Of a stretch of DNA of 64,000 bases, positions 1 through 64,000 are shown in pieces. The stretch lies in IMG/VR virus record IMGVR_UViG_3300014501_000017, positions 323-64,322 of that record; one strand, given 5' to 3'. The stretch comes from a virus. Lineage: Duplodnaviria > Caudoviricetes. The first letter of the stretch is position 1. Every line of letters begins with the position of its first letter. A program made the position numbers and the translations under genes. The notes below the pieces were generated by a model. The model saw nothing but the letters and a program-made list of their open reading frames with translations. It was not told the DNA's origin and searched no databases.

Positions 1-1
1 G

Positions 2-1798
2 TCAGCCAACAGCAGTATAAACTTATTACCTCTTGACGTTCTTACCTATAAGAATTCCTTGATTGCATATATGCAAACACAGGATATCTTTAAAGGTTAT
101 AATTTCGAGGCACCAAACTGGAATGTTCTTCTAGATATTCTAGCCTACAACTCTTTCTTCATGGCATTCTATGGTAATATGATAGGGGCAGAAATGTTTT
201 TGGATTCTGCCCAACTTCATGATTCGGTTGTTTCTCATGCCAAAGAATTAAACTATCTTCCCCGTTCAAATAAATCATCTGTCGGTGAACTTACAATAGT
301 AATAAACACTGGCAACGCCAATGTTACATCAGCAGTCATTGCCCAATATACATCATTCAATGGAAGAATTGGAAGCAATGCCTATACCTTTTCAACAAAT
401 GCTGCAATAACTGGTCTATCTTCAAATAGTACAATAAATTTTTCTAATGTACAGATATATGAAGGTGAATTGGTAGTAGATGCTTATTTGGTTGATTATT
501 CTAACACTGCACAACGTTTTATTATTTCAAATGCCAATGTAGATACATCTGGTCTTTCTGTTATTATTTCAGAAGATAATGGAGCATCAAATATTGAGTA
601 TCTTCTTGCACCATCTCTATTTGGATTATCTGGAAATTCTCATGTTTATTTCCTACAGGCATCTGAAAATAATCAGTATGAATTAGTATTTGGAGATAAT
701 GTTACTGGCCGTAGACCAAAAGATAATTCAATTGTTTATGCAACATATCGTGATTCATCTGGATCACTACCAAATATGATTAGTAATATTGTACCAAATG
801 GTTTGGTTGGTGGTTATTCAAATGTAACTATAACTCTAAATGGTCCAACATCAGATGGTGCCTTTGCTGAATCAATAAGTTCTATTAAATTTAATGCTCC
901 ACGAGCATTCAATGCCCAAGAACGTTGTGTTACGACAGAAGATTATGAAACACTATTACCAATTGAATTTCCTGAAATTATTTCGATTGCTGCATTCGGT
1001 GGAGAAAATGCAACGCCACCTCAATATGGAACTATCTTCATTTCAGTTGTAATCAATGGGATAAATGGACTACCAGCAGGAAAAATAACTGATTATACTA
1101 ATTATTTAAATAGTCTTAATACTGTTACAATTGTACCACAATTTATTGCCCCTATATTCCTATATGTTGCATGTGATACCAATATCAAATATGACATTGG
1201 ACAAACTACAGCAGACCCAGGAACAATAGCCACAGAAGTTTCGAATACAATTATGTCATTTGCCAACACTAATTTGAACGATTTCAAATCAACTCTATAC
1301 TATAGCCAATTGGTATCAGCAATATCTAATTCAGATTCAAGTATTGTAAGTAATGAAACAGAATTACTTTTGATTAATTACATATATCCAATCGCTGGAA
1401 TATCAAACAACTATCCTGTATCATTCTATCAGCCATTAGTATCAACACTTGCACCTCTAGGATTAGCATATCCTGCAACTACAGAAACTTGCATAACTTC
1501 AACTATATTCTTATCAGAGGGAAAACAGGTACTTATTGAAGATGATGGAGCAGGAAATTTGAGATTAGTAAGTATTCCAACAACAACTGCAAATCAAGAA
1601 CATTCTGTAATTAATATTATAGGTACTGTTAATTATGCAACTGGTATTGCTCAAATAAACAATCTTTTAGCCGATACATCAGCTACAATTAAGCTATATG
1701 CACAGGCTGCACAACAGGATTTGCAGTCAAACAATAACGTTGTACTAAGTATCCTTCCAGCAGATGTAACTATTACCGTAGAACAGATAAGTCAATAA
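2..1798 (+). CDS. gp6: Baseplate wedge subunit gp6 (5'-partial; start just outside window)
   Basis: Motifs LLDILAYN, EMFLDSAQL..SVVSHAKELNY.PRS, FGD...G, ESISSIKFNAP..FNAQERCVT.EDY. Frame is open from base 2 (SANSSINLL...); base 1 is probably the G of ATG. Confidence 0.93.
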   Translation, partial: SANSSINLLPLDVLTYKNSLIAYMQTQDIFKGYNFEAPNWNVLLDILAYNSFFMAFYGNMIGAEMFLDSAQLHDSVVSHAKELNYLPRSNKSSVGELTIVINTGNANVTSAVIAQYTSFNGRIGSNAYTFSTNAAITGLSSNSTINFSNVQIYEGELVVDAYLVDYSNTAQRFIISNANVDTSGLSVIISEDNGASNIEYLLAPSLFGLSGNSHVYFLQASENNQYELVFGDNVTGRRPKDNSIVYATYRDSSGSLPNMISNIVPNGLVGGYSNVTITLNGPTSDGAFAESISSIKFNAPRAFNAQERCVTTEDYETLLPIEFPEIISIAAFGGENATPPQYGTIFISVVINGINGLPAGKITDYTNYLNSLNTVTIVPQFIAPIFLYVACDTNIKYDIGQTTADPGTIATEVSNTIMSFANTNLNDFKSTLYYSQLVSAISNSDSSIVSNETELLLINYIYPIAGISNNYPVSFYQPLVSTLAPLGLAYPATTETCITSTIFLSEGKQVLIEDDGAGNLRLVSIPTTTANQEHSVINIIGTVNYATGIAQINNLLADTSATIKLYAQAAQQDLQSNNNVVLSILPADVTITVEQISQ

Positions 1799-1799
1799 A

Positions 1800-4700
1800 A
1801 TGTTTGAAGTTTCGCAAAATACTATCTCTCTATTCGTTGAGGATCAGTTTCCAGAGTTTTATTCAATTCAGGGACCGAACTTCATCCAATTTATGGAGAA
1901 TTATTACCAGTGGTTAGAAACTACTGGAAATCCTGATTGGTTCTTTGAAAATGCAAGTAATTTAAGAGATATTGACAAGACTCTTCCTTCATACATCATC
2001 CATTTTAAAGAAAAATATCTTCATGATATTCAGTATGCTACAATAGCAAATCAAGTAACATTTATCAAGAATGCTCTAGATTTCTATCGTTCAAAAGGAA
2101 ATTTCCAATCAGTTGATTTATTCTTCCAATTAGTATACGGCGAAGACGCTGATATTTTCTATCCAAAAAATTATATGTTAAGAGTATCTGATGGACAGTG
2201 GGTAATTCCTACTTATCTTGAAGTATCCGACTCTCCACTTAACCTTTCATATATCAACAAACAAATAGCTGGTGTTCACTCAGGAGCAACTGCTTTCGTA
2301 GAACGTTTTGTTAAAAAGAAGATAGGAACCAAGACAGTAAATGTATTCTTTGTTTCTAACTTAGTTGGTAACTTTCAAACTGGAGAATTATTATCTGCCG
2401 GTGGAGTTATTCAAGATATTGCACCATATATGGTTGGTTCATTAACAACCTTGGATATCATAGAAAGTGATCCAGGATTCGAAATAGGTCAAGTAGTTAA
2501 TCTTATCGACCAATATAATGAAATCAATGGATCAGCTATTGTTTCTGATGTAACAACCCAAAGCGGATTAGTAAATTTTGATTTAATCAATGGTGGTTAT
2601 GGATTCAATACAAATTCAATCGTTTCTATTTCCGAGAATGTATTATTTTTAAGCAATGTAATGGTATCTAATACCGAATTAGAATTTCCATTTCTTTATT
2701 TTGAACAGGTATACCAGAAATCAACCAATACCACAGCTAATGTTATAGGACTAGCCGTTCCCAATAATATCAACTTAGCTATTGGTGAAGTTAACCCACT
2801 CGATTTTAATTGGGTTGTTGGTAATGAAATATATCAAGGAAACACATCTGGAATCATAACAACAGTTAGTTATGCAACTGTTAGTTCTGTTTATACTGCG
2901 TTTATACTTGCAACAAGTGTTACAGGTGGAATATTTGAAACAACTGAAGATATTTTTAGTAATAATGGTGCATATGGACTTCTAAACTCATTTAATATGA
3001 GTATTGGAGTTATCTCAATTTCTAATACCTTCTTGGCATCTAATTCATGGGCAAACAGCCTATTGGTTGGTCTAACATCAAATACTACTGCCGCAATTAA
3101 TTCAATTTCTCAAGGAACTGGAGCATCATTCTCTATTGGATTAATTGATAATCTTGAAAACTTTACCATTTCAGCAGATTTTTTGAATGGTTATGATGTA
3201 GCTAATATTCCTTATTTGGACGTTCAATTGGATGGAGCAAATTCAGGAATGTTCATTAACTCTTATGGATTTGTAAGAAATCCATTAGCTAACCTTTCTT
3301 CTCTATTGATTGAGACTTTTGGTGGAGTAACAATCACCGACAATATTGGAACAATAGAGACAATAACTAATATCAACCCAGGATCTGGATATAATACACC
3401 TCCATTCGTTTTGATATATGACCCATTGACTTCACAGGCCCAGTTACATGATTATATCATTGATATTAATACTCTTACATTAAATTTCATTCCAAATGAA
3501 ATAGTAACACAGGGAGTAGTTATATCAAATAGTACTACAATAGTAGTATCCGGTGCCCAAGCAACTATTGGGAACTTTGCCATAGTTAATCGTGGAACAG
3601 GATATACAAACGGAGATTTAGCAACTGCTGCTTCATTAGGAGTAAACGGAGTAGCTAATATAACAACATTTTCAAATGGAACTATTGATTATCTATTACC
3701 AGTAAACTATGGAACTGATTTTACTCCAAGTAGTAACAATATAACAGCACTTTCAAATGCAACTGGTGGTACATCTACAGGAAGCGGAGCAAATGTAATT
3801 GCAGTAGGAGCAACATTCCTATTAGGTGATTTTGTTTATGAATCAAATGGAACAGCAAATATAGCTACAGGAACAGTTCAAGCTACTGATTTGGTACTTG
3901 GTAATGGTATTCTATATGTTAATAATGTAACTGGTGTATTTACTACTGCCTTTGGAATTGCAGCATTTGCCTCAAATACTACTGCAACCATTTCTTCTGT
4001 TAATACTTCAGACTTTACTGTAAGTGCAAGAGGATATATCAAACCAACTTCTAATACTAGTGTATTATATGTTGGAAGATTATCTTATGATACTTCTTTT
4101 GTATCAGATGAACCAATAATTGGTTCTGTTTCTGCCGCCACAGCTAATGTGGTTACAGTTGTTAGTGATCCTACATCAAATATCGTCGGATGGAATGCAA
4201 CTGTTGCTGATTTAGTTGCAACTGGAACTGGAATAGTAACAGAATTGCTTGTAACATCTTCTGGATTTGGATATTCAAATGGAGATACTATTACTTTTGA
4301 GCCTGCTGATAGTTCATTAAATGGAACAGCAACTGTAATTCTTGGCCGTCAAGGAACTGGTGGTGGATACTATCAAGGAACCGGTGGATTCTTAGATAAT
4401 GATCAGGTTATTCAAGATAGTTATTACTGGCAGACATTCTCTTATGAAGTAAGAACAAGTGTTCCATTTGATACATATGAAGATATTTTTACAAGAGTAA
4501 TTCATCCAGCAGGAACTAAGTTATTTGGTGGAGTTTATTTAATTTCAAATTCTGCCTTGGATATAATAGCTGAACCACTTGATACTATCTACTCAATGTA
4601 TGTAACCAGTAATGGAAATGTAGAAGAGTTCTTTCATCCAGGAGATATTATAACTCAAGGTGATGCTAATGGTACAGTAGATGATACTCATGCAGTAATC

Positions 4701-5819
4701 AATATTCAAATATTAAGTGAAAGTAATTATCTAGGCGATGAAACTGTTGATATTCTAGTGACAGAAGCAAATGTTATGTTGCTTGATGAACAACAGCCAC
4801 CAGATGCTAATGCAGCTATTGAACCATTTATTAATACTGAAGTTATTCAATATTTTCCAAATACACTATTTGTTGTTGCAATGGGAACCATAACTGCTGC
4901 TGTTGTAAATGGCGCATCAGAAACAATGTATATAAGTAATACTCAAGGAATTTTCTTAAGTACTATAGACTCACAGGCAGCAAATATCAATGTTATTACT
5001 TCATTGAATCTTAGTTATGAATTATTGCAACAGTTTTCTTTGATTACTGTTATAAATCCAGAAGAAACAACTGAGTCATTTGCTCTTGGAGAAACTGTTA
5101 CAGATTCAACTACAAGTTCAACCGCAGTTGTTCTATTTTCTAATGCGAGTGCCGTACAACTTGGTACTATTTCAGGGGCATTTAATACCGGTGATATTTT
5201 GATTGGGGCAACTTCAAATGCACGAGCAACTATAAGTAACACAGCTTTTAATACAGTTCAAACTTTTACTGCTAATACACCAGTATGGCAAGAAGTATTT
5301 GTAATAAATTTACAAAACATCACAGGAACATTCAATATTGGAGATACAGTTTATCAGTCTAGACAAAATTATAACTCACAAAATGCAGTAACTGAAAATA
5401 CTGTAGTTGGGTTTATCAGCAGTCTAAACACAGTTTCCATGTCAGTAATAAGTCCTCTTGGTTCATTTACTAATAGTTCATTAATTATTGATGCTAATAG
5501 TAGTGCTACCGCCATAATCAATGGAGTAAGAACAGCAAACATTGTTACAGCTAATGTATTGTTAGCAAATTCAAGTATCCTACAAGTTAATGATGTAAAG
5601 GGTGTATTTAATTTAAATCAGTTTATATATGGACCAAGTGTATTTGCTACTATTTCTGCCCAATCAACTATTATTACTTCATTACAGGTAAATACAGCCC
5701 TAAATACTATTGATTTTGCACTAAATGATGGATGGTTTGAAGCAAATAGCACCCAAGTAATGGATTCAAACTCAGGAGCAATAGCCAATATTATTGGGAT
5801 CGCAATATCTGGAGAATAA
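1800..5819 (+). CDS. gp7: Baseplate wedge protein gp7-like
   Basis: N-terminal QFPEFY...FIQFMENYYQWLE, FYRSKG..SV.LFFQLVYG; later IQDSYYWQTFSYEV...IHPAGTKLFG; lies between gp6 and gp8. Confidence 0.85.
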   Translation: MFEVSQNTISLFVEDQFPEFYSIQGPNFIQFMENYYQWLETTGNPDWFFENASNLRDIDKTLPSYIIHFKEKYLHDIQYATIANQVTFIKNALDFYRSKGNFQSVDLFFQLVYGEDADIFYPKNYMLRVSDGQWVIPTYLEVSDSPLNLSYINKQIAGVHSGATAFVERFVKKKIGTKTVNVFFVSNLVGNFQTGELLSAGGVIQDIAPYMVGSLTTLDIIESDPGFEIGQVVNLIDQYNEINGSAIVSDVTTQSGLVNFDLINGGYGFNTNSIVSISENVLFLSNVMVSNTELEFPFLYFEQVYQKSTNTTANVIGLAVPNNINLAIGEVNPLDFNWVVGNEIYQGNTSGIITTVSYATVSSVYTAFILATSVTGGIFETTEDIFSNNGAYGLLNSFNMSIGVISISNTFLASNSWANSLLVGLTSNTTAAINSISQGTGASFSIGLIDNLENFTISADFLNGYDVANIPYLDVQLDGANSGMFINSYGFVRNPLANLSSLLIETFGGVTITDNIGTIETITNINPGSGYNTPPFVLIYDPLTSQAQLHDYIIDINTLTLNFIPNEIVTQGVVISNSTTIVVSGAQATIGNFAIVNRGTGYTNGDLATAASLGVNGVANITTFSNGTIDYLLPVNYGTDFTPSSNNITALSNATGGTSTGSGANVIAVGATFLLGDFVYESNGTANIATGTVQATDLVLGNGILYVNNVTGVFTTAFGIAAFASNTTATISSVNTSDFTVSARGYIKPTSNTSVLYVGRLSYDTSFVSDEPIIGSVSAATANVVTVVSDPTSNIVGWNATVADLVATGTGIVTELLVTSSGFGYSNGDTITFEPADSSLNGTATVILGRQGTGGGYYQGTGGFLDNDQVIQDSYYWQTFSYEVRTSVPFDTYEDIFTRVIHPAGTKLFGGVYLISNSALDIIAEPLDTIYSMYVTSNGNVEEFFHPGDIITQGDANGTVDDTHAVINIQILSESNYLGDETVDILVTEANVMLLDEQQPPDANAAIEPFINTEVIQYFPNTLFVVAMGTITAAVVNGASETMYISNTQGIFLSTIDSQAANINVITSLNLSYELLQQFSLITVINPEETTESFALGETVTDSTTSSTAVVLFSNASAVQLGTISGAFNTGDILIGATSNARATISNTAFNTVQTFTANTPVWQEVFVINLQNITGTFNIGDTVYQSRQNYNSQNAVTENTVVGFISSLNTVSMSVISPLGSFTNSSLIIDANSSATAIINGVRTANIVTANVLLANSSILQVNDVKGVFNLNQFIYGPSVFATISAQSTIITSLQVNTALNTIDFALNDGWFEANSTQVMDSNSGAIANIIGIAISGE

Positions 5820-7883
5820 ATGTCAAGTACTGAATTAATAACAGAACGTCTAAGAGCATCAATTGTATTTGATACATATTCTGAAGTTGTTAATAATGAC
5901 ATTATTCTTTATGTATTTGGCTCAAGAAGCATTCCTTATGCTGCCAACGATACAGCTATAATTCAATCAACCGATTCTGAACATGATCTAGTTGTAGATG
6001 CTTATCAAAATATGCTTTTTGGTAAGATAGTTACTCCAACAGATATCGTACCGATGATTCCTCGATATGATTGGGTATCCAATACTGTTTATGCCATGTA
6101 TTCTGATACAGATATTAATTTATATACAGAAAATTTTTATGCTGTAGTAAATGCTACATCTCAATATGATGTATTCGAATGTATTTTCAATAACTATGGA
6201 GTTCAATCAACTTATCAACCAACTCTAAGTGATACTAGCCCAAGTGAACCTTACTATGAAACTGCTGATGGATATTTCTGGAAATATCTATATTCAATTC
6301 CTATTTTAAGTTTTACCCAATTTGCTACTTCAGAATTTATTCCTCTATTACCTAATATAGCAGTAGCCGACGCTGCTGTTGATGGGGCAATAGATGTTGT
6401 CCTTATTGCCAATAATCAATTTGGTCAATTAGAAGCTGGTTCAGGATATAACAATTATCTTGAAGGTCAATGGATTTCATCAGATATTCAGGTGGCAGGA
6501 AACTCTGTTCTTTATGGAGTATCAAATACAGCATCTAATGTAAATGGATTTTATTCAAGCTGTATGCTTTATATTAACGGTGGAACAGGCCAAGGACAAT
6601 TTGTCCAGATTACAGATTATAAAATAACAGCTAATATTAAACAAATAACTATAGCATCTCCTTTTGGTATCCTTCCAGATATTACATCAAGTTATCAGAT
6701 TTATCCATGGGTAGATATTGTTGGAGATCAGCATGTAACAGTTAATGCATATGCAAGAGCATTAATTAATACTTTTTCTTCAAATAGCATATATCAAATT
6801 GATGTTATTCAGCGTGGTGCAGGATATAGAAGTGGTAGTGCAACTGTATTAGCAGACCCATCTGTTACTGTATCAAATTCTGCTATATTAAATGTTATTA
6901 TCTCTCCACCAAATGGACATGGAGCAAATGTTTATATTGAGTTAGGAGCAACAAATCTTGGAATTGGTCTTACATTTGCAAATAATGAAAATAGTACAAT
7001 TTCAACTGGAAATGAATATAGAACAGTTGGTCTTCTTCAAAATCCTCTATTTGCCAATGTTCAACTTAATTTAAATACTTCAGCCGAAACTGCTGGAACT
7101 AATGGAATATTCATCATCGGTGAAACCATTGTAGAGTTTACTCCTATAATCCTATCTGGAACAGTTGATGTAACAGCAGGAGAGACTGTTGTAGTGGGAA
7201 CCGCTACAGACTTTGAAAATCAATTTGCTTTTAGCAATAACATCTATATTAATGGCGGAACAGTTGTATATGTAGGAACTGTTGCTTCAATAACAAATGC
7301 AACTTATCTAACACTATCTGCTAATTGTCCATTCTCAAATACAGTAGCTAATGTGGCCCTTGTAAATCTAGGGTCTAATGGAATAATAACTTCTGTAACA
7401 TCAAATACTATCAATATTACAAATGCATCTCCTACATTTGAAATAGGAAATACAATAATTGGTCTTTCATCATTTGCCACTGCTATTATAGCTGGATATA
7501 CCATCAATGATTTGAATAAAACTTTCAGCACATTTATTCAAACAAATAGATATATTGGTGATGTAACTAGTGGAATTTTTGTTGATAGTGAATGGGTATA
7601 TACAGGAAATATTACTCAGGCCAATGCCTCTTTCTATGCTCTATTTACTGCTGGTGATGAAGCCAACGGCCAGATTAGTATGTTAGTTTCAAATCAGGTA
7701 GGTTCATTTATTCCTAATACAGTTATCCAAGGAAACAGCAGCGGATCATTATTTAATATAATTTCAGCTTTTCCAGGAGACTTAGTTCCTGATAGTGGAG
7801 AGATTTTATATCTAGAAAACAACTTGGCAATTCCAAGATCAAACTCCCAATCTGAAATAGTTAAAATTATAATCGAGTTATAA
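5820..7883 (+). CDS. gp8: Baseplate wedge protein gp8-like
   Basis: IPRYDW..NTVY.MY, YDVFECIFNN, TADGYFWKYLYSI, ISPPNGHG, C-terminal SGEILYLEN..IPR..Q.E.VKIIIEL. Confidence 0.88.
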   Translation: MSSTELITERLRASIVFDTYSEVVNNDIILYVFGSRSIPYAANDTAIIQSTDSEHDLVVDAYQNMLFGKIVTPTDIVPMIPRYDWVSNTVYAMYSDTDINLYTENFYAVVNATSQYDVFECIFNNYGVQSTYQPTLSDTSPSEPYYETADGYFWKYLYSIPILSFTQFATSEFIPLLPNIAVADAAVDGAIDVVLIANNQFGQLEAGSGYNNYLEGQWISSDIQVAGNSVLYGVSNTASNVNGFYSSCMLYINGGTGQGQFVQITDYKITANIKQITIASPFGILPDITSSYQIYPWVDIVGDQHVTVNAYARALINTFSSNSIYQIDVIQRGAGYRSGSATVLADPSVTVSNSAILNVIISPPNGHGANVYIELGATNLGIGLTFANNENSTISTGNEYRTVGLLQNPLFANVQLNLNTSAETAGTNGIFIIGETIVEFTPIILSGTVDVTAGETVVVGTATDFENQFAFSNNIYINGGTVVYVGTVASITNATYLTLSANCPFSNTVANVALVNLGSNGIITSVTSNTINITNASPTFEIGNTIIGLSSFATAIIAGYTINDLNKTFSTFIQTNRYIGDVTSGIFVDSEWVYTGNITQANASFYALFTAGDEANGQISMLVSNQVGSFIPNTVIQGNSSGSLFNIISAFPGDLVPDSGEILYLENNLAIPRSNSQSEIVKIIIEL

Positions 7884-7914
7884 AAAATAGCTAAATATTG
7901 CTATAGGATAAAAG

Positions 7915-10900
7915 ATGCCCCTTCAAATAAATCTAGATACACCACCATATTTCGATGATTTTAGTCCTTCAAAGGATTACTATAAGATTCTTTTTAAACC
8001 TGCTGTAGCAGTACAGGCTCGTGAGTTAAATCAACTTCAGACAATGCTTCAGAACCAAATTGAACAGTTTGGTGATAACATCTATGTATCCGGAACAATT
8101 ATTCAGGGATGTAACTTCATATTTTATGATAACTATCCATATATCAAAATTAACGATAATGATGTAAATGGAAACAACATCAGCGTTGCTGAATTTGTTG
8201 GTCTTAATGTAGTAGACTCATCAAACTTGGTTGCCTTGATTGTTGATTCAGAAGCTGGTTTTCAATCACAAGACCCAAATCTAAATACTCTTTATTTAAA
8301 ATATATCAATTCTGGAATATCCGGAACTAATACAGCCTATACAACAGCAGAAACTCTTACTGTTTATAATGCAAATAACATTGTCGAATATGTAAAGGTT
8401 TCAAACGGTGGAAGTGAATTTGTAAACACCAACTTCGTTGTTTTTGCATCTGCTTTGGCTATTACCAATACCTCTGGTGGACTAACTTTCGCCAATGGTT
8501 CAAGTGGTTCAAATGTATTTAATATTGGTGACACAATCAATTATGTTGGAGTAGCAAATGTTCGTTCAACTATTGTATCAATCAATTCAACATCTAATTC
8601 AACTGCCTTAATATTAACAGTTGCTCCAGTATTAGCCGATTTAGAAGCAGCAAATTCAAACCCAATTAACTGGACATTTACTGTTAATACAAATCCTCAT
8701 GAATTAACAACCAATACAGCATTTACAATTGCAGCAGTAATTGGACAGGGTGCAGGAGCATCACTTGTTACTGATGGATTTGGAACAATAAAGAATATCA
8801 ATATAACAGCCGGTGGTTCTGGATATTATGTTCCACCATATGTTACTATTTCATCTACAGTCGGAGCAATTTCTGCTGCCAATTTGATTGCCCAGACATT
8901 CCTAACTCAATTTCAAATTGCCTCTGTATCTAATGCTATAGGAACAGGATATGCATTTGGTATTAGTAGTGGAGTAATATATCAAAAAGGATATTTTTCT
9001 CTAGTTAATGCTGAGACAATCATTGTTGACAAATATAGTAATACACCAGATCAATTAGTAGTAGGATTCAATACCCAAGAAGCAATCATCAATAGCAATC
9101 AAGACCCATCACTTCTTGATAATGCTGCTGGAACACCAAATTTTGCTGCTCCGGGAGCAGATAGATTAAAGTTAACACCAACATTGCAGGTACAAGCTGC
9201 AAATGTTGCTTCATCAAATGGATTATTCTTTCCAATTGTAGCATGGAATGGCGGACTTCCTTACAAACAAAATCAACAGACTCAATTTAATACTGTAGAA
9301 GCATTACTTGCTAATGATGTTTACAATACAGCAGGAAATTTCGTTCTTGATCCATTTTTAATTACAACAGAATCTGCACCAACTCTAACTGATGAATTAA
9401 CTCAATTTGAAGTATATGTTGATCCAGGCACAGCATTTATAGATGGTTATGAAGTTAACATTGTAACTCCATTTTCAGTAGTAAACGAAAAAGCAAATAC
9501 TACCCAGATATTGAATCCTGATAATATCAGTATCAATTATGGTAATTATGTCATAGTTAATAATCTTGGTGGAACATTCGAGTTTCAACAGGCTGCACAG
9601 GTATTTTTATATAATTCACCAAGTAATTATCTTTCAAATACAGAAGCATGGACAGCAACTCCTGCTCCAAATACTAGTGGGCTTGGTTATCTTGGAACAG
9701 CAAGAATTCGTTCAATAACATATAATAGCATAAACACCGGCGCAGGAGCGAACGGTGGACCTTTATATAGAATGTATTTGTTTGATATCAAAATGGCTAA
9801 TGGAGCAAATTTTGGAGAAGTTGGATCAATCTATGCAAATAATTCCGGAGCATTCACTGGTATTGCTGATGTAGTTCAGACAAATAATGTAACGATTCTT
9901 CAAGAAACAGGAAGCAATGATGCTATCATATTCCCTATTGGAACAATAGCTACTGAATCTGTATCAAATATTCAATATGCCTATCGTGCAACTTCTACAT
10001 TTCAAGCAAATACAACAGGAAATGTAGTAGCAACATCGGTAGCTGGAGAAGTATTTTTAAATAGTTCTGCCTTATACTTTGAAACAATCCTTGTTCCACA
10101 AGCAAATATTGTATTTGCAAATGCAACTGGAACAATTGCTGTTAATACTTCAACAGTAAATGTAGTTGGTACTACTACAACTTTTACAACAACATTTGCT
10201 GCTGGAGATTATGTAAGTGTAACAAATTCATCTGCATCAGAAGTTAAACTTATTACATCAATTGCAAATGATATTTTCCTAACATTTGATACACCTTGCG
10301 GAATGATAGATGCTTCAGCTAATATAGCCCTAGCTCTACCAGAAAGTATCCCAGTTAATATGTTATCTCATGGTCGTGCTATTAATTTTAATGGCAGTGG
10401 AAACACAATGACAATTAACCTTGGAAATACTCCAAGTGGAACTACAAACTGTTCATTGACCTATACTTCTGTTGTATTGAATGCAACACCTATTTCAAAA
10501 AGTGTAAGTCGTGGAGTAACCGTTACAATTGATTGTACTAACAATATAGCTAATAGTGTTGGACCTTGGTGTCTTGGTGTGCCGGATGTTATTAGATTAA
10601 ACTCAGTTATTATGAATTCTTCATATGCAGGAGTATCAAACTTAAATGTAACATCAAGTTTTAATGTTATTGGTGGACAAACAGAAGATTATGTTGATTT
10701 AGCTCAACTTACATTAACACAACAAGGTTCTAGTCTTTTATTACCGTTTGCTAATTTAACGGTAACATTTGATTGTCTAGTTAAAAACCAAGATGGTGTT
10801 TCTGTAATAACAAGTTATCCAATAAATGATGGACTAGCTTTTGGTAGCTCTCCAGCAACTATAAACACACTTGAAATTCCTGAATTATATGGAGATACAG

Positions 10901-11877
10901 GAACATATTATGATTTAAGAGATTGTATCGATTTCAGACCTATTGTTCTACCAACAGCAAATATTCTTGCAACAACTGTAAATCCTGCTGTTGCAAACGA
11001 TGTTACAAAATTTGGTAACACATTATCTACATCAAATAACAAGAGATTCCCACATCCTATATCAGTTGCAAATCTATCTTCAACCTATTATCTTGGAAGA
11101 GTAGACCTTGTTGTAATGAATGGAAATGGAGTATGTACTGTTATAAATGGAAGACCTGATGTTGCAGGAAAAGTAGCACAACCTACTGCTCCTGTAAATA
11201 CTCTTATTCTAAATGGATTGGATGTTCCTCCATATCCTTCACTACCTTTGTCTTTGTCCGCAAATGTTATACAGTTTTCGGACACATCAGTTGTTAATGG
11301 AAAGATTGCTGGAACAAGAAAAGATAATTTCACTATAACAATTGCATCTTCTGCAACCGGAACTCCTGCTCTACAGCCTCAAGGATATACAATGCAGGAA
11401 ATTGGTGAATTAGAACAAAGAATCCAAAATTTGGAACAAGTTGTTCTACTTCAGATGTTGAATAATACTGCAAATAATCAAGGAACTACTCAGTTTGGAT
11501 TTATTGCTGATAATTTCTCTACAACTGATTATTTAAATATGGCCGATCCTGAATGGAATGCCTCTGTTATAAATGGAGAACTAGTTCCATTCGCAGCACA
11601 GTTTAATCTACCAATGATTTTTGCATCTGCAAACGGATATGCAACTCTTCCATATATTGCATACCCATTAGTTCAACAATTAAATGCAACAGGAAATGCT
11701 GCAATTTCTCCAACTCCTGTCATCTATCATGGTATTATGGAAGTAAAACCAACTCATTATAAAATAATTGGTACATTTTCAGCAAATAATAATACTCAGA
11801 CAAGTAAGAATACTTCAAAAACTGGCGGAAGAATGTCAAATACATCAGTTGGTACTTATCTGCCCTCTTCTTCTTAA
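7915..11877 (+). CDS. VrlC/DUF4815-like large virion structural protein, N-terminal part
   Basis: PYFDDF...KDYYKILFKP..AVQARELNQLQTMLQNQIEQFG, NFAAPGADRLK, DLRDCIDFRP, GYTMQEIGELEQRIQNLE; typical of the protein that follows gp8 in environmental T4-like phages. Confidence 0.8.
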   Translation: MPLQINLDTPPYFDDFSPSKDYYKILFKPAVAVQARELNQLQTMLQNQIEQFGDNIYVSGTIIQGCNFIFYDNYPYIKINDNDVNGNNISVAEFVGLNVVDSSNLVALIVDSEAGFQSQDPNLNTLYLKYINSGISGTNTAYTTAETLTVYNANNIVEYVKVSNGGSEFVNTNFVVFASALAITNTSGGLTFANGSSGSNVFNIGDTINYVGVANVRSTIVSINSTSNSTALILTVAPVLADLEAANSNPINWTFTVNTNPHELTTNTAFTIAAVIGQGAGASLVTDGFGTIKNINITAGGSGYYVPPYVTISSTVGAISAANLIAQTFLTQFQIASVSNAIGTGYAFGISSGVIYQKGYFSLVNAETIIVDKYSNTPDQLVVGFNTQEAIINSNQDPSLLDNAAGTPNFAAPGADRLKLTPTLQVQAANVASSNGLFFPIVAWNGGLPYKQNQQTQFNTVEALLANDVYNTAGNFVLDPFLITTESAPTLTDELTQFEVYVDPGTAFIDGYEVNIVTPFSVVNEKANTTQILNPDNISINYGNYVIVNNLGGTFEFQQAAQVFLYNSPSNYLSNTEAWTATPAPNTSGLGYLGTARIRSITYNSINTGAGANGGPLYRMYLFDIKMANGANFGEVGSIYANNSGAFTGIADVVQTNNVTILQETGSNDAIIFPIGTIATESVSNIQYAYRATSTFQANTTGNVVATSVAGEVFLNSSALYFETILVPQANIVFANATGTIAVNTSTVNVVGTTTTFTTTFAAGDYVSVTNSSASEVKLITSIANDIFLTFDTPCGMIDASANIALALPESIPVNMLSHGRAINFNGSGNTMTINLGNTPSGTTNCSLTYTSVVLNATPISKSVSRGVTVTIDCTNNIANSVGPWCLGVPDVIRLNSVIMNSSYAGVSNLNVTSSFNVIGGQTEDYVDLAQLTLTQQGSSLLLPFANLTVTFDCLVKNQDGVSVITSYPINDGLAFGSSPATINTLEIPELYGDTGTYYDLRDCIDFRPIVLPTANILATTVNPAVANDVTKFGNTLSTSNNKRFPHPISVANLSSTYYLGRVDLVVMNGNGVCTVINGRPDVAGKVAQPTAPVNTLILNGLDVPPYPSLPLSLSANVIQFSDTSVVNGKIAGTRKDNFTITIASSATGTPALQPQGYTMQEIGELEQRIQNLEQVVLLQMLNNTANNQGTTQFGFIADNFSTTDYLNMADPEWNASVINGELVPFAAQFNLPMIFASANGYATLPYIAYPLVQQLNATGNAAISPTPVIYHGIMEVKPTHYKIIGTFSANNNTQTSKNTSKTGGRMSNTSVGTYLPSSS

Positions 11878-11892
11878 TCAATAAATAGATAT

Positions 11893-12372
11893 ATGACAAC
11901 AGTAACAATTGGAAATACATCTATTACCATAACCCAAACTGGGTTGGTAACAACTAATAAAGTAAATAAAGTAACAGCCAGCAAGGATGTTCTTACTGAA
12001 GTTGCTAAAGCACAAAAATTTAAGGTTCATTGTACTGGATTGAAGCCATTAACCGCCCATACTTTTACTTTTGGTGGGGTCGATTTTACTAACAAATGCA
12101 AACAAAAAGGTAAAAAATTAGGAGCAGGATTAACAACTGGTAAAAATGGTGATATTAAATTTAAATATCATCATGCAAAGACATTTGATACTATAGATGT
12201 AACAGATGTAGTAGCATGGGAACAGGCTAAAAATATGGCTGCTGCTTTTGAAGTAGCAGAAGTTCAATCAATAGACGGAACATCATATGCCGAATTTGTT
12301 GTAAACTCTTCGATAAAGAAAGCATTAGTTAAATGGTTTGCAGCATGGATTAATGCAAATGGATCAGCTTAA
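11893..12372 (+). CDS. Virion protein resembling the middle segment of VrlC/DUF4815-like proteins
   Basis: GLKP.T.H.F.F.GVD.T...G..L.T..NG.I.F motif; late promoter directly upstream. Confidence 0.6.
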   Translation: MTTVTIGNTSITITQTGLVTTNKVNKVTASKDVLTEVAKAQKFKVHCTGLKPLTAHTFTFGGVDFTNKCKQKGKKLGAGLTTGKNGDIKFKYHHAKTFDTIDVTDVVAWEQAKNMAAAFEVAEVQSIDGTSYAEFVVNSSIKKALVKWFAAWINANGSA

Positions 12373-12380
12373 GGAATAAA

Positions 12381-14792
12381 ATGACACTTTACGGATCACA
12401 AGTATTTTATATAGACCCCGATGCAGTAAACGGTGCAGACGATGTTTTTATCGTTGATGTAAAGTTATTCTTTGCCAAACTTCCTCCACCAATTAATATT
12501 GCAGGAATAGCAAATCCTTATGTATCAATTATGTTGTGCCAGACAACAGGAAATAATGTTCCAGACCCAACTACAATAATTGCTGATTCATTATCACAAG
12601 TTGCATTAGCTAATATAACAGCATCGAGCAATGCTAGTGTTGGAACTACCTTTACATTTAATTCACCAGTTCCTGTAGAATCTGGTGCATATTATGGAAT
12701 TCTAATATCATTTGGTACTCCAGAATTCCAACTATGGGAAAATGTACAGGGTCAGGATTTACTTGGAACTAATACACCATCACAGGGACCATCTGGTCAA
12801 TATACTGGTGCCTTTTATCATATGGGATCAAATGGTTCCTTAAATTCATTAGCCGGAACTACCCTTAAATTTGCAGTTGATATAGCTAAATTTACTTCTA
12901 ATTCTGTTGAAATAGAATTAACTAATGCCAATTACGAATTCATTAATTATACTGACATTTCTACTGTATTCATTGGAGATGAAGCTGTATATCAGGATTT
13001 TGGTGGGGCTGCTAACGGAGCATTATCTAGCATTACATTTTATGGCGCTGGAACAATAAGCATCAATTCAACATCAAACACAATAATTGGAACAGGTACA
13101 TCATTTACTAATACTCTTATTGGATTTGTGCCAAACGATCAAATTATAGTTACCGACGGAACAACTGGAAACATAGATATTCTAACAGTATCATCTGTTC
13201 CAAATGATAATACTGTTATAACTACTTCAACCCCATTCTTTAGTAATTCAGCAGCACACTATAAGAAAACTGCTGTTGCTACAATGTATAATCCAGATTA
13301 CTCAAATAGCCAGATGATTTTAAGCAACTCGGTTGCAAATTCAACCTGTCAATTTGTACCTTCTGGAATATCAACATTTGATATTATCGCTGGTGGAACA
13401 GGATATACCAATACAGATTATTTACTATGGATAGCCGGTGGTTCACCAACATCCAATGCAAAAATAATAACCGATGCCAATGGAACAATTATTGGGTTGA
13501 ATATTTCTAATGGTGGTTTTGGATATACTGCATCTTCAAACACAGCTAATGTTAGCTTCTATGCAGCAAACGGAGCAGCATCAAACGGAATAAGTGGAAA
13601 TGTATCTGCTATATTTGGTGGAACTATCCGTGGTATTCTTTCTGGTTCATGGTTGACATATGATTCATTTTATGATTTCCCAATATCAACCTTCACACCA
13701 GAAGTTCTTGTAAAACTTCCTGATATTGCAGTATCAAATATTGTAATCAATTTTGCTAATACAACTCATTATGTTAATGTGTCTAGTCAGTTTACAGCAG
13801 TTCAGGATGTATATACTACATCTCCATTCCCTGCTGTTATCATGAGTAGAACCAATGAAGTAAATACTCCAACAAGTCAATTGGAATTGGTTGGCACTGA
13901 ATACAAGTCTTCATATCTATTTGCAAATTTAACTGTTAATGCATCAAATGTCATGTTGTTTACTTCTCCATACATGTATGAAGAAAAACTTGATTTGATG
14001 ACTTATTATTATCAAATAAACAACTCAGATTATGCAGAAACCACAAATAACGGCAATTGCATATCTAAGGCCATAACCGAGACAATATCCTTCGCAAATG
14101 GATTAGCTGAAAATATTTCATTAAATGCGTCGATATATCAACCACTTGGAACGACAATTGAGGTGTTTGCTAAAATATGGAATCCAAATGATCCTGAGTC
14201 ATTTAATGCACAATCATGGACTCAGTTACAAATAACAAAAGGTGCTGGTTTGGTCAGTTCAAGTGTAGACCCAACTGATATGATTAATGTATCATATTCT
14301 CTTCCTGCATTTCCACCAACAGCCAATAATCTTGCACTTATCACAACTTATCCTGGTGTAGTTACTGTCAACACTACAGCCGGAAATACAACAATTTTGA
14401 CCTCATCAAATTTGGTAAGTTTAGGTACATCAAATATTATATTATCCGGTGATGTAATTAAAGTATATAATCCAACTCCTGGATTTTCAAATGGAGATTA
14501 TTTTATAACTACTGTATTAGCAGCTAATGGAACAGCCATAGATGTAAGCTATATACCAGTAGGAAATAATAGTGTTAATGGTTCTGGATTTGTAATAGAT
14601 CGAATTAATCCATTATTTTTTAACACCGCATTCCTAGATGCAACAAATGCTGGTATTGCAAGTTACTATGATAATAATCTTGCGAAATTTGTAGGATTCT
14701 CAACAATGGCATTTAAGTTCTTGTTCTTATCAAATTCATCTGTAATTGTTCCAAAACTTGGAAATTACACCGCAGTTGCTATAGACGCATAA
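12381..14792 (+). CDS. Virion protein resembling the C-terminal segment of VrlC/DUF4815-like proteins
   Basis: SQVFYIDP...VFIVDVKLFF, TTFTFNSPV...G.YYGI, LKFAV..AKF, C-terminal FKFLFLS..VPKL; SD AAGGA upstream. Confidence 0.65.
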   Translation: MTLYGSQVFYIDPDAVNGADDVFIVDVKLFFAKLPPPINIAGIANPYVSIMLCQTTGNNVPDPTTIIADSLSQVALANITASSNASVGTTFTFNSPVPVESGAYYGILISFGTPEFQLWENVQGQDLLGTNTPSQGPSGQYTGAFYHMGSNGSLNSLAGTTLKFAVDIAKFTSNSVEIELTNANYEFINYTDISTVFIGDEAVYQDFGGAANGALSSITFYGAGTISINSTSNTIIGTGTSFTNTLIGFVPNDQIIVTDGTTGNIDILTVSSVPNDNTVITTSTPFFSNSAAHYKKTAVATMYNPDYSNSQMILSNSVANSTCQFVPSGISTFDIIAGGTGYTNTDYLLWIAGGSPTSNAKIITDANGTIIGLNISNGGFGYTASSNTANVSFYAANGAASNGISGNVSAIFGGTIRGILSGSWLTYDSFYDFPISTFTPEVLVKLPDIAVSNIVINFANTTHYVNVSSQFTAVQDVYTTSPFPAVIMSRTNEVNTPTSQLELVGTEYKSSYLFANLTVNASNVMLFTSPYMYEEKLDLMTYYYQINNSDYAETTNNGNCISKAITETISFANGLAENISLNASIYQPLGTTIEVFAKIWNPNDPESFNAQSWTQLQITKGAGLVSSSVDPTDMINVSYSLPAFPPTANNLALITTYPGVVTVNTTAGNTTILTSSNLVSLGTSNIILSGDVIKVYNPTPGFSNGDYFITTVLAANGTAIDVSYIPVGNNSVNGSGFVIDRINPLFFNTAFLDATNAGIASYYDNNLAKFVGFSTMAFKFLFLSNSSVIVPKLGNYTAVAIDA

Positions 14793-14800
14793 GGTAAACC

Positions 14801-16135
14801 ATGGCCCACCCAGTCCCAAATACAAATCCATCATCTAATGCAACCTTTGAAACATGGTTGACAAATACCAATGAGATGGGTCAGCTTATCACTAGTAATG
14901 TTGTAACAACAGCCGCCAACTCTATTGGAGAAACAACATCTGGAAATGCCTATATGTCAGGTACTCTAGCAGCTAATGTTGTTGCCGCTGGAATATTGAC
15001 TGGTGGAAATGTACAGAGTACAGCAGTTCTTGATATAACATCAAACGTAGCCGTAATCAATTCAAGTTATATTTCAGTAGGTAATTCTTCTGTTAATACA
15101 ATTATTAATTCTACAGCAATTTCTACTGGAACACTTATTGGTAATACAAGTCAAGCCACATCGTTAGCTTTTGGAAATAGTACTGTAAATGCAGTAATGA
15201 ATTCGGTAGTTTTGATAATTACTGCTCCAACAACCGATACTCAAGTAAATTCATCTATAGTTTTTGTTGGTAATTCATCAGTCAACTTAGTGGCAAATAG
15301 TACTACCTTGAAAATTGGTGCGGGTATTCTTACATCAACAACATGGAATGGTAATGCAAATACAGCAAATACAGCAAATAATGCAAACAATCTTGGTGGA
15401 CAACTACCAGCATATTATTCTAATGCATCAATAGTTGCAACCATTCTTTCTGAAATATCAAGTTTTATTACTTCCGTTCAATCAAATACTACAGTATTTA
15501 CTTCAAACGGAACATATAGCATGAACGCAAATCTTCTATATGCAGAAATAACTGTTGTAGGGGCCGGTGGTTCAAGTTTGTTAAGTTCTGCTGCTGGTTC
15601 AAGTGGTGGACCCCCAAGAGCCTCTGCTGGTGGTTCTGGTGGTGGAACTGCTATAAAGAAATTGAATGCCAGTGTTATAAGATCAAGTGAACCAGTTATT
15701 GTTGGTTTAGCTGTAAGTGTTTCCAATGGAACATCAAGTCAATTTGGAAATAGTACATCATCATTTACTGAATTAATTGGTAATGGTGGAAAAGCTCCAG
15801 CAAATATTGGAAATTCAAGTATCATGGCATCAAGTGCGGTTGGTGGAACTGCTACTGGTGGAGATATCAATATTCAAGGTGGACAAGGTGATAGTTCTGA
15901 CGTACCTTCATCTGGATCAAATCGTGCTTCTGGCGGACGTGGTGGAGATTCTAAAATGGGATTTGGTGGTGGTTCTGCCGCAGCTAATACTCCATCATCA
16001 GTGGCCGGAAACCCCGGAGCAGGATATGGTGGTGGAGCAGGTGGTTCAGTTGTTGGTGGTGGGGCAGGATCAGATGCTGCCGGTGGTGTAGCATCAAACG
16101 GAGTAGTAATAATAGTTGAGTATTACTCAGTATAA
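14801..16135 (+). CDS. Tail fibre/whisker-like protein with GNSSVN repeats and Gly-rich C-terminal domain
   Basis: TFETWL..TN N-terminus; three [IV]xxGNS[ST]VNxxxNS repeats; VFTSNGTY...VVGAGG...GGGAGG...GVVIIVEY Gly-rich fibre domain. Confidence 0.65.
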   Translation: MAHPVPNTNPSSNATFETWLTNTNEMGQLITSNVVTTAANSIGETTSGNAYMSGTLAANVVAAGILTGGNVQSTAVLDITSNVAVINSSYISVGNSSVNTIINSTAISTGTLIGNTSQATSLAFGNSTVNAVMNSVVLIITAPTTDTQVNSSIVFVGNSSVNLVANSTTLKIGAGILTSTTWNGNANTANTANNANNLGGQLPAYYSNASIVATILSEISSFITSVQSNTTVFTSNGTYSMNANLLYAEITVVGAGGSSLLSSAAGSSGGPPRASAGGSGGGTAIKKLNASVIRSSEPVIVGLAVSVSNGTSSQFGNSTSSFTELIGNGGKAPANIGNSSIMASSAVGGTATGGDINIQGGQGDSSDVPSSGSNRASGGRGGDSKMGFGGGSAAANTPSSVAGNPGAGYGGGAGGSVVGGGAGSDAAGGVASNGVVIIVEYYSV

Positions 16136-16503
16136 TGCTTTTACCTAAGAAATTAAATCTTGTGGTTCCTCAAGGTGGAACATTTTCAACTACCCAAACA
16201 ATATTGGATGGAAATAATAATCCAGTTAGTTTGACTAATTTTTTAGCTAATTCAGGAAATTCTGCAATAAGAAAACATTATGATTCATGTAATCCTACAA
16301 CTTACTTCGAAGTAATTGTAGCTAATAATACTGTTGGACAAGTAACCCTTCAATTAAGTGCCAATGTAACTGCTAATATATATTATGGAAGATATGTTTA
16401 TGATGTTAATTTAACTGATAATTCTGGTAATGTTACTAAGGTACTTGAAGGACAGGTTTATTTAACTCCAGGAGTTACTCGTTCAGCAAATTCTCCAGTT
16501 TAA
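16135..16503 (+). CDS. Small virion structural protein (QG.TF...GRYVYDV...VLEG.V..TPGVT family)
   Basis: Motif pattern common just upstream of gp13 in T4-like phages. Confidence 0.65.
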   Translation: MLLPKKLNLVVPQGGTFSTTQTILDGNNNPVSLTNFLANSGNSAIRKHYDSCNPTTYFEVIVANNTVGQVTLQLSANVTANIYYGRYVYDVNLTDNSGNVTKVLEGQVYLTPGVTRSANSPV

Positions 16504-16550
16504 TTTAATAATTCAGTAAGTCTAAATACTGATATAGATGGGAGAATTTC

Positions 16551-17294
16551 ATGGCTGAACCAAATTCAAGAAAGACATTTACTGAATATTGCCTTAGAAA
16601 ACTGGGTTATCCAGTAATAGAAATCAACATCGATCCTGAGCAAGTTCAAGATCGAATTGATGAATCTATTCGTTGGTTTTGGGATTATCATTTCGATGGT
16701 GTTGAAAAGATTTATTATTCCTACATTCCAACTGCCAATGATATCATTAACACTTTTATAACTCTTCCAGATAACATCAACGGGGCAATTCAATGTTTTC
16801 CTATTGGAGACCCTTCTGTTCGTGCCGATGATTTGTTTAATATTAGATATCAGATAGCCCTAAACGATCTTTACACTTTAACTAGCGTTTCAATGACTCC
16901 ATATTATATGGTTATGGAACATCTTGCTCTTGTTACTGAAATGATAGTTGGACAACAGCCTATTAGATATAACAGACTTACTAATCAATTATGGATTGAT
17001 ACAGACTGGACCTCATTTGGTTTTGGTCAATTTCTTTTAATTGAATGTTATCAGACCATCGACCCCAATGTATTCACTAAGATGTATCGGGACCGTATGC
17101 TTCAGCAATATGCCGTGGCATCTCTTCGTGAACAATGGGGAGCTAATCTGATGAAATTTACAGGAATGAAACTTCCCGGTGGTGTTGAATTCAATGGTGA
17201 AAAGATTTATCTAGAAGGTAAACAAGATAGAGAAAAACTTGAAAAAGAAGTTATCGAGAATTACTCTCTACCTGTAGCTGATATGGTTGGATAA
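16551..17294 (+). CDS. gp13: Neck protein gp13
   Basis: YCLRKLGYPVIEINI...Q..DRIDE....DYHFDG; QWGANL.KF.GMKLPGGV.FNG. Confidence 0.95.
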   Translation: MAEPNSRKTFTEYCLRKLGYPVIEINIDPEQVQDRIDESIRWFWDYHFDGVEKIYYSYIPTANDIINTFITLPDNINGAIQCFPIGDPSVRADDLFNIRYQIALNDLYTLTSVSMTPYYMVMEHLALVTEMIVGQQPIRYNRLTNQLWIDTDWTSFGFGQFLLIECYQTIDPNVFTKMYRDRMLQQYAVASLREQWGANLMKFTGMKLPGGVEFNGEKIYLEGKQDREKLEKEVIENYSLPVADMVG

Positions 17295-18023
17295 ATGGCC
17301 ACAAATCAATATTTTAATAACTATTGGTCTGCATCAGAACAAGGACTGATAGATGACCTAATTGTTGAATCAATTAGACAATATGGGGTAAATAATTATT
17401 ATTGTCCAAGAACTCTTGGTAATTTTGATCCTCTTTATGGCTCTGATGATGTATCTGTTTATCTAAACAATTTTGAATTAGAAATGTATATTAAGAATAT
17501 TGATAGCTTTTCTGGTGATGGCCGTTTCATGTCTAAGTTTGGTATGGAAATAAGAGATGAGATAACATTTTCTATCGCCATAACAGCTTTTAATATTGAA
17601 GTTGGTTCTAGAACAGGATTAGTTAGACCAAACGAAGGTGATCTAATTTTCTTTCCACTTAACAATAAAATTTATGTAATCAAGTTTGTTCAACAGGAAT
17701 CCATCTTTTATCAGTTGGGTGCCCTACAACTTTATGATGTTGTCTGTGAACAATGGGAATACTCAAACGAAGTTCTTAGAACCGGTCTACCTCAAATCGA
17801 TAGTATCCAAAGAAATTATTCATTTGATATGTCTAATTACTCTCTATTACTTGAGGGACTTCCTTACTCTGCCGGTAATTTTACAACAGAAGATGGATTT
17901 AATTTAATTTTAGAAGAATGGGAATTAGAAAATACAGTAGTTGCTGATAATCAGTACCTTACAACTCAAGAAGGTATTGTTGATTTTTCTGATGCCGATC
18001 CATTTTCAATGGGAGATTTTTAA
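17295..18023 (+). CDS. gp14: Neck protein gp14
   Basis: EQ.LIDDLIVESI..YG...YY.PR, SKFG.EIRDE, RPNEGDLIFFP, FYQLG, DFS..DPF. Confidence 0.95.
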   Translation: MATNQYFNNYWSASEQGLIDDLIVESIRQYGVNNYYCPRTLGNFDPLYGSDDVSVYLNNFELEMYIKNIDSFSGDGRFMSKFGMEIRDEITFSIAITAFNIEVGSRTGLVRPNEGDLIFFPLNNKIYVIKFVQQESIFYQLGALQLYDVVCEQWEYSNEVLRTGLPQIDSIQRNYSFDMSNYSLLLEGLPYSAGNFTTEDGFNLILEEWELENTVVADNQYLTTQEGIVDFSDADPFSMGDF

Positions 18024-18883
18024 TGTTTGGGCAGACCTTCTATAATGGAATAATGAGAAAATACATCCTGTACTTTGGTCAGATGTTTAATGATATCTAT
18101 ATCAACCGTACAGACTCGTCTAATAATGTTATTCAATCAGCTAAAGTTCCTCTAGTATATGCCTCAAAGGAAAAATTTCTAGATAGAGTTTTGGGTGACC
18201 CAAACCTTACTAAACCAGTTGCAGTTGATCTTCCTAGAATGTATTTTTTAATGACCACAGTTGAGTATGATGGTTCTAGAAAATTAAATCCTATTAATAA
18301 GATTTATAATAAGGAAGCTAACTCATCAGTTATTCAATGGGTATGGAATCCAGTTGCTTATAACTTCATGTTCTCACTTGGAATTCTTGTAAAGAACGCA
18401 GAAGATGGAACAAAAATTTTAGAAGAAATTCTTCCATATTTTACCCCTTCTTTTACTTCTACACTTAATATCATTCCTTCAATGAATATTCAACATGATA
18501 TACCAGTATCAATCCAATCAATAACCTATCAGGATTTATTTGATGGACCATGGACCCAAAGAAAATCAATGATGTGGACTATTAATTTCATAATGAAGGG
18601 TTATCTATATGGACCTATTTCTGAGAGCGGACCTATCAAAAAGTTGCATATCAATTTCAAAATTCCTTCAACTAATACAGCATCAGAAGGTGTTGGAAAT
18701 ACAGTTACAACAGAAAACATCTATGCACAGGTTGGTTTGAGTGCTAATGGAACTCCAGCCGCAAATGTTGCTACAAGTATACCAATTGCAGATATAACTA
18801 TAACTGATGATTGGGGAGCAATTGTTGGTTTTGATAATGATGCAGAAGATGTCGAAACATCTAATATAACCATAAGTGAGTAA
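18023..18883 (+). CDS. gp15: Tail sheath stabilizer/terminator gp15
   Basis: FG.MFNDI, VPL.YA.KEKF, LPRM.F, ILPYFTP, DIPV, F.MKGYLYGP. Confidence 0.95.
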   Translation: MFGQTFYNGIMRKYILYFGQMFNDIYINRTDSSNNVIQSAKVPLVYASKEKFLDRVLGDPNLTKPVAVDLPRMYFLMTTVEYDGSRKLNPINKIYNKEANSSVIQWVWNPVAYNFMFSLGILVKNAEDGTKILEEILPYFTPSFTSTLNIIPSMNIQHDIPVSIQSITYQDLFDGPWTQRKSMMWTINFIMKGYLYGPISESGPIKKLHINFKIPSTNTASEGVGNTVTTENIYAQVGLSANGTPAANVATSIPIADITITDDWGAIVGFDNDAEDVETSNITISE

Positions 18884-18891
18884 GAGATGAA

Positions 18892-19338
18892 ATGGAAAAC
18901 TCAGATGATAAGATTGCAGATGCTCTTGGTATGGCATTCATTCCAGAAGTGGAGTTTGTGGACGACGTACCTGCTATACGAGAAGAAGGCGAAATATCTA
19001 CCATACTTGATGATGTAATTCCTACTGAATTAGACCCTATACTAGAGGGTGATTTTGATTTAGTAAGAAACAACATTCTTGAAGCTATTGAATTAGGAAA
19101 GCTGACCCTTGAAGAAATAAGAGTTTTTGCTAAACAGATTCAATCAGATAAGGCATATGCAGCCCTTGCTGCTTTTTTTGATAAGTATTTGGCAGCTAAC
19201 AAAGCCCTATTAGAAATCCATAAAGACAAAAGAATTCTTACTCCAAAAAAGTCTGGTGGAAATACTAATGTTCTTATATTAACAACTACCGAATTGTTAC
19301 ATAAATTGAAAGAAGAAAAGAAAAAGTTAAATGGCTAA
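18892..19338 (+). CDS. gp16: Terminase small subunit gp16
   Basis: DFDLVRNNI, ANK.LL..HK, N.VL..TT.EL; between gp15 and gp17. Confidence 0.8.
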   Translation: MENSDDKIADALGMAFIPEVEFVDDVPAIREEGEISTILDDVIPTELDPILEGDFDLVRNNILEAIELGKLTLEEIRVFAKQIQSDKAYAALAAFFDKYLAANKALLEIHKDKRILTPKKSGGNTNVLILTTTELLHKLKEEKKKLNG

Positions 19339-20995
19339 AGAAAAACTACCATATCGTGGTAACGCCAAGATAAAACCTGTCGGGGTAAAAATTGAATTTA
19401 CAGCCGAACAGATGGAAGAGTACATTAAATGTAGTGAAGACATAATGTACTTTGCCCGCAATTATATGAAGATTGTTCATCTTGATGGTGGAGAGATGTT
19501 ATTCGAACCATATCTCTATCAGGAAGAACTTATTACTCTATGCGAAGCTAACCGATTCACTATATGTAAACTTCCCCGTCAGGCTGGTAAGACAACTGCC
19601 ATCACCTGTATCATGCTTTGGCATATTTTATTCCATGAAAACTGGAACGGAGCTATCCTTGCTAACAAAGCCTTGACAGCTAGAAAGATTCTAAAGCGTA
19701 TCAAATTCGCCTATGAAAATCTACCTATGTGGCTTCAACAGGGTGTTGACCAATGGAATGAAGGTAGTATTACTCTTGAAAATGGATCAACCTTATATGC
19801 TGCTGCTACATCAGCATCATCTATTCGAGGAGATTCAACCAACCTTGTTTACCTTGACGAATTTGCCCTTGTAGATGGAAATATTCAGGAAGAATTTTAT
19901 GAATCTACATACCCTACAATTACATCAGGAAAAACTACAAAACTTATCATAACCTCTACTCCTAGAGGATTAGATTTATTTTATAAATTATGGATTGATT
20001 CTGAACAAGGAAGAAATGAATTCGTCCGAAAGGAAATTCGTTGGCAGGATACTCCAGGTCGTGATGAAGCTTGGAGAATTAATACAATCAGAAACACCTC
20101 TGAACGTTCATTCCAGCAGGAATATGAAACTGAATTCCTTGGTTCATCATCAACTTTAATATCTGGTAAATGTCTAAGAAAGATGACTCCACTTACTCCA
20201 ATCGCTCCAATTGAAGGAATGAATATGGAAGAAGGTCATCTAAAGCTATATGAATGGCCAATTGATAAACACATCTATGTAATAACTATAGACTCTGCAA
20301 CAGGTAAAGATTTAGACTATTCTGCCTTTATAATTGTTGATGTAACCCAAACACCATATAAACTAGTGGCTGTATATAAGAATAATTCTATTCCTATTAT
20401 TGCATTTCCAACTGTAATAACTCGTATTGCCCGTCGTTTTAATAATGCCTATGCATTGATTGAAACCAACAATAATCTTGGAACTCAAGTTGCCGAAATC
20501 ATGCATAATGATTTTGAGTATGACAATATAGTCTGGACAAAAAGTATGGGTCGTAAAGGAAGAGTTGTATCACTTGGATTTGGTGAAGGAAAAGATGAAA
20601 TGGGTATCTATACTACCGAACAATCCAAGACCCTTGGATGCTCTAATATTAAAACAATTATCGAGGGTGACCAGCTACCAGTTACTGATTTTTGGTGTAT
20701 TTCAGAACTATCAAGATTCTCTCAAAAAGGGAAAACTTATCAGGCCGAGCATGGTTCTCATGATGATCTTTCAATGTGTTTTGTTCTTTTTGGCTGGTTG
20801 GCTTCACAAGAGTTTATAAAAGAATTAAATAATATAGACTTTAGAACTAATATGATGGAAGCCCAGACGGATATGGTCGATAAAGACTTAGTGCCATTTG
20901 GAATCATTATAGATGGTCAGGATAGCTATGAAGATGATGAACCCCAAGATAGGGACGGAAATGTTATAGATTTTGATAAGTGGCTTCTCCAATAG
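19331..20995 (+). CDS. gp17: Terminase large subunit gp17
   Basis: Walker A PRQAGKTT, Walker B LVYLDEFA, ITSTP.G, nuclease HDDL; no intein-sized insert. Confidence 0.97.
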   Translation: MAKEKLPYRGNAKIKPVGVKIEFTAEQMEEYIKCSEDIMYFARNYMKIVHLDGGEMLFEPYLYQEELITLCEANRFTICKLPRQAGKTTAITCIMLWHILFHENWNGAILANKALTARKILKRIKFAYENLPMWLQQGVDQWNEGSITLENGSTLYAAATSASSIRGDSTNLVYLDEFALVDGNIQEEFYESTYPTITSGKTTKLIITSTPRGLDLFYKLWIDSEQGRNEFVRKEIRWQDTPGRDEAWRINTIRNTSERSFQQEYETEFLGSSSTLISGKCLRKMTPLTPIAPIEGMNMEEGHLKLYEWPIDKHIYVITIDSATGKDLDYSAFIIVDVTQTPYKLVAVYKNNSIPIIAFPTVITRIARRFNNAYALIETNNNLGTQVAEIMHNDFEYDNIVWTKSMGRKGRVVSLGFGEGKDEMGIYTTEQSKTLGCSNIKTIIEGDQLPVTDFWCISELSRFSQKGKTYQAEHGSHDDLSMCFVLFGWLASQEFIKELNNIDFRTNMMEAQTDMVDKDLVPFGIIIDGQDSYEDDEPQDRDGNVIDFDKWLLQ

Positions 20996-21046
20996 TTTAA
21001 TTTACTAAATAATTGTAAGAAACCTTAACTATTCAAGGGGCAAAAT

Positions 21047-23146
21047 ATGTCTTTTAGCGTATCACCCGCTGTAACATTCTCGGAAGTAGATTTAACACTC
21101 GTTGTTAGTGCAACGGCCCTTACAGTTGCGGCTTTCGCAGGCGTATTTGCATGGGGTCCAGTTGGAGAAGCTACTCAGGTAACATCTTCAGGCGATTTAA
21201 TTCAGTCTTATGGAGAACCATCAAATTTCAACTTCGAAACATGGTTCACAGCCTATAACTATCTTTCATACTCAAATAACTTGCTTATTTCTCGTGCAGC
21301 AAACACAACAAATGCAAATGGAACTCTATCAGCTATCGCTAACTCAGTTGATTTAATTGGGGCTAACACCTATTACACAATTCCAAATGCTGATGTTTAT
21401 GAAGCAGAAGTTACTGCAAACGGTTCATTTTTCACTGGTCAGGGTGCCAACTTTATCGCAAAATACCCTGGATCAATCGGAAATTCACTAAGAATCTCTC
21501 AGTGTGATTCAGTTGAATCATATTCTTCAAACATTAACCTATTGAATGTTTCTCACTCAAATGCAACAGCAAATGCCGTTACTGCTAACGTTACAGGAAC
21601 AGGAATCACATTTGTTGCAGGTTCAAATCAGGCTATTATAGCACTAGCAAATGCATCTGGATATACTTCTACTAATACAGCAGCAGTAGCTACACTTCTA
21701 TCAACATTGATTGTTCCGGGAGATAAGTTGCTTGCTGGAAACAGCACTATCGGAACACAGTACCTACAGGTTGTAAATACAACAGTTTCATCAAATGGAA
21801 GTACCGGTCAGGCTAACCTATTAATTAACTTTTCAACTACTTTTAACTTGTCTGGAAACGTAACTCAGACAGTTGTTCAAAGATATTGGGAGTACTTTGG
21901 ATTGTTCTCTGGACCTCCAACACAGTCTAAGTATGTTGCAAATTTTGGAAACACAGCAGCAAATGACGAATTGCATATAGTTGTAATCGACAATGGTGGA
22001 TTATTCACTGGAATCCCAGGTGGGGTTTTGGAAGAATGGCCATTTATGTCAAGAGCAAAAGATGCAATGTCAATGCAGGGAAACTCAATTTATTACGTAA
22101 ACGTATTAAATCAGGGTTCAGAATTTGTATGGTTTGCTGATGATCGTTCTGGAGCAAATTCTGCACTATCAGCAGCAGTTATTTCTTCAACAAATTTTGT
22201 TCCTGAATACCTAGATTTCGTATTTGGACAGGATGGAGCACCAGAAGCAACAGTAGCAGTTGGCGATATCGCATCTGCCTATAACGTATTCCAAGATTCA
22301 AGTAATGTATCAATTTCACTTGTTATGACAGGAAGAAATGATTCATCAGCCGTAATCGGAAACTACGTTATAAACAATGTCTGCTTGAAACGTCTTGATT
22401 GCGTAGCATTCATTTCACCACCAAACTCAGCAGTTGTTAATAATCGTGGAAATGAAGCTGCTTCATGTATCACATTCAGAAACTTGCTTCCATCAACTTC
22501 ATACGGATTCTTGGATTCTGGATATGGATATCAGTATGACCAGTACAATGACGTAAACAGATGGATTCCTCTAAATGGACATATGGCTGGTCTATGCGCT
22601 CGCACAGACTCAACAAATGCTCCATGGTGGTCACCAGCCGGATATAACCGTGGTATTCTAAAGAATATCATTAAGTTGGCATGGAGTCCTTCAAAACCAC
22701 AGAGAGATTCAATTTTCTCAAATCAGATCAATCCTGTTATTACACAGAACGGATTTGGAACATTGCTTCTTGGAGATGCAACATTGCTTGATGAAGACTC
22801 AGCGTTTACATCAATCAGCGTTCGTCGTCTATTCATTGTTCTTGAAGTTGCTATCTCAACAATGGCAAAGTTTTACTTGTTCGAATTCAATGATGCATTT
22901 ACTCAGCAACAGTTTGTGTCAACAGTTACACCTTACTTGCAGAACATCAAGAATCTACGTGGTGTTACAAGTTTCGCAGTAATAGCTGATAGCACAAACA
23001 ACACAGCCGAAATCGTTGATAACGAAGACTTTATAGGAGATATCTATATCGTTTCAGCACGTCAAATTAGAGACATTCAGTTGAACTTCGTGGCTTCACC
23101 AGATGGTGTAGCATTCAGTGAAATCGAAGGTCAGTTTGGCGGATAA
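21047..23146 (+). CDS. gp18: Tail sheath protein gp18
   Basis: SPAV...EVDLT, FAWGP, PWWSPAGYNRG, INPV, ISVRRLFI, FEFND.FT. Confidence 0.96.
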   Translation: MSFSVSPAVTFSEVDLTLVVSATALTVAAFAGVFAWGPVGEATQVTSSGDLIQSYGEPSNFNFETWFTAYNYLSYSNNLLISRAANTTNANGTLSAIANSVDLIGANTYYTIPNADVYEAEVTANGSFFTGQGANFIAKYPGSIGNSLRISQCDSVESYSSNINLLNVSHSNATANAVTANVTGTGITFVAGSNQAIIALANASGYTSTNTAAVATLLSTLIVPGDKLLAGNSTIGTQYLQVVNTTVSSNGSTGQANLLINFSTTFNLSGNVTQTVVQRYWEYFGLFSGPPTQSKYVANFGNTAANDELHIVVIDNGGLFTGIPGGVLEEWPFMSRAKDAMSMQGNSIYYVNVLNQGSEFVWFADDRSGANSALSAAVISSTNFVPEYLDFVFGQDGAPEATVAVGDIASAYNVFQDSSNVSISLVMTGRNDSSAVIGNYVINNVCLKRLDCVAFISPPNSAVVNNRGNEAASCITFRNLLPSTSYGFLDSGYGYQYDQYNDVNRWIPLNGHMAGLCARTDSTNAPWWSPAGYNRGILKNIIKLAWSPSKPQRDSIFSNQINPVITQNGFGTLLLGDATLLDEDSAFTSISVRRLFIVLEVAISTMAKFYLFEFNDAFTQQQFVSTVTPYLQNIKNLRGVTSFAVIADSTNNTAEIVDNEDFIGDIYIVSARQIRDIQLNFVASPDGVAFSEIEGQFGG

Positions 23147-23171
23147 ATATAGGTAGAACTTAGGAGAAAAC

Positions 23172-23735
23172 ATGCCACTATCAATTACTGAAATTCAAGC
23201 AGCCCTATCATTAGGTGGAGCACGTCCTACACTATTTTCTGTAGTATTGACTGCACCAGCAGGGGGAATTGGACTTTCATCAGCAGCTATTGTAGAAACA
23301 CCTTTCTTAATTCATGCAGCAACATTGCCTGAGTCTGCGTTGGGAACTATTCAGGTTCCTTATTATGGAAGAAAGATTAAATTATATGGAGATAGAACTT
23401 TCCAGCCTTGGACTGTATCTGTATTGAATGATGAAGATTTCTTGATTCGAAACATGCTAGAAATCTGGTCTGAAAATATGAACTCACTTACAGGTAACTT
23501 GCTTGAATTTGCATCTGCTTCACCAGCACTATATAAGGGATCGGCTCTAGTTACACAGTATTCAAAGACCGGCCTACCAGTAAGAAATTATACTTTTAAT
23601 GGATTATGGCCTTCTATTATCGCTCCTATTGAAGTTAATTGGTCTTCAAACGATCAGATTGAATCTTTTAATTGTACATTCGAATATGATTACTGGACAC
23701 AGAGTTCAATCACAGGAACAAGCATAAACGCATAA
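23172..23735 (+). CDS. gp19: Tail tube protein gp19
   Basis: GGARPTLF, VPYYGR.IKL.GDRTF.PWTV.V.NDEDF.IR, IESF..TF.YDYW. Confidence 0.95.
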   Translation: MPLSITEIQAALSLGGARPTLFSVVLTAPAGGIGLSSAAIVETPFLIHAATLPESALGTIQVPYYGRKIKLYGDRTFQPWTVSVLNDEDFLIRNMLEIWSENMNSLTGNLLEFASASPALYKGSALVTQYSKTGLPVRNYTFNGLWPSIIAPIEVNWSSNDQIESFNCTFEYDYWTQSSITGTSINA

Positions 23736-23759
23736 TCAAGTTGACTAAATATCTTTGTT

Positions 23760-24401
23760 ATGTATATTGTTTATAAATTAATTGCTCCTAATGGTAAACC
23801 TTATATTGGATATACTGGCAATTCTTTAACAAAAAGATTATCAGGTCATAAGGCTTATGCATTTAATAATATAAAAGGAAGAAATACAAAAATGTCTAGA
23901 GCGATTAGAAAATATCCTCTAGAAAAATGGTCTAGTGAAATATTATTTGAATGTGAAACGATGCATGAAGCATGTATCAAGGAACAAGAATTAATTAAAA
24001 ATTTTGATTCTATTCAACGTGGATATAATACATCTATCGGCGGTGAATCTAGTTCTTTAGGTTGTCATTTTAAATTTTCCAAATCACACAAGAAAAAATT
24101 ATCATTGGCGGCTAAAAAAAGATTTGAATTGATAGACCAAAGAAAAGAAAAAAATCCATTTTGGTCTGGATGGTGGGTTACTCCGTGGGGAAAATTTACT
24201 ACTATATTAGAAGCTACAACTAATTCTCCAGTTAAAGCAACCTTACCAACAATTTATGGATTATGTAAGAAAAATAAAAACATTATTAGTAAATTTTCTT
24301 TAAGAAAAGGAAAATTTGTTACAAAAAATGATATAGGTAAAACATACAAAGAAATTGGTTTTGATTTTATTCCTTGTATGAATATAACTTGTGAGGTATA
24401 A
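23760..24401 (+). mobile_element. Free-standing GIY-YIG homing endonuclease between gp19 and gp20
   Basis: MYIVYKL...NGKPYIGYT...KRL..H, conserved E, GYN..IGG; NUMOD3-like HKKKLS segment; own late promoter at 23745. Confidence 0.88.
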
Positions 24402-24406
24402 TTACC

Positions 24407-26092
24407 CTGGAATTATTCGGATTTAAAATAACTCGAAACAAAGATGAAGAACAAGATAATCTTCAAGCTATTGTTCCTGAATCTAGTGATGACGGGGCCG
24501 TTGTTGTTCAAAACGGGGGAGTTACTGGCTCCTATGTTGACCTAGATGGAACCATCCGTTCCGAAGCTGAATTAATAAACAAATATCGTGAAATGTCAGA
24601 AAATCCTGACATGGAATTGGCCATCGATAACATCACCAATGAAGGTGTTGTTCATGAAGAAGGCAAAGAAATTATTGATATCCTTCTAGACAAGACCGGC
24701 CTACCAGATAAAATCAAAGAAATTCTTATAGATGAATTCAATTATGTTAAATTACTTTTTGAATTCGATTCACAGGCATATGAACTATTCAAACGTTGGT
24801 ATGTAGATGGCCGTCTTTATTTCCAAGCCCTTATTGATCTAAAAAATCCAGAAGAAGGTATTCAGGAAGTTCGTTATATTGACCCACGTAAGATAAGAAA
24901 AGTTCGTGAAGTTAAGGTTATTCGAGATGGAAGAACTGGCGCACCAATGACCAAGACAGTTGCTTCATATTATGTTTTTAATGAAAAAGGATTAGTAACA
25001 CCAGGTGGAAGTACCAATGCCGGTTCTAATTATGGAACCAGTTCTGGAGTAAAGATTTCAACTGATTCAATTATCCATGTAACATCTGGTATCACATCAG
25101 CCAAGGGTGATATCATTCTTTCTTATCTTCATAAAGCTATTAAACCACTTAACATGTTAACTTCTCTTGAAGATTCTCTAGTAGTATATCGAGTATCAAG
25201 AGCACCAGAAAGACGTATATTTTATATCGATATTGGTAATCTTCCTAAAGCAAAGGCCGAACAATATGTAAAAGATATGATGACCAAGTTTAAGAATAAG
25301 GTTGTATATGATTCTGCAACTGGTCAGATTCGTGATGATAGAAAGTTTATGACTATGTTGGAAGATTTCTGGTTGCCCCGTCGTGAAGGTGGCCGTGGAA
25401 CCCAAATTGAAATTCTACCCGGTGGACAGAACCTTAATCAGATTGATGATATCATTTTCTTCCAGAGAAAATTATTCCGTTCATTAAATGTACCTATTAC
25501 TCGTCTTGACCCAGAAGCCATGTTTAACTATGGTCGTGCCAATGAAATAACTCGTGATGAAGTTATTTTCATGAAGTTCATTGATCGTCTAAGACAGAAG
25601 TTTTCACAACTGTTTAAGGCAACCATGGGTAAACAGTTAATCCTTAAGAACATAATGACTCCTGATGAATGGGAGTCTATCCAGCATCTAATTAGATTTA
25701 AATATGCATCTGACTCATATTTCGAAGAATTAAAGAATGCCGAGATTATGACTGAAAGATTCACCCTATTGGAAACAGCTATGCCTTATGTTGGAAGATA
25801 TTATTCAAATGCCTTTATCCGTAAGAAGCTTCTATTCCAGACAGATGAAGAAATCAAGCATGAGGATACAGAAATAGTAGCAGAATTGAGTAATCCTCTA
25901 TATAACCAGCCGGTTAATATGGAAGGAATGCCTATTGCTGCCAATGCTGTTGACCCAAATAATCAACCAGACCCTAATCCACCTCCACCACCAGCACCAA
26001 AGGCGGCTCCAGCACCAAAACCACAGCCGGTTCAAGTAACTGTTAATGTAGATGGAAAGAAAGGAAGCAAAAAGCCTAAAAAAACTAAATAA
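24407..26092 (+). CDS. gp20: Portal protein gp20 (start extended to CTG at 24407; ORF track starts at 24593)
   Basis: In-frame upstream LELFGFKITR...ELINKYREM matches the gp20 N-terminus; WYVDGR, YRVSRAPERRIFYIDIGNLPK, EDFWLPRREGGRGT. Confidence 0.95.
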   Translation: MELFGFKITRNKDEEQDNLQAIVPESSDDGAVVVQNGGVTGSYVDLDGTIRSEAELINKYREMSENPDMELAIDNITNEGVVHEEGKEIIDILLDKTGLPDKIKEILIDEFNYVKLLFEFDSQAYELFKRWYVDGRLYFQALIDLKNPEEGIQEVRYIDPRKIRKVREVKVIRDGRTGAPMTKTVASYYVFNEKGLVTPGGSTNAGSNYGTSSGVKISTDSIIHVTSGITSAKGDIILSYLHKAIKPLNMLTSLEDSLVVYRVSRAPERRIFYIDIGNLPKAKAEQYVKDMMTKFKNKVVYDSATGQIRDDRKFMTMLEDFWLPRREGGRGTQIEILPGGQNLNQIDDIIFFQRKLFRSLNVPITRLDPEAMFNYGRANEITRDEVIFMKFIDRLRQKFSQLFKATMGKQLILKNIMTPDEWESIQHLIRFKYASDSYFEELKNAEIMTERFTLLETAMPYVGRYYSNAFIRKKLLFQTDEEIKHEDTEIVAELSNPLYNQPVNMEGMPIAANAVDPNNQPDPNPPPPPAPKAAPAPKPQPVQVTVNVDGKKGSKKPKKTK

Positions 26093-26111
26093 TTAAGAGG
26101 ATTTTAATCAA

Positions 26112-26330
26112 ATGGCCGATTCAACAATTCAAGACATTATTACCCATGCTGTAAACAATGAAGCCGATCAAGTAAAGGTTTCTGTTTATGATATTCTTCA
26201 GGCCAAGGTAGCCGATTATCTAGATGACAGAACAAAGTATGTTGGAAAAACTATGTTTAAAAAGCCTCAAGAAGCAGAAGTCATAGATGCTGCTCCAGAA
26301 GTAGTACCTACTGAAGCAAAGGTCGCATAA
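26112..26330 (+). CDS. Small prohead core protein (gp67-like by position)
   Basis: Short protein right after portal, with late promoter and SD GAGG. Confidence 0.6.
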   Translation: MADSTIQDIITHAVNNEADQVKVSVYDILQAKVADYLDDRTKYVGKTMFKKPQEAEVIDAAPEVVPTEAKVA

Positions 26331-27808
26331 TGAAACCATCACTAAAATATCTTCTAGATACAATTCGCGCTAAGGGAGAAAGAGATTTTGTTGCTAAAAA
26401 CGAAAAATCAGACTCTAAACTTGCCCGTAACCTAGTAGCAGACAACGCATCAAATCCTTCTATTGGATCAAACGGAAAAGACCCATTTAAGGGTCCTGGT
26501 GTTGAGCCTCTAGAGGGTGCCAAGACCCTTCATGCTGGAAATCTTCCAGGTGAAGATGCAGACATGTATGAAGATGTTTCTCCAGAAATCAAAGAGAAAT
26601 TAAAAAAAAACAAAGAAAATAAGGCATTCACAGTCCATCTAAAACACAAAGAAACTGGAAAATCCAATACTACTACAGTAAAGGGAGTTACTCCAGATGA
26701 TGCCTTAGATAAGGCTGAAGTAAAGTTTCCTCAACATGAAGTTGTAAAGGCTATTAGACAACTTCATAAAGAAGAAAAAGTATTAGTTACTGATGTTCTT
26801 GATGAAGCAATGCGTCTATCTCCTGAAGAAAAACAGAAGCGTGATGACATTGTTAACTCAATGAAAAAGAATAAAGCCGAGTTCAAACATCGCTATGGAG
26901 CAAAATGGCAGAATGTTATGTTTGCCACTGCTACTAGAATGGTAACTGGTGAAGAAATAGATTGGAGTAATATTGAAAATTGTGATCTATCTGTAGAAAT
27001 TCTTACTGAAAATTATCTTAACAATATTAAACAAGAAGTTGTAAAAGAAGAAGCCGGTGGAATCTCAACTGATTTCTCTGAATTAGGTGATGGAGCAAAG
27101 GAATTAATTTTTCATGCTGAAAATACTCCTCACCTTGTAGATCATCAGAGAGCATTTATTAATCATACTGCCCGTCTTATAAAGAAGGGAAATTATACTC
27201 CTGAAAAGGGACAGGCAACATGGAGTCATTATGCAAACCATGCTGCACAGGATTATGCTTTTGATCATGATGCAGCAAAGAATAAGTTTTCAAAAGAAGA
27301 CAAACATCAAGTAGCTGGACATCTTGCAAATAAACATTCAGAACGAATATTATCAGGAATTCATGAAGAAGTAGAACCTATTGATTATAGTGATTTAATT
27401 TCAGAAATGAGAATGTCTGTAATCGATAATAAGCCTATAACTCTTGAATTTATTGATGGTACTGAAAAAGAAATTAAACCATCTAAAGCTAACCTTTTCT
27501 TGGAAATTTTTGATTCTCTAGAAGAAGATGAACAAGAAGACCTAGTTTCAATTGTATCAGTATCTTCTAAGACATTCAAAGCAATCTTAAAAGAACATAA
27601 TCGAGATGAAATGTTCTGCGGAAATTGTTCAAAATCTCTTAATCAACATCATTCAATGTATGACCTACTAGATCATATTGATAGATGTAAGATTGCTAGA
27701 GATGTTGCAAATCGCGCTATATCAAGACAATCTCAAAAAGATATCGATGGAGCAATAAATAGAACTAGCGGAATTGGTATGCCAAACGCAGTTCCGGTTA
27801 GGGGATAA
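26330..27808 (+). CDS. Charged prohead core/internal protein (gp68-like position), multidomain
   Basis: Between gp67-like and gp21; highly charged with many xxE/EE sites; ends with a LEFIDG...L.EDEQ core-protein-like segment. Confidence 0.55.
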   Translation: MKPSLKYLLDTIRAKGERDFVAKNEKSDSKLARNLVADNASNPSIGSNGKDPFKGPGVEPLEGAKTLHAGNLPGEDADMYEDVSPEIKEKLKKNKENKAFTVHLKHKETGKSNTTTVKGVTPDDALDKAEVKFPQHEVVKAIRQLHKEEKVLVTDVLDEAMRLSPEEKQKRDDIVNSMKKNKAEFKHRYGAKWQNVMFATATRMVTGEEIDWSNIENCDLSVEILTENYLNNIKQEVVKEEAGGISTDFSELGDGAKELIFHAENTPHLVDHQRAFINHTARLIKKGNYTPEKGQATWSHYANHAAQDYAFDHDAAKNKFSKEDKHQVAGHLANKHSERILSGIHEEVEPIDYSDLISEMRMSVIDNKPITLEFIDGTEKEIKPSKANLFLEIFDSLEEDEQEDLVSIVSVSSKTFKAILKEHNRDEMFCGNCSKSLNQHHSMYDLLDHIDRCKIARDVANRAISRQSQKDIDGAINRTSGIGMPNAVPVRG

Positions 27809-27809
27809 T

Positions 27810-28229
27810 ATGCCTATAGTAATTAATCAAAGCAGAAACGGAAAAGTAGTAATTCGTGCATTGGCAAACGAAAGTTATATTGTTGCAGGAAATACAACTG
27901 TATCAAATCTTATTTCATCTGACGACTCATCTCAAATGTTGGCAGGAAAAGGTGCGCCATATTCAAACACAGCAAACGTCACTGTAGTTGGTGCTCATAT
28001 CACAGATATCATGTGGGTTACAACTGGAGAAATTCAAATTATTCGTGGTTCCAACCTAGTATATGATCTATATGGTGCAGGAGAATTCCATCTAAGACAT
28101 TGGGGAATGGCTTCAAATAATGCTACTGTTGATTTTACTGCTGCCAATCTTGTAATAGATTTTGTATCTGGTAATGGAACACTACTTATAGAAGTTCAGA
28201 AAGATACATCATTTACATCAGAATATTAA
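27810..28229 (+). CDS. Hypothetical virion protein of head cluster
   Basis: ATG at 27810 with GGGGA SD; I..I.W...G...I.RG.N.V..L.G.G...GTLLIEVQK pattern typical of small head-cluster proteins. Confidence 0.6.
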   Translation: MPIVINQSRNGKVVIRALANESYIVAGNTTVSNLISSDDSSQMLAGKGAPYSNTANVTVVGAHITDIMWVTTGEIQIIRGSNLVYDLYGAGEFHLRHWGMASNNATVDFTAANLVIDFVSGNGTLLIEVQKDTSFTSEY

Positions 28230-28242
28230 GATTGTTTTAATT

Positions 28243-29829
28243 ATGAATTATTTTCGTAATATAATAACAACTTTACTGTTTGTTTTACTTTCTCTATCGC
28301 TATGTTCTATAGTTGGGGCTGAGACACGAGTTCGTGGAATTTCTAATACTCATAATCCAGATGCCAGTCCTATAGTATGTACAGTTCCTTCTGGAACTCA
28401 AAATGGAGACTTGACACTTTATTTTCTATCTCAAATTGGTACAGGTGGTTTTTCAACCCCATCAGGTTTAGTTGCTGTTAATTCAGAATCTACACAAGGA
28501 AATCTTTCAATATTCTCTCGTGCTGACAGTAGTGAACCAGCAAGTTATTCATTTACATTGGTTGGTGGTGTTGCAAATGTAATATGTTCTGGTGTTACTT
28601 TATATGATAACGGTGGTAATACACTTACTGCTGATGGAACTCAATCTCAAGTACAAACAAATACAGGAAGTGTAGGTACAGTAACACCATCTAGTTTAAC
28701 TGCATCAGTTACATGGGATGCAGCAGTGGTATTTGCTCAACAATGGGAAAATAGTACAGGATTAATTCAAACACCTATAGGTTATCAGAATATTTCTCAA
28801 ATACCTAGTAGTGGGTGGACACCTTATAATCTAGTTCTACAAAATCAACCATTATCCGGAACTATAACTTTTGAAGGAATGACTGCATTAACTGGTAATA
28901 GTTCATGGAACTATGCTTCTATTCTTATAAAGGGTGCTAGTGCTCCTGTTCCTGATTATCGTTTAAGAAATGCTACAATAGCCGGTTCAAGTTCTGGAAC
29001 TACTTGTACTCCAACAACCATGTCAGGAATTACAACTAATGATTTATTAATTGATTGTATTTCATCAGTAAGTACAACAGCAATTACTTGTCCATCCGGA
29101 TTTTCTAATTTATCTCATAATGAAACAACTGCTGCGGTAGCTGCATGTACTAAAACTGCTGGTGGTTCCGAAACTGGAAGTTATTCAGCAACAACTGGTA
29201 ATTCAAATAATCAATGCGAATTATTAGATTTTTATGATGCGGGTGGGTCTACTCTTATAACTCATAGTGGTTCATCAAATACCGCTACATCATCTACATC
29301 AATTACCGGTTCTAGCATAACACCAGCTGCGGCAACCGACATTGCTGCATTATGTGCATTTGCTTATCCTGGTTTAAGTTCTCATATAATTATAGGTACT
29401 CCTTTGTGGAATGAACTTTTAAATGGTAATGGAAATACATCAGCATCTTCGTTATTTGGTGGTGGATATTATCGGGCAGGACAGACAACAGCATTAACTC
29501 CACCTACAGTAAGTACGTATGATGCTACAGCCGCAACATTTAAATCAGTTACAATGGATATAGGACCAAATGCGACAGCCACAGCTACCGCAACCGCAAC
29601 GGCCACTGCTACCGCAACAGCTACTGCGACTGCTACTACTACTGCAACAGCAACGGCCACCGCAACTGCAACGGCCACAGCAACGGCCACCGCAACTGCA
29701 ACTGCAACAGCAACGGCCACCGCAACTGCAACAGCAACGGCCACCGCTACGGCAAAACCTTGGTTAACTATGCATATGTGGGATGAAGGATCAATTAAAC
29801 ATCAACCATCAGCACATCCAGCAGCTTAA
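28243..29829 (+). CDS. Signal-peptide-bearing Ser/Thr/Gly-rich protein with duplicated domain and long Ala-Thr repeat
   Basis: MNYFRN + hydrophobic core + VGA cleavage-like site; two copies of a P...G...[GN]DL...PSG...E..SYS domain; about 60-residue (AT)n tract. Confidence 0.75.
   Translation: MNYFRNIITTLLFVLLSLSLCSIVGAETRVRGISNTHNPDASPIVCTVPSGTQNGDLTLYFLSQIGTGGFSTPSGLVAVNSESTQGNLSIFSRADSSEPASYSFTLVGGVANVICSGVTLYDNGGNTLTADGTQSQVQTNTGSVGTVTPSSLTASVTWDAAVVFAQQWENSTGLIQTPIGYQNISQIPSSGWTPYNLVLQNQPLSGTITFEGMTALTGNSSWNYASILIKGASAPVPDYRLRNATIAGSSSGTTCTPTTMSGITTNDLLIDCISSVSTTAITCPSGFSNLSHNETTAAVAACTKTAGGSETGSYSATTGNSNNQCELLDFYDAGGSTLITHSGSSNTATSSTSITGSSITPAAATDIAALCAFAYPGLSSHIIIGTPLWNELLNGNGNTSASSLFGGGYYRAGQTTALTPPTVSTYDATAATFKSVTMDIGPNATATATATATATATATATATATTTATATATATATATATATATATATATATATATATATATAKPWLTMHMWDEGSIKHQPSAHPAA
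29572..29754 (+). repeat. Tandem coding repeat encoding (Ala-Thr)n
   Basis: GCN-ACN dicodon run; 24-bp unit ACTGCAACAGCAACGGCCACCGCA at 29641 and 29701, near copy at 29725; more GC-rich than flanks. Confidence 0.95.
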
Positions 29830-29832
29830 ATT

Positions 29833-31575
29833 ATGAAAAAAATCTGGAATACAGTAATATTTTTCTTTGCTTTATTTTTTTTATCTATTTCTGCTAATGC
29901 TATAACTGTTCCTTTAGTTGCAACTTCAAATGTTCATGGTTTTTATACTTCTCCATTTTCTATGCCGCTACCTACTGGATATAATTCTGCAAATAATTAT
30001 ACAATTATAGGTGGTGGTATTAGTAATGGAGCCTCTGCTTGTCCTGTTGGATGGACTATGTTTGTAGTACAAAATTCAATAGGAATTGCATGTGGAAGAA
30101 TGTATCAGAGTGGAGACCCATCTTCTGTTACTTTACCTGCTGATGGTACAGTTGATATAGTTGGTGGCACATTTAGTAATGTAAGTTCAGCCAAACCTTA
30201 TAGTTATGTTAATGATACTGTAGAGGTACAGCCAGTACAATATGGTCAAAATCCATTATTAGCAAGAGCACCATCAGTAGTTCCTACAGTTACAAATGGA
30301 ACATTAGTTGTTTTATATGCTGCTGGTAATAATGCTGGTTCTACTGTATTTACTATAAATGGTGCTTTAACTTCTGCTGTTACCTCTAATATTTTTGAAG
30401 GTGCCAATCTAAGTTATCTATCTATTGGTTCAACTACCACTCGCACTGGTGATTATACTGCTACATTTAATCAATATACTCATACTGGTAATTTTGGATT
30501 ACAAATTTTATTACAACCACAATCTGGTGGAACAGCAATACCATCACCAGCTTTAAATGGACCAACTATTGCTGGTATAGACACACAAAATGAACAAGAA
30601 GAAGATAGCGGACAGGCATTTATATATCCATCTCTTGTTGATGCACTTCCAACTGATCTTGCAGTAATAACTTATACTGGACAATGGGGTACTCAATTAG
30701 TTCCTAATGGTGATATATATCAAGGCGACCCACCTGATAATCATCCATCTCTATTAACACCAGGATTTGCGGATTTATTAACTAGTCAACCATTGACTAA
30801 TACTATAGGTTCTGATCCAGATCGTTGTCCTCAACCTCTTCTATATGGACCGGCCTGTTATGTAAGTCATGTAGTAACCGGTTATGTTTCTGGAATAGGT
30901 GCGAATCCATATATTGTACTTCAAGTAGGAACTTCATTAGTTTATATTCGTTCTGCTGTATATTGGAGAAGTATTGATGGTACAACTGTAGTGGATCAAT
31001 CTGGAGTAAATCAAAGTACAAGTCTTGTACTTACTCAAACTTCACCTTCATTAACACCAACTGGCGTTCCTGAAGTATTGGAATCTTCTTTTGGTGCAAG
31101 TACAGGAACATCTAATTTAACTTTACTTCCAATTACTTCACCTTCTGGATTAGATGAAATTGAAGGGCTTTGGTCATCAGGATCAAATCAAGAATGGGCT
31201 ATTGTAAATGGTTGGAAACAATTAACTACTACCAGTGCAACTAGTACATACTCTACAACTATTAGTACTAATGCTGGTGATATGGCTGGATTTAGTGTTC
31301 TTCTTGAGGATGTTGTATCATCATCAACACCAACGCCTACTGCGACTGCGACAGCAACGGCAACAGCTACTGCGACGGCTACTCCTACAGCAACAGGAAG
31401 TGGCGGAACACCAACGCCTACTGCAACTGCAACTGCAACTGCAACTGCAACTGCCACAGCCACTGCGACGGCAACAGCCACAGCTACGGCTACACCAACA
31501 GCAACACCAACAATTACTCCTACACCAGCACCTTTTTGGTGGCCACACATGCATTTGCATTCTTTAAATAACTAA
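29833..31575 (+). CDS. Second signal-peptide-bearing protein with Pro-Thr/Ala-Thr repeats
   Basis: MKKIWN + hydrophobic core + ANA cleavage site; related P.G...CP.GW domain; C-terminal TPTPTATAT tracts. Confidence 0.75.
   Translation: MKKIWNTVIFFFALFFLSISANAITVPLVATSNVHGFYTSPFSMPLPTGYNSANNYTIIGGGISNGASACPVGWTMFVVQNSIGIACGRMYQSGDPSSVTLPADGTVDIVGGTFSNVSSAKPYSYVNDTVEVQPVQYGQNPLLARAPSVVPTVTNGTLVVLYAAGNNAGSTVFTINGALTSAVTSNIFEGANLSYLSIGSTTTRTGDYTATFNQYTHTGNFGLQILLQPQSGGTAIPSPALNGPTIAGIDTQNEQEEDSGQAFIYPSLVDALPTDLAVITYTGQWGTQLVPNGDIYQGDPPDNHPSLLTPGFADLLTSQPLTNTIGSDPDRCPQPLLYGPACYVSHVVTGYVSGIGANPYIVLQVGTSLVYIRSAVYWRSIDGTTVVDQSGVNQSTSLVLTQTSPSLTPTGVPEVLESSFGASTGTSNLTLLPITSPSGLDEIEGLWSSGSNQEWAIVNGWKQLTTTSATSTYSTTISTNAGDMAGFSVLLEDVVSSSTPTPTATATATATATATATPTATGSGGTPTPTATATATATATATATATATATATATPTATPTITPTPAPFWWPHMHLHSLNN
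31327..31530 (+). repeat. Coding repeat (TP/TA)n
   Basis: ACACCAACGCCTACTGC occurs at 31327 and 31408; perfect (GCAACT)x5 at 31423-31452. Confidence 0.93.
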
Positions 31576-31583
31576 ATATCAAT

Positions 31584-32258
31584 ATGAAGCTTATCACCGA
31601 ATTAGTAGAAGACGTACAATATCTAGAGGAAGAGTCTACTGGCTCAAAAGCCCTTTATATTAAAGGACCATTCCTACAATTTGATATTGTAAATAAAAAC
31701 TCACGTCATTATTCATCAGAAATTTGTGCTCCTGAAGTACAAAGATATATTAAAGAAATGGTCGAACAAGATCGGGCATATGGTGAATTAGGTCATCCAG
31801 ATGGACCACGCATCAACCTAGATCGGGCCTCTCATTTAATTAAATCTCTTGACCGTCAGGGTAGTACTTGGATTGGAAAAGCCCGTATTATGGAAGAGAC
31901 TCCTATGGGAAAAATTGCTGCTGGTATTATTCATGCCGGTGGACGCCTTGGAGCATCTTCACGAGCACTTGGAACAGTAAAAAGTGTTGCTGGAATTAAT
32001 GAAGTTCAGAATGATTTCAGATTAGCTACGGCTGCTGATATTGTGGCTGACCCTTCTGCACCATCTGCCTTTGTTAATGGAATCTATGAACAGGCAGAAT
32101 GGGTATATAACAACGGAATTCTAACCGAACAACAGGTATCAGTTTTAAAGAAAGAAGCTATTGAGACTTTTGTTTCGAAAAAAGACCGAGCAAATAAAAC
32201 AATTCACCTATTTGAATCTTTCCTAGAAGCCCTTCAAAATGTTAAGTTTAATAAATAA
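31584..32258 (+). CDS. gp21: Prohead protease gp21
   Basis: MKLITE, N.N.R.Y, RAYGELGHP, TPMGKI, LGASSR.LG, ADIVADPSAP.AFV.GI.E. Confidence 0.96.
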   Translation: MKLITELVEDVQYLEEESTGSKALYIKGPFLQFDIVNKNSRHYSSEICAPEVQRYIKEMVEQDRAYGELGHPDGPRINLDRASHLIKSLDRQGSTWIGKARIMEETPMGKIAAGIIHAGGRLGASSRALGTVKSVAGINEVQNDFRLATAADIVADPSAPSAFVNGIYEQAEWVYNNGILTEQQVSVLKKEAIETFVSKKDRANKTIHLFESFLEALQNVKFNK

Positions 32259-32279
32259 TTAAAGAATACAGGAGACCCT

Positions 32280-33356
32280 ATGAGTAAGAAAGTAGTAACA
32301 GAAGATTTAGATACAAAAGATAATGGCACTGCTGCCGAAGCTACACTTGCACCTAATTCAAAGCCCGGTGGTTCACCAGAAAAGTCTAAGACTGAATTAA
32401 TGGCAGCAGTAGTTGCTGCTATGGGTGGAGTTGAACATGGTGATCTTACAAAGTTTGCTGAGTCTCTAAAAATGAACACTGGTGCAAATCAGTCAAAGTC
32501 AGAAGATGGCGACAAAGAAAAGAATGTTGCTTCAATTACAGCAAAGGGTGTTGCCGCATCTGCTATGAAAGAAGATGTTATTGAAATGTTCAAGGGCAAC
32601 GAAGGAATGACTGAGGAATTACTAACCAAGGCAACAACACTTTTCGAAGCTGCTGTTAACATGAGAGTAAATCTAGAAGTTGTTCGTATTAATGAAGAAC
32701 TCGAAACAGCAAACAAGACTTCACAGGAAGAAGTTGTAAAGACTCTAAATGAAGAAATGATCAACCGTGTTGACCAGTATCTATCATTTGCAGTTGCAGA
32801 ATGGGCAAAGGAAAATCAGGTCCAGATTGACGAATCAATTAAGGCAACTATTGCTATTGACTTCATGAAGGGAATGAAGAAATTGTTCAAAGAACATTAT
32901 GTAAAGATTCCTAAGAAGAAGTTGGATGTTGTTGAAACACTATCAGTTGAAAACGCCGAGCTACAGAAGAAACTTGACGAAATCACAAAGACTGTTGTTG
33001 AACAGACAGCAAAACTTAACAAAGCAACAAAGCATGACATTGTAGAAACAATGGCAACTGGACTATCTGTAACACAGGTAGAAAAGTTTAAAGGACTTGT
33101 TGAATCAGTTGATTTTGAATCAGCAGAAGCTTTTACAAAGTCAGCAGAAATTATTCGTGAACAGTATTTCCCTAAGACACCTAAGAACAATGGAAAAGAT
33201 TTGTTAAATGAAGATGATAAGGGAATTGCAGTTAACGCAGAAGGCAAGCCAGTTAACGATAAGGGCGAAGTCATTGCAGAAACAGTAACAGAAGTTCTTG
33301 ATCCTGAAATGAAAGCATATGTCGAAACATTGGATCGTCACATCGCAACATATTAA
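32280..33356 (+). CDS. gp22: Prohead core scaffold gp22
   Basis: ATTLFEAAV, VDQYL....EW..EN, FM.GMK.LF.EHYV.IP; between gp21 and gp23. Confidence 0.92.
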   Translation: MSKKVVTEDLDTKDNGTAAEATLAPNSKPGGSPEKSKTELMAAVVAAMGGVEHGDLTKFAESLKMNTGANQSKSEDGDKEKNVASITAKGVAASAMKEDVIEMFKGNEGMTEELLTKATTLFEAAVNMRVNLEVVRINEELETANKTSQEEVVKTLNEEMINRVDQYLSFAVAEWAKENQVQIDESIKATIAIDFMKGMKKLFKEHYVKIPKKKLDVVETLSVENAELQKKLDEITKTVVEQTAKLNKATKHDIVETMATGLSVTQVEKFKGLVESVDFESAEAFTKSAEIIREQYFPKTPKNNGKDLLNEDDKGIAVNAEGKPVNDKGEVIAETVTEVLDPEMKAYVETLDRHIATY

Positions 33357-33416
33357 TCTGAAAAACAACGATTTAATAAATAAATATAAGAAGGTAAATC
33401 CTTAGAGGGAGCAAAC

Positions 33417-34766
33417 ATGGCACTTACAACAGAAGCATTAATTAAGAAATGGGGTCCAGTTCTAGATCGTGATGGTCTTTCAAAGATCACTGATCCTCAT
33501 AAGCGTTGGGTAACTGCATCAGTTCTTGAAGAAACTGCTAATGCTGTTCGTAGAGAAGCAGAAGCACAGAAGCCCGGTTCAGGATTCTTGACAGAAGCAG
33601 AACCTATTAACGTTACAGCCGATGTAGCAAGATTTGATCCTGTATTGATTTCACTAGTAAGACGCGCTATGCCTAATTTGATTGCTTATGATATTTGTGG
33701 TGTACAGCCAATGAGCGGACCAACTGGTCTTATCTTCGCTATGCGTTCACAGTATGCTAACTCATCAAACGTACAGCTAGCAGAAACCTTCTATAACGAA
33801 GTAAACACAGCATTCTCAACATTGGTTGCTGGATCAAACACATTTGGTCAGCAGATGGTTGGAGTAACTCCTGCATCATCAAACAACTTGGGAACAAACA
33901 CATATAACACTGGAACTGGAATGGCAACTGCTAATGCAGAAGGTCTAGGACAGTCAACAGTATTCCCTGAAATGGGATTTACAATTGAAAAGTTGACCGT
34001 TACTGCCCTATCAAGAGCATTAAAGGCTGAATACTCAATTGAATTGGCACAGGACTTAAAGGCAATTCATGGATTGGATGCTGAGACAGAATTGTCAAAC
34101 ATCCTTTCAGCAGAAGTACTTGCTGAAATCAACCGTGAAGTTGTTCGTACAATTAACATTATCGCTCGTACTGGAGCACAGGAAAACACAACTACAACAG
34201 GAACATTCGACTTGGATACAGATTCAAACGGACGTTGGGCTGTTGAAAAGTTCAAGGGACTTGTTTTCCAGATCGAACGTGAAATGAACCAGATCGCAAA
34301 GGGAACAAGACGTGGAAAGGGAAACATTTTGATTTGCTCATCAGATATCGCATCTGCTCTACAGATGACAGGTGTTTTGAAGAACGATTCAAATATGGCA
34401 AACGGACTACAGGTTGACGATACTGGAAATACATTCGCAGGATTGCTAAATGGTAAGATTCGTGTTTACATTGATCCTTACTCATCAGCATTCGCTTCAA
34501 ACGGAACAGTAACATCTGGACAGTATTTCACTGCCGGATATAAGGGACCATCTGCATTTGATGCAGGTCTATTCTACTGCCCATACGTTCCTCTACAGAT
34601 GGTACGTGCAGTTGATCCTAACACATTCCAGCCAAAGATTGGATTCAAGACACGTTATGGAATTATCGCAAATCCATTCGCAGAAGGCTTGAACCCAGGA
34701 CTTGGAGAATTGTCTCAGGATACTAACGTATACTACCGTAAGGTCGTAGTAAATAACTTAATGTAA
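33417..34766 (+). CDS. gp23: Major capsid protein gp23
   Basis: LVRRAMPNLIAYDICGVQPMSGPTGLIFAMR, SRALKAEYSIELAQDLKAIHGLDAE.EL, YCPYVPL, FQPKIGFKTRYG. Confidence 0.98.
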   Translation: MALTTEALIKKWGPVLDRDGLSKITDPHKRWVTASVLEETANAVRREAEAQKPGSGFLTEAEPINVTADVARFDPVLISLVRRAMPNLIAYDICGVQPMSGPTGLIFAMRSQYANSSNVQLAETFYNEVNTAFSTLVAGSNTFGQQMVGVTPASSNNLGTNTYNTGTGMATANAEGLGQSTVFPEMGFTIEKLTVTALSRALKAEYSIELAQDLKAIHGLDAETELSNILSAEVLAEINREVVRTINIIARTGAQENTTTTGTFDLDTDSNGRWAVEKFKGLVFQIEREMNQIAKGTRRGKGNILICSSDIASALQMTGVLKNDSNMANGLQVDDTGNTFAGLLNGKIRVYIDPYSSAFASNGTVTSGQYFTAGYKGPSAFDAGLFYCPYVPLQMVRAVDPNTFQPKIGFKTRYGIIANPFAEGLNPGLGELSQDTNVYYRKVVVNNLM

Positions 34767-34800
34767 ACATAGGAGATTAATTTCTCCGTTAAACCTAAGA

Positions 34801-34832
34801 AGGGAAGTAGGGAAACCTGCTTCCCTTTTTTT
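34801..34832 (+). terminator. Rho-independent terminator after gp23
   Basis: AGGGAAGTAGG-GAAA-CCTGCTTCCCT: 11-bp stem with one G-U, GAAA tetraloop, followed by a T-run. Confidence 0.92.
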
Positions 34833-34848
34833 CTGGATAAATACCTAC

Positions 34849-35625
34849 ATGAAGTCATTCAAATCACTCCTAACAGAAGAATTCGAACTCCTTGAATCTA
34901 TCGATGCCTATGAGCCTATTCTATGTGAAGAATGTGGTAATTGGGGATGGATGATTGAAGATATGTCAAAGAAAGACGCCAATGAAATTACTGGTGGTCT
35001 TTCAAAAGCTTCAAAGATGCCTTCTGCAACATATAATACTCCTGCCTCTCATTGTAATGTTGGTGCAAAATTAGCTAAAATTCCTGGTTCTGTATGTCAT
35101 GGCTGTTATGCCAAGAAAGGTAATTTCACATTTCCTAAAGTTCATCAGGGAATGGAAAAGAAATATGATTCAATTGATCATCCAAAATGGACCGAGGCTA
35201 TGACTACTTTAGTTAAAGGTCAGGCAGAAAAATCTCCAGCCGGTGAAAAGCATTTTCGTTGGCATTCATCTGGAGATATTAAAGATGAAGGTCATCTAAA
35301 GAAAATTTTTGATGTGGCCCGTAATACACCTGATATTAAACATTGGCTTCCTACTCATGAAGGAAACCTTGTTGCAAAACATTTAATGAAGGGTAACAAG
35401 AAACCAGATAATTTAAACATTAGAATCTCAAATAACATGATTAATGGTAAGGCACCATCATGGCCTAAAAGATTTGGTCTTACAACTAGTGGAGTTCATA
35501 CTAAGGATAAAGCAGCCGAGAATGCCCATCATGACTGCCCTGCTCATCTTCAAAACAATATGTGCGGTTCCTGCCGTAAGTGTTGGGATACTAAAGTTCC
35601 ATCAGTTTCCTATCTAAAGCACTAA
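34849..35625 (+). CDS. GP88-family Cys-rich protein with capsid-targeting-like N-terminus
   Basis: GGLSK.SKMP, C.VG.KL.KIPGSVC..CYA.KG, FRWH.SGD, HWLPT.E, P.NL.IRIS, CPA..Q...CG.CR.CWD..V..VSY.KH. Confidence 0.75.
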   Translation: MKSFKSLLTEEFELLESIDAYEPILCEECGNWGWMIEDMSKKDANEITGGLSKASKMPSATYNTPASHCNVGAKLAKIPGSVCHGCYAKKGNFTFPKVHQGMEKKYDSIDHPKWTEAMTTLVKGQAEKSPAGEKHFRWHSSGDIKDEGHLKKIFDVARNTPDIKHWLPTHEGNLVAKHLMKGNKKPDNLNIRISNNMINGKAPSWPKRFGLTTSGVHTKDKAAENAHHDCPAHLQNNMCGSCRKCWDTKVPSVSYLKH

Positions 35626-35627
35626 AT

Positions 35628-35846
35628 ATGAATATGACACTAATAAGCAGTTTAATTAATGTGTTCTGGGTTTTGGTAGGGGTTAGTATCACTTTATATG
35701 CTAATCGTCAAATTTCGAAAAATCACTCAAAAAAGCGCCGAATAGCCTTTATAAAACCTAGAGTTTTAAAGAATGATTTTGAAAACACACATACGATTAT
35801 GACACCCCAAGCTAAATTTGCCCCTTCCACTGGAATTCGTAATTAA
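35628..35846 (+). CDS. Small membrane protein (start may be ATG at 35634)
   Basis: N-terminal hydrophobic helix then basic tail; CTAAATA at 35622. Confidence 0.5.
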   Translation: MNMTLISSLINVFWVLVGVSITLYANRQISKNHSKKRRIAFIKPRVLKNDFENTHTIMTPQAKFAPSTGIRN

Positions 35847-35863
35847 TTTAATTCTAGGAGCTA

Positions 35864-35892
35864 TTGACAACGTTCAGCATATTGTGTATAAT
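35864..35892 (+). promoter_or_regulatory. Consensus sigma70 promoter
   Basis: TTGACA-N17-TATAAT in the intergenic gap before gp3. Confidence 0.8.
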
Positions 35893-35923
35893 TAGCTGTG
35901 CGCATAAAATAGAAATATACTGA

Positions 35924-36463
35924 ATGTCTTCACCACTAGGTCCAATTGGTTCACAACCAACAAATAGGAATTTCCTATCGGAAATTAACTACCGTTTAGT
36001 TCTTGGTAGATTCCCTAATTTAGTTTATTATCTTCAAAAATTTACTATACCTTCTATAGCTCTTGGTACAGTTGAAGTACCTAATCCTTTTTCTAGTTTA
36101 CCTCTTGCTGGAGATCATATTGATTGGGGTCAATTATCAGTAGACTTTATTCTTGATGAAGATTTACAAAATTACTATGAATTATTTAATTGGATTACAG
36201 AATTAGGTCTTCCAGATAATTTTAAATTAGCTAATAATGTTTATACTCAAACTGCTATAACCAATCAAGTAGGTCCATCATCTTCAGGTACTTTAATGGT
36301 ACTAAATTCTTCCTTTCAACCCGATATCAATTTTGATTTTGTTGATATCTATCCCATCGCCCTTACATCTGTTCCTTTTGATTCAACTAAGACCGAGACT
36401 GAATACTTAAAATGTACTGCTTCTTTTAATTATAGAAGATTCTATTTTAATCGTGTTCGATAA
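35924..36463 (+). CDS. gp3: Tail tube terminator/completion protein gp3-like
   Basis: N.NFLS...Y.L...P...YY.Q...IP.I.LG, GD...W..L.V.FI.DEDL.NY.E..NW, YP..L....FD, F.Y. Confidence 0.88.
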   Translation: MSSPLGPIGSQPTNRNFLSEINYRLVLGRFPNLVYYLQKFTIPSIALGTVEVPNPFSSLPLAGDHIDWGQLSVDFILDEDLQNYYELFNWITELGLPDNFKLANNVYTQTAITNQVGPSSSGTLMVLNSSFQPDINFDFVDIYPIALTSVPFDSTKTETEYLKCTASFNYRRFYFNRVR

Positions 36464-36465
36464 TC

Positions 36466-36494
36466 TTGACAAACTCAATAGACCATGGTATCAT
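36466..36494 (+). promoter_or_regulatory. sigma70-type promoter, predicted leaderless start
   Basis: TTGACA-N17-TATCAT with TG extension; ATG 6 nt downstream at 36501. Confidence 0.75.
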
Positions 36495-36500
36495 AAAGCT

Positions 36501-36686
36501 ATGATATCTGACTTAAAGGAATTAGAAAACCAAATTAAGGGATTACTTCGTTTTATAATGCCGTCTGAGTTAAAACGTTCAGTTCAAACTCGTATCATTG
36601 GTGGTGATGTGGCGGAAGTAAGAGTAATCATTGAAATAGTTAAACCTTCTCCTAAAAAGTGGTATCATAAAATAATAAAATTTTGA
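36501..36686 (+). CDS. Hypothetical protein
   Basis: ORF; start moved to ATG 36501 by promoter spacing. Confidence 0.55.
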   Translation: MISDLKELENQIKGLLRFIMPSELKRSVQTRIIGGDVAEVRVIIEIVKPSPKKWYHKIIKF

Positions 36687-36695
36687 GGTTATAAT

Positions 36696-36773
36696 ATGGA
36701 TATTGGATTTGGATTTGTTATGGGTATAGTTTTTACGTTAGTTGCTCTCTTTTTATATTCTGAATGGTATTAA
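36696..36773 (+). CDS. 25-aa hydrophobic peptide (not in ORF track)
   Basis: MDIGFGFVMGIVFTLVALFLYSEWY; SD GAGGT 6 nt upstream. Confidence 0.6.
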   Translation: MDIGFGFVMGIVFTLVALFLYSEWY

Positions 36774-36775
36774 TT

Positions 36776-36853
36776 ATGGAATTTGTATTTGGATTTATTT
36801 TAGGAGTTGGTTCTACTATAATTATTCTAGCTACTTATCTTGGTGTAAAATGA
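36776..36853 (+). CDS. 25-aa hydrophobic peptide (not in ORF track)
   Basis: MEFVFGFILGVGSTIIILATYLGVK; starts 2 nt after the previous stop; ATGA overlap with the next gene. Confidence 0.55.
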   Translation: MEFVFGFILGVGSTIIILATYLGVK

Positions 36854-37032
36854 ATTGTAAAGCATCTAATGGTAAAAATGGAAATAAGAAACGTTCTGTT
36901 TCTAAAAGTACTTCAAACTCAAGACATGAATCAGACTTACGAGATTATGAATCTAATGAAGAATATATCAATAGAATAGTAAGAGAAGATAAAGAACGTC
37001 GATTTTGGGAAAATGATCGAAGAATGGGTTAA
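36850..37032 (+). CDS. Small charged hypothetical protein
   Basis: ATGA-coupled start MNCKAS...; abuts uvsY. Confidence 0.5.
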   Translation: MNCKASNGKNGNKKRSVSKSTSNSRHESDLRDYESNEEYINRIVREDKERRFWENDRRMG

Positions 37033-37034
37033 TT

Positions 37035-37472
37035 ATGAAACTTGATGAAGTATTTGGTCAATGGAAAAAAGATTCCAAGATAGATAGAAATGACCTCACT
37101 GGCGAGAGTCTTAGAATTTCAGAACTTCATTGGAAGTATCTTCAAATATACACGTCTGAGAAATTAGTTTTCAATAGAAAGAATGCTGATTACAAAATAT
37201 TGTTCCGACTTAAGTTTGAGTATTATCTTGGAACTCTTTCAGATGAAGAATTAAAAGAGAAGGGATGGGAACCTAATCCACTTCGAATTATTAGACAAGA
37301 CCTACAAACCTATATTGATGCTGATAAAGATATAGTTCAAGCTAACCTTATGTTGCTTCAACAAGAAGAGAAGGTAAGTGCTCTAGAGAATATAATAAAG
37401 TCTATCAATAATCGTTCCTTCAATATAAATAATGCATTGAATGATATCAAGTTTAAGAATGGAGAAAATTAA
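37035..37472 (+). CDS. uvsY: Recombination mediator UvsY
   Basis: W.KDS.ID...L..ES..I..LH.KYL, EYY.G, YI.AD, I..R.F.I.NA....KF..G. Confidence 0.92.
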   Translation: MKLDEVFGQWKKDSKIDRNDLTGESLRISELHWKYLQIYTSEKLVFNRKNADYKILFRLKFEYYLGTLSDEELKEKGWEPNPLRIIRQDLQTYIDADKDIVQANLMLLQQEEKVSALENIIKSINNRSFNINNALNDIKFKNGEN

Positions 37473-37846
37473 TGAATGATAAATTTGTAAGGGTAAATCT
37501 CGTTAAAGAGAAGGTTGTTGAATCTGGTGATGTGCTAGGAATACATGTATCAGAAAAGATACCTAATACTATGCTTGATAAGATTCGCCTGATTAAAGGA
37601 ATAAATTGGACCTATCAGGAAAATTTTGACTTATATTATTTGAAAGTAAATGTAAGTAAGATGTTTCATACTGATGAAGTTATACCACTTATCATAAATG
37701 CAATTCGTTATTCATATGATGGATTAGGAGTACTTGATATCAGTAATGTAAAAGATCATGTTTCATATGAACCGGTAAAAATTGATGAGCGTGACATATC
37801 ATATTATTGTCATTCAGCAGATCATTATACAGGGGAAGATGAATAA
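37472..37846 (+). CDS. Hypothetical protein
   Basis: Translationally coupled ORF between uvsY and uvsW. Confidence 0.55.
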   Translation: MNDKFVRVNLVKEKVVESGDVLGIHVSEKIPNTMLDKIRLIKGINWTYQENFDLYYLKVNVSKMFHTDEVIPLIINAIRYSYDGLGVLDISNVKDHVSYEPVKIDERDISYYCHSADHYTGEDE

Positions 37847-39278
37847 GATCATCATAGAAAAAGTAAATGATGTATTCCTTAAAATCCATTGTTCAGATGA
37901 TATTGGATTAGAGTTAAGGGATCAGTTTACTTTTGCCGTTCCTAATTATAAATGGCATCCTAAGTTCAAGGCCGGTGTGTGGGATGGAATGATTCGACTT
38001 TATAATATTCGTACCGGTCAGATATATGCTGGTCTTACAAAACAAATCGAAAAATTCTGCGAGAAGCATGGTTATGAGTATGAATACTTCTTTGAAACTG
38101 GAGCAAGAGAATGGTCTGCTCTAGAGGCAGGTAAGTTTATTTCAGGACTTAGATTACCAGTTGTACCATATGAAGAACAGGTTAAGACTTTAGTTTATGG
38201 TGTAAGAAATTCTCGCGCCCTTTTTGTATCTCCAACGGCCAGTGGTAAGTCACTCATGATTTATATGCTGGCTATGTTTTATTCAGTTCCTACATTAATT
38301 ATTGTTCCTACCATCACCCTTGTTCATCAGATGAAGGGTGATTTTGATGATTATGGAAACAAGAAACATATTCACCTAATCTATGAAGGTCAAGATATTG
38401 ATTTTCAGGCTCCTATAACAATTTCGACATGGCAGAGCATTTATAAGCTAAAATCGACATGGTTTAGTAAATTTCGACTAGTAATCGGTGATGAGGCTCA
38501 TTTGTATAAGGCTGTTTCATTAAAGGCTATTATGGAGAACTTGACCAATACACCATATAGGTTTGGTTTTACAGGTACTTTAGATGGTACTGTAACTAAT
38601 GAGATGACACTTGAAGGTCTATTTGGTCCGGTAAGACAGGTTACAACAACTAAACAATTAATGGATAAAGGTACTCTTTCTAAGCTTAATATTAAAATAA
38701 TCGTCCTAGAACATTCTCAAGAAAATCGTAAAAAAGTAGCCAAAATGGATTGGCAGAATGAGTTAGACTTCTTGTTTTCATATGAACCTAGAAATAGATT
38801 CATTAAAAATCTAGCCTTATCATTAAAAGGAAACACCCTTTTATTATTCCAACGTATTGACAAGCATGGTAAAATACTATATGATATGATATCTAAGGAA
38901 GCCTTAGATAGAAAGGTGTTCTTTATTCATGGGGCGGTTGATGGTGAAGAGAGAAACGAAGTAAGGGCTATTGTAGAAAAGGAAACAAATGCTATTATTA
39001 TTGCTAGTGAGGGTACTTTTTCTACAGGAATCAATATCAAAAATCTTCATAATGGAATTAAGTCGGCTTCTTCTAAAGGTCGTATTAGAAATCTTCAGTC
39101 TATAGGCCGGGGATTAAGACTTGGTTCGGATAAGAGTGAATTTAATTGGTTTGATATAGCTGATGACCTTAAGTATAAAGGAAATATTAACACAACTCTT
39201 TCTCATCTTCTTGAGCGTGTAGCTATCTATAATAAAGAAAAATTCGAATACAAAACATATAAGGTAGGGCTGAAATAA
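37839..39278 (+). CDS. uvsW: DNA helicase UvsW
   Basis: WDG.IRL, SPTASGKS, GDEAH, GFTGT, TFSTGINIKNLHN, QSIGRGLR. Confidence 0.96.
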   Translation: MNKIIIEKVNDVFLKIHCSDDIGLELRDQFTFAVPNYKWHPKFKAGVWDGMIRLYNIRTGQIYAGLTKQIEKFCEKHGYEYEYFFETGAREWSALEAGKFISGLRLPVVPYEEQVKTLVYGVRNSRALFVSPTASGKSLMIYMLAMFYSVPTLIIVPTITLVHQMKGDFDDYGNKKHIHLIYEGQDIDFQAPITISTWQSIYKLKSTWFSKFRLVIGDEAHLYKAVSLKAIMENLTNTPYRFGFTGTLDGTVTNEMTLEGLFGPVRQVTTTKQLMDKGTLSKLNIKIIVLEHSQENRKKVAKMDWQNELDFLFSYEPRNRFIKNLALSLKGNTLLLFQRIDKHGKILYDMISKEALDRKVFFIHGAVDGEERNEVRAIVEKETNAIIIASEGTFSTGINIKNLHNGIKSASSKGRIRNLQSIGRGLRLGSDKSEFNWFDIADDLKYKGNINTTLSHLLERVAIYNKEKFEYKTYKVGLK

Positions 39279-39736
39279 TGGAAGAAAATGTATATGAACC
39301 TATGGCAGTGTGTCTTCATTTAGCAACTGGCGGAAACGTAGTAGGTGGTTTAGTTAGTACTGAAAATGAACATTATAAACTCTATCGTCCTATGAATTAT
39401 TATGCTATAAATCCAGCATTATCTCAGTTTGAAGATACCACATATCTTTCATTTGTAAAATACAATAGTATCGGTGAAAATGAGATGATTGATTTTAGAA
39501 AAGATAGTGTTGTTTCTATAGTCAATCTTACTCCAGAGTCATCTAAATGGTATTATCTCAATGCAAAATTTGCCTATGATGTAATTGCTGGTGAAAGAAA
39601 AGAGCAGTTTGATAAGATGGTAGAGACTACACAAAATTTGATTAATACTTATATTGAATATAAGAACAAGCCAAAAGAAGAGGGGGTTGATGATGCGGAT
39701 TGGGCAAAACATGCTAATACCGATGTTGCAAATTAA
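39278..39736 (+). CDS. Hypothetical protein (uvsW-gp55 intervening gene)
   Basis: Coupled ORF; L.TG..VVG start like the Sm-like proteins found at this position in T4-like phages. Confidence 0.55.
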   Translation: MEENVYEPMAVCLHLATGGNVVGGLVSTENEHYKLYRPMNYYAINPALSQFEDTTYLSFVKYNSIGENEMIDFRKDSVVSIVNLTPESSKWYYLNAKFAYDVIAGERKEQFDKMVETTQNLINTYIEYKNKPKEEGVDDADWAKHANTDVAN

Positions 39737-39739
39737 CGG

Positions 39740-40309
39740 ATGGGAAAAAATAATTATATAGACAACAAGAAGATGTATGCTGAGTTTGTAGAATATAAAA
39801 AGTTATGTCAGATCGCCAAGAAAGATAAAGGCGACAATCCTAGAATACCTGATTATATTGGAGAGTGTTTTCTATTGCTCGCAAATAACATTTCTCATAA
39901 ACCAAACTTCTTTAATTATACCTATAAGGATGAGATGATATCGGATGGGATTGAAAATTGTATTCTGTATGCATATAATTTCAATCCAAAGAAGTCAAAG
40001 AATCCATTTGCTTATTTTACCCAGATCATCTACTTTGCATTCATTCGTCGTATCAACAAAGAAAAGAAGCAGTTATATGTAAAGAGAAAGATGATTGAAA
40101 ATTCTATGTTTGATGATACTCTTGTTAATCATGATGATAGTGAGGGTGGAACACCGTCATATATAGACCTTAACAATGAGAAAATGAATACCATGGTTAA
40201 GGATTATGAAAGAACATTAAAAGAAAAGAAAGAAAAGATTAAGTTATCTAAGAAAAAGAAAAAGAAATTGTTTGGTCTGGATAAATTTATTGACGAAAAT
40301 AAGGAGTAG
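39740..40309 (+). CDS. gp55: Late sigma factor gp55
   Basis: YIDNK, IP.YIGECF...A..IS.KPNF..YTY.DEMISDGIENC, NF.P.KS.NPFAYFTQI...AF.RRI.KEK. Confidence 0.96.
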   Translation: MGKNNYIDNKKMYAEFVEYKKLCQIAKKDKGDNPRIPDYIGECFLLLANNISHKPNFFNYTYKDEMISDGIENCILYAYNFNPKKSKNPFAYFTQIIYFAFIRRINKEKKQLYVKRKMIENSMFDDTLVNHDDSEGGTPSYIDLNNEKMNTMVKDYERTLKEKKEKIKLSKKKKKKLFGLDKFIDENKE

Positions 40310-40313
40310 AAAA

Positions 40314-40640
40314 ATGGAAGATACAGAAAAGGCACCGAAGGAATTGAAAGAATTCAAGGAAAACATCTTCAAAGTTAGCATGGTTCCAACCGGATCAGAC
40401 TATCATCAGAATTGTCATATGTGTAAGAATCCTATTCCACCACATGTTAAGCTACGTGAAATCGTAACTACTATTGGTAAGACTGGTAAGGAAGAACATA
40501 ATATCATCTGTCCTAACTGTGATTATATTCTTTCAGATACCTACTTGGCATTAATGGCAAGACGATTTGCAGTCATTCGTACATCTGCTGCAAACTATTG
40601 GACACGATACTGTTCAAAGAAGCCCATGGAATGGCAGTAA
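40314..40640 (+). CDS. Zn-finger hypothetical protein
   Basis: CHMC...CPNC; SD AAGGAG upstream. Confidence 0.6.
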   Translation: MEDTEKAPKELKEFKENIFKVSMVPTGSDYHQNCHMCKNPIPPHVKLREIVTTIGKTGKEEHNIICPNCDYILSDTYLALMARRFAVIRTSAANYWTRYCSKKPMEWQ

Positions 40641-40641
40641 A

Positions 40642-40795
40642 ATGACGGAACTTAGTTATGTTGTCAGTTGATCATAATCATAAGACTGGTATTGTTCGAG
40701 GATTATTATGTAATAATTGCAATACTGGTTTAGGATTATTCAAAGAAAATATTATTGTAATGAAAAATATGATTGATTATTTGGAGAAACAATAA
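40642..40795 (+). pseudogene. Remnant of endonuclease VII-type HNH nuclease
   Basis: 40658-40795 encodes MLSVDHNHKTGIVRGLLCNNCNTGLGLFKEN...YLE; the N-terminal CxxC half is missing; MTELSY at 40642 is in another frame. Confidence 0.7.
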
Positions 40796-41853
40796 TGAAA
40801 ATTGCTATTATGTGTGATTCTCATTTTGGAGTAAGAAATGATTCGGCAGTATTCGATAATTACTTCGAACGTTTTTATACGGAGCAATTTTTTCCAATAC
40901 TTAAAGAAAGAGGAATAGCTACGGTATTGCATCTTGGTGATGTTTTTGACCGTCGCAAATATGTTAATTATGTAACATTATCTAATTGTAAGAAATATTT
41001 CTTTAGTAAATTTGGAGAGTTTGGAATAAAATTAATTGCCTTAGTAGGTAATCATGATACTTATTTTAAAAATACCAATGAAATTAATTCTCTTAATCTT
41101 CTTCTACCAGAAGCAAGAAATATTCTTATTGTAGATTCTCCTACGGAATGGAATTTTGACGGGACCATTATTACATTAGTTCCATGGATATGTCCTGATA
41201 ATTTTGAAGAAACAATTAAGTTGATTAATACTACCAAGTCAATTTTATGTTTTGGTCATCTTGAGATAGCAGGGTTTGAAATGTATAAAGGTTCTCCATT
41301 GGCATCAGGTATTGATTCTGATGTTTTTGAAAAGTTTCAGATAGTAGCTACAGGGCATTTTCATCATAAGTCATTTAGAAAGAATATCAAATATCTTGGA
41401 TCATTATATCAGATGACATGGAGTGATTATGATGATGAGCGAGGTTTTCATATTTTTGATACTAATACCCATGAGTTTGAGTATATTGAGAATCCCCTCC
41501 AGATATTCAACAAGGTATTTTATGATGATAATAAGAAATCAATTGAACAGGTTCTTGAGATAGATTTTAAAAGGTACAAAAATACCTATGTTAAGTTGGT
41601 GGTTGTTAATAAAACAAATCCATATTGGTTTGATATGTTTCTAGATAAACTTGAAGCTGCCGGTGTTTATGACCTACAGATTGTCGAAAATTCAGTTAAT
41701 CTTGGAATAGAAGATTCTGAGTTAATTATTGATGCAGAAGATACTACTACTATTTTACGTCGATATGTAGATCAGTTGAATTTTAATACGGACAAGGTTC
41801 GTCTTGACAAGTTGTTTGATAGTTTGTATAATGAAAGTCTAAATTTGGAATAG
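40795..41853 (+). CDS. gp47: Recombination nuclease gp47 (Mre11/SbcD-like)
   Basis: D.HFG, HLGD.FDRR, GNHD, GH.E..GF, GHFH, YLGS. Confidence 0.96.
   Translation: MKIAIMCDSHFGVRNDSAVFDNYFERFYTEQFFPILKERGIATVLHLGDVFDRRKYVNYVTLSNCKKYFFSKFGEFGIKLIALVGNHDTYFKNTNEINSLNLLLPEARNILIVDSPTEWNFDGTIITLVPWICPDNFEETIKLINTTKSILCFGHLEIAGFEMYKGSPLASGIDSDVFEKFQIVATGHFHHKSFRKNIKYLGSLYQMTWSDYDDERGFHIFDTNTHEFEYIENPLQIFNKVFYDDNKKSIEQVLEIDFKRYKNTYVKLVVVNKTNPYWFDMFLDKLEAAGVYDLQIVENSVNLGIEDSELIIDAEDTTTILRRYVDQLNFNTDKVRLDKLFDSLYNESLNLE
41804..41832 (+). promoter_or_regulatory. Consensus sigma70 promoter inside the 3' end of gp47
   Basis: TTGACA-N17-TATAAT; SD AGGAG and ATG at 41863 follow. Confidence 0.75.
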
Positions 41854-41862
41854 GAGATATTT

Positions 41863-42054
41863 ATGAAGCGAACAATTAAAATGTATGCTGATAATGGTGA
41901 TGTTAAAATTGATGTTAATTTTAAGGTTATAACTGAAGGATTAAGTATTGATGAAATTGATATTCTTACAAAAGATATCAAGGATAAATTGATGTCACTC
42001 CTTCCTACAATTAGATATAGTAATTTTAAAATGTGTGATGCTATATTTAATTAA
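41863..42054 (+). CDS. Hypothetical protein between gp47 and gp46
   Basis: 63 aa; SD AGGAG; stop overlaps the gp46 start. Confidence 0.6.
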   Translation: MKRTIKMYADNGDVKIDVNFKVITEGLSIDEIDILTKDIKDKLMSLLPTIRYSNFKMCDAIFN

Positions 42055-43778
42055 TGATTGAATTTGAAAAAATAAGATACAAGAACGTACTTTCTACTGG
42101 TAATGTTCCAATTGAGATATCCTTAAATTCTCATAAGTCTACCCTTATAGTTGGAAATAACGGTGAAGGTAAGTCTACTATTCTAGATGTGCTATTCTTT
42201 GCTTTATTTGGTGTGGCGTTTCGTAACATCAATAAGGGCCAGCTTGTTAATTCAATCAATAATAAGAATATGCTTGTGGAATTATGGTTTAAGGCCAATG
42301 ATTCTGTCTATTATATTAAGCGTGGTCTAAAGCCAAATGTATTTGAAATATGGGAGAACGATAACCTTATTTCTCAGCTTGCTTCTGGCGAGTATCAGGA
42401 TGTAATAGAAAAGAAAATTATCAAGATGAATCAGAAGGCATTCAGGCAGATTGTTGTTCTGGGTTCGGCATCATTCGTTCCTTTCATGCAGTTGAAGGCT
42501 GCTGATCGCCGTGAGGTAATTGAAGACCTGCTTAATATTCAGGTATTCTCTACCATGTTCACTTTGCTTAAGAAGAGGATTGATAAAAATAAGGAAGACC
42601 TTACAGAAATCGATCATCAGATTGAATTATCAGAACAAAAGCTTGTCATGCATACTAAGCATATTGAATCATTACGTCAAAATAATGATTCTTTGATTGA
42701 AGATAAAATTAGCAAGCAGAAGGAACATTGGACTGAGGTTGAAAAGCATAATAAGACTGCTACAAAATATAATGATGATATTGTAGAATTTAGAAAACAA
42801 ATTCTTGATGAAACTATTGTTGAAGAAACTTGGTCTGAATGTTGTGAATGGGATGAAAAGCTTTCGGAAAAGTTATTGGTAGTTTCTAATGAAATCCAAT
42901 TTTTAGAGAATAATAATAATTGTCCAACTTGTAAACAGGATATTGATAATGATTTTAAGGTATCAAATTTAGAAGAAAAGAAAGCTAAGGCAGTATCTGT
43001 TCAAACCAAACTTTCTACCCTTCATGAGAAGATGGAAAAGCTGGATATACGTCGAAAGCAGATTACAGAAGTTCATGAGCATATTAATACAAATGTTAAT
43101 CTTCTAGAAGCTGAAATGAATCAGGTAAGGGTATATGAGCAATTTATAACTCATATTAAGGATGAGATTAATGTATTGAAAGATAAGCAGTATTTTGTAG
43201 TTGATGAGCAAGAAACTATTGATATTAAAACTGAATTACTTAATCATCATGGAGAAAAAGAAGAGTTAATCATCAATAAACAGGTACTTGATATTGCATC
43301 ATCAATCCTCAAGGATGGAGGAATTAAGTCGGTTTTGATTAAGCAGTATGTTCCTATTATGAATAAGCTTATCAATCATAATCTTGCATCTCTTGATGCA
43401 GGTTATGGATTTGAGTTGGATGAGAATTTTTCAGAGAGTATTAAGTCTCGTTTCAGGGACGAGTTTACTTATGATTCATTTTCAGAAGGTCAGAAGATGA
43501 GAATTGATATCGCCCTTCTATTTACATGGAGAGCTATAGCTAAGCTTCGTAACTCAGCTTCTACCAATCTTTTGATTATGGATGAAATACTTGATAGTTC
43601 ACTTGATTACAATGGTACTGAAGAATTCCTCAAGTTGATAAAAAATATGACCTCGGATACAAATACTTTTATCATCTCTCATAAAGTAGACCAGTTAACA
43701 GATAAGTTTGATAATGTTTTGAAGTTTGAGATACATAAAAACTTTACACAATGTATCCAAGGTGAGGTAGCAGTATGA
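42054..43778 (+). CDS. gp46: Recombination ATPase gp46 (Rad50/SbcC-like)
   Basis: GNNGEGKST, zinc hook CPTC, signature FSEGQKMRID, Walker B LLIMDE, ISH. Confidence 0.97.
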   Translation: MIEFEKIRYKNVLSTGNVPIEISLNSHKSTLIVGNNGEGKSTILDVLFFALFGVAFRNINKGQLVNSINNKNMLVELWFKANDSVYYIKRGLKPNVFEIWENDNLISQLASGEYQDVIEKKIIKMNQKAFRQIVVLGSASFVPFMQLKAADRREVIEDLLNIQVFSTMFTLLKKRIDKNKEDLTEIDHQIELSEQKLVMHTKHIESLRQNNDSLIEDKISKQKEHWTEVEKHNKTATKYNDDIVEFRKQILDETIVEETWSECCEWDEKLSEKLLVVSNEIQFLENNNNCPTCKQDIDNDFKVSNLEEKKAKAVSVQTKLSTLHEKMEKLDIRRKQITEVHEHINTNVNLLEAEMNQVRVYEQFITHIKDEINVLKDKQYFVVDEQETIDIKTELLNHHGEKEELIINKQVLDIASSILKDGGIKSVLIKQYVPIMNKLINHNLASLDAGYGFELDENFSESIKSRFRDEFTYDSFSEGQKMRIDIALLFTWRAIAKLRNSASTNLLIMDEILDSSLDYNGTEEFLKLIKNMTSDTNTFIISHKVDQLTDKFDNVLKFEIHKNFTQCIQGEVAV

Positions 43779-44080
43779 TAGAAGATATACTTAAAATGGC
43801 TGATGAAGTCTATCAAAATAGAAACAAAGGTGTAACTATTAGATATGGCACTCGCGAATTTGCTGATAATCTAACAATTATTAATGTTGATCATCTAGAA
43901 GAGAAATGTTCAGCAATTAGAGGACTGCAACAACATATGCAATTTTGGAATATTCCATTTGATGTGTTTTTAAAAGATGGGTTTACAAATTTTCTTGATG
44001 CTATTGTAAGTATGCAGGAATTTTATCCAAATCTTACTTTCGATTCACAAATGACAGTACTTTGGTATTATTTGGTTTAA
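43775..44080 (+). CDS. Hypothetical protein
   Basis: ATGA overlap; SD GAGGT. Confidence 0.55.
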   Translation: MIEDILKMADEVYQNRNKGVTIRYGTREFADNLTIINVDHLEEKCSAIRGLQQHMQFWNIPFDVFLKDGFTNFLDAIVSMQEFYPNLTFDSQMTVLWYYLV

Positions 44081-44081
44081 A

Positions 44082-44615
44082 ATGGAAACTACAGAATACA
44101 TAAAGGGTCGAGTAATAGATTATGATTTGGGTTCTGATGAAGAATATCTCAAGAAGGTTATAGAGCCTTTTGATTTCAAAAATCCTCCGGTAGACCCTAT
44201 TCAGTTATCCTATGACCTTCTTTCAACCATGAGACATTATCATGGTATTGGAATGGCTGCTAATCAAGTTGGAATGGCTCATCGAGTATTTGTTGTTGAT
44301 TCTTATCCGGCATTGGTATGTTTCAATCCTCATATTGTAGATTTTTCCAAAGACAATTTGATTTATTTAGATGAAGGGTGTCTTTCATATCCAAATTTGT
44401 TTGTCAGCATTAAAAGACCAGAATTGATTAAAGTTAGATATACAGAACCAAATGGTAATATCAAGACAGTAACTTTTAATGGATTGACCTCAAGGATATT
44501 TCAGCACGAATTGGATCATCTAAATGGTGTTATTTTTTATCAAAGAGCAAGTCTTATTGAGCGTCGTAGAGCCTTTCAGAAAAGAAAGATAGCTAATAGA
44601 CGAAAGAATAAATAA
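44082..44615 (+). CDS. def: Peptide deformylase
   Basis: All three motifs present: GIGMAANQVG, EGCLS, QHELDHLNG. Confidence 0.95.
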   Translation: METTEYIKGRVIDYDLGSDEEYLKKVIEPFDFKNPPVDPIQLSYDLLSTMRHYHGIGMAANQVGMAHRVFVVDSYPALVCFNPHIVDFSKDNLIYLDEGCLSYPNLFVSIKRPELIKVRYTEPNGNIKTVTFNGLTSRIFQHELDHLNGVIFYQRASLIERRRAFQKRKIANRRKNK

Positions 44616-44617
44616 AC

Positions 44618-44818
44618 ATGCCAGAGTTTGATACAACATTTCGGTCAACCGAGAGCGGCTGGCGGGTCCAACATGTAGAAAAGAAGAATATTCCTATATG
44701 GGAGTTTGATTTATTGGGTGATGAACAGATTGTTTTTCAACTTGATAGAGAAGTTTCAGCATGGAAACGTTTTTGGACAAGATTTTTCATGGGTAGCAGT
44801 TGGAGAAGGGCTAAATGA
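44618..44818 (+). CDS. Small hypothetical protein
   Basis: 66 aa, W.R..TRFF.G..W ending; tightly packed. Confidence 0.5.
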   Translation: MPEFDTTFRSTESGWRVQHVEKKNIPIWEFDLLGDEQIVFQLDREVSAWKRFWTRFFMGSSWRRAK

Positions 44819-44973
44819 AAAAAACAACTTATGATTTAAAATTAATGAGACTCAGAAATGAGATTTCATTTATTCGTAGCGATGAAGCAATGGGCGGTTA
44901 TAATAAACCAGAAAAAATTAAAGAATTAGTGAAACAAATAGAGGAACTTAAAAAAGAACCGATAGAGGACTAA
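44815..44973 (+). CDS. 52-aa hypothetical protein (not in ORF track)
   Basis: ATGA overlap; MKKTTYDLKL...; fills the gap exactly. Confidence 0.5.
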   Translation: MKKTTYDLKLMRLRNEISFIRSDEAMGGYNKPEKIKELVKQIEELKKEPIED

Positions 44974-44976
44974 ATT

Positions 44977-45282
44977 ATGAAGTATAATGAAGATGCGTTT
45001 TTGACTGATGCTCTTGAATATATTAAAGGCACATACACTCAACATTATGTGAGTGGTTCTGATAAAGACCTACAATTAATAGACCTTTGGGCCGCAAGAA
45101 ATTCGGCCCTAGAAACTTCGCTAAATACAGCTATGAAGTATATACTTCGTTATGGTAAAAAGAATGGCTATAATAAATTAGACCTTCTTAAAGCCATACA
45201 TTATATTACGTTCGTTGCATATTTTACTCCCACAGGTGATGTGAATGTCGAAAAAGTCAAAGCAAAAAAACACCATTCGTAA
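44977..45282 (+). CDS. DUF3310-like nucleotide-modification-associated protein
   Basis: KYNED....EYI..TY.QHY, N..KY..RYGKK.G.NK.DLLKAIHY. Confidence 0.75.
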   Translation: MKYNEDAFLTDALEYIKGTYTQHYVSGSDKDLQLIDLWAARNSALETSLNTAMKYILRYGKKNGYNKLDLLKAIHYITFVAYFTPTGDVNVEKVKAKKHHS

Positions 45283-46510
45283 AGAGATACCGATTGATAT
45301 CTTCAATCATGAAGATAAAGATGGTTTCCAACAGTTAAAAGGGACTATTGTTCCGACTACTCAAACAACTATAAAAGAAGTACAGCAGTCTTCACTTGGA
45401 GATGCAATGTTTGGGCGACCTATGGCTCCAAAGCCATTTCAGTTGAAGGTTGATATTGCTCAATTACGTCGTAAGAGTATTTTTCTTGCTGTTCCAATGT
45501 ATGGTGGTGCATGTTCTGGTATTTTTACCCGTTCTCTAGCCGACCTCATTACTCTTGGTGTTAAACATGGAATCAATATTCAGTTGTATTTCTTGTTTAA
45601 TGAGTCTTTAATTACCCGCGCTAGAAACTATTGTGCCGATGAATTTTATCGTTCATTCTGTACTCATCTTTTATTCATTGATTCTGATATTGGATTTAAT
45701 GCCAATGATGTTATTGCCCTTCTAGCAATGCAGAGTAGAAGTGTTAATGATCTTTCTGATGATGGTATTGCTCGTGATGCTCAAGGAAATATAGTTTATC
45801 AGGCAGATGAAAAGGGTGTTCCACTCTTAGATGATATGTCTCAACCAAAACCGGTTATTGTATGTCCGCCATTTGTTGAAGTTGGTACACCATATGATGT
45901 AATTGGGGCTGTTTATCCAAAGAAGTGTATTTCTTGGGAAAAGATTAAGATGGCTGTAGATAAAGGTGCAGCAGATCAAAATCCTAATGCTCTTGAAAAT
46001 TTCGTTGGAGATTATGTATTTAATCCAAAGAATGGTTCTGGTCAGATTCATATTGGTTCACCAGCAGAAGTAGCAGAACTTGGAACAGGATTTATGATGA
46101 TTCGCCGTGATACATTTACAAAGATGAATGTAGCATATCCAAATAAGTTATATAGACCAGACCATGTTAGAACTAAGGCATTTGATGGTTCTCGTGAAAT
46201 CATGATGTATTTTCAGGCCGAGATAGATTATGGAACAGCCCATGATGAAGACTGTTCTCATGAGTTTGGACAGCCAGAAGGAACCATATTCAGAAAGATA
46301 GTAGATGCAAAGGCATCAAAGAGATATCTATCAGAAGATTATCAGTTCTGTTATGATTGTCAGAAAATTGGATTAAAGACATGGATTTGTCCATGGATGC
46401 AATTACAGCATGTAGGAACCTATGTATTTGGTGGTTCACTTGCCGCTCTAGCTGCAATTCAAGCTAATCCAACAGCCGATGCAGCACAACTTCAGAAGTC
46501 GAAAGTATAA
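45245..46510 (+). CDS. GT-A fold glycosyltransferase-like protein
   Basis: PMYGG.C, NESLITRARN, THLLFIDSDI.F (DxD), GTGFMMI.R, YLSEDY.FC, L.H.G. Confidence 0.8.
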   Translation: MSKKSKQKNTIRKEIPIDIFNHEDKDGFQQLKGTIVPTTQTTIKEVQQSSLGDAMFGRPMAPKPFQLKVDIAQLRRKSIFLAVPMYGGACSGIFTRSLADLITLGVKHGINIQLYFLFNESLITRARNYCADEFYRSFCTHLLFIDSDIGFNANDVIALLAMQSRSVNDLSDDGIARDAQGNIVYQADEKGVPLLDDMSQPKPVIVCPPFVEVGTPYDVIGAVYPKKCISWEKIKMAVDKGAADQNPNALENFVGDYVFNPKNGSGQIHIGSPAEVAELGTGFMMIRRDTFTKMNVAYPNKLYRPDHVRTKAFDGSREIMMYFQAEIDYGTAHDEDCSHEFGQPEGTIFRKIVDAKASKRYLSEDYQFCYDCQKIGLKTWICPWMQLQHVGTYVFGGSLAALAAIQANPTADAAQLQKSKV

Positions 46511-46520
46511 GAGGTATATT

Positions 46521-47348
46521 ATGGCAACTCAAAGTGAATATTGGCAGACGATGGGTGCGGAGTTCGAAAAAGAAACTGATCTAAGTATTTTCAAAACGTG
46601 GAAGTCTGTTCTTTCAGTTCCTCTATACTCTTATAATGAATTCTTTGAACAATATTCAACAGATGTCTTTTCAATGATTGAAAAGAATCAGTTTCATAAA
46701 GGGACTGATCTTAGAGAGTTATTGAAAGAATCTAAGGTAGGTCATACCGAAGAATCATATAAAGAAGTTATGAAAAATTGTAATGGAATTGATTGTTCAT
46801 CAAATACTCTTAAAAATCTTCATCATATTCTTTCATATGAAGAAATATCAGGTAAGAATATAACTGATTATGATACTATTGTAGAGTTTGGTGCAGGTTG
46901 TGGTGAATTGGCTAGTATGATTCATAAGCTTGGTTTTGAAGGTGATTATTATATTCATGATCTTCCACAGGTAGCAAGAATATCAAAGTATTATTTGACA
47001 ACATCACTTGTTTCAGATAATGTTAGTGGTGCAGGAATTTATATAGATGATGTTACAGCAGTTCCCCTTGTTTATAATGATATTGATTCAGAAAAAAATT
47101 CCAAGATTTTATTTATTGGTATTTGGAGTGTATCAGAGACACCTTATGAATATCGTGATAAGATAGCTGATTATTATAAGGGTCAGGATTTCATGTTCAT
47201 AGCCCAACGCCAGATTTGGAACTATGATAATTTTGATTATTTTATTAATAAGTTTCCATATGTATCTAAAACATGGTCAAGAACTAGAGCTATTCCTTGG
47301 CATCCTGGTGATGGTGGAAATGCATACTTTATTTCGTCTGGAGTATAG
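46521..47348 (+). CDS. Putative SAM-dependent (sugar O-)methyltransferase
   Basis: IVEFGAG.G motif I, Y.I.DLP, FIG.WS.SE.P...R; SD GAGGT before ATG 46521. Confidence 0.72.
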   Translation: MATQSEYWQTMGAEFEKETDLSIFKTWKSVLSVPLYSYNEFFEQYSTDVFSMIEKNQFHKGTDLRELLKESKVGHTEESYKEVMKNCNGIDCSSNTLKNLHHILSYEEISGKNITDYDTIVEFGAGCGELASMIHKLGFEGDYYIHDLPQVARISKYYLTTSLVSDNVSGAGIYIDDVTAVPLVYNDIDSEKNSKILFIGIWSVSETPYEYRDKIADYYKGQDFMFIAQRQIWNYDNFDYFINKFPYVSKTWSRTRAIPWHPGDGGNAYFISSGV

Positions 47349-47377
47349 TTGACATAAGCTTCTGTTTCTGTTAGACT
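47349..47377 (+). promoter_or_regulatory. sigma70-type promoter for gp45
   Basis: TTGACA-N17-TAGACT with TG extension. Confidence 0.7.
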
Positions 47378-47396
47378 TATGATGTGAGGTTATATT

Positions 47397-48098
47397 ATGA
47401 AGATTGATGATCGTACACTTATTATTCTCAAAAGTTTTTCCACCATAAATAAATCAATTCTTTTTAAAAAAGGAAATGTACTCTGTACACTTTCACCGGC
47501 TAAGTCTGTAATGGGAATAGCTAAGGTGAATGAAGAATTTCCTATTGATTTTGGAGTTTATGATCTTTCTCGCCTGCTTGGGGTACTTTCAATCTTTGAT
47601 TCTCCAAAACTTGATTTTGAAGTAGATGAAGATGGTAAAGCATCTTATTTATCAATCAAAGATGATAAAAATCATTCAGTTAAGTTTATTGCCTCGCCTA
47701 GTAAGACTTTCGACCATCCATATAATGATGAAGGAAAGTTGAAGCAACCACCATTTTCTGAATTTGAGATTGAGTTTGAATTATCAAACAAAAATCTATC
47801 TGTCTTAATGAAGGCATCAGCTATGATGCAACTTCCTGAAATTGTAGTCATAGGAAATGGTAAAGAAATTAAAATAGTTGCTATGGCAGTAGCAAATCCT
47901 ACCGGAGATGAATATGCGATTAAATTGAATCTTAAAACTAAGCATAAATTTAAAATGGTATTTCCAGTAAATAATATGCTTCTTATTTCAGAGGATTATA
48001 AGGTTTCTATTTCATCAAAAGGAATGGGTAAATTTGTTGGTAGTGATATTCAGTATTGGGTTATGTGTGATTCTAAAGAGAGTAAATTTGAGGTATAA
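47397..48098 (+). CDS. gp45: Sliding clamp gp45
   Basis: T...LK.F..IN.SI....G, F..DFG.YDL...L, DY.V.ISSKG...F....YW. Confidence 0.92.
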   Translation: MKIDDRTLIILKSFSTINKSILFKKGNVLCTLSPAKSVMGIAKVNEEFPIDFGVYDLSRLLGVLSIFDSPKLDFEVDEDGKASYLSIKDDKNHSVKFIASPSKTFDHPYNDEGKLKQPPFSEFEIEFELSNKNLSVLMKASAMMQLPEIVVIGNGKEIKIVAMAVANPTGDEYAIKLNLKTKHKFKMVFPVNNMLLISEDYKVSISSKGMGKFVGSDIQYWVMCDSKESKFEV

Positions 48099-48099
48099 G

Positions 48100-48420
48100 A
48101 TGGATATTAATCAATTATGTAAAGATTCGTGGGGTTATCAACAGGAAAAGGGTTTCGATACTCGGACTGTTGGTGAAGATATTGCACTCATGCATTCGGA
48201 GTTATCTGAGGCTCTTGAGGAACATAGAAGTGGTCATCCTAATGCAGAAGTATATTTTCATGAAAGAAAGCCAGAGGGAATTCCAATTGAATTGGCTGAT
48301 GTTGTAATACGGATTGCTGCATTTTGTGGTCAGTATAATATTGATTTGGCAAATGCTATCGAGACTAAGATTGCATATAATTTGACCCGTCCATATAAGC
48401 ATGGTGGAAAAATAATTTAA
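48100..48420 (+). CDS. MazG-like NTP pyrophosphohydrolase
   Basis: ALMHSELSEALEE.R, ELADVVIR, K..YN.TRPYKHG; SD GAGGT before ATG 48100. Confidence 0.85.
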   Translation: MDINQLCKDSWGYQQEKGFDTRTVGEDIALMHSELSEALEEHRSGHPNAEVYFHERKPEGIPIELADVVIRIAAFCGQYNIDLANAIETKIAYNLTRPYKHGGKII

Positions 48421-48668
48421 TGTGGCCGATTAGTTTAGCAAGAAAGACAACCAAACTTGATCCTCTTTGGTATTTAGAGACATTTGCTAATTCAGCTTTA
48501 TTGGATGTGGTTAGACTTCATCTTCCTGAGTTGATTGGGAGACAAATAATAGAAGTTCAACCAATGTCAGCAGAGGCCGGTAGCATTTATAATATGAAAT
48601 TTTCTTGGAATGAATTACCTTGGTGGAAGAGGTTATATTACTATTATGCAAATAAGCGGTCGGTATAG
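48420..48668 (+). CDS. 82-aa protein containing a gp23 (Gol-region)-like segment
   Basis: LLDVVRLHLPELIGRQIIEVQPMSAEAGSIYNMK aligns without gaps to gp23 LISLVRRAMPNLIAYDICGVQPMSGPTGLIFAMR. Confidence 0.7.
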   Translation: MWPISLARKTTKLDPLWYLETFANSALLDVVRLHLPELIGRQIIEVQPMSAEAGSIYNMKFSWNELPWWKRLYYYYANKRSV

Positions 48669-48680
48669 TTCAACAGGAAG

Positions 48681-48713
48681 ATAAATAGATTAGAGGCAAT
48701 TATGATCTATTTA
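48681..48713 (+). promoter_or_regulatory. Late promoter overlapping an RBS/AUG-sequestering hairpin
   Basis: ATAAATA at 48681-48687; stem TAAATAGATTA (48682-48692)/TGATCTATTTA (48703-48713); loop holds GAGG. Confidence 0.75.
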
Positions 48714-49271
48714 ATAACTAATAAAATAAACGGAAAACGATATGTAGGAAAGGCAAAAAATCTTAAGGCTAGATGGTATCAGCATTGTTGGAGTTCTAAA
48801 AATAGTTCCCAAACATATATACATCGAGCTATAAGAAAATATGGAAAGCGCAATTTTAAAATAGATTTTGTCTGTGAGGGTTATGATAAAGAAGAAGTTG
48901 AACAGGTAGCGTTGTTATTGCCAGAATATAATATGACAATTGGCGGTGATGGCGGAGATACTTCCAAATCTCCAAATTATAAAACAGCAATCCAGTTGCG
49001 TGATATGTCTGGCAAAAATAATCCAATGTGGGGAAAATTTGGAAAGGATAATCCAAATTTTGGACAAATTAGAGGCAAGACTCCAAAAATTAGTGAAGGT
49101 AAGTCAAAACAAAAATGGAAAATAATAACTCCAGAAGGAAAAACATTAATTGTTTGTAATTTAGAAAAGTTTTGTAATGATCTAGGATTTAGTGATTCAA
49201 CTCATATGTATGCTGTTGCTAAAGGAAAACGTAATCATCATATGGGATACAAAGTGAAGAAATGGAGATAA
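48702..49271 (+). mobile_element. Free-standing GIY-YIG homing endonuclease (NUMOD3 motifs)
   Basis: MIYLITNKINGKRYVG.....RW..H, AIRKYG..NF, EYNMT.GGDGG, G.NNPMWGK. Confidence 0.9.
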
Positions 49272-49275
49272 TATT

Positions 49276-50214
49276 ATGTTGGGTGAAGAGTTTTTATTTA
49301 CGGAGAAATATCGACCACATAAGGTAAAGGATATTATACTTCCTAAGACCTTGGCTACAATATTCCAAAAGTTTGTAGATCAGAAGAATGTTCCTAATCT
49401 ATTACTTACTGGTAAATCTGGTGTAGGCAAGACAACCGTGGCAATGGCGGTTCTTGATGAATTAGATTGTGATTATCTTATTATCAATGCTAGTGAAGAT
49501 AGAAACATAGATGTTCTAAGAACTAAGGTTCAACAATTTGCAACATCAGTTTCGTTTTCTGGTGGACGTAAGTATGTAATTTTTGATGAGGCTGATTATC
49601 TTAATGCAACTTCAACCCAACCTGCTCTTAGAAATTTCATGGAAAAATATGCTAGTAATTGTGGATATATTTTCACCTGTAATTTTAAGAACAGAATTGT
49701 CGATGCCCTACAGGATAGATGTGCAGTAATTGATTTTAAGATTGAAAAGGCCGATGCTCCAGAGATTGCAAAGAGATACTTTATTGTTGCACAGGAAATA
49801 CTGACTAAGGAAAAGATTGATTTTGAACCAAAGGCGGTTGCATCTCTTATTTCAAAACATTTTCCATCTTTTCGTAGGGTGTTGAATGAGTTACAGACTT
49901 ATTCAGCAACTGGTAGAATTGATACTGGTATTCTAGCTAATCTAACCGAAGAATCATTTAAGAAGTTGGTGACATTTCTTAAGGAAAAGAATTTTACCGA
50001 GTTACGTAAATGGGTAGGAACGGTTGATCCAGATGATACTGAGTTATTTCGTAAGTTATATGATACGGCGACAGAACATTTACAACCAGTAAGTGTTCCT
50101 GCATTGATTCTTATAATTGCAAAGTATCAGTATCAATCAGCATTTGTAGCAGACCATCAGATTAATGTGGTTGCCTGTTTAGTTGAGATTATGATGGAAT
50201 GTAGTTTTAGATAA
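49276..50214 (+). CDS. gp44: Clamp loader large subunit gp44
   Basis: EKYRP, GKSGVGKTT, INAS, DEADYL, Q.ALR.FME, CN. Confidence 0.96.
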   Translation: MLGEEFLFTEKYRPHKVKDIILPKTLATIFQKFVDQKNVPNLLLTGKSGVGKTTVAMAVLDELDCDYLIINASEDRNIDVLRTKVQQFATSVSFSGGRKYVIFDEADYLNATSTQPALRNFMEKYASNCGYIFTCNFKNRIVDALQDRCAVIDFKIEKADAPEIAKRYFIVAQEILTKEKIDFEPKAVASLISKHFPSFRRVLNELQTYSATGRIDTGILANLTEESFKKLVTFLKEKNFTELRKWVGTVDPDDTELFRKLYDTATEHLQPVSVPALILIIAKYQYQSAFVADHQINVVACLVEIMMECSFR

Positions 50215-50225
50215 TGAGGTTGTAT

Positions 50226-50393
50226 ATGCGTAAATTTGGTAGGATATTTTTATCTATATTTTTATACATGATAGCAGGATATCAAGGTGCCTATGGACAA
50301 TGGTTAATAGCATTTATGGTATTTGCGATGGCATTAGTATTATTTGATGATAGGATGTTTGAAAGTGAAGCAGAAAAAAACCACACCATTTGA
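50226..50393 (+). CDS. 55-aa membrane peptide between gp44 and gp62 (not in ORF track)
   Basis: MRKFGRIFLSIFLYMIAGYQGAYGQWLIAFMVFAMALVLF...; SD GAGGT; two hydrophobic segments. Confidence 0.6.
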   Translation: MRKFGRIFLSIFLYMIAGYQGAYGQWLIAFMVFAMALVLFDDRMFESEAEKNHTI

Positions 50394-50754
50394 TTTCATT
50401 AATTCGATATCTTTAACTAAACAGGAGATTTTTAACGATGAAAATGAATCCGCATATGTACCATTCATTGTTAATCGCGGTCTTTCTTATTTTATCGATA
50501 CGTGTTTATATGCGAATGAAATGAACATGTCGGCTGTTATTGATAAAAAACTCCAGTATGATTATTTGTTTTATTCTATTCGAAAGGGAAAACGATTTAG
50601 TCGATGGGCCAAGGCTGAAAGTAACGAAGACCTAAATATTGTCAAGGAATATTACGGTTTTAGTGACAAAAAGGCAGTAGAAGCAATGGCAATTTTGTCG
50701 AAAAGTAATATTCAATTTATTAAAAATGAACTTGAAAAGGGTATGACGACATGA
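50365..50754 (+). CDS. gp62: Clamp loader small subunit gp62
   Basis: PFDFINSI, Y.PFIVNRGLS...D...ANEMN, QYD.L...IRK.KRFS.W.K, KEYYG.S..KA; probable GTG start. Confidence 0.92.
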   Translation: MKQKKTTPFDFINSISLTKQEIFNDENESAYVPFIVNRGLSYFIDTCLYANEMNMSAVIDKKLQYDYLFYSIRKGKRFSRWAKAESNEDLNIVKEYYGFSDKKAVEAMAILSKSNIQFIKNELEKGMTT

Positions 50755-51152
50755 GTTCTGAAATTTTTAGTGGCTATGGTGTGGAAGTAACGTTGCCTAC
50801 CGAAGACAACTTCCTCAAGGTAAAAGAGACATTAACTAGAATTGGGGTTGCATCACGTAAAGATAAAACCTTATTTCAGAGTGTCCATATATTGCATAAG
50901 CGTGGACATTATGCTATTATTCATTTTAAGGAATTATTTGCCCTTGATGGCAAACCATCAGATTTTTCTGATGAAGACAAGGGACGCCGAAATACAATTG
51001 CTAAATTATTGGCTGATTGGGGATTGGTTAAAATCGTAGAGGGACAGGTTCTTGAACCAATGGCCTCTTTAAATCGCATCAAAATTCTTTCTTTTTCTGA
51101 AAAGAATGATTGGAGTTTGCAGGCAAAGTACCAGATTGGAAAGAAAATTTAG
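50751..51152 (+). CDS. regA: Translational repressor RegA
   Basis: FLKVKETLTRIGVASRKDK.L.QS.HILHKRG.Y.I.HFKELFALDGK, RRNTIA.LL.DWGL. Confidence 0.97.
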   Translation: MSSEIFSGYGVEVTLPTEDNFLKVKETLTRIGVASRKDKTLFQSVHILHKRGHYAIIHFKELFALDGKPSDFSDEDKGRRNTIAKLLADWGLVKIVEGQVLEPMASLNRIKILSFSEKNDWSLQAKYQIGKKI

Positions 51153-51156
51153 GGTA

Positions 51157-51185
51157 TTGACTTATTAAATAAATTCGTGTAGAAT
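51157..51185 (+). promoter_or_regulatory. sigma70-type promoter
   Basis: TTGACT-N17-TAGAAT in the intergenic gap. Confidence 0.7.
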
Positions 51186-51207
51186 AATATGAACAAGTGA
51201 GGTTATT

Positions 51208-51810
51208 ATGGGATTAAAAAAAGTTACAGAAACGATTGAAGGCAAGATTGTACATTTTCTCGATGTTGAAGAACATATGGTTGAAAATGTAGTAAAGCTT
51301 ATCAAATCTATGGTCTCGCGCGATGTTCCACTTAAGAGCATTGTCGAGAAAATGGAAAAGATGAACATGAAGACTGAGGTTGAGGGGGAGACTCCAACTG
51401 TTACACCGGCTGGACCCGTTACCGAAATTGTTGTAGAAAGTGGCAATATTCCTGGAGATGTTCTGTTTGAACCAGAAAGTTCTGAAAAGAAAACAGCAGG
51501 AAAAGCTAAAAAGCGTGCAGCAGGGAAAGCTAAAACTGGTGCAAAGAAAGTGACTAAGGCTCCAAAGAAGGTCAAGAAGACTACTAAGTCTAAGACTCCT
51601 TCAACTGGAAAGAAGCGTGGTCGCCAGCCAAATCTTGAAAAGCAGACCAAGGCTTTTGAATTGATTCGTTCAATGAAGGCTGATGGTAAGGATGTTAATG
51701 CTATTGTTAATGCTGGAATGAAGTTGTTTACTAAGTCATATCCAGATAAGCCACCTTGCTCATATCCAAATTTCTATTATTACTTGAATCTTTATAAGAG
51801 AAGCAAGTAA
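51208..51810 (+). CDS. Lys/Ala-rich basic protein, possibly DNA binding
   Basis: KKTAGKAKKRAAGKAKTGAKK...KKRGRQP segment. Confidence 0.6.
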   Translation: MGLKKVTETIEGKIVHFLDVEEHMVENVVKLIKSMVSRDVPLKSIVEKMEKMNMKTEVEGETPTVTPAGPVTEIVVESGNIPGDVLFEPESSEKKTAGKAKKRAAGKAKTGAKKVTKAPKKVKKTTKSKTPSTGKKRGRQPNLEKQTKAFELIRSMKADGKDVNAIVNAGMKLFTKSYPDKPPCSYPNFYYYLNLYKRSK

Positions 51811-51822
51811 ACAGGAGAATAT

Positions 51823-52182
51823 ATGCGTACATTTTTTGCAGTGATTGGTGGATTTTTAGCATTTATAATGTTACTGGTATTTTTGGCTGCGTTAGGTTTT
51901 TTTGGCAGCTATTATGATTTGGCTATGTATCGTTATTTTGCTCCGCGTACTGAGGCTGTAAAGCGTCAGGTGTTTGAGAATACCCCTTCTTATCAGTTGG
52001 GAAATGTTCAGACTTTACGTGACCTACAGGCTCAGTATGTTACGGCTGATAAGTCTGGAAAAGCGGCTCTTGGTTCTGTAGTATTACATGAAGCCGGTAA
52101 TGTATCAAATGAAAGTACATTACCATTGGATGTACAAGAGTTTCTAGCACAGGTAAGAAAAGACCGAGCAGCAGACTATTAA
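51823..52182 (+). CDS. Membrane-anchored hypothetical phage protein
   Basis: N-terminal TM helix; FAP..E.V.R.VFE.T.SY..G motif. Confidence 0.65.
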   Translation: MRTFFAVIGGFLAFIMLLVFLAALGFFGSYYDLAMYRYFAPRTEAVKRQVFENTPSYQLGNVQTLRDLQAQYVTADKSGKAALGSVVLHEAGNVSNESTLPLDVQEFLAQVRKDRAADY

Positions 52183-52208
52183 ACCGATTTTGAAATAGGA
52201 GATTTATT

Positions 52209-52727
52209 ATGAGATTACGTACTTTTATGAGTGTTGTTGGGTTGGCTTCGGTGTTCATGATTTGTCAGGCTGATTCTTGTTCTGCCCCGCCAACTAGTGA
52301 TGAGATTCAGGCCAATAGTCAAGAACAGGTTCTTAAGGAAGCCGTAGCAGAAGTTGGTGTTCCTAAGATTACTCATTTCCGAGAAATGAAGGTTTACAAG
52401 GATATTCTTGAAATGCGCGATGACCCGAAGTTGATTACTTATACGTATTATTTTAATGAGATGACAGGTAAGATTGGGGATTTGGTATGTCAGTCTATTG
52501 GATACCCAATTCCCGGTGCGACACAATTTACCAGTCCACAAAAGCTTCAATGGGCACATGATGGTGGAAATGGTTTTGCCGTAGTTCCTCAAGCAGACCC
52601 TAATGGGTTGTTTTCACCGTCAAACGAAGATGCTACATGGGTTTTATGTAAAGATCCTAATAGCGATAATGTAGCTCCAATGTATGTAGAACCAAAGGTT
52701 ATTGCTTCGCAATGGAAGCTTAAGTAA
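52209..52727 (+). CDS. Exported/lipoprotein-like phage protein
   Basis: Signal-like N-terminus ending ADSC; SIGYPIP..TQ.T.P, PQADPNGLF.P....TWV.C, P.YVEP. Confidence 0.65.
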   Translation: MRLRTFMSVVGLASVFMICQADSCSAPPTSDEIQANSQEQVLKEAVAEVGVPKITHFREMKVYKDILEMRDDPKLITYTYYFNEMTGKIGDLVCQSIGYPIPGATQFTSPQKLQWAHDGGNGFAVVPQADPNGLFSPSNEDATWVLCKDPNSDNVAPMYVEPKVIASQWKLK

Positions 52728-52921
52728 TGATTGATGCTAGAGAAGTTAAGCAGCAGCTTAAGCTGATTAAAGAAATGGCCTCTGATAAGGACGAGAAGGT
52801 TAAAGCCAAAGCCGCTCCTGCTTATCAGAGGCTTCAAAATATTGTTTTTGATGATTTATCAAAGACCGGAGATCAGAGAGTACGATTGATAATGAAACTG
52901 ATGTTTGAGTTTAAATTATGA
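52727..52921 (+). CDS. Hypothetical protein
   Basis: Coupled 64-aa ORF. Confidence 0.5.
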   Translation: MIDAREVKQQLKLIKEMASDKDEKVKAKAAPAYQRLQNIVFDDLSKTGDQRVRLIMKLMFEFKL

Positions 52922-53517
52922 GTTGGATAAACAAAGATAGACCAGGATTTTTCGGACGTAATCGTGATAAGATAATTGCAGGTTATAATCAAGAATATGG
53001 CGAAGGTTTGTGGCGATTGATGTTGGCGGCGGTTCCTGATGATGGATATTCAGCTACAGTTATGTATGATTTTGAGAGTGCTTGTAAATCATTTTATGAG
53101 TATTCTTATTATGAATATCTTAGAGACCATGTAGAAATGGTTGATGAATTATGTAAGTATTCAGAGTGCTATGATAATGCAGAAACCAATGTCAAGAGCG
53201 GGTTTGATTATACTGTTCAGGAAGCATTCTCTACTCATATTCAGGATATTGCAGTTAGGAATGCATTAAAGAGACTTGGAAGAAGTTTTGCCAAAGAAGG
53301 ACCGTTACTTAAAATAAGAGGCGGCGCAGTTTCAATTGGCGGAACTATGAATCTAGGAGAAGCACTATCACCAGCTAATGTTCCTTATCATGATGTTGGT
53401 GATATAATTCAACCATCAAAGTGTCCAATATGGGCTAATGAGGGTAGTGTTGAGGATTTTTGGCAGTCTAATAAAGTGTTGCAAGTGAAAGTTGATGATT
53501 TGTTTGGAGAGAAGTAA
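52918..53517 (+). CDS. Hypothetical protein
   Basis: ATGA overlap, 199 aa; H.QDIA.R and GSVEDFWQSNK look like conserved motifs but no family recognised. Confidence 0.6.
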   Translation: MSWINKDRPGFFGRNRDKIIAGYNQEYGEGLWRLMLAAVPDDGYSATVMYDFESACKSFYEYSYYEYLRDHVEMVDELCKYSECYDNAETNVKSGFDYTVQEAFSTHIQDIAVRNALKRLGRSFAKEGPLLKIRGGAVSIGGTMNLGEALSPANVPYHDVGDIIQPSKCPIWANEGSVEDFWQSNKVLQVKVDDLFGEK

Positions 53518-53557
53518 TTCCTTAAAAATGATTGAGTATGTAAAGAGGTTTATTTAG

Positions 53558-54133
53558 ATGGTAAATATCTTTTTTGCCAGTGATCATCATTTCGGTCACG
53601 AAAATACATTTTTGAAGTTCAAGCGTGAGGATGGTGTGACTCCTCTACGTCCGTTTACGTCTGTCGATGAAATGAACCAGACTATGATTCAGAAGCATAA
53701 TGCTGTTGTAAAACCAGAAGACCATGTGTATTTTGGTGGTGATTTTGTTATTAACAAGAAGTATCTTTGGATAGCAAGACAGCTAAACGGTCATAAACGT
53801 ATTGTTCTTGGAAATAATGATATATTTCCAGTTGAAATGTATCTTGAGGCCGGATTCGAGAAGATAGCAGGATATCGTGTATTCGTTGATGATTTCATTT
53901 TGTCTCATATTCCTCTTCGTGAGGATAATGTGACACAGAGATTTCATTGTAATGTTCATGGTCATATCCATGCAAATTTCATAAATGACCCTAGATATCT
54001 TTGTATTTGTGTAGAGCATACAAATTATGCTCCACTTCATATGGATGAAGTTAGAGAACGTATTAAGAATAACATTCGATCTTTTAATCAGACTGGACAG
54101 GTAATTGATTATAGGGCTAAATTGAATGGTTAA
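53558..54133 (+). CDS. Calcineurin-like metallophosphoesterase
   Basis: SDHHFGH, GGD, GNND, LSH.P, NVHGHIH. Confidence 0.88.
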   Translation: MVNIFFASDHHFGHENTFLKFKREDGVTPLRPFTSVDEMNQTMIQKHNAVVKPEDHVYFGGDFVINKKYLWIARQLNGHKRIVLGNNDIFPVEMYLEAGFEKIAGYRVFVDDFILSHIPLREDNVTQRFHCNVHGHIHANFINDPRYLCICVEHTNYAPLHMDEVRERIKNNIRSFNQTGQVIDYRAKLNG

Positions 54134-54160
54134 TAAATATTCATGAGGTAACTCATGGAT
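54133..54160 (+). promoter_or_regulatory. Late promoter plus hairpin sequestering the lysozyme RBS/AUG
   Basis: ATAAATA at 54133-54139; stem ATTCATGAG/CTCATGGAT with GTAA loop covers GAGGT and the ATG at 54155. Confidence 0.78.
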
Positions 54161-54640
54161 TCATTTACATTAATTTCAGGTCACGAAGGATTACAATTAC
54201 ACGTTTATAAGGATACTGATGGCTCTGATACTATTGGTTATGGTTTTCATCTTGATACATTAACAGTTAGTCAGAAAGTCATGTTATCTACTAATCATGG
54301 TGGAAACTGGCAGAATATCTATCACACAGGTATTACTTCGGACGAAGCAACGTCTTTATTAAAAGATAGAATTGAAGAAATATCTAGTTGGCTTGATGAG
54401 ACATTTCCTTGGTATAGAAAATTATCACAAACCCGTCAATCTGTTCTTATGGATATGACATATGAGATGGGTGAGGGAAGTTCGTCTAAAGGAACTGGAA
54501 TTTTTGGATTTAAGCATTTTCTAGCATCTATGGCTCAGGGTGATTGGGAAGGTGCGGTAAAGCAAATGGAAAGTTCTCATTGGGCCGGTCAGGTTCGGGA
54601 GAGAGAACAAGAGGATGCATTATTGATTTTACAAGGATAA
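54155..54640 (+). CDS. Phage lysozyme (GH24, T4 e-like)
   Basis: HEG....YKD..G..TIGYG with E-x8-D-x5-T triad; RQ.VL.DM, F.....A..G.W..A...M..S.W..QV. Confidence 0.88.
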   Translation: MDSFTLISGHEGLQLHVYKDTDGSDTIGYGFHLDTLTVSQKVMLSTNHGGNWQNIYHTGITSDEATSLLKDRIEEISSWLDETFPWYRKLSQTRQSVLMDMTYEMGEGSSSKGTGIFGFKHFLASMAQGDWEGAVKQMESSHWAGQVREREQEDALLILQG

Positions 54641-54641
54641 T

Positions 54642-55019
54642 ATGATTAAAATTATATCATGGCTTACTCCGACAAAAGCAAAAAACTGGAATCGTAGAAT
54701 ATATAAACAGAAAAATCTTTCTTTTAATCTTGCCAGTTTTACTATTAGTGATAATCCAGTAGAAAGATTTTATGTCTATTCAGATATGGATTCCTTACAT
54801 TCAATTGAAAATATTGTTGGTAAGGTTGGAGTGGTTGATTATAGACCAGATGGTTTATGGATAGATGTTGAATGGATTCCTACACAGACTGGTAAAAATT
54901 GTGTTGAAGGTTTAGAAACTGGATTTTATGGTATAAAACCATTTGGTTATGGTAAATCAGATGCCACTGGTTACGTTACCGAATTTCAATTGAGGGGATT
55001 TGCATTGACTGCTAGATAG
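54642..55019 (+). CDS. Degenerate gp21 prohead-protease-like protein
   Basis: N.N.R.Y, W.D, T..GK, G...G.G, V.EF.L collinear with gp21; the GELGHP and SSR motifs are missing. Confidence 0.55.
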   Translation: MIKIISWLTPTKAKNWNRRIYKQKNLSFNLASFTISDNPVERFYVYSDMDSLHSIENIVGKVGVVDYRPDGLWIDVEWIPTQTGKNCVEGLETGFYGIKPFGYGKSDATGYVTEFQLRGFALTAR

Positions 55020-55028
55020 TGATATACT
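55000..55028 (+). promoter_or_regulatory. sigma70-type promoter of gp43A, predicted leaderless
   Basis: TTGCAT-N17-TATACT with TG extension; ATG 6 nt downstream; no SD. Confidence 0.65.
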
Positions 55029-55034
55029 TATATT

Positions 55035-56552
55035 ATGGCTAATTTTTATACTAATGTATGCATGTTGAAAGGAAAGATTCTTGTTAGAGCCATTAAAGAT
55101 GGTAAACGAGTTTCTTATTCAGTTAATTATCGTCCATATCTTTTCATGCCTGCTAAGGGCAAACAAACAAAATTTAAAACAATTCGTGGTGGTTCTGTCG
55201 ATAAGATCGATTTTGAGAATCATTGGGCAATGAAGCAATTCATTGACAGATACAAGGATATTCAGGATTTTGAATATTATGGGATGACGATGCCCATATA
55301 CACCTTCATTAACGATAACACTCCTTCTTCGATTAAATATAATGCCGATGAAATTCGTGTAGTATCACTTGATATTGAAGTAGATACCAAAGATGGGTTT
55401 CCAAATCTCAATCCAGCGGGTGCCTCTTATGGAACCAATTATGCCAATAAAGAAATAACTGTTATTGGTCTTAGAAGCAGAGGAAAAAATCTGGTTTTTG
55501 GAACTAAACCTTATAAAACATCCGATCAAAATACAACATACATGCAGTGTGAGAATGAAGCAGAAATGTTGAAGGATTTCCTTATTGTTTGGAATGATAA
55601 GGATTTCTGGCAACCTGATATTGTAACTGGTTGGAACGTAGGTGGATTTGATATACCATACTTAGTTCGTCGTATTGAAAAGGTAATTGGAGAGAAGTAT
55701 GCTAAGATGTTATCTCCATGGAGAAATTATACATTTAGAGAATATCAGGCCGGATTTGGCCATACCCAGATAGAGTATGACTTGTATGGTATTGCTGTAT
55801 TAGATTATATGGCTCTATACAAGAAGTTTTCTTTTACTCCACAAGAATCTTATAAGCTTGATACTGTAGCTCAATCAGAACTTAAAGAAGGAAAACGTAG
55901 CTATTCCCAATATAAGAATATGCAGGAATTCTATGAGAAAGATTATCAAGGATTTATTGATTATAACATTCAGGATAACGTTCTAGTAGATAAGCTTGAA
56001 GAGAAGAAAGGATTCATTAAACTTGTAATGGCCATGGCCTATGATGCCAAGATTAATTTCAAGGATTGTTTCACTCCTACTCGTGTATGGGATGTTATTA
56101 TCCATAATCATCTTTTTGCACAAGGAATTGTAGTTCCTAGAATGAAAGACCCAGAAGGTGGTTCTATTGAAGGTGCCTACGTTAAGGAACCTATTAAGGG
56201 ATTACATAAGTGGGTAGTATCGTTCGATTTAAATTCACTTTATCCTCATTTGATTCAGATGTATAATATTTCTCCTGAAACTTTTATAGGTAGTACTGAT
56301 CGTAGATTATCAGTTGAAGATGTACTTGATGGAGAATTTAATAATCCAATATACAAGAAGTATTATGATAAGGGTTATACCATAGCTACTCCCGGTCATA
56401 TCTTCGATAAGAAGACTGTAGGGTTCCTTCCTACTATTATGAAGAAAATGTATGATGATAGAGTAGTATGGAAGAAACAGATGATTGAAGAGAAAAAGGA
56501 AATTCAATTAATAGAAGAAGAAATGAAAAAGAGGGGTATAAATATATCATAA
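55035..56552 (+). CDS. gp43: DNA polymerase subunit gp43A (exonuclease + motif A)
   Basis: SLDIE, TGWN...FDIPY, SYKLD.VA, YN..D, GAYVKEP, SFDLNSLYP....YNISPET; ends in a fingers coiled-coil. Confidence 0.95.
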   Translation: MANFYTNVCMLKGKILVRAIKDGKRVSYSVNYRPYLFMPAKGKQTKFKTIRGGSVDKIDFENHWAMKQFIDRYKDIQDFEYYGMTMPIYTFINDNTPSSIKYNADEIRVVSLDIEVDTKDGFPNLNPAGASYGTNYANKEITVIGLRSRGKNLVFGTKPYKTSDQNTTYMQCENEAEMLKDFLIVWNDKDFWQPDIVTGWNVGGFDIPYLVRRIEKVIGEKYAKMLSPWRNYTFREYQAGFGHTQIEYDLYGIAVLDYMALYKKFSFTPQESYKLDTVAQSELKEGKRSYSQYKNMQEFYEKDYQGFIDYNIQDNVLVDKLEEKKGFIKLVMAMAYDAKINFKDCFTPTRVWDVIIHNHLFAQGIVVPRMKDPEGGSIEGAYVKEPIKGLHKWVVSFDLNSLYPHLIQMYNISPETFIGSTDRRLSVEDVLDGEFNNPIYKKYYDKGYTIATPGHIFDKKTVGFLPTIMKKMYDDRVVWKKQMIEEKKEIQLIEEEMKKRGINIS

Positions 56553-56578
56553 ATACTCATTGTATGGAGCAATAGTAT
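56537..56578 (+). promoter_or_regulatory. Late promoter(s) and RBS-sequestering hairpin of the polymerase-embedded endonuclease
   Basis: TATAAATA at 56537-56544 and ATAAATA at 56549-56555; ATACT-C-ATTG...CAAT-AGTAT stem encloses GGAG and reaches the ATG. Confidence 0.65.
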
Positions 56579-57290
56579 GTATTTTATGGTTTATAAAATA
56601 AATAATTTAAAAAATGGTAGATATTATATTGGAGCACACAAGACTGATAATTTAAATGATGGATATATGGGTTCTGGAATTGCAATTAAACGTGCAATAA
56701 AAAAATATGGCAGGAAAAACTTTAGGCGAAAAATAATTAAACAATGCAAGACGGAATTGCAAATGTTTGCTTTTGAAAAAAAGATCATAGAAGAATGTAT
56801 AGATGATAATCCATGTTATAATATTAAACAAGGTGGAATTGGTGGTTGGACTTGGATTAACAAACATAGACATTTATTTAAAAATCCTATGCTTAATCCA
56901 ATAATTGCTAATAAAGTAAGTGTAGCTTTAAAAGAAAAATTTCGTACAGATAATAATTATAGAAAAAAATTACTTAAACATTGTGAAAATTTGGCTAAAA
57001 TGGGGGCTGAATTTAATAAAGGACGAAAGCGCCCATATCATGCTAAATTTATGAAAGAGTGGAGCAAAAATAATTGGAATAAAAATAGAGAAAAAATGAG
57101 AGATTCGTTATCATCATGGTTTAAGGTTGTATCTCCAAAAGGAAAAGTGTATAATACAAATAGATTGGGTGATTTATGTGATAAGTTTGGATTATCTTTT
57201 GTTACAATGTGGTGGGCTAGTAAAAGAAACAAACAAGTGAGTAAAGGAAAAGCAAAAGGTTGGATATGTCAACAGATTATTCAAAATTAA
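56577..57290 (+). mobile_element. GIY-YIG (Seg-like) homing endonuclease splitting gene 43
   Basis: VYKI.N..NGRYYIG.H.T.NL.DGYMGSG.....AIKKYG..NF.R.I, E, CYN...GG.GG. Confidence 0.92.
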
Positions 57291-58399
57291 GTGATAAGGA
57301 GTTAATAGAGCGCCATAAAATCGGAATTAATCAAATTGATTATTGCAAAAATATGCAACATCAATTGAAGATTACTTTAAATTCCGGTTATGGCGCTCTT
57401 TAGCTATGTAATAGATATTTTCGGTGGTTTGACCCAAGACTTGGAGAATCGGTTACCTTGTCTGGTCAGGTTTCTATTCGTTGGATGGAAACGCGGATGA
57501 ATGATTTCTTGAATAGAAGAAACAAGACTACCGGATATGACTATATTATTGCCTGTGATACAGATTCAATGTATCTTAGATTAGGAACTATGATTGAAGG
57601 TGGTTGGTCTGAAAGAGTAGATCAGAAATATAAAAATATGACACCAGATGAAATTACATCTGATATTGATAAAATATGTGAGGAAGAATTCACCCCATTT
57701 ATTGAAAAATCTTATAAAGAATTAGCCGAGTATGTCCATGCCTATAATCAGACAATGATTATGAAGCGTGAGACAATTGCCAATAAGGGTATTTGGACCG
57801 CTGCCAAACATTATGCCTTGAATGCTTATGATATAGAGGGTGTTCGTTATAAAGAACCTGAGCTAAAGATAACTGGTTTGGAGTGTGTTCGTTCTTCTAC
57901 TCCATCGTCCTGTAGAGTTTCTATTAAGGAAGCTATCAAGGTTATCATGAACAAGGAACAGGATGATTTAATTAAATTCATAGAAGAATTCAAGCAAAAG
58001 CATAAAACTCTTCCTATATCAGAGATAGCTTTCCCACGTTCGGTTAATGGTTTGACAAAATGGGCTGATTCTGCTAGTATATACAAGAAAGGAACTCCTA
58101 TTCAAGTAAAGGGATCAATTATTTTCAATAAGTTATTGAAAGAAAAGAATCTTACTAACGAGTATCCTTTAATTGTTGATAGTGAGAAGATAAAATTTGT
58201 TTATCTCAAACTTCCTAATCATATTAAAGATAAGGTAATTGCTTTCAATGGTATTGAACCACCTAAAGAGTTTGATATTGAGCCTTATGTAGACCATGAA
58301 ATAATGCTTAATAAGAGTTTTATAGAGCCTCTTCATAGTATTCTTGATGTAATTGGATGGAAGACTGAGAAGAGAGCGACCTTAGAGGATTTTTTCTAA
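57266..58399 (+). CDS. gp43: DNA polymerase subunit gp43B with in-frame TAG at 57401-57403 (probable recoding)
   Basis: ATG 57266 (AAGGT upstream) reads MSTDYSKLS...KITLNSGYGAL*LCNRYFRWFDPRLGESVTLSGQ in frame with ORF 57458-58399, which holds motif C (CDTDS), KHYAL, GLE.VRSSTP and the TLEDFF clamp-binding tail. Confidence 0.88.
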
Positions 58400-58707
58400 T
58401 GATTACAGATGCAGAAATAGAATCAGTAGTTACTAATAAAATTTCAGTTTTGAATTGTGATATATGTGGAGACCGTGAATTTTTTGAACAAGTAAAAGGG
58501 TTTCATTATACAAATATAGGTGGATTAAATGGATTTCCACCAAAGAATAGTAAATTTTCTAAAGTTGAGTTTCATAGTATTAGAAATCAAAAAATAGTTC
58601 AAGTACATATTTGTTTTGATTGTATTATGTCCAAGCTTTCGATTGTGTTTAGAGACTATGTTGATTTTAGTCCGTTATTTGATAAGGTAAATGATAAGGA
58701 GAATTAA
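58399..58707 (+). CDS. Zn-finger hypothetical protein
   Basis: CDIC...HICFDC. Confidence 0.6.
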   Translation: MITDAEIESVVTNKISVLNCDICGDREFFEQVKGFHYTNIGGLNGFPPKNSKFSKVEFHSIRNQKIVQVHICFDCIMSKLSIVFRDYVDFSPLFDKVNDKEN

Positions 58708-58708
58708 A

Positions 58709-58918
58709 ATGGCAGAGAAAACAAAGAAAGTAGTAAAGGCTAGTTATACAGTTTATACAAGGGTGAATATTCAAGTTGGAGTTGCTGTTGAGGCTGATTC
58801 ATTAGAAGATGCAGTAGCAGCCTCTAGAAAATTTACTGTAACCGATATCCTTGATTTTCAAGGACATGATTTTCTAGATGGTGATGATTTAGTAATTGAG
58901 GGTGTATTTAAGAATTAA
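58709..58918 (+). CDS. Small hypothetical protein
   Basis: SD AAGGAG; VEA.SLEDA motif. Confidence 0.6.
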   Translation: MAEKTKKVVKASYTVYTRVNIQVGVAVEADSLEDAVAASRKFTVTDILDFQGHDFLDGDDLVIEGVFKN

Positions 58919-58919
58919 T

Positions 58920-59522
58920 ATGATTAGAAAATATATAATGGGTCTGTTGGCTGTAGTTCTGGTTGCTGGATGTTCTTCACATAATTCAGATTCAGAATTA
59001 TTTTATCAGGCATTAACTAAGCAGACGGTTGAAGCACAGATGAGAAATTCTGTACAGGCTTCTCCTGTAGCTACTCCAGTACCGATTGTGACTATGCATG
59101 TTCCTATTGCAGAACCTACATCAACTTCTATTTCTCCTGATGTTATAGCTAGGTATGAAAAACTTACTGGACGACATATAAATAGAAAGCATTTATCTGT
59201 TCCGGTGATGAAGTCATTAACTGGTGTTAAGGTTGCAGGAAATTCATCAACATTAACAATTCCTAGTATAGCTGATACTGCTCATGCAATGTTTACTGCT
59301 ATTGTAAAAAAGTGTTATAATTGTGTAGCAACACTTCTTCCTACGCCGCAACCAACAGCAACAACTATTACTGCTCCAATTCAGACTAAAGGATTTATAA
59401 CACAAGGAATGGTATTAACGTTGACGTTTATTTTTCTGATAATTTGTTTTTTGATTGTTGTCCTTCCTAAATGGGTTGAATATGGTAGTACTAAAGCTAA
59501 TAAATGGATGAATAGAAAATAA
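58920..59522 (+). CDS. Lipoprotein with C-terminal transmembrane helix
   Basis: MIRKYIMGLLAVVLVAGC lipobox; Pro/Thr-rich body; TM MVLTLTFIFLIICFLIVVLP near the C-terminus. Confidence 0.65.
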   Translation: MIRKYIMGLLAVVLVAGCSSHNSDSELFYQALTKQTVEAQMRNSVQASPVATPVPIVTMHVPIAEPTSTSISPDVIARYEKLTGRHINRKHLSVPVMKSLTGVKVAGNSSTLTIPSIADTAHAMFTAIVKKCYNCVATLLPTPQPTATTITAPIQTKGFITQGMVLTLTFIFLIICFLIVVLPKWVEYGSTKANKWMNRK

Positions 59523-59523
59523 T

Positions 59524-59835
59524 ATGCCAGTAACAACAAAAGCTGTAGCTCGTGGTAAAGAATGGGAAAAAGAAACAAAGGAAGAAACCCTTGTTGATTT
59601 TGGATTTACTATTGGTAATGATGATCAAACAATAGATGGGTCAGCAACAATAGCTAGTCTTCAAAAAGAATTGAAACTAGTTAATATGAAGTTGGAGTTT
59701 CTTAAGAATCGTATGTTTACAATGTTGGATAATTTTGCTAAACATCCAGAAATACCCACTATCCAATGGCCAAATCGTCTTGAGCATATCAATAAAGTTA
59801 AAGACGAAATAACAAAAAAGTTAGCTGAAAAATAG
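59524..59835 (+). CDS. Conserved T4-like hypothetical protein upstream of uvsX
   Basis: DFGFT, coiled-coil, L.N..K.PE...I.WPNR. Confidence 0.7.
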   Translation: MPVTTKAVARGKEWEKETKEETLVDFGFTIGNDDQTIDGSATIASLQKELKLVNMKLEFLKNRMFTMLDNFAKHPEIPTIQWPNRLEHINKVKDEITKKLAEK

Positions 59836-59843
59836 GAGCTAGT

Positions 59844-60992
59844 ATGAGTAATGAGTTCTTCAAAAAAATGGTCACTAAGTTTGGTGATAAAGACACTTCT
59901 TTTGCCTCTGACATTCCTGATTCTGTTGTTGCTAACTCTTTTATTGATACTGGCAGCTTTTCTCTCAATGCTATTCTCGCGGCTAGCCTATATGGTGGCG
60001 TATCTTCACGCTTGGTTACTTGTTTCGCAGGAATCGAATCGGTTGGAAAAACTTTTTTTGTTCTTGGTATCGTTAGAGCCTTCCTTGCCGCGAACCCGCA
60101 ATCTGGAGCAATCTTTTACGATTCCGAAGGCGGGGTTACGAAAGAACTCTTTAAGGCAAGAGGTATCGACCCGTCGCAAATCGTTATTGTAAGAAAATTC
60201 ACTATTCAGGATTTCAGAACTCATGCATTAATGGTTCTTACTGAATATGCAAAGGTTGATCGGAAAAAGCGCCCACCTATGATGATGGTGCTTGATTCTC
60301 TTGGTATGTTGGCCACTTCTAAAGAAATGGAAGATGCTAAGAAAGGTTCAGAAAAGAAAGATATGACCCGTCAACAGGTTATTCGTTCTGCATTCCGCAC
60401 ACTTACTGGAATAGCTGCACAGGAAGATGTTCCTATAGTTTTAACTAACCATGTATATCAGGTTATTGGTTCGTTTATTCCTATGACAGAAATGTCTGGT
60501 GGTGGTGGAGTAAAATATGCTGCATCGCAAATTCTTTATCTTTCAAAGAGACAGGATAAGGAAGAAGGAAAAGCAGTATCTGGAAGTATTATCAAAGTAA
60601 AGATGGTTAAATCCAGAATTTCGCGAGAGAAAACACAGGTTGAAACTCGTATAAGATATGATGGTGGTCTAGATAGATATTATGGTTTGTTAACTATGGG
60701 GGTTGATGCTGGTTTATTTGAACAAATAGGAGCTAAGGAAACTGCCCGATTCAAACCTCTATTCGGTCCAGAGGCAGAGAGAGAAGCTGCTGAAATAGCT
60801 GCTAAGAAAAAGAAAGATAAAGTTAATGATAAGAGTTATTTTATTACAGCTAATGAAATATATAAAGAACCATTGAAATATTTTACTCCGGATGTAATGT
60901 CAATGCTTGAGTTGTATGTCAAAAAGCATTTTAATTATGGACTTAATACAGAAGAGGAAACTGAATTGATATCAGTTGATGAAGATGAATAA
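59844..60992 (+). CDS. uvsX: RecA-like recombinase UvsX
   Basis: IDTGS..LN, G.ES.GKTFF, YDSE, LDSLGML...KE..D, DMTR, TNH.Y, SGG.G.KYA, KSR, GL.RYYGL. Confidence 0.95.
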   Translation: MSNEFFKKMVTKFGDKDTSFASDIPDSVVANSFIDTGSFSLNAILAASLYGGVSSRLVTCFAGIESVGKTFFVLGIVRAFLAANPQSGAIFYDSEGGVTKELFKARGIDPSQIVIVRKFTIQDFRTHALMVLTEYAKVDRKKRPPMMMVLDSLGMLATSKEMEDAKKGSEKKDMTRQQVIRSAFRTLTGIAAQEDVPIVLTNHVYQVIGSFIPMTEMSGGGGVKYAASQILYLSKRQDKEEGKAVSGSIIKVKMVKSRISREKTQVETRIRYDGGLDRYYGLLTMGVDAGLFEQIGAKETARFKPLFGPEAEREAAEIAAKKKKDKVNDKSYFITANEIYKEPLKYFTPDVMSMLELYVKKHFNYGLNTEEETELISVDEDE

Positions 60993-61422
60993 ACAATTAA
61001 AAACTCTACTTCAAAAATACAAACAGGCAAATACTACTGTTTCAAAAATTCAACGAGATATTGATAAAGTTAGATATAGTTCATTTGTTCCTTGTGCTAA
61101 ATGTTCTAAGAAAATGCGAATTAAGGAAATAGACCTATTTCGTATTAATTGGAAGAATATTGTAGCAGAGTATCAGTATATTTGTCGTCATTGTAAGTAT
61201 GTAAATAGGGTATTATTTAAGAGTCAAGGTGATAATTTTAGACTATACATGAATATACTTGCCGGTGATTATTTTAAAGATATACCTAAAACAGATGTTT
61301 TTCATGATGCTAATGAACCAGCTAAAAGATATAAATTTGTAAATAATTTTTATCTTGAAACGTTGATTGATGAAGAAGTAGCATTTCAGGAGAAGCAAAG
61401 TGTTATCAAGAAAGAAGCCTAA
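60985..61422 (+). CDS. Zn-finger hypothetical protein
   Basis: CAKC...CRHC; start uncertain (60976-60985). Confidence 0.55.
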   Translation: MNKQLKTLLQKYKQANTTVSKIQRDIDKVRYSSFVPCAKCSKKMRIKEIDLFRINWKNIVAEYQYICRHCKYVNRVLFKSQGDNFRLYMNILAGDYFKDIPKTDVFHDANEPAKRYKFVNNFYLETLIDEEVAFQEKQSVIKKEA

Positions 61423-61642
61423 TGAATTCTGGGAAAAGGAATGGAAAGATATGCCTGAATTCATTTCAGAAAAACAAGAGGCATATGCCAAAATTATAAT
61501 CCGCTTTGATAATGAAAAAGCACTTCAAGATTTTGCCAAGAAGATAGGTCAGAAGCTTAATAAAAAATCAAAAAGTATCTGGTATCCATTCAAATCTCAT
61601 TGGGGAAAGGAACGGACCTGTTATGTCCAAAATAAATCCTAG
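61400..61642 (+). CDS. Small protein coupled to the TAGT-like gene
   Basis: EW..MPEF........I.IRF......DFA..IGQK....KSIWYP; SD AGGAG; overlaps the next gene. Confidence 0.7.
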   Translation: MLSRKKPNEFWEKEWKDMPEFISEKQEAYAKIIIRFDNEKALQDFAKKIGQKLNKKSKSIWYPFKSHWGKERTCYVQNKS

Positions 61643-62522
61643 ATTTCCTATCTATATTGTTTCAAAGGGACGATGGAATACTAGGTTGACTGCTACGGCT
61701 TTGCAAGAAATGAATGTTCCATTTAAGATGATAGTAGAAGAGACTGAATATAAAGATTATAGTAAAAATATTACACCAAATAATCTTCTTGTTCTTCCGC
61801 AAAAATATTTAGATAATTATGATACCTGTGATGATTTAGGGTCATCTAAGAGTAAAGGTCCTGGTGCTGCAAGAAATTTTGCATGGGATCATGCTATTGA
61901 TGGTGGGTTGGATAGACATTGGGTAATGGATGATAATATTGATGCTTTTCATAGATTAAATCGTAATGAAAAGAGTTTAGTTTATACCGGAGCAATATTT
62001 AAAGCAGCAGAGGATTTTACTCTTCGTTATGATAATGTTCCATTATCGGGGTTTAATTATTATTCGTTTTGTAAATCAACTGATAAAGTTCCGCCTTATT
62101 ATTTGAATACACGTATCTATTCTTGTCTATTAATAAAAAATAACAATATGCCGTATAGATGGCGTGGTCGTTATAATGAAGATACAGACCTTTCTTTACG
62201 AATATTAAAGGATGGATTATGTACGATCCAGTTTAATGCTTTCCTTTGTGGTAAGGTTACTACACAGAGAATGATAGGTGGTAATACAGAAGAGTTTTAT
62301 AAACATGAAGGTACAAAGGCTAAGTCTCAGATGTTGGTTGATATGCATCCTGATGTAGCCCAATTGGTTTGGAAATTTAATCGTTGGCATCATAAGGTTG
62401 ATTATCGACAGTTCAAGAATAATAAATTACAACTAAGAGATAATCTCAAAATACCGAATCGTATCAATAATTATGGAATGGTTTTGACAACAGTGAAAAA
62501 TTCTGGTATACTACCAAGATGA
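61623..62522 (+). CDS. TET-associated (TAGT/GREB1-like) glycosyltransferase, probable DNA-base glycosylation
   Basis: PIYI.SKGR, VE..E...Y, ARNF.WDH, HWVMDDNI, NTRIYSC.LI, WRGRYNEDTDL.LR.LK.G, GGNT. Confidence 0.8.
   Translation: MSKINPRFPIYIVSKGRWNTRLTATALQEMNVPFKMIVEETEYKDYSKNITPNNLLVLPQKYLDNYDTCDDLGSSKSKGPGAARNFAWDHAIDGGLDRHWVMDDNIDAFHRLNRNEKSLVYTGAIFKAAEDFTLRYDNVPLSGFNYYSFCKSTDKVPPYYLNTRIYSCLLIKNNNMPYRWRGRYNEDTDLSLRILKDGLCTIQFNAFLCGKVTTQRMIGGNTEEFYKHEGTKAKSQMLVDMHPDVAQLVWKFNRWHHKVDYRQFKNNKLQLRDNLKIPNRINNYGMVLTTVKNSGILPR
62484..62512 (+). promoter_or_regulatory. sigma70-type promoter of gp41, predicted leaderless
   Basis: TTGACA-N17-TATACT with TG extension; ATG 6 nt downstream at 62519. 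Confidence 0.78.
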
Positions 62523-63883
62523 TAGAACAGACAATAATATCCAACCTAATCTTAAATGAAGAGTATACAAGAAAAGTAATTCCTTATATCAAGGAAGAAT
62601 ATTTTAAAGAAACTCAGTATAAGGTACTTTTTAAACTTACAGAAGAATTCTTTGAAAAGTATAATGCCCTTCCTTCCAAAGAAGCCTTACTTGTAGAGTT
62701 AGATAATTCAAAAGGCATATCTGATGATGATGCCAAGACTATTAAAACAATTATCAAAGACCTTACTCTTGAGAATACCAGTCAGGATTGGCTTCTAAAG
62801 GAAACAGAGGCTTATTGTAAAAAAAGAGCTATGAGCAACGCCGTCCTTACAGGATGGGAAATTATTTCTGGCGAAAATAAGAAACAGACAGAACATGCTA
62901 TTCCAGAGATAATGCAGGCTGCTCTTGGAGTATCTTTTGATACTCATGTTGGTCATGATTATTTTATAGATGCTGGTGATAGATATGATTTTCTTCATAA
63001 TCCAGAATCAAAGATGTCTCTTCCGCTTGATTATCTTAATGAAATAACTGATGGTGGTACACCAACAAAAACACTGAACATTATTGTTGGTGGTATTAAT
63101 GTTGGTAAGACCTTGGTAATGTGTAATTTTGCCGCTCATGATTTACTTCAAGGCAGAGATGTTCTTTATATTACAATGGAAATGGGTTGGCAATATATCG
63201 AGCAGAGAATTGATTTGAATCTTCTAGATATGTCATTCGATGATTTTAAGCATTGTGAAAAAGGAATTTATCTTAGAAGAGTTGCTGAGTTAAAGAAAAA
63301 GGTAACAGGAAGACTTATCTGTAAGGATTATCCTACAGCTACAGCATCAACTGCTCATTTTCGCCATTTACTTCATGAATTGGAGCATAAGGAAAATTTT
63401 AAGCCAAAGACGGTATATGTAGATTATATTAACCTATGTCTTTCGGCTAGACTTAAATATACCTCGGCGGTTACTGGAACCTATATGCCAATTAAGATGA
63501 TTGCAGAAGAATTAAGGGGTCTTGCAGGGGAACTTGATTTTTCTTGTTGGTCAGGAACACAGTTAACTCGCGGTGGGTTTTCAAGTTCTGACCCTGGTAT
63601 GGAAGATACAGCCGAGTCATTTGGTCTTCCTGCTACAGCAGATTTTATGGGAGCTATTGTTCAGCCAGAAGAATTGGCCGCTCGTAACCAATATATGTTT
63701 ATTCAATGGAAGAACAGATATAATTCCAAACAACATAAGCGTGGTATCATTGGTGTAGATTTGAATAAACAGAGATTATATAATTGTGAAAAGGCAGCTA
63801 CAGAAGCTTTGGTTGATGATTCTAGGCTCGCCCATGGTGAAGAACCAAAATTTAATATGGATAGGTTTGCGGAGTTTAAATGA
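62519..63883 (+). CDS. gp41: Replicative helicase gp41
   Basis: NEEY.RKV.P.IK.EYF, SFD.HVGHDY, G.NVGKTL, YIT.EM, VDY.N, AEELRG.A, Q.TR.G, ESFGLPATAD, KNRY. Confidence 0.96.
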   Translation: MIEQTIISNLILNEEYTRKVIPYIKEEYFKETQYKVLFKLTEEFFEKYNALPSKEALLVELDNSKGISDDDAKTIKTIIKDLTLENTSQDWLLKETEAYCKKRAMSNAVLTGWEIISGENKKQTEHAIPEIMQAALGVSFDTHVGHDYFIDAGDRYDFLHNPESKMSLPLDYLNEITDGGTPTKTLNIIVGGINVGKTLVMCNFAAHDLLQGRDVLYITMEMGWQYIEQRIDLNLLDMSFDDFKHCEKGIYLRRVAELKKKVTGRLICKDYPTATASTAHFRHLLHELEHKENFKPKTVYVDYINLCLSARLKYTSAVTGTYMPIKMIAEELRGLAGELDFSCWSGTQLTRGGFSSSDPGMEDTAESFGLPATADFMGAIVQPEELAARNQYMFIQWKNRYNSKQHKRGIIGVDLNKQRLYNCEKAATEALVDDSRLAHGEEPKFNMDRFAEFK

Positions 63884-64000
63884 AACAACAACAAAAAAAT
63901 GATATATTCAAACGGGCCATTGAGTATGTTGCTGGTTTGTATAAAGAATCAAAAATTAAATTAAATTTAACAGAAAATGGAAATATACTTGTTGCTATGG
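63880..64000 (+). CDS. Hypothetical protein, 3'-partial
   Basis: ATGA overlap; SD GGAG; open to the window end. Confidence 0.5.
   Translation, partial: MKQQQKNDIFKRAIEYVAGLYKESKIKLNLTENGNILVAM

What the first reader, a model, noticed from the sequence alone, without database searches (positions are those of the whole stretch)
57389..57412. In-frame CTT-TAG-CTA inside the essential DNA polymerase: candidate programmed stop-hop (translational bypass)
Seen: gp43B reads KITLNSGYGAL(CTT)-TAG-L(CTA)-CNRYFRWFDPRLGESVTLSGQ in one frame. Known: T4/RB69 gp43 reads K..INSLYGAL-GN..FRYYDLRNATAIT.FGQ. Deleting exactly TAG+CTA gives a gap-free alignment, while plain readthrough would add 2 residues next to motif B. 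Both flanks are conserved and all other motifs are intact, which argues against decay. Synonymous Leu codons flanking a stop are the layout of 'stop-hopping' (peptidyl-tRNA takes off and re-pairs downstream). As I recall, CUU-UAG-CUA is the textbook E. coli reporter example; this should be verified. It is also a minimal analogue of T4 gene 60 bypassing. A weak hairpin UAUGGC/GCUAUG (57389-57408) puts the take-off codon in its loop. Inference: polymerase output depends on a natural 6-nt hop, possibly as a dosage or host-state control.
Basis: partly seen in the sequence, partly recalled or inferred. Interest (0 to 1): 0.92.

Follow-up and report, generated by a model that had tools for sequence, protein, structure and literature searches.

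The report
Conserved stop inside phage DNA polymerase
A T4-like phage from peat carries a six-letter insert with a stop codon in the most conserved part of its DNA polymerase gene, at the edge of a selfish mobile nuclease cassette, and the ribosome most likely has to hop over it, which would be the first natural case of such a hop.

Summary
CTT-TAG-CTA (57398-57406) lies in frame in the second half of a split T4-type DNA polymerase, right after motif B. An independent peat sample carries the same letters. A relative whose downstream polymerase part is only 69% identical has a 45-residue first ORF that stops at the same codon.

TAG is an ordinary stop elsewhere in the window, ending 9 of 63 ORFs. 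All 118 one-frame relatives lack the two extra codons.

New here: the insert belongs to a mobile cassette. The cassette is a GIY-YIG homing endonuclease gene, new tails on the two polymerase halves, and a short TAG-bearing insert at motif B. In a sister cassette family (4-nt insert, GGT-TAG-C) the insert marks the right edge of the mobile tract. That cassette is 95-98% identical between phages whose polymerase flanks are 63-70% identical.

This parallels T4 mobA plus the gene 60 bypass. My best reading, at about 0.5, is a six-letter stop-hop that restores GYGAL-CNRY. No translation product was seen, so the mechanism is inferred.

The parts
55035..56552 (+). gp43A: the N-terminal, exonuclease and first palm part of a family B DNA polymerase (505 aa). 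It ends in a tail (about 56487-56549, EEKKEIQLIEEEMKKRGINIS) that unsplit relatives lack.
   Evidence: Pfam DNA_pol_B_exo1 at 3.7e-21 and DNA_pol_B at 7.6e-15. The ORF is listed. Similar tails end gp43A in L125, L127 and L016.
56577..57290 (+). Free-standing GIY-YIG (Seg-like) homing endonuclease gene, 237 aa, lying between the two polymerase halves. Its 3' end overlaps the gp43B start by 25 nt.
   Evidence: Pfam SegE_GIY-YIG at 25.6 bits (cut-off 25), and GIY-YIG at 18.2 bits, below its cut-off. PHROG 314 homing endonuclease at 6.6e-35. 50% identical to the endonucleases at the same position in L125 and L127.
57266..57400 (+). First 45 codons of gp43B. They comprise a new N-terminal tail (MSTDYSKLSDKELIERHKIGIN) followed by the native fingers helix with motif B (KITLNSGYGAL). 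An AAAGG Shine-Dalgarno-like run lies 8 nt upstream of the ATG.
   Evidence: A 45-aa homologue, P0125 (87% identical), ends at the same residue. Related N-terminal tails are in L002, L130 and L131.
57398..57400 (+). CTT (Leu), the proposed take-off codon.
   Evidence: CTT makes up 32% of the window's Leu codons.
57401..57406 (+). The 6-nt insert TAG-CTA. It is an in-frame amber stop followed by C, then a Leu codon that is the proposed landing codon.
   Evidence: Only 1 of 63 genuine stops in the window is followed by C. It is the only internal stop in a homology-supported gene of the window.
57407..58399 (+). The rest of gp43B: CNRYFRWFDPRLGESVTLSGQ, motif C (DTDS), palm and thumb. It is open for 331 codons to TAA 58397-58399.
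   Evidence: 14 of the 15 codons right after the insert encode the same residue as L004, and 11 of those 14 use a different codon. Differences among P0004, P0005 and P0006 avoid conserved columns.
57389..57408 (+). I do not count it as a functional part.
   Evidence: -5.5 kcal/mol, z -0.78, and 43 of 200 shuffles fold as well.

Best explanation
The six letters TAG-CTA are a conserved component of a mobile homing-endonuclease cassette that has invaded the DNA polymerase gene of this T4-like phage.

The cassette has four parts. It ends the first polymerase half with a new C-terminal tail. It carries a GIY-YIG endonuclease gene. It restarts the polymerase with a new N-terminal tail. About 45 codons further on, it places a short TAG-bearing insert in the DNA that encodes motif B.

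By analogy with T4 mobA and the gene 60 coding gap, the insert most likely breaks the endonuclease's own target, so the carrier genome is not cut. This step is inferred and was not tested.

The helix after motif B tolerates no length change, so the insert must be removed at translation. With CUU in the P site and the slow UAG-C in the A site, peptidyl-tRNA-Leu would unpair, slide 6 nt and re-pair on CUA. Decoding would resume at UGU. Nine letters would then give one Leu, and the product would be the colinear GYGAL-CNRYFRW polymerase. Ribosomes that terminate would make a useless 45-residue peptide.

Shown here: the sequence, its recurrence, its conservation, its cassette context and the invariant spacing. 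Inferred: the hop, its efficiency and the immunity function.
For: 1. The stop is real and recurs. An independent run's contig carries it with no gap. The identical 45-aa ORF is on 3 contigs.

2. It is conserved. P0125 (45 aa, 87% identical) ends at the same codon. It sits on a record of the same length (171,647 nt) as P0006, the downstream part, which is 69% identical.

3. TAG is an ordinary stop for 9 of 63 ORFs, and there is no other internal stop in a gene of the window.

4. The spacing from YG to GQ is 21 in 118 of 118 one-frame relatives. Read-through gives 23 and a hop gives 21. The nearest unsplit relative, L004, has neither endonuclease nor insert and reads GYGVM-CNQY.

5. The downstream part is constrained. 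14 of 15 residues after the insert match L004, 11 of them through different codons. Only 1 of 86 columns that are at least 90% conserved differs between P0004 and P0005 (MWU p = 3.7e-5).

6. The cassette context is clear in the sister type with the 4-nt insert GGT-TAG-C. L016 is 100% identical to L018 on both flanks, and its cassette (4530-4912) ends at the insert. Between L125 and L127 the endonuclease is 95% nt and the first ORF 98% nt identical, against 63% and 70% nt for the polymerase flanks. The high-identity tract ends about 10 nt after the TAG. Six first-ORF clusters with diverged tails all end at NSAYGALG.

7. The window's endonuclease is 50% identical to those of L125 and L127, so two distant cassette versions both carry a TAG insert at motif B.

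8. The internal TAG is followed by C, whereas only 1 of 63 genuine stops is.

9. There is precedent. The T4 MobA element is an endonuclease, C- and N-terminal tails and a bypass insert that blocks self-cleavage, with a take-off codon followed by UAG at codon 46 (Manning & Atkins preprint, section 12 and passages; PMC5009743 passages). Stop-hops in which 9 nt specify one residue were shown with synthetic constructs (PMC5009743; 10.1101/2024.12.09.627546).

10. By inference, 8 of the 9 single-base changes of TAG give a sense codon. A tolerated 2-residue insertion should therefore have lost its stop long ago.
Against: No product, reporter or ribosome data exist.

Unstimulated stop-hops in E. coli are described as low-level. 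No stimulator is evident here: the hairpin is at chance level, and I saw no clear Shine-Dalgarno-like run 5' of CUU.

CUU-U is also a classic +1 shift-prone site (recalled), which would lead to a dead-end frame.

The DNA of the relatives that carry the same stop (P0125/P0006 and P0005) could not be fetched. Their flanking codons and stop identity are therefore unknown, and the cassette could have entered each lineage recently.

The sister 4-nt type cannot use a matched-codon hop. GGU would have to land on AGC, or the ribosome would shift +1. A single common mechanism is therefore not established.

The X2 variant has 57468 A>G, which changes CAG to CGG (Q to R) in the near-invariant SGQ motif. 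That contig's word depth is 5.9. This could hint at relaxed constraint or be an error.

The record is about 36% complete, so a suppressor tRNA or a second polymerase may lie in the unseen part.
Confidence: 0.5

Rival explanations
1. Stop-codon read-through. The UAG is decoded by a phage- or host-encoded amber suppressor or a near-cognate tRNA, giving GYGAL-X-L-CNRY with two extra residues. The low yield may be enough, or may be regulatory.
For: The insert is in frame, so read-through needs no frame change. UAG-C is a poor termination context, and only 1 of 63 genuine stops has C at +4. T4-like phages often carry tRNA genes (recalled), and 64% of the genome is unseen.
Against: There is no tRNA gene in the 64-kb window. 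None of 118 relatives tolerates any length change here. A tolerated insertion would be expected to lose its stop by any of 8 single-base changes, yet the stop is kept in P0125. The sister cassettes carry a 4-nt insert that no suppressor can rescue. A strong suppressor would extend the 9 ORFs that end in TAG.
Confidence: 0.17
2. The allele is defective or decaying. The insert inactivates the polymerase, and this genome is a dead end, or is carried by co-infecting relatives or by a second polymerase elsewhere in the genome.
For: The stop sits in an essential gene with no demonstrated rescue. The X2 variant changes the near-invariant Q of SGQ. The L016 cassette is very recent, with flanks 100% identical to L018, so recent insertions prove little about viability. 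The genome is 36% complete.
Against: 331 codons stay open after the stop in a 35% G+C genome. The same stop is found in a relative that is 69% identical downstream. Differences among the three interrupted lineages avoid conserved columns. The phage was assembled from at least two independent samples. A cassette that killed its carrier could not have spread to at least three polymerase backbones or diversified into six first-ORF clusters that keep the stop.
Confidence: 0.12
3. A three-piece polymerase. Translation ends at UAG, and a third polypeptide starts downstream, for example at TTG 57458, which lies 11 nt after a GGAG run. The 45-residue peptide would assemble with the two large fragments.
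For: Family B polymerases work when split in the fingers. Natural gp43 fingertip splits are known, and an engineered Pfu split arose by termination-reinitiation (PMC3061061 and PMC2988022 passages). GGAG at 57443-57446 followed by TTG 57458 is a possible start. In the 4-nt sister type, a GTG lies 21 nt before the TAG in the downstream frame.
Against: The first in-frame start after the TAG would drop 18 residues (LCNRYFRWFDPRLGESVT). Of the 15 codons from CNRY to GES, 14 match L004, 11 of those 14 through different codons. The break would be inside helix P, right after motif B, and not at the variable fingertip where the known splits lie. No start codon lies next to the stop; the ATG at 57406 is out of frame and is followed at once by TAA.
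Confidence: 0.08
4. TAG is a sense codon in this phage or its host (an alternative genetic code).
For: Some phages recode TAG (recalled). The frame is open under TAG=X.
Against: 9 of 63 ORFs end in TAG with the next gene starting close by; for example, 54642-55019 is followed by gp43A at 55035. No other gene in the window has an internal TAG. The product would carry the 2-residue insertion.
Confidence: 0.02

Closest known systems
T4 MobA element: the mobA homing endonuclease plus the 50-nt gene 60 translational bypass (Bonocora et al. 2011, seen only as a reference and as described in others' passages; Manning & Atkins 2022 preprint, section 12 and passages read)
   Same: An endonuclease gene splits an essential replication gene. 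New C- and N-terminal tails are added. About 45-46 codons into the downstream ORF, a take-off codon is followed by UAG and a non-coding insert in a highly conserved stretch. The insert travels with the endonuclease as one cassette. Variants exist with a degenerate endonuclease that keep the insert (L016), and split forms exist without an insert (L002, L130).
   Different: The target is the polymerase (gp43 motif B), not the topoisomerase. The endonuclease is GIY-YIG, not MobA/HNH (the HNH assignment is recalled). The insert is 6 nt (4 nt in the sister type), not 50 nt. There is no take-off stem-loop, no internal Shine-Dalgarno run and no recognisable nascent-peptide signal. Self-protection and bypass are untested here. 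'DNA polymerase' occurs 0 times in the preprint's text; its supplements were not seen.
Synthetic 'stop-hops' in E. coli (Weiss, Dunn, Atkins & Gesteland 1987; known to me through PMC5009743 and 10.1101/2024.12.09.627546 passages)
   Same: Two codons readable by one tRNA flank a stop, so that 9 nt would specify one amino acid, with no further signal.
   Different: Those were reporter constructs with low efficiency. Here the arrangement is natural, conserved and in an essential gene. PMC5009743 states that no natural occurrence is known.
Split gp43 of T4-related Aeromonas/Acinetobacter phages, with seg43(25) in phage 25 (Petrov et al. 2006 and 2010, as described in PMC2988022 and PMC3061061 passages)
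   Same: Gene 43 is split in the fingers domain into 43A and 43B. In one case a Seg-type GIY-YIG gene lies between the halves, and the halves co-purify and are active.
   Different: In the passages I read, no internal stop or short insert at motif B is described for those phages. The best cultured-phage match to this endonuclease is 32.5% identical (SegB-like). The Petrov papers themselves were not available to me.
RF2 (prfB) and Ty1-type +1 frameshift sites, CUU-UGA-C and CUU-AGG-C (recalled)
   Same: A CUU codon sits before a slow A-site codon followed by C.
   Different: A +1 shift here leads to a non-homologous frame (inspection). Only a +6 move or read-through keeps the polymerase frame.

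Membership tests
T4-type family B DNA polymerase (gp43), split form | Exonuclease and polymerase domains with motif A (DxxSLYPS), motif B (KxxxNSxYG) and motif C (DTDS). | tested here: met
   Pfam DNA_pol_B_exo1 and DNA_pol_B on gp43A. SFDLNSLYPH is in gp43A. KITLNSGYG and ACDTDSMY are in gp43B. tblastn matches 2579 phage records annotated as DNA polymerase, the best at 53.8%.
T4-type family B DNA polymerase (gp43), split form | An uninterrupted reading frame through motif B and helix P. | tested here: not met
   There is one in-frame TAG at 57401 plus one extra codon.
GIY-YIG (Seg-like) free-standing homing endonuclease | A GIY-YIG catalytic domain plus a C-terminal DNA-binding part, encoded as its own ORF between host genes. 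| tested here: met
   SegE_GIY-YIG at 25.6 bits against a cut-off of 25 (marginal), and PHROG 314 at 6.6e-35. It is its own ORF at 56577-57290. dN/dS is 0.21 between the L125 and L127 homologues.
GIY-YIG (Seg-like) free-standing homing endonuclease | Cleaves the endonuclease-free allele near its insertion site and mobilises itself with flanking DNA. | tested here: inconclusive
   Cleavage is not testable with these tools. Mobility is supported indirectly: the cassette is 95-98% nt identical in backbones that are 63-70% identical, and L016 equals L018 plus the cassette.
MobA/gene 60-type endonuclease-plus-bypass cassette | The endonuclease splits an essential gene and adds conserved C- and N-terminal tails. 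| tested here: met
   The tails are seen in the window, L016, L125, L127, L002 and L130.
MobA/gene 60-type endonuclease-plus-bypass cassette | A non-coding insert that begins with a stop after the take-off codon and is inherited with the endonuclease. | tested here: met
   The TAG insert is at the right edge of the mobile tract. It is present in every cassette examined that has an intact or remnant endonuclease: the window, L016, L123, L124, L125, L126 and L127.
MobA/gene 60-type endonuclease-plus-bypass cassette | Homology to MobA and to the 50-nt gap with its take-off stem-loop, gap Shine-Dalgarno run and nascent-peptide signal. | tested here: not met
   The endonuclease is GIY-YIG. The insert is 6 nt. 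No significant structure is present. It works like this family but is not a member of it.
MobA/gene 60-type endonuclease-plus-bypass cassette | The insert protects the carrier DNA from the cassette's endonuclease. | not testable with these tools
   Inferred only, from position and analogy.
Stop-hop (short translational bypass) | Take-off and landing codons readable by one tRNA flank a slow A-site codon. | tested here: met
   CUU-UAG-CUA. That one Leu tRNA reads both CUU and CUA is recalled for E. coli and unknown for this host.
Stop-hop (short translational bypass) | The product lacks the stop and one flanking residue (9 nt give one amino acid). | not testable with these tools
   Only the comparative argument is available: a spacing of 21 in 118 of 118 relatives.
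Amber suppression or TAG-recoded genome | A suppressor tRNA gene, or TAG used as a sense codon across genes. | tested here: not met
   There are 0 tRNA genes in the window. 9 of 63 ORFs end in TAG. No other internal TAG is present. However, only 36% of the genome is held.

The most novel reading that the evidence does not exclude
This is the first natural 'stop-hop'. A family of GIY-YIG homing-endonuclease cassettes protects itself by placing a minimal 4- or 6-nt TAG-bearing insert in the motif B DNA of phage polymerases. It relies on ribosomes to skip the insert: CUU-UAG-CUA decoded as one Leu here, and GGU-UAG-C skipped in the sister type. That would make short translational bypass a recurrent, evolvable solution for mobile elements that invade essential genes, rather than a one-off of T4 gene 60.
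Probability: 0.45. Interest if true: 0.9.

Novelty: new variant of a known kind. Interest (0 to 1): 0.8.

Why it matters
Programmed bypass has been known essentially from T4 gene 60 and its homologues, and from yeast mitochondria. The 2016 recoding review states that in-frame stop-hopping was shown only with synthetic constructs and that no natural occurrence is known (PMC5009743).

Here a stop flanked by two Leu codons is conserved in an essential polymerase, in an arrangement that mirrors the mobA/gene 60 cassette. If the hop is confirmed, three things follow:
- It gives a minimal natural system for studying take-off and landing without long-range signals.
- It shows that endonuclease cassettes repeatedly solve the self-cleavage problem by recoding.
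- It warns annotators that "broken" polymerase genes in phage metagenomes may be intact at the protein level.

It is directly testable with a small reporter and mass spectrometry.

Tried and rejected
Sequencing or assembly error: rejected.

TAG recoding: rejected.

+1 frameshift at CUU-U: rejected, because the +1 frame is non-homologous and closes after about 35 codons (inspection).

Hairpin as a stimulator: rejected as no better than chance. A fold around the 4-nt site of L125 had z -2.2, but its 3' arm is not kept in L016.

A recombination tract between the window and L004 just upstream of the TAG: the local counts of synonymous change (5 of 13 upstream, 11 of 14 downstream) lie within the scatter along the gene, so I make no claim.

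Close relatives' DNA: megablast against phages found nothing. The exact 42-mer and a degenerate window-type pattern in viral contigs found nothing real; L122 is a chance hit. The search for related loci with the window protein found none. The contigs of P0005, P0006 and P0125 could not be fetched.

RNA: run X7 has two 151-nt contigs on gp43A only (55709-56033). This shows nothing about the site and does not prove transcription. Runs X4 and X5 do not cover the site.

tRNA scan of L004, L016 and L123-L127: only tRNA-Asn and tRNA-Asp, and no suppressor.

Literature: searches found no paper on a stop or bypass in phage polymerase motif B, nor the triplets CUU UAG CUA. Searches gave the background papers cited. 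Supplements are closed and were not requested. Table S2 and the files of the Manning & Atkins preprint could bear on whether any polymerase cassette was seen there.

Full report
WHAT IS THERE

The window is a 64-kb, 34.8% G+C, all-plus-strand piece of a T4-like myovirus. It carries baseplate wedge, UvsX, gp41-type helicase and glucosyltransferase genes. The source is an IMG/VR record estimated to be 36% complete. Runs that hold the sequence are peat and permafrost metagenomes.

The DNA polymerase is split. gp43A runs from 55035 to 56552 (505 aa). A 237-aa GIY-YIG Seg-like homing endonuclease gene follows at 56577-57290. gp43B starts at ATG 57266, overlapping the endonuclease's end.

In gp43B the frame reads KITLNSGYGAL(CTT 57398)-TAG(57401)-L(CTA 57404)-CNRYFRWFDPRLGESVTLSGQ. 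It then stays open for 331 codons to TAA 58397-58399.

IS IT REAL, AND MORE THAN CHANCE?

Run X2 is an independent peat run from another study. One of its contigs, 445 nt long, covers 57305-57749 with no gap and one other letter, at 57468.

In the large protein collection, the identical 45-residue first ORF (P0124) is on 3 contigs. A second version, P0125 (87% identical), is also exactly 45 residues and ends in GYGVL. It is on 2 contigs, the longest 171,647 nt. That is the same length as the record bearing P0006, a downstream polymerase part only 69% identical to the window's. P0005 (87% identical), P0006 and the window's own P0004 are all called from the same internal Met. This is what an upstream interruption produces.

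Their stop and flanking codons are therefore unknown.

TAG is a normal terminator here. It ends 9 of 63 ORFs, and 57401 is the only internal stop in a homology-supported gene. No tRNA gene is in the window.

COMPARISON WITH RELATIVES

I collected 129 loci with T4-type polymerase C-terminal halves. In 118 of them motif B and the SGQ motif lie in one frame. All 118 (47 distinct peptides) have exactly 21 residues between YG and GQ. The window read through has 23. The 11 others are six loci with a 4-nt insert (described below), four cut by a contig end and one chance hit.

The nearest unsplit relative is L004 (70% identical). It has no endonuclease and no insert, and reads GYGVM-CNQYFRWFDPRLGESVTLSGQ. 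The window therefore carries exactly two extra codons, and the Cys after the insert is native to this clade.

Right after the insert, 14 of 15 residues equal those of L004, and 11 of them are encoded by different codons. Differences among P0004, P0005 and P0006 avoid conserved positions. Of 86 columns that are at least 90% conserved in 93 background sequences, only 1 differs between P0004 and P0005, against 37 of 293 columns overall (Mann-Whitney p = 3.7e-5).

The downstream part is therefore under purifying selection in the interrupted lineages. One caveat applies: the time at which each lineage acquired the insert is unknown.

THE CASSETTE

Locus L016 led to a sister form. After YGALG it has GGT-TAG-C-AAC, a 4-nt insert with the same TAG-C.

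L016 is 100% identical to L018-L020 on both sides. Between positions 4530 and 4912 it carries the following, in order: a new end of gp43A; a remnant resembling the C-terminal part of the window's endonuclease (by eye); and a 44-codon first ORF with a new N-terminal tail that ends YGALG-TAG. The right edge of the foreign tract is at the insert. L018 has an unsplit 835-aa polymerase.

A pattern search found the same junction in L123 and L126 (like L016) and in L124/L125 and L127. L125 and L127 have an intact endonuclease between gp43A and the first ORF, and L124 holds its partial copy at a contig end.

Between L125 and L127 the endonuclease is 95% nt identical (dN/dS 0.21) and the first ORF 98% nt identical. 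Their gp43A is only 63% and their downstream part only 70% nt identical. The high-identity tract (7037-7987) ends about 10 nt after the TAG at 7976.

Six first-ORF clusters from three data sources have tails that differ (70-98% identity), yet all end at NSAYGALG. Three proteins of the collection (P0010, P0046 and P0071) begin MLTALLVSN. By back-translation, this is the other-frame reading of the same junction (inference).

The window's endonuclease is 50% identical to those of L125 and L127, and its tails resemble theirs. Split forms that have the tails but no insert also exist: L002 (Synechococcus phage ACG-2014f), L130 and L131.

The TAG-bearing insert is thus a conserved right-end component of a mobile endonuclease cassette aimed at gp43. 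It comes in two versions, of 6 nt and of 4 nt.

HOW IT MOST LIKELY WORKS

This anatomy matches the T4 MobA element as described by Manning and Atkins (preprint section 12 and passages) and by the 2016 review (passages). In that element:
- an endonuclease splits a replication gene and adds C- and N-terminal tails;
- a non-coding insert lies 46 codons into the downstream ORF and begins with UAG after the take-off codon;
- the insert blocks cleavage of the carrier by its own endonuclease;
- the endonuclease decays first and the bypass later.

By analogy, I infer that TAG-CTA disrupts the endonuclease's target in the motif B DNA. This was not tested.

At the protein level the only colinear product comes from a 6-nt hop. 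Peptidyl-tRNA-Leu leaves CUU while the slow UAG-C occupies the A site, re-pairs on CUA, and decoding resumes at UGU.

Three indirect arguments favour this over read-through:
- The spacing is invariant.
- A stop is retained, although 8 of the 9 single-base changes of TAG would give a sense codon (inference).
- The 4-nt sister insert cannot be rescued by any suppressor.

The C after the stop fits a weak terminator, since only 1 of 63 genuine stops in the window has C there.

WHAT SPEAKS AGAINST THE HOP

- Stop-hops without stimulators are described as low-level.
- I found no stimulator.
- The 4-nt type has no matched landing codon. GGU would land on AGC, or the ribosome would shift +1, or translation would restart at a GTG 21 nt upstream. 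A common mechanism is therefore not shown.
- The X2 variant changes the near-invariant Q of SGQ to R, in one contig of word depth 5.9.
- 64% of the genome is unseen, so a suppressor tRNA or a second polymerase is not excluded.

Rivals and their weights are given in the Rival explanations section.

WHAT IS KNOWN AND WHAT IS NEW

Split gp43 genes, one with a Seg-type endonuclease (phage 25), are known and active (passages of PMC2988022 and PMC3061061). The endonuclease-plus-bypass cassette is known for the topoisomerase. Stop-hops are known from synthetic constructs, and the review states that no natural occurrence is known.

I found no paper describing a stop or short insert at motif B of a phage polymerase. 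The preprint's text never mentions DNA polymerase, and its supplements were not seen. The best cultured-phage match to the endonuclease is 32.5% identical, so no isolate is at hand.

My cassette comparisons support that idea in part.

VERDICT

The stop is conserved, tied to the cassette and most simply explained by a 6-nt stop-hop (confidence 0.5). No product has been seen, and the suggested dosage-control role has no support. I class it as a new variant of a known kind, with interest 0.8.

Noticed in passing
L016:4530-4912; L125 (reverse strand; oriented 7037-7987); L127; L123; L124; L126: A sister cassette in freshwater and other phage contigs. It has the same layout (gp43A tail, GIY-YIG gene or its remnant, 44-47-codon first ORF) but a 4-nt insert, GGT-TAG-C-AAC, after YGALG. 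Rescue would need a +4 bypass, a +1 shift or a restart at a GTG 21 nt upstream. Six first-ORF clusters (P0126-P0131) keep the stop.
   Followed up: partly
L002:1088-4104 (Synechococcus phage ACG-2014f); L130; L131: Split gp43 with a related N-terminal tail (SDYSKLSDKQLI / MSEDYSKLTDNQLI) but no stop at motif B. In L002, two small ORFs take the place of the endonuclease. This looks like a later stage of cassette decay. GenBank annotates the L002 gp43B from a start downstream of motif B.
   Followed up: partly
L016:2165-2977 (minus strand): A second homing-endonuclease-like gene (two NUMOD3 motifs, 270 aa) lies just upstream of gp43 in L016. It is absent from the otherwise near-identical L018.
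   Followed up: no
window 57468: In run X2 the contig reads G instead of A, changing CAG to CGG (Q to R) in the near-invariant SGQ motif of the polymerase. The contig's word depth is 5.9, so this is either an error or a real variant at a conserved residue.
   Followed up: no
window, all 63 ORF ends: Genuine stop codons are almost never followed by C (1 of 63; T 29, A 22, G 11), whereas the internal TAG is followed by C.
   Followed up: partly
window 57443-57460: A GGAG run 11 nt before an in-frame TTG (57458) could serve as an internal start for a C-terminal polymerase fragment. L004 has GGTGAG and CTA at the same places.
   Followed up: partly
window 61623-62522: An ORF matching the PHROG 'beta-glucosyl-HMC-alpha-glucosyltransferase' (2e-50) hints at glucosylated hydroxymethyl-cytosine DNA in this peat phage.
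   Followed up: no
window 55709-56033: Two 151-nt contigs of a peat metatranscriptome run (X7) match gp43A exactly. DNA carry-over is not excluded.
   Followed up: no
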